Under the pieces are notes generated by a model. That model did no database searches. It saw nothing but the letters and a program-made list of their open reading frames with translations, and had not been told where the DNA came from. The translations under genes and the position numbers were made by a program. A stretch of 23,496 bases of DNA from Kofleriaceae bacterium (lineage in GTDB: Bacteria; Myxococcota_A; Polyangia; Haliangiales; Haliangiaceae), in the NCBI GenBank assembly GCA_046597055.1, contig JBKJLC010000174.1:1-23496 (forward strand), in the 5' to 3' direction. Below, piece after piece: positions 1 to 23,496 of this stretch; position 1 is the first letter of the stretch; the number at the start of each line of letters is the position of its first letter.

Positions 1-306
1 CCTTCCCGCCCCCACCACCCTCACCGCCCGCCGCGCACACCCGCGATCGCGCCCGATCACGCCGGCGTCCGTGCCCCGCACCGAGGACGAGCCGAGGCGG
101 GGCCGGGGTCCCAGAGCGCTCGTAAGTTCCCCGGCCGGGTGGTACGCGCGTCGGCGAGCTGAGGCAATGGCACCGCCCTGCGCCGCACCCGGGGACCCCG
201 GATCGAGCCAGCGACGGGACCTCGGCTTCGCCGACGGCGCGTCCGGCCCCGCGTGACCCGACAGCCCGCGTCACTCGACGACCCGCGAAGCGGCGGGCCC
301 GCCCAC

Positions 307-2220
307 CTATCGATCGAGCTTCGGCACCAGCTGCCGCAGCTGCCACGCGGCCAGCTCGGCCCGCCGGGTCTGGTCGATGAAGCGCTGCCGGATCTTCCCG
401 GCCGCGAGCGCGACCATGATCAGGAACGCCAGCGACACGCCGACCGCCGCGATCGACGTCTGCGGCTCGCGGAAGTCGACCACGGTCGAGGTCACGTGGA
501 TGGCGCCGCCCGCCACGATCGTGGTCGGCGTGAGCACGCCGCCGGCCTCGAGCAAGAACGGCGCGACCAGGAACAGCGCGCTCACGACGACCGTCGGCCA
601 CAGCCACGCGGACCGGGCCGCGACCACGAAGCCGACCGTGTTCATCGTGAACAGCGTCGGGGTCAGCAGCATCGTGCCGGTCACCCGGGTCACGATCGCG
701 ATCGCGGTGTTCGACAGCACCAGCGCGGCGAAGTACGCGAGCGCATCCTGGCGCCCACGCGCCCGCGCCACCAGCAGCATGGTCGCGGTCGCGACCGTGA
801 AGCCGGCCCAGCCCAGCATCGGTTCGACCCGGCGGATGCCCATCCACACCAGCACCAGCGCGATCGGCAGCCACGCCAGGTAGATCCACACCCCGGCCGC
901 CGCCATCGCGGTGTACGCGCCGTTCTCGGCGGCGTCGACCGCGCGCTCGACCTCGGGCGGGCTGTCGCGCGGCGGCGCCAGCAGCAGCTCGAGCAGGAGC
1001 TTCTGGGCGGCCGGGTGGGCCGGATCGATCGCGAGCGCGCGCCCGAGCGCCGACAGCGCCGCGGCCCGGGCCCGATCGTCGCCGCGCGCGCCACGCTCGG
1101 CCTCGTCGGCGGCCTCGGCCGCGAAGCCGGCGGCCAGCGCACGCCGGCGCTCGTGGTCGCGGTCGCCGTCGAGGTAGCGCTCGATCGCCTCGCGCAGCTG
1201 CGCCACCGAGCTGAACCGATCGGCGGGCCGGGTCGCGGTGGCGCAGATGCACACCTCCTCGAGCTCGGGCGGGACGCCGGGCGCGCGCACCGAGGCGCGG
1301 GCGTCGACGCCGCCGAGCGTGACCGCCAGCACCTCGGCGACCGAGCCGCGCCCGACCAGCGGCTCGAGCGTGAGCAGCTCGAACAGGGTCGAGCCGAGCG
1401 CGTAGACGTCGGCGCGCGCGTCGACCACCTCGCTGCGCGCCTGCTCGGGGGCCATGTAGCCGGGCGTGCCGAGGAACTGCCCGGCCTGGGTCAGGCCGCC
1501 GGGCCGGTCGTCGCGGGCGAGCGCATCCGCCGCGGTGGGGTCGCGATCGAGCGGGTGCGGATCGAACGAGTCGGTGCCGCCGAGGATCTTGGCGAGGCCC
1601 CAGTCGAGCACGTACACCTCGCCGTGATCGCCGAGCATGATGTTGCCCGGCTTGAGATCGCGGTGCAGGAGGCCGCGGGCGTGCGCGACCTCGACCGCGT
1701 GGCACGCCGACAGGAACGCGGTCAGCAGCTTGCGCAGCGTGAAGCGTCGGCGCGCGGACGCCTCGCCGGCCGCGAGCCGCGTGATCACCGCGGCCAGGGT
1801 CTCGCCGCGGACCCGCTTCATCGTGAAGTACACCGCGCCGTCGCTGCGGGTACCGAGGTCGTGCACCGGCACCACCGCCGGATGATCGAGCTGGCCCTGC
1901 AGGCGCGCCTCGCGCAGGAAGCGGGTGCCGTCCTCGTCGTCCTGACCGGGACGCGCGACCTTGATCGCGACCTCGCGGCCGATGCGGCGGTCATCGGCCA
2001 GCCACACCTCGCCCATGCCGCCCTTGCCGAGCAGGTCGCGCAGCTGGTAGCGGCCGGCGTCGACCTCGCCCAGCGGCGCGTCGACCAGCTCGATCGCGGT
2101 CTTCCGGGTCGTGCGATCGCGCTCGGTCAGCGGCTCGGCCGGCCGCGTGCCAGCCGGCCGCGTCGGCGCGGTCTCGACCTCGCCGTCATCGCCGTCGTCG
2201 CCGCGCACGGGCTCGGCCAT
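307..2220 (-). CDS. Eukaryotic-like (Hanks-type) Ser/Thr protein kinase with C-terminal multi-pass membrane domain
   Basis: C-terminal 637 aa of ORF 307..2940. Motifs [25 protein letters not shown] (DFG variant), [15 protein letters not shown], followed by about 5-6 hydrophobic segments. Start moved to ATG 2220 (MAEPVRG) because the upstream part overlaps sspB and is Arg-rich shadow sequence. Confidence 0.92.
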
Positions 2221-2237
2221 GGCGATCGCGGCCGCGC

Positions 2238-3050
2238 CTACTCGACGAGCTTGAGGTGACTGGGCCGCTTGCTGCGCGACGGCGGCAGCGGCCGGGTGCC
2301 GTCGACCGCGGCGGTCGGCCCGGTCACGCCGATGGGCCCGGGCTTGGTGCCGTCGGGGCTCGCGCCCTCGCCGGGCTGGACGTCGGGGCTGGCCAGCAGC
2401 TCGTCGGGGATGTCGTCGGGCCAGACCATGCCGCGCTGATCGCCGTCGATCACCGCCGCGTAGATCGCGGTCCACGGCAGGACGCAGTGGAACGGGACGC
2501 CGCCGAAGGTCAGCGTACCGGACAGCCCGCGCGCGTCGACGGTGAGGTCGGGGATCGCCGGCGTGAGCGCGAACCCGAACCGCAGCACCAGCTTGGGCTC
2601 GGTCTTGAAGCGGGCCGGCACCTGGACGTCGTCGCGGCGCGCGTCGAAGTGGATCAGCACCGGACCACGCCCGAGCAGGTCCTCGATCACGGTGCGCTTG
2701 TCGGGCGGCGGCGCCGCCGGCTCGGCGAGCGATCCGGCCGGCTCGATGTCGTCGGGCCGGTGCCCGGTGATCTCCTCGACCTCGTCGGCGGTGATCACGC
2801 CGGCGTCGAAGGCATCGCGGATGACGCCGTCGGGGTGGGCGGCGGCCGCCATCACGCGCTTCACCAGCGCCTCGGCCTGATTGGCGTGGCCCACCACGGC
2901 ATCGTGGGCCTCGAGGGCGGTGAGCTCGCCCTCTTTCCACCGCGCGAGGGCTCGATCGAGATCGCTGAGCGAGGCGGCGATCCGCCGCTCGATGAGCGCG
3001 GTCACCACCTCCTGGATCCGGGCCAGCCGGGGCGGGTCAGAGTCGGTCAC
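2238..3050 (-). CDS. sspB: Stringent starvation protein B-like ClpXP adaptor with extra N-terminal helical domain
   Basis: SspB-like core ([13 protein letters not shown]...LVLRFG...[31 protein letters not shown]) and C-terminal tail [12 protein letters not shown] resembling the ClpX-binding tail of SspB. Confidence 0.8.
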
Positions 3051-3124
3051 GGCTGGGTTCTAGCCCCGTTGTTCCCGCGGGTCCAGTGCGAACGGGACCG
3101 ACGCGAGTGCTAGGGTCTCCGACC

Positions 3125-3562
3125 GTGCCGTTCACGTACGCCACTCCGGTGCGCTTCGCCGACGTCGACCACGCCGGCATCGTCTACTACCCGCGGTTCT
3201 TCCACTACTTTCACCTGGCCTTCGAGGAGCTGTTTCGGGTTCGCATGGGCCCGCGGGCCTACGTCGACCTCCTCGACCGCCAGCGGGTCGGCTTCCCGGC
3301 GGTGCACGCCGAGGCCGACTACAAGGCGCCACTTCGGTTCGGCGACACCGCCGAGATCGAGCTGACCGTCGAGCGCATCGGCGGCTCGTCGATCACGTTC
3401 CGCTACCAGGTGTTCCGGGCCAGCGACGACCAGGTCAGTCGAGCCCTGTGTGCGGTCGGAAAGATCGTCTGCGCGGTCGTCGACCTGACGGCGTTTCAGA
3501 AGGTGCCGGTGCCCGCCGCGGTCGCGGCGCTGCTCGCCGACCTGGTCGCGCCCGCGACCTAG
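3125..3562 (+). CDS. Hotdog-fold acyl-CoA thioesterase (4HBT/YbgC family)
   Basis: [21 protein letters not shown] signature and [14 protein letters not shown] 3125 chosen as start (ORF track gives 3086). Confidence 0.88.
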
Positions 3563-3689
3563 CCAGCATGGGACGGGCCTGGTGCGGGCCTGAACGCGCA
3601 TGGCCCCGCGGCTCGTGCGCCTCGAACGAGGTGCGCAAACCACGGGGCCAGCACCGATCCTCGTCGAGGATCGTCAGCGGGTTGGCGGA

Positions 3690-4202
3690 TCAGAAGGCGG
3701 CGTCGAGGTCCTTCTCGAGCGAGTCGAACCCGTTCGCGACGTCGGTCTTGAAGGCGTCCCAGCGGGCGTCGGTCTCGTTGCCGGCGCCGTCGATACGAAC
3801 CGACAGCTGATCGCGGCGCACGCGGAGGTCGGCCGCGGCCTGCTTGGACTTGGCGTCGCCGCGGGCCTTCAGCTCGTCGATCCGCGCGTCGACCTTGGCC
3901 AGGCGCTGCTTGATCTCGGTCGAGTACTGCATGCGCGCCTGGACCAGGTCCTGCTGCGCGTTGGCGAGCTCGCCCTGCTCCTTGGCGACGTCCTTCTTCT
4001 CCTCGCGAACGTCAGCGTTCGCGCCGGCGACGTCCTTCTGCTCGTCGCGGACGTCCTCGCGCTGGTCCTTCACGTTCTCGCGCGCGTTCTCCACGGCCTT
4101 GCCGGCGCTCTCGACGCCGTCGTCCTTGGACTTGCAGCCCGCGCCGGCACCAGCGAGGAGCAGAGCGGACAGGATGGGGAGGAAAATCTTGCGGGTGTTC
4201 AT
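3690..4202 (-). CDS. Coiled-coil lipoprotein of unknown function
   Basis: MNTRKIFLPILSALLLAGAGAG-C signal peptide with lipobox, then a charged heptad-rich helical region (REDVRDEQKDVA / ADVREEKKDVA internal repeat). Confidence 0.8.
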   Translation of the reverse strand: MNTRKIFLPILSALLLAGAGAGCKSKDDGVESAGKAVENARENVKDQREDVRDEQKDVAGANADVREEKKDVAKEQGELANAQQDLVQARMQYSTEIKQRLAKVDARIDELKARGDAKSKQAAADLRVRRDQLSVRIDGAGNETDARWDAFKTDVANGFDSLEKDLDAAF

Positions 4203-4215
4203 GCCTGCACCCTTG

Positions 4216-4231
4216 AGCAAGCGCTGCGCCA
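4216..4231 (-). promoter_or_regulatory. Putative sigma54 (-24/-12) promoter of the lipoprotein gene
   Basis: Minus strand TGGCGCAGCGCTTGCT matches TGGCACG-N4-TTGCW with exact GG-N10-GC spacing, 13 nt upstream of ATG 4202. Confidence 0.65.
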
Positions 4232-4266
4232 CTCCCGGACGTCATAACCGCTCAGAACCCGTATGT

Positions 4267-4279
4267 AATCAACTGACTA
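4267..4279 (+). promoter_or_regulatory. Putative IHF-binding site
   Basis: AATCAACTGACTA vs consensus WATCAANNNNTTR (one mismatch), in an AT-rich patch just upstream of the sigma54 site. Confidence 0.45.
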
Positions 4280-4418
4280 CGAGCTGTTTACAACGGGCGG
4301 TGCCGCATCACTGTGCGCGAGGAGCGCAACCCGCCACGGGTTGTCGGGGCTCCGCTACATCTCGCCGGGATCCGAGCGTCACCGACGCGGATTCAGCCGA
4401 CGAGCGCGCGCCCGGTCG

Positions 4419-4787
4419 TCAGTGCGCAGCGGCATTGCGCAGCTCGGGGTGCTCGTCGAGCCACGACTTCAGACTCTCCTCGCTGATCTCCACGACCACA
4501 TCGTCGCCCGCGGCGACGCAGGCCTGGCAGCCGAGGCGCGACTCGGGTCGCACGTCGAACGCCTTGTCCATGATGTCGTTCTCCTTGTCAGAGATCTCGC
4601 CCAGCGAGTCGAGCCCCTGCTCGACATAGATGTGGCAGGTCGAGCAGGCGAGGTTGCCACCGCAGGCGTGGCCGACCCGGGCGTCGCAGCTCTCCGCCGC
4701 GTCGAGGATCGACGTCCCGGGCGCGACGTCGATCGTGAGCTTGGCGGAGCCGGGCCCCTGGGGATTGAGGAACGTCAGCTTGGTCAC
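4419..4787 (-). CDS. fdx: ISC-type [2Fe-2S] ferredoxin
   Basis: Last 122 aa of ORF 4419..5954: [16 protein letters not shown]...SRLGCQ. GTG start overlaps the hscA stop (GTGA). Confidence 0.93.
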
Positions 4788-6691
4788 GAGTGGCCTCCCG
4801 GCGCGTGCGCGGGATCGGCACCGAGCTCGTGCTCGACCTCGCCGATCGTCTTGCCCTTCATCGCCGCCTCGATGGCGAGGTTCATCCGGCGCTCCGCGAA
4901 CGGCTTGGACGCCCGATCGAGCGCCTCGATCGCCGCGCGGATCGCGAGGTGATCGTCGGTGGCAACGATCCGCGCCAGCTCGGCGATCGCGGCCTGGGTG
5001 GCCACCTCGACCTCGGGCTCCAGCAGGTGCGCGTCCTTCACCATCGCGGTCCGGGTCGCCACCAGGATGCGCTCGGCCTCGACCCGCTCGATGCGGAGGT
5101 TGCGCAGCACCAGGTCGTCCTCCGCGTGCTCGAACGACTCGATCAGCATGCGCTCGACCTCCTCGTCGGTGAGCCCGTACGACGGCTTGACCTGGATCGA
5201 GGCCTCGATCCCGCTGTGGACCTCGCGGGCCTGCACGCTGAGGATGCCGTTGGCGTCGACGTTGTAGGTGATGTCGACCCGGGCCGCGCCGGCGACCATC
5301 GGCGGCACGCCGCGGAGCTGGAACCGGGCCAGCGAGCGGCACGCGTCGGCGGTCTCGCGTTCGCCCTGCACGACGTGCAGGTCGAAGCCGGTCTGCTGGT
5401 CGGCGTAGGTCGTGAACGTCTGGGTCGCGCCGCACGGGATGGTCGAGTTGCGCGCGATCAGCTTCTCGACCACGCCGCCCATCGTCTCGATGCCGAGCGA
5501 CAGCGGCACCACGTCGAGCAAGATGACGTCGCTGCTGCCACCGGCGAGCACGTCGGCCTGCACCGCGGCCCCGAGCGCGACCACCTGCTCGGGGTCGAGC
5601 TCGCACAGCGGCTCCTTGCCGAACACCGCGCGGACGTGATCGCGCACGATCGGCGAGCGGGTCGAGCCGCCAACCAGCACCACGCCGTCGAGGTCGTCGG
5701 CGCCGAGCTCGGCGTCCTTCAGCACCCGCCGGCACGCGCGGGCGGTGCGCTCGAGCAGCGGCGCGCAGATCGCGACCAGGTCGGCGCGGGTGATCCGGCG
5801 CTCGATGGTCTGGCCCGCGGCGCCGAACGCGATGATGGTCTCGCCCGACTCGGTCAGACGGTGCTTGGCCGCGCGCGCGGCCGCCAGCGCGATGGTGAGC
5901 TCGCGGCGGCCGTCGCTGTCGGTTGCGGGCGCGACCTCCTGGCCGGTTGCCCACGCCATGATCGCATGATCGATGTCGTCACCGCCGAGCGCCGAGTCGC
6001 CGCCGGTCGCCTTGACCTCGAACACGCCGTCGACCAGCGTCAGGATCGAGACGTCGAAGGTCCCGCCGCCGAGATCGTAGACGGCGTACACCCCGCGGGT
6101 GCCGCGATCGAGCCCGTAGGCGAGCGCGGCCGCGGTCGGCTCGGCCACCAGGCGCAACACCTCGAGGCCGGCCAGGCGCCCGGCGTCGCGGGTGGCCTGA
6201 CGCTGGGCGTCGTCGAAGTAGGCCGGGACCGTGATCACCGCGCCGTCGAGCGGTCCGTCCAGGGCCAGCTCGGCGCGCCGCCGGAGCTCCTTCAGGATCT
6301 CGGCCGAGACCTGCACCGGCGACACCTCGCGCCCATCGGACAGGCGGATCTTGACCATGCGGCCGGCGTCATCGACCAGGTGGTTGGGCGTGCGCAGCGT
6401 GCCGAGGTCGGCGAGCGCGCGCCCCATCAGCCGCTTGACGCTGGCGATGGTGTCGACCGGATCGTCGACCCCGCCGAGCAGCGCCGCGCGGCCGAGCCGC
6501 ACCTCGCTGCCTCGGTAGCCGACCACCGACGGCAGGAGGCCATCGCCCTCACCTCCGCGGATCACCACCGGCGACGTGTCCGCGACGTGGGCGACCAGCG
6601 AGTTGGTCGTCCCGAGATCGATGCCGACCACGCGCTTCTTGCACGCGGCCTTGGCGGCATCCTGGCCAGGCTCCGCAATCTGCAACAGCAT
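4784..6691 (-). CDS. hscA: Fe-S protein assembly chaperone HscA (Hsp70 family)
   Basis: [10 protein letters not shown]-terminus typical of Hsc[41 protein letters not shown]; located between hscB and fdx. Confidence 0.95.
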
Positions 6692-6712
6692 GAGTGACTC
6701 CGGACGAGGCGG

Positions 6713-7249
6713 TCAGGCCTCGTCCTCGAGCGCCACGTCGCATTCCTCGAGGTACCGAGAGACGTAGCGCAGGGTGATCAGGTGGCGCTTGGCCACCGCG
6801 AGCGAGCCGGCATCGCCGGCCGCGAACAGCGGCGCCAGCTGGTCGAGGATCGACCGCTGGCGCGCCTTCATGGTCGCCGCGTGGCGCGCGACCTCGTCGA
6901 GCCGACCGGCGTGGCGGGCCTCGGCCAGCTCCTCGCGCAGCTCGAGAATCTCGGTCAAAAACGTGGGATCGAGGCGCTCGTGATCGCCGATCGCGAGGCC
7001 GGCGCGGGTCAGCAGGTGCTCGGCACGGCTCTGGGGCCGACGCAGCACCTGGTACGCGTCGTTGAGCGCCCGGGTGCGGATCAACGCCTGGGCGCGCTCG
7101 GACGCCGGTGCGTTGGCGAACCGGTCGGGGTGGATCTCGCGGCTGCGCTCGCGAAAGCGCGCCTCGAGCGAGGCCACGTCCACGTCGAAGCGCGGCTCGA
7201 GGCCCAGCACCGCGAACGGATCGGGGGTGGTGGCTGACTCGGTCGACAT
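6713..7249 (-). CDS. hscB: Fe-S co-chaperone HscB (J-domain)
   Basis: DPFAVLGL...IHPDRFA (HPD motif)...LNDAYQVLRRPQSRAEHLL...FLTEILELREEL. Start placed at ATG 7249. Confidence 0.93.
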   Translation of the reverse strand: MSTESATTPDPFAVLGLEPRFDVDVASLEARFRERSREIHPDRFANAPASERAQALIRTRALNDAYQVLRRPQSRAEHLLTRAGLAIGDHERLDPTFLTEILELREELAEARHAGRLDEVARHAATMKARQRSILDQLAPLFAAGDAGSLAVAKRHLITLRYVSRYLEECDVALEDEA

Positions 7250-7266
7250 CACGGAGGCCCGGCCAG

Positions 7267-7674
7267 CTAGAACTGGACCGACTCCCCGCACCCGCACTCG
7301 CCCTTGGCGTTCGGGTTGTTGAACTTGAAGCCGTGACCCATCATCCCCTTCACGAAGTGGAGCTCCATCCCCCGGAGGTACACGAAGCTCTTGGGGTCGG
7401 TGACGACGGTGACCCCGTGGGCGGTGAAGACCTTGTCGGTCGGGCGCGGCTCGTCGGCCCACTCGAAGACGTAGGTGAAGCCCGTGCAGCCGCCGCCGCG
7501 GATGCCGACGCGGATCGCGGCAGCCGACGTGCCGCGCTTGTCACGCTGGCGCGCGATCTCCTCGCCGGCAGCGGCGGTGATCACGATGACGGTCGACGCG
7601 GCCGCCGCCTTGGCAGGTTCGGCGGCGGGCGGCGGAGAGGTCGCGGCGGATGCGGATTGGGTCGTCATCATCAA
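7267..7674 (-). CDS. iscA: A-type Fe-S carrier IscA
   Basis: GGGCTGFTY and C-terminal [18 protein letters not shown]; located within the isc operon. Confidence 0.93.
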
Positions 7675-7702
7675 TGCTTCACTTCCTGCGGACGCAGAGG
7701 AC

Positions 7703-8098
7703 TCAGCTGGCCGCCTTGGCGACCTGCTGCTTCTTCTTGTAGTCCTCGACCGCGGCCTTGATCGCGTCCTCGGCGAGCACCGAGCAGTGGATCTTGACCG
7801 GCGGCAGGTTGAGCTCCTGCACGATCTGCGTGTTCTTGATCGAGGCGGCCTGATCGAGCGTCATGCCCTTGATCATCTCGGTCGCCAGCGATGACGACGC
7901 GATCGCCGAGCCGCATCCGAACGTCTTGAACTTCGCGTCCTCGATGACGCCGTCCTTGACCCGGATCTGCAGCTTCATCACGTCGCCGCACGCAGGTGCG
8001 CCGACGAGCCCGGTTCCGACGTCGTCCGCATCCTTGCCGAACGAGCCGACGTTGCGGGGGTTCTCGTAGTGTTCGATGACCTTGTCGGAGTACGCCAT
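7703..8098 (-). CDS. iscU: Fe-S scaffold IscU
   Basis: [39 protein letters not shown] and LPPVKIHCS (HscA-recognition LPPVK). Confidence 0.98.
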
Positions 8099-8157
8099 GG
8101 CTGGTTCCTATCGTTCGTCGGTAGCGCGGTACGTTGGGTGGGCCGTACGGAAACGAA

Positions 8158-9456
8158 TCAGTGCGGGGTCCACTTGATGGATGCGATGTCGATGCCGTCC
8201 TGGTGCATCTCCCACAGCGGGGAAAGCTCGCGGAGACGCAGCACCGACTTCACGACCAGCTCGATCGTGTAGTCGATCTCGGCCTCGGTGTTGAACCGAC
8301 CGATGCCGAAGCGGATCGAGGTGTGGGCCAGCTCCTCGCCGACGCCGAGCGCACGGAGCACGTAGCTCGGCTCGAGCGAGGCCGAGGTGCAGGCCGAGCC
8401 CGACGACACCGCGATGTCCTTGAGCGCCATCAGCATGCTCTCGCCCTCGACGAAGGCGAACGAGATGTTGAGGTTGCCGGGCAGCCGGTGCTCGAGCGAG
8501 CCGTTCACATAGGTCTCGGTGAGCTGGCGGGTGAGGCCTTGATAGAGGCGGTCGCGCAGGGCCCCCAGGCGGATGGCCTCGTCGGCCATGTCGGCCTTGG
8601 CGACCTCGGCGGCCCTGCCGAAGCCGACGATCAGCGGAACCGGCAGGGTGCCCGAGCGCATGCCGCGCTCGTGACCGCCACCGTCGATGATGGGGTCGAT
8701 GCGCACGCGCGGCCTGCGACGCACCCACAGCGCGCCGATGCCCTTGGGACCGTACATCTTGTGTGCGGTCAGCGAGACCAGGTCGAGCTTCATCGCCTCG
8801 ACGTCGAGCGGCACCTTGCCGGCGGCCTGAACCGCGTCGGAATGGAACAGGGTCTTGGGGTTCTTGGCCTTGATCGCGGCGCCGATGGCGGCGAGCGGCT
8901 GGACCACGCCGATCTCGTTGTTGGCCGCCATGATGGAGACCAGGATCGTCTTGTCGGTGACCGCGCCGGCGACCTGCTCGGGGGTGACCAGGCCGTCCTT
9001 GGCCGGCTTGAGGTAGGTCACCTCGTAGCCCTCACGGGTGAGGCGCTTGCACGTGTCGAGGATCGCCTTGTGCTCGGTCTCGACCGTGATGATGTGGTTG
9101 CCCAGCTTCTTGTAGAACGTCGCGACGCCCTTGATCGCGAGGTTGTCGGCCTCGGTGGCACCCGAGGTGAAGACGATCTCCTTGGCATCGCCGCCGATGA
9201 GCGCGGCGACCTGTGCGCGCGCGTGCTCGACCGCGGCCTCCGCGGTCCAGCCGAACGAGTGGTTGCGGCTGGCGGCGTTGCCGAAGTGCTCGGTGAAGTA
9301 CGGCAGCATGGTCTCGAGCACCCGCGGATCGACCCGGGTCGTCGAGTGGTTGTCGAGGAAGATCGGCAACTTGATGCCGTCGGGCGCGAGCGAAAGCGAG
9401 TCGCGCTGGGTCGCGCCGTTGCCGTTCGTGCTGCTGGTGGCGGTGGTGGCGGTCAT
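8158..9456 (-). CDS. iscS: Cysteine desulfurase IscS
   Basis: [37 protein letters not shown] (PLP Lys), SSGSACTS catalytic Cys loop, [10 protein letters not shown]. Confidence 0.97.
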
Positions 9457-9459
9457 GTG

Positions 9460-10092
9460 TCAGTTGCCCTGCGAATTGGGGTGAGGATGACGCGGGGAGT
9501 CGGGCGCTGCGCTCGCCACTGTGGCGTCGGCGGAATCGGCGTCCTTCACGAGGTCGCCGACCGGAACGTCGAACTCGCGACGGCGGTGCGGCTCCGGGCG
9601 CTCGTCGGGGCGGCGCGACAGCCCGGCAAACAGCCGGGGTGCCTTGTCTCGATCGTGACCGTGGTGCCCGCACACGCCGCACTCGGTCGGCGCGTAGTCG
9701 GTCGAGCAGGCCTGACACGAGTCCAGATACGCGAGCGCCTCGTGGAGATCGTTCTCGATCACCTGGAGCTGCGTGATCTGGTCCCGGATCTCACCGAGCT
9801 TGCCGCGGAACACCGAGCGCGCGCGGTCGGTCGCCTGCTTGCCGCTGCCGGCATCGCGGAACTCGTGGACGAAGCCCTGAATCTCCGGGAGGGTGAAGCC
9901 GATCGCCTGGAGCTTGACGATCCACAGGATGCGATCGATCGCCTCGCGGCCGTACATGCGGAAGCCGCCCTCGGAGCGGGCCATCGGCTCGAGCAGGCCC
10001 AGCTCCTCGTAGAGGTGCATGGCGCGTACGGTCTTGCCGACCGCCTTTGCCAGCTCTCCCACTCGCAGGAGCTTTTCGTCGGGTTTCTGCAT
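9460..10092 (-). CDS. MerR-family transcriptional regulator with C-terminal Cx2Cx8Cx2C-GHHGH motif; first gene of the isc operon
   Basis: MerR wHTH LRVGELAKAVGKTVRAMHLYEELGLLEPMARSEGGFRMY, GFTLPEI, long coiled-coil, then CQACSTDYAPTECGVCGHHGH. Stop lies 3 nt from the iscS ATG. Start placed at ATG 10092. Confidence 0.9.
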   Translation of the reverse strand: MQKPDEKLLRVGELAKAVGKTVRAMHLYEELGLLEPMARSEGGFRMYGREAIDRILWIVKLQAIGFTLPEIQGFVHEFRDAGSGKQATDRARSVFRGKLGEIRDQITQLQVIENDLHEALAYLDSCQACSTDYAPTECGVCGHHGHDRDKAPRLFAGLSRRPDERPEPHRRREFDVPVGDLVKDADSADATVASAAPDSPRHPHPNSQGN

Positions 10093-10105
10093 GGTGCCTG
10101 ACCCA

Positions 10106-10136
10106 AGCCTAACCCTCACGTGTACGTGAGGTTCTA
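10106..10136 (-). promoter_or_regulatory. MerR-type promoter: TAGAAC-N19-TAGGCT containing an 18-bp palindromic operator (10114-10131)
   Basis: Minus strand TAGAAC CTCACGTACACGTGAGGGT TAGGCT: 19-bp spacer with the perfect 8-2-8 inverted repeat CCTCACGT-AC-ACGTGAGG. Confidence 0.75.
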
Positions 10137-10149
10137 GACCCGTTGCCGG

Positions 10150-10178
10150 ACTATGGCGACGAGGGACGGTCAAGTCAA
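10150..10178 (-). promoter_or_regulatory. Putative sigma70-type upstream promoter TTGACT-N17-CATAGT
   Basis: Near-consensus -35, 17-bp spacer and a -10 retaining the A2/T6 positions, pointing into the merR-isc operon. Confidence 0.5.
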
Positions 10179-10185
10179 CGTCCAA

Positions 10186-10203
10186 TCTCACCTTTACGTG
10201 CGG
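10186..10203. promoter_or_regulatory. Second, degenerate copy of the MerR operator
   Basis: Minus strand CCGCACGTAAAGGTGAGA has 14/18 identity to CCTCACGTACACGTGAGG and lies 72 bp upstream of it. Confidence 0.55.
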
Positions 10204-10354
10204 CTCAGCTCTCAGAGTTAAGAGCACTTACCGTCGCGCGCACGCGGTGATGTGAACAGTCGTAGTGAGCGCGCGCACGTCGCCCAACGGCCGTGCGTTC
10301 CCTGATGCTCATCGCCCTGGTGCTGATCGGCCGCCCGCTCTGCCGGTGACCAGG

Positions 10355-11923
10355 TCAGGAGGCGGTGGCGACCGCCTCGTAGGCGCGGATCACGGTCACC
10401 TTGATCTGGCCGGGGAACGTCATCTCCTCGGAGATGCGGGCTGCGATCTCGCTCGATAGCTCGACCACCGCCAGGTCATCGAGTTCGCGCTCGCGGACAT
10501 ACACCCGCAGCTCACGGCCGCCGTGGACTGCATGGGCGCGGTCAACCCCGCGATAGGAGGCGCCAATCCGCTCGAGGTCCTCGACCTTGGTCGAGAATCC
10601 CTCGGCCGCCTCCCGGCGGGCGCCAGGTCGGGCGCCGCTCATCGCATCGGCGGCCGCCACCAGGTAGGCGTAAGGCGAGTTGCAGGGCTCGTCGGCGTGG
10701 TGGGAGCCGATGGCGTTGGCGACCACCTCGGACTCGCCGAGCCGGCGGGCGATCTCGGCGCCGATGACCGCGTGCGAGCCCTCGATCTTGTGGGTCAGCG
10801 CCTTCCCGATGTCGTGCATCAGGGTCGCGCGGCGGGCCAGCTTCTCGTCCAGGCCCAGCTCGGCGGCCATCATCCCGGCCAGGAACGACGCTTCGACCGC
10901 GTGCAGCCACTGGTTCTGGGTGTAGCTGGTGCGCCAGTTCAGGGCGCCGACCAGCTCGACGATCTCGGGGTGAGCGCGGGCGACGCCCAGGGTCTGGAAC
11001 GCCTTCTTGCCGAGCGTGCGCACCTCGGCATCGAGGCTCTCCCGGATCTTGTTGGCCCAGGTCCGGGCCTCGTCGGCCGAGTGGGGTGTGGTCTCCGGCT
11101 TCTTGGCGAGTCGGGTCAGCGCGCGGCGCGCGACCTCCTTGCCGAGCGGGTCGAGGCCGTCGAGCCGGACGCTGGTCTCGCTCTCGCCGATCAACAGCTT
11201 CACGCCGGCGATCTCTTCGAGGGCGGCATGCAGCGTGAGGTTGTTGCGGGTCAGCGCCTCCATCACCGGCGGGTCGACCCGGATGTTCGAGATGTTCCGC
11301 TCGGTCAGGAAGTGCATCTGGCAACGGGCCGAGGCGATCTCCATGACGCGCTTGGCCTCGCGGTCGGTCGCGGGGTCAGCGGCCATGTGCTCGATCTCGC
11401 GCAGGCGCGCGGCGGCTTCGGCCCGCGCGGTCTCGGTCCAGCTCTGGCCGAGCTGGGCGATGAGCCCGGCGCCGCTGGTCCCCGCGCGCTCCTCGAGCAG
11501 CAGGCGCGCCTCGCGGCGGCGGCGGTCGTTGTCCTGACTCAGCCCGCTGGCGCGATCGGCGCGGGTCCGCCGCTCGCGCTCGTCGGCATCGAGCAGCGCC
11601 TCGCGCTGACCGAGCGCCTCGACGTCGGACTCGATGACCGCGCGCGCGATCATCACGGCGCGCTCGCGATCGACCACCGCCTGGGCCGCTGCGTCGATCT
11701 CGTCGAGCGCGGTCTCGCGGACGACCAGCGTCTCCTGGCGGGCGGCGCTCTCCTCCTCGCTGACCCGCGCGGCCGCCTCGAGCCGGGCCGCCGTGGTCAC
11801 GGCCCGCGCCTCGCGCTGCGCCGCGTCGAGCACCGCGTGGGCCTCGCGGCGCGCGCGCTGGTAGACGGCGGCGAACGCGATCGCACCGGCGAGCACTCCG
11901 AGGACGATGGCGGGGATCAGCAC
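10355..11923 (-). CDS. rny: Ribonuclease Y homologue (N-terminal membrane anchor, coiled coil, divergent KH, HD domain)
   Basis: N-terminal TM segment VLIPAIVLGVLAGAIAFAAVY, long coiled coil, RTSYTQNQWLH, LMHDIGKAL, GSHAVIG, SHH, AADAMSGARPGARRE, GRELRVYV, FPGQIKVTVIR. Start (GTG 11923) uncertain. Confidence 0.88.
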   Translation of the reverse strand: MLIPAIVLGVLAGAIAFAAVYQRARREAHAVLDAAQREARAVTTAARLEAAARVSEEESAARQETLVVRETALDEIDAAAQAVVDRERAVMIARAVIESDVEALGQREALLDADERERRTRADRASGLSQDNDRRRREARLLLEERAGTSGAGLIAQLGQSWTETARAEAAARLREIEHMAADPATDREAKRVMEIASARCQMHFLTERNISNIRVDPPVMEALTRNNLTLHAALEEIAGVKLLIGESETSVRLDGLDPLGKEVARRALTRLAKKPETTPHSADEARTWANKIRESLDAEVRTLGKKAFQTLGVARAHPEIVELVGALNWRTSYTQNQWLHAVEASFLAGMMAAELGLDEKLARRATLMHDIGKALTHKIEGSHAVIGAEIARRLGESEVVANAIGSHHADEPCNSPYAYLVAAADAMSGARPGARREAAEGFSTKVEDLERIGASYRGVDRAHAVHGGRELRVYVRERELDDLAVVELSSEIAARISEEMTFPGQIKVTVIRAYEAVATAS

Positions 11924-12001
11924 CGCGGGCCAGCTTCCCGCATGTAGGACCGCGGCGCAACGTGTGGATCGGTGCCAGCCCGCCCACGGCACCGTCTCAG
12001 A

Positions 12002-13807
<1,806 letters not shown>

Positions 13808-13855
13808 GAGACGGACACGAGTGTCCCGTGGCCGGTGCCGAGAATCAAGGTGGCG

Positions 13856-15004
13856 TCAGGTGGCGTGACAGAACGCGGGGTAGTCGATCAGCTCGATCTG
13901 TCGGCGATCGACCCCGTCGCCGCAGGTGCGACAGGTCGGATCACGCCGCAGCGTGAGCTCACGGAACCGCGCGCGCAGGGCGTCGTAGACCAGCAGGCGG
14001 CCGGCGATGGTGGGCTGATCGAGGACGAGCTTGATCGCCTCGGTCGCCTGCAGGACGCCCATCACGCCGGGCAGCACCCCGAGCACCCCGGCCTCCTGGC
14101 ACGACGGCGCCGCGCCCGGCGGTGGCGGCGCCGGGTACAGGCACCGATAGCAAGGCGCGCCGGCGGCCGGGAACACCGTGAGCTGACCCTCGAAGCGATA
14201 GATCGAGGCGTGCACCACCGGCTTGCCCAGCCGCAGCGCGACGTCGTTCAGCAGGTAGCGGGTGGCGAAGTTGTCGGCCCCGTCGATCACCAGGTCGTAG
14301 CCGGCGACCAGCTCGAGCGCGTTATCGCGGGTGAGCCGGACCCGATGCCCCACCAGCTTCACGTCGGGGTTGAGCGCACCCAGCGTGCGCATCGCGCTCT
14401 CGACCTTGGGCATCCCGATGCGATCGGTCGTGTGCACGACCTGGCGCTGCAGGTTGGAGGCGTCGACCACGTCGTCGTCGACCAGCCCGAGCGTGCCGAT
14501 GCCCGCCGCCGCCAGGTAGAGGCTGGCCGGCGAGCCGAGGCCGCCGGCGCCGAGGCACAGGACGCGCGCGGCCAGCAGCCGCTGCTGCCCGACCTCGCCG
14601 ACCTCAGGCAGCAGCAGGTGCCGCGCGTAGCGCGCACGCTGCGCCGGGGTCAGGCCACCCGGATCCACCGCGACCGGCCGCCCGGCCTGCTTCCAGGCGG
14701 TGAAGCCGCCCGCCATCGACGCGACGTCGCGGAAGCCGAGCCGGCGCAGGGTGTCGGCGCCGAGCACCGAGCGATTGCCGCTCGCGCAGTACAGCACCAC
14801 CCGCGCGTCGCGGTCGGGGACCGCTGCGTCGATGCGCTGCTCGAGGAAGCCGCGCGGGATCACGCGCGCGCCCGGGATGCGTCCGGCCGCCACCTCGTCG
14901 GGCTCGCGCACGTCGATCAAGATCTCGTCACCGACCACGTCGGCCGGCGTGACCTCGCGGATGGTGGCCCGGAGATCGCGAAGATAGGCGTCGTACGCCG
15001 GCAT
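13856..15004 (-). CDS. moeB: Rhodanese-ThiF/MoeB fusion (MoeZ/MoeBR-like sulfur-carrier adenylyltransferase)
   Basis: N-terminal rhodanese (IDVREPDE...YCASGNRS...GGFTAW) followed by E1-like domain: RYARHLLLPEVG, GAGGLGS, DDDVVDASNLQRQ, DNFATRY, CYRC and CRTC Zn motifs, PSCQEAGVLG. Confidence 0.9.
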   Translation of the reverse strand: MPAYDAYLRDLRATIREVTPADVVGDEILIDVREPDEVAAGRIPGARVIPRGFLEQRIDAAVPDRDARVVLYCASGNRSVLGADTLRRLGFRDVASMAGGFTAWKQAGRPVAVDPGGLTPAQRARYARHLLLPEVGEVGQQRLLAARVLCLGAGGLGSPASLYLAAAGIGTLGLVDDDVVDASNLQRQVVHTTDRIGMPKVESAMRTLGALNPDVKLVGHRVRLTRDNALELVAGYDLVIDGADNFATRYLLNDVALRLGKPVVHASIYRFEGQLTVFPAAGAPCYRCLYPAPPPPGAAPSCQEAGVLGVLPGVMGVLQATEAIKLVLDQPTIAGRLLVYDALRARFRELTLRRDPTCRTCGDGVDRRQIELIDYPAFCHAT

Positions 15005-15184
15005 GGGCCGGCATCCTATCAGCGCCCCGGGCCCGCGGCGGCTGTCGGCGCTCCGCGCCCACGCTGGGGGCGGGGGCCGGCGAACCGCCTCACCGTTGCC
15101 AGGCCGTGCCCGCGGGAGCGAAACCCGGCGGCCTCACGTCTCCTTGCTGTACCATCGTCGTCTTCATCTGGTTGGAGGTCGTCG

Positions 15185-16423
15185 ATGGGGCGCGCAATTT
15201 ACCTCGTGAGCCTGCTGGTGGTGGTGGGTTGCGGACACGTCGTGGACCAGGCCGGCTCCGACGCGGCTTCCCCCGGCTCCACCGGGTCGAGCTGCGCGTC
15301 GAGCGCGGATTGCACCACTGGCGACTGCGTGGACGGCTTCTGCTGCGCCAGCACCTGTGACCAGACCTGTGCCGCCTGCTCGAACGCCAAGACCGGTGCG
15401 CCCAACGGCACCTGTGCACCGGTGGCGCTCGGTCAGGATCCCGATGACGAGTGCATCGACGACGGTGCCACGTCTTGCGATCGCAGCGGCAGCTGCAATG
15501 GCGACGCCGCCGCGCCGGCGTGCGGGCTGTATCCGGCGACCACGGTGTGCGCCGCCGACCGCTGCACGGCAGGGATGCTGATCAGCTCGACCTGCAGCGG
15601 CGGCGGCTCGTGCGAGCCCGCCGCCGCGTCTTGCGCGCCGTACCTGGCCTGCAACAGCGCCGGCACCGCCTGCCAGGCGAGCTGCACCAGCGACGGGGCC
15701 TGCGCCGCGGGCAACCACTGCGACCGGGTCAACTCGGTCTGCACCAGCGTGCTGCGCGTGGCGATCCCGATCGCGGTGGGCTCGCGGTGTCGCGACGCTA
15801 ACGAGTCCCTCACCGCGTTCGCCAACCTGCTGATCGCGCGCGGCCACATCGCGACGATCGTGGCGCCGGCCGAGCTCGACACCCTCGCCGAGCTGCAGGC
15901 CTACGACGTCGTGATCCCGACCGGGGTCAACTGCGCGGGCAACAGCAGCGCCGAGGCCATCGCGACCTACGGCGCCTACAGCCCCAACATCAGCGCATAC
16001 ATCAGCGGCGGCGGTGGCCTGGTCGCCGCGGGTTGGGTGCTGTTTGGCACCAATCTGAACGCGGCCGGGGCGATCGCGGCTGAGCTGCCGACCATTCGGA
16101 GCGATGCCTTCACGGCGGGCTCGCCGGCCATGACCGTGGTCGCCGGCCATCCCATCACGGCCGGGGTGGCGGGGTTCATCGCCGGCGACTACAGCGTGGA
16201 GGCGGGCGGTACCAAACCGACTGCCACCACCCTGCTCACCAACCCGGCGGGCGCCGCGGCCGGCGCAGCCTGGCCGAGGGGGCTCGGGCGGACGGTGTAC
16301 CTGGCGCCGCCCTACTTCGAGCCGTGGAGCGCCTACACCAACGAGAACCTGCTCGATGGCAGCCAGCCGAGCTCGATCGCGCTGGTCATCCGCGCGGTCG
16401 AGTGGGCCGGGCACAACCTTTGA
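15185..16423 (+). CDS. Cys-rich lipoprotein with C-terminal class I glutamine-amidotransferase/ThuA-like domain
   Basis: C-terminal part of ORF 13283..16423. MGRAIYLVSLLVVVG-C lipobox; 24 Cys in about 150 aa (CVDGFCC...CAPYLAC repeats); then YDVVIP...YISGGGGLV...HPITAGV...GRTVYL. The C-terminal domain call is by eye. Confidence 0.78.
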   Translation: MGRAIYLVSLLVVVGCGHVVDQAGSDAASPGSTGSSCASSADCTTGDCVDGFCCASTCDQTCAACSNAKTGAPNGTCAPVALGQDPDDECIDDGATSCDRSGSCNGDAAAPACGLYPATTVCAADRCTAGMLISSTCSGGGSCEPAAASCAPYLACNSAGTACQASCTSDGACAAGNHCDRVNSVCTSVLRVAIPIAVGSRCRDANESLTAFANLLIARGHIATIVAPAELDTLAELQAYDVVIPTGVNCAGNSSAEAIATYGAYSPNISAYISGGGGLVAAGWVLFGTNLNAAGAIAAELPTIRSDAFTAGSPAMTVVAGHPITAGVAGFIAGDYSVEAGGTKPTATTLLTNPAGAAAGAAWPRGLGRTVYLAPPYFEPWSAYTNENLLDGSQPSSIALVIRAVEWAGHNL

Positions 16424-16432
16424 TCGGGCCGG

Positions 16433-16466
16433 TTACCCGCCGGAGCCACCCGGGTCCACCGGGTAA
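16433..16466. terminator. Possible hairpin terminator between convergent genes
   Basis: TTACCCG...CGGGTAA inverted repeat with inner GGA/TCC pairing; no U-tract. Confidence 0.3.
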
Positions 16467-16524
16467 GTCCGCACGTGACGGGCCCGTCGGCAGCGGAGGG
16501 ACCTGACGGTGGGGACCGCGGCGG

Positions 16525-16998
16525 CTAGCTGTCCATACGGTGGCGCAGCACGTCGAGCACGAACCGGCGCAGGCGGCGCTCGTGGCCGTCGCTCGGCTGC
16601 TCGGCGACCGAGATGCGCAGGATGCCGCCGGTCACCTCGCGGATGATGCCGCGCACCCGCAGGCCCTGCTCATCGGTCGGCGAGTCGACCCGCATCTCGA
16701 CGTGGGTGCCAACCACCCAGCGACCGGTGGTCTCGACCTGAACCCCGCCGGGTCCGATCGAGCGGACCCGGGCATCGAACGCCTGGTCCTTGTTGCGCAG
16801 CTTGATCTCGAGATCACACGGCATCCCCTCGCCGCCGGGCTTGTCGTCCGCGATCAGCGCCAGGATGCAGCGCTCGACCGCGGACCGCTCGACCGCGTCT
16901 TCGGGGGACCAGCCCACCGGGGTCCGACGGCCATCCAGATCCTGGAGCCGGTCGGCAAGCTGGGGGAACGTCATGTTTTCGAGGGCACTGTGTTCCAT
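16525..16998 (-). CDS. PilZ-like domain protein (degenerate c-di-GMP motifs)
   Basis: PCDLEIKL...ARVRSIGPGGVQVET...VGTHVEMRV...LRVRGIIR beta-barrel pattern with C-terminal helix; GGAG SD-like element upstream of ATG 16998. Confidence 0.65.
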   Translation of the reverse strand: MEHSALENMTFPQLADRLQDLDGRRTPVGWSPEDAVERSAVERCILALIADDKPGGEGMPCDLEIKLRNKDQAFDARVRSIGPGGVQVETTGRWVVGTHVEMRVDSPTDEQGLRVRGIIREVTGGILRISVAEQPSDGHERRLRRFVLDVLRHRMDS

Positions 16999-17213
16999 CG
17001 AGGTCTCCACTCGACCACTCTCACCAGTACTTAATGTCGCATGCAATACAAGAATTACTGCCTACAGGGGCGGACGTAGGGAGAGGTGAGTACACGCGCA
17101 CCGCCGGTCCGCCGACCCAACCTGTGACCATCGTTCGCAGCACGTGATGACCGGCGCGCCTGCCCGATGTGGGAGGACGGGCTAGGCGATCCTCGGTGAC
17201 TCGGGCATGCGTG

Positions 17214-17242
17214 TTGCCAAGGACGTCCCTGATAGGTACGTT
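17214..17242 (+). promoter_or_regulatory. Putative sigma70 promoter TTGCCA-N17-TACGTT for erpA-glcD
   Basis: Exact 17-bp spacing, followed by a short hairpin (17252-17270), GGAGG SD at 17271-17275 and ATG 17282. Confidence 0.55.
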
Positions 17243-17281
17243 GTGCGGACATGCCGGCTCGACACCGGCAGGAGGCACCCG

Positions 17282-17686
17282 ATGGCCACCCTATTTCGCG
17301 AGACCAGCACTGTTCCCCAGACTCCGCCCCCGTCCGCCGACCAGCCGGTCGCGCTCGATACCCTCGTTGGACTGACCCCGCTCGCCGCGGCCAAGGTCAA
17401 CGAGATCCGTGAGGCGGAGACGATCGAGACCGAGATGGGCCTTCGGCTGCGCGTGGTGGGCGGTGGCTGCGCCGGCTTCAGCTACGATCTCTACTTCGAT
17501 GCGCCCAGCGAGGTCGACCAGCAGTTCGAAGTGCAGGGCGTCCGCGTGGTCGTCGACGAGATGAGCCTGATGTACCTGGTCGGCACCGAGATCGACTACG
17601 TCGAGGGCCTGCAGGGCGCGGGCTTCAAGTTCCAGAACCCGAACGTGAAGTCGACCTGCGGCTGCGGCTCGTCCTTCAGCGTCTGA
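17282..17686 (+). CDS. erpA: A-type Fe-S carrier / insertion protein (ErpA-like HesB family)
   Basis: LRLRVVGGGCAGFSY...DYVEGLQGAGFKFQNPNVKSTCGCGSSFSV; strong SD GGAGG. ErpA versus another A-type carrier subclass is inference. Confidence 0.85.
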   Translation: MATLFRETSTVPQTPPPSADQPVALDTLVGLTPLAAAKVNEIREAETIETEMGLRLRVVGGGCAGFSYDLYFDAPSEVDQQFEVQGVRVVVDEMSLMYLVGTEIDYVEGLQGAGFKFQNPNVKSTCGCGSSFSV

Positions 17687-17714
17687 TCCAGCGGCGCGCG
17701 CCGAGCAGGTCAAG

Positions 17715-19121
<1,407 letters not shown>

Positions 19122-19223
19122 CCCGGCCCGGTCGGGTGCGACTCCCGATCACCCGGTTAGCGATCGATCACCTCGCGCGCCCCGGGCAGCGCACGGCGCC
19201 GGACGCCATGCGACCATCCCGGC

Positions 19224-21985
<2,762 letters not shown>

Positions 21986-21989
<4 letters not shown>

Positions 21990-22366
21990 CCCGCGGGCAG
22001 ATCCTGATCGTCGACGACAACCCGGCCAACGTCCTGCTGCTCCGCGCCCTGCTCGAGCACCACGGCTACGCCGTCGCCACCGCGGGCTCCGCCTACGAGG
22101 CGCTCGACGTGCTGGGCCAGATCACACCCCAGCTCGTCCTCATGGACCTGCAGATGCCGGGGATGGACGGGTACGAGCTCACCCGCCGGCTCAAGACCGA
22201 CCCCGCGACGGCCGCCATCGTCATCCTGGCGGTGACCGCGTATGCCATGAAGGGCGATGAGGAGCGCGCGCGCGCCGCCGGCTGCGATGGCTACGTGACC
22301 AAGCCGATCGACACGCGCGGGCTGCCGGTGACCATCGCGACGCTGCTCGCGCGGGTCGCGTCGTGA
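21986..22366 (+). CDS. Single-domain response regulator (CheY/DivK-like)
   Basis: ILIVDDN...LMDLQMPGMDG...VTAYAMKGD...GCDGYVTKPID; ATGA overlap with the kinase stop. Confidence 0.93.
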
Positions 22367-22416
22367 CCGGCGCGGCGGCCGGGAATAGCGAGCCGCGGGC
22401 TCGCGTTGAGCGCCCC

Positions 22417-23316
22417 ATGGTTCGACTCGGTCTCCTGCTCGCCGTCCTCGCCGCCTGCGGGCGCACCACGCCTGCGCCCGGGCGCGATGCCGCCGCGACC
22501 GCCCCGCCACCGCCACCCGAGCGGTTGGCACCCGACGCCGCGCCGGCCGCCGCCGCGCCAGCTCCGATCGATCTCGCCGGGCTGTACGACGGCGCGGCCT
22601 GCCTGGTCGTCCGGTCTCCGGACGGTACCATCCAGACCAGCGATCCGGTCCGGTGTGGCGAGCGGCTGCGGCCGGCGTCGACCTTCAAGATCGTCAACGC
22701 GCTGATCGGCGCCGATCTCGGCCTGCTCGACGGTCCCGACGCGGTGATGGCGTACGATCAGAAGCGCTATCCACGCCAGGACGGCTGGGGCGCCGGCTGG
22801 GACCGGCCGCAGCCGCTGCGCGAGGCGATGAAGATCTCGGCGGTGCCGGCGTTCCGGTTGCTCGCGATCAAGATCGGCGCGGAGCGCATGCAGGCGGCGC
22901 TCGACGCGCTCGGCTACGGCAACCGCTCGATCGCGGGCGGGCTGGACCTGTTCTGGCTGAGCGGCGACCTCGCGGTGTCGGCCGGCGAGCAGGTCGAGCT
23001 GATCACCGGCCTGGTGACCAGCCGGCTGCCGGTGACGCCGCGCGCGCAGGAGATCGTCCGCGAGGCCATGCCGCGCGAGGCCGCGCCCGACGGGGCCGTG
23101 CTCCACTTCAAGACCGGCACCGCGCCGCTCGACGACGGCCCGTGGGTCGGCTGGCTGGTCGGCTGGATCGATCGCGGCGGCCAGGCGACCCCGTACGCGT
23201 GCTGGATCAAGCACCCGCCGGACGACTTCGCGGTCATCCGCGCCACCCGCCTGCGGGTGTGCCGCGGCGCGCTCGAGCGCCTCGGCCTGTTCCCGGCGCC
23301 AGCGTCCGCGCCCTGA
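22417..23316 (+). CDS. Class D (OXA-like) beta-lactamase with lipoprotein signal
   Basis: PASTFK (SxxK), SAV (SxV), YGN, FWLSGDL, KTG and GWLVGW motifs; MVRLGLLLAVLAA-C lipobox followed by a Pro/Ala linker. Alternative GTG start at 22363 overlaps the RR stop. Confidence 0.85.
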   Translation: MVRLGLLLAVLAACGRTTPAPGRDAAATAPPPPPERLAPDAAPAAAAPAPIDLAGLYDGAACLVVRSPDGTIQTSDPVRCGERLRPASTFKIVNALIGADLGLLDGPDAVMAYDQKRYPRQDGWGAGWDRPQPLREAMKISAVPAFRLLAIKIGAERMQAALDALGYGNRSIAGGLDLFWLSGDLAVSAGEQVELITGLVTSRLPVTPRAQEIVREAMPREAAPDGAVLHFKTGTAPLDDGPWVGWLVGWIDRGGQATPYACWIKHPPDDFAVIRATRLRVCRGALERLGLFPAPASAP

Positions 23317-23323
23317 GCCGAGC

Positions 23324-23491
23324 GAAGCGAGGCGGCTCTGGTTCCGTACAGATCGGGCGCGGCCTCCGGGCCGCGGCCGATCGATCGAAAGGGAGGGTGG
23401 GAAGCGAATGCTTCACACCCTCCCTTTCGATCGATCGGCCGCGGCCCGGGGGCCGCGCCCGATCTGTACGGAACCAGAGCCCGCTCGCTTC
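23324..23491. repeat. 168-bp near-perfect palindrome (82-bp arms, 4-nt loop)
   Basis: Arm 23324-23405 and arm 23410-23491 are reverse complements at 78/82 positions; loop GAAT. Confidence 0.95.
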
Positions 23492-23496
23492 TTTCC

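Follow-up and report, generated by a model that had tools for sequence, protein, structure and literature searches.

A MerR-family protein with a conserved four-cysteine motif heads the isc operon of a Kofleriaceae bacterium and is a predicted regulator of Fe-S cluster assembly

We analyzed a 23,496-nt stretch of DNA from a Kofleriaceae bacterium (the window hereafter), in which a gene for a MerR-family regulator leads an isc operon and is followed in order by iscSUA-hscBA-fdx. Its closest relatives carry the labels Kofleriaceae, Haliangiales or Myxococcales, which makes a Kofleriaceae-type myxobacterium very likely as the host. The genes and features are listed below by their positions in the window.

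4419..4772, minus strand: fdx, [2Fe-2S] ferredoxin; below the cut-off of the ISC ferredoxin model, start approximate
4784..6691, minus strand: hscA, chaperone; NCBIfam match above cut-off
6713..7252, minus strand: hscB, co-chaperone; NCBIfam match above cut-off
7267..7674, minus strand: iscA, A-type carrier; passes the general A-type carrier model only
7703..8098, minus strand: iscU, scaffold; NCBIfam match above cut-off
8158..9456, minus strand: iscS, cysteine desulfurase; NCBIfam match above cut-off
9460..10092, minus strand: MerR-family regulator gene; 210-aa ORF, ATG at 10092
9655..9717, minus strand: motif C126-x2-C129-x8-C138-x2-C141-x-H143-x-G-H146 at the end of the dimerisation helix
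9871..10065, minus strand: winged helix-turn-helix (HTH) DNA-binding domain (MerR_1); Pfam match and structure model
10112..10133, no strand assigned: operator-like palindrome O2, core CCTYACGT-N2-ACGTRAGG; 36.8 bits, best in the genome
10150..10178, minus strand: predicted sigma-70 promoter TTGACT-17-CATAGT; kept in 78 of 78 sufficiently long upstream regions
10184..10205, no strand assigned: weaker palindrome O1; 23.2 bits, second-best in the genome
17207..17686, plus strand: erpA-like A-type carrier gene; likely start near 17282

The stop codon of the regulator gene ends at 9460 and the iscS ATG lies at 9456, leaving a 3-nt gap, so that the earlier note on this DNA was right in placing a MerR gene directly before iscS. 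Because this gap has no terminator-like site, iscS is predicted to be co-transcribed from the regulator's promoter. The regulator frame is open further upstream to a GTG at 10227, and the ATG at 10092 was taken as the start since the promoter falls within that upstream stretch. A misassigned frame was ruled out by the 210-aa translation together with Pfam matches above cut-off to MerR_1 (PF13411), MerR-DNA-bind (PF09278) and MerR (PF00376). No Rfam match was found within the window. An RNase Y-like gene (window 10355-11992) lies directly upstream in most Kofleriaceae-type loci, with no evident operon link. As the earlier note had stated, the window contains no Rrf2/IscR gene; in fact, a whole-genome Rrf2 search gave two matches, neither of them on this contig. 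The match above cut-off has a single Cys in its available part and precedes a probable FAD oxidoreductase gene, and the second match is weak and lies at a contig end; an IscR or RisR encoded elsewhere in the genome thus appears unlikely. A RisR-type site at the regulator promoter was rejected, given that the strict consensus was matched in only 3 of 77 Kofleriaceae-type promoters and its cores were not conserved. SufBD was not found in the source genome (94% complete).

The regulator has the architecture of the MerR superfamily, with a winged HTH at the N terminus and a long dimerisation helix behind it. In the predicted structure (mean pLDDT 85), the winged HTH is accompanied by a 46-residue helix (84-129) ending at C129; confidence is lowest in the Cys loop, with a pLDDT of about 60-70. 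All fold and sequence matches listed for the regulator were MerR proteins, and no solved structure among them covers the Cys4 loop. The motif reads C126-Q-A-C129-x8-C138-G-V-C141-G-H143-H-G-H146 and lies where the dimerisation helix ends, the position of the metal loop in SoxR, CueR and ZntR. The earlier note had placed it at the very end of the protein; the four Cys and the H-x-G-H are present, but a low-complexity tail of about 65 residues follows them. A short F-D-V-P-like motif (window 9535-9580 region) is kept in this otherwise variable tail in 71 of 80 Kofleriaceae-type loci. The NCBIfam scores of the regulator to CueR, ZntR, MerR, CadR and SoxR were all less than half of the curated cut-offs. 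Specifically, the regulator scored 64.1 with TIGR02044 (CueR; cut-off 147.4) and 42.4 with TIGR01950 (SoxR; cut-off 116.9), and the best metal-sensor models, with cut-offs of 143-168, gave 53-64 bits.

The four Cys and the H-x-G-H were kept in all 80 related loci, which are those confirmed of 88 from a genome scan, and the spacing between the two Cys pairs was 8 residues in 74 loci and 7 in 6. Conservation of the Cys among iscS-linked homologues, on which the earlier note had made its proposal hinge, was thus complete in these close relatives. In the source genome, CxxC-x7-9-CxxC was found in just 3 of 3849 comparable ORFs, and against its presence in 80 of 80 related loci this rules out a chance motif. 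Furthermore, the Cys4 motif was present in all 50 phylum loci examined, and the four motif Cys are among only 10 invariant columns across 44 aligned phylum members. Linkage to iscS, which the earlier note had proposed to survey, was similarly well kept. The next gene was iscS in 77 of the 80 close relatives, and the remaining 3 loci end at a contig edge within 110 nt of the stop codon. Among 301 phylum genomes, 78 yielded a total of 85 profile matches at an E-value of 1e-34 or better, the next match being at 1e-25, and when 50 of the 85 were examined, 43 preceded iscS and 7 preceded an ECF sigma gene. These seven ECF-linked copies are second copies, all in family f36.

Several variants of this arrangement were observed. 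The second copy in f36 keeps Cys4 and the same site and is coupled to the ECF sigma gene, with a queG-like gene often about 1.6 kb downstream, and two other genomes have the same ECF sigma gene with the site and no regulator match there. The window's own family includes a hybrid operon, merR-iscS-iscA-sufB... (L209, G244), from which iscU, hscB and hscA are absent; locus L079 reads merR-iscS-iscA, also without these three genes. In addition, isc operons lacking iscU (iscS-iscA-hscB-hscA; L122, L124, L128, L134) occur in genomes that have suf under the same site.

A quick tree was built from 75 proteins. The members linked to isc, suf or ECF genes fell together in it (52 rows) with an SH-aLRT of 83, which is below the 95 mark, and 17 distant Cys4 MerR proteins were separate and lacked the palindrome. 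The distant group carries CxxC-x7-10-CxxC and adjoins mostly folE, DUF2203 or LON-domain genes. One of its members (L148) heads iscS-iscU behind a different palindrome-like upstream sequence. Since the distant Cys4 group lacks the site, the Cys motif alone does not imply Fe-S control. An Atlas search returned only unnamed MerR clusters, commonest in Myxococcota; there was no cultured strain among the named members listed for 10 clusters, and the plasmids searched contained only distant metal-sensing MerR proteins. Comparative genomics supports the distinct MerR subfamily proposed in the earlier note.

We compared 80 upstream regions (79 relatives and the window), two of which were too short; one further locus had no anchor. 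The promoter consensus among the 78 was TTGAC(A)-17-CATAGT, and an independent promoter scan gave the same promoter in the window. One copy of the 22-bp palindrome lies on each side of this promoter, O1 just upstream of the -35 box and O2 beyond the -10 box, within the predicted 5' leader, 72 bp apart in the window. Neither the promoter nor the two palindromes figure in the earlier note. In 73 of 78 promoters, 18-19 nt separate the -10 box from O2, which was the better matched copy, with at least 15 of 16 positions in 52 of 78 versus 10 of 78 for O1. When the site matrix, whose training set included the window's own O1 and O2, was run on the 8.4-Mb genome, only two sites exceeded 18 bits, both at the regulator promoter, and five shuffled matrices gave none. 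The third-best genome site (C94, 17.3 bits) was taken as chance because it lies within an ORF and near the shuffled-matrix background. In the phylum sample, the site was present within 700 nt in 47 of 50 loci.

Canonical MerR activators need a spacer of 19-20 bp with the operator inside it, as described in the available text of two sources (PMC5045206; PMC11672702), and E. coli soxS shows this layout, with its site inside a 19-bp spacer. On the other hand, the spacer of the regulator promoter was 16-18 bp in all 78 regions (17 in 71, 18 in 6 and 16 in 1) and never 19-20, and a good site between the -35 and -10 boxes occurred in just one of the 78, where the spacer was 17 bp. The 17-bp spacer and the palindromes outside it suggest a promoter laid out for repression. 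We consider it likely that the regulator represses, since the promoter is already spaced by 17 bp and a dimer bound at the strong site, beyond the -10 box, would stand in the way of initiation.

The palindrome was associated with the regulator across genomes. It occurred with at most one mismatch in 71 of 77 regulator-positive genomes (124 sites; 23 for a reversed-pattern control), compared with 7 of 77 SufBD-positive, regulator-negative genomes (7 sites, none perfect; control 28), and none of the latter seven sites was beside an evident Fe-S gene start. Among the 120 loci listed when metagenomes were scanned for the exact site, 82 adjoined a regulator-family gene; of the rest, 33 had no MerR match (many are short), 2 had a distant MerR, and 3 had an unrelated MerR, the last of which speaks against the site being the regulator's own. 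All 44 full-length metagenome genes encode Cys4; 38 precede iscS and 2 precede an A-type carrier gene, and four have no recognised next gene in the available DNA. In one metagenome locus checked, sufC follows the A-type carrier gene. The palindrome is therefore strongly, yet not exclusively, tied to the regulator family, as far as sequence comparison goes, and is very probably its binding site. Note that very low-GC contigs (L255, L267, L285, L316) carry the exact palindrome in a common context with MerR absent nearby, where it is probably a different element. On a low-GC metagenome contig (L259), the exact palindrome precedes genes for a TusA-like sulfurtransferase and an unrelated MerR protein.

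Thirty-five of the listed matches lay away from the regulator gene (trans sites), and 18 of these 35 precede genes for Fe-S biogenesis or cysteine supply, namely sufB (7), cysteine synthase (5, two of them copies within one genome), erpA (3), nfuA-like genes with a NifU domain (2) and hscA (1). Seven others precede regulatory genes (ECF-type sigma 5, RpoH-like 1, Crp-type 1), and ten have no assigned target, in agreement with the chance rate. No metal-efflux, iron uptake, peroxide defence or zinc transport gene was found at the 35 listed trans sites. In Kofleriaceae-type loci that reach erpA, the erpA site was present in 13 of 15 and lay over the -10 box; the erpA gene of the window has no site. 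Relatives have erpA and a rhodanese-ThiF (moeB-like) gene in divergent orientation, the palindrome lying between them, and in the window (13856-17686) about 2.2 kb of other genes part the rhodanese-ThiF gene from erpA, whose promoter is without a site. Among 12 regulator-positive SufBD genomes, one has suf in the regulator operon and nine have the site before sufB (seven with at most one mismatch, two with 2). The two suf operons without a site are that of G164, which has its own Rrf2, and that of G240, where nothing was found.

We also asked which regulator holds the isc slot elsewhere. By comparison of two match lists, IscU was above cut-off in 92 of 301 phylum genomes, 67 with and 25 without the regulator; SufBD is present in each of the 11 regulator-positive genomes that lack IscU. 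Of the 25 regulator-negative genomes, 20 were fetched and one was cut by a contig end. In the 19 isc loci left, an Rrf2 gene lay directly before iscS in 10, a RisR-type GAC-N7-GTC site in 8 and neither clearly in 1, and the palindrome was found in none of the 19. All four of these Rrf2 genes that were scanned passed the Rrf2 cut-off. Since these genomes are kin, largely of two or three families, the pattern represents few swaps, not 19. In families f18 and f45, isc starts with a three-Cys Rrf2 gene, and RisR-type sites lie before iscS without an adjacent regulator in f16 and f28, which likely widens the range of RisR-like control. In G004, a distant Cys4 MerR precedes iscS. As for the substitution for IscR suggested in the earlier note, the position in the slot otherwise held by Rrf2 and the sites at Fe-S genes support it, whereas control of isc transcription by the regulator is a prediction.

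Like IscR and RisR, the regulator is encoded by the first gene of an Fe-S operon and has predicted sites at isc, suf and carrier genes, and it is highly likely to be a dedicated regulator of Fe-S biogenesis. Its regulon and the slot swap point to Fe-S supply as the likely signal. Our preferred reading, to which we give a probability of about 0.55, is that the regulator represses Fe-S assembly genes via the promoter-flanking palindromes, probably sensing supply through an Fe-S cluster on the Cys4 motif. Specifically, a regulator dimer would bind O2 and O1 and hold down its own operon and unlinked assembly genes. The ISC system would mature the regulator, and the holo form would keep the operon down. 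On cluster shortage or oxidation, the regulator would release the DNA, as do IscR and RisR. MerR proteins generally keep their operator affinity on inducer binding, according to the accessible text of one source (PMC11672702), so that such a release mechanism would be atypical. Against an Fe-S regulon in the source genome stand the restriction of sites above 18 bits to the regulator's own promoter and the bare erpA promoter. In addition, 17 of the 35 listed trans sites lie elsewhere than at Fe-S or cysteine genes, and the genomes compared are kin rather than independent samples.

With respect to the cofactor, we somewhat favor the Cys4 motif as a putative Fe-S cluster site loaded by ISC. The first CxxC aligns with the first two cluster ligands of SoxR, and the rest of the loop differs. 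In human anamorsin, a CX2CX7CX2C motif binds a [2Fe-2S] cluster (PMC8251831, in its available part). It is also possible, though less likely, that regulon and repression are the same and that Cys4 holds a single Zn(II) or Fe(II) in knuckles of the zinc-ribbon or rubredoxin type, the signal being free iron or thiol oxidation. RecR-type C4 zinc fingers have a similar Cys spacing. Clustering at 50% gave 218 representatives at an E-value of 1e-30 or better; among the best 150 of these, 132 cover the motif region and 122 of the 132 match, with linkers of 6-16 residues. In the ten that do not match, the second pair reads Cx3C (2), cysteines have been lost (3), or both pairs are retained around a longer linker (at least 4). 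Because the linker between the pairs varies so freely, from 6 to more than 30 residues among distant representatives, a two-knuckle site for one metal fits at least as well as a cluster. Extra His residues behind the motif in 40 of 50 loci and folE next to the distant Cys4 group in 3 of 17 loci also favor a single ion. However, the predicted targets are genes for cluster assembly, carriers and cysteine supply, with none for iron uptake, peroxide defence or zinc transport at the 35 listed trans sites; the slot regulators elsewhere, IscR and RisR, bind clusters, as stated in the available part of PMC9973013; and no zinc-finger Pfam family among the 25 listed matches more than one of 44 members. 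Copper or zinc sensing, which the earlier note had offered as an option, found no support, given that none of the 35 listed trans sites is at a metal-efflux gene and that the alpha-5 Cys of the ZntR/MerR/CadR type is absent in 50 of 50 loci, with no Cys 25-55 residues before the motif.

The repression in our preferred reading would be only part of the matter if the regulator were a dual regulator or activator, in which O1 would serve to recruit or reposition RNA polymerase in one state of the cofactor, and O2 only to limit the regulator's own synthesis. In support of this, the distance between O1 and the -35 box is fixed at 6-8 nt in 77 of 78 promoters, and O1 lies 70-74 bp, about seven helical turns, from O2; the nearest site is O1-like, just upstream of TTGAC, in 5 phylum loci; and most MerR proteins are activators, as described in part of the literature (PMC11672702). 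We nevertheless regard such activation as improbable, since the promoter is near-consensus with a 17-bp spacer and O2 is the better site. Furthermore, 35 of the 47 phylum sites are found 38-59 nt beyond the start of a -35 box and 2 overlap the -10 box, where the erpA site also lies; the other 10 lack a -35 box at that distance, and no site at activator distance was found among the 47. A CueR-, ZntR- or SoxR-like metal or redox sensor that only regulates itself, and that stands before iscS by inherited gene order, would fit the best NCBIfam scores (CueR and ZntR, both below cut-off), the many database copies named 'copper efflux regulator' and the restriction of strong sites in the source genome to the regulator's own promoter, but is very improbable given named-family scores under half of the cut-offs, the 3-nt gap without a terminator-like site that puts iscS under the same promoter, the recurrence of the site at unlinked suf, erpA, nfuA-like and cysteine synthase genes, and the occupation of the slot by Rrf2 where the regulator gene is missing.

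Full-text literature searches, with few subscription papers covered, showed no MerR regulator of Fe-S assembly among the titles and abstract starts listed, and the subfamily is apparently undescribed. The regulators of Fe-S biogenesis named in the available part of PMC9973013 are Rrf2 proteins (IscR, RisR) or SufR with its ArsR-like domain. If our reading is true, a MerR protein would be a further independent solution to Fe-S regulation, and a cofactor-gated MerR repressor would run against the family rule that inducers alter DNA shape and not affinity. The common annotation as 'copper efflux regulator' would then also be corrected. We rate at even odds a new class of Fe-S regulators that has the MerR fold, dispenses with DNA-twisting activation, carries a cluster on CxxC-x8-CxxC and swaps with Rrf2 proteins by lineage. 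This class would repress a convergently assembled, IscR-like regulon of isc, suf, erpA, nfuA, cysteine synthase and, in some lineages, sigma genes, in about a quarter of sampled Myxococcota. The predicted site, targets and ligands make the regulator directly testable.

The regulator resembles and differs from several known systems. IscR of E. coli and Yersinia is likewise encoded by the first isc gene, and its negative feedback would have a counterpart in that predicted for the regulator. In Yersinia, isc carries two IscR sites, and erpA and nfuA carry a single one each, according to the available text of PMC4055776, which is the same layout as that predicted for the regulator. However, IscR has an Rrf2 fold, three Cys, a [2Fe-2S] cluster and another DNA site, whereas the regulator has a MerR fold and CxxC-x8-CxxC, matching only MerR families and not the Rrf2 winged helix, so that the two are not homologues. 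RisR of Myxococcus xanthus (Rrf2 group IS6) comes from the same phylum as the regulator's host and represses isc and suf via one site overlapping the promoters (PMC9973013, in its available part); it differs in its Rrf2 fold and its GAC-N7-GTC site. MliR is also a MerR-superfamily protein tied to iron physiology and, as described in the accessible part of PMC9478572, has no effector domain and no cysteines, unlike the regulator with its four invariant Cys. The curated models closest to the regulator are those of CueR, ZntR, CadR/PbrR and MerR, which are also among its closest solved folds. ZntR, MerR and CadR-PbrR have a Cys at the start of helix alpha-5 and a CCx3Hx4C or two-Cys loop (PMC11672702, in the text available). 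In contrast, the regulator has another metal loop and lacks the alpha-5 Cys, the 19-20 bp promoter and efflux targets. CueR holds linear Cu(I) in a two-Cys loop and controls copper efflux, and with four Cys of other spacing and no efflux gene at the 35 listed trans sites the regulator is set apart from CueR too. SoxR, a MerR-family protein with a [2Fe-2S] cluster (reference points TIGR01950 and PDB 2zhg), has the same fold and likewise carries its Cys ligands at the end of the dimerisation helix, and the core of the soxS dyad differs from that of the regulator's palindrome at two symmetric positions. Its motif CxxCxCx5C, quoted in the earlier note in agreement with the E. coli sequence, was not found in the regulator on alignment with E. 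coli SoxR; SoxR activates from inside a 19-bp spacer and has a redox-stress output, and the regulator differs in its motif, its promoter layout and its predicted targets. From sequence comparison, the regulator thus appears to be a MerR member outside SoxR, CueR, ZntR/MerR/CadR, MliR and IscR/RisR, with a predicted function like that of IscR and RisR.
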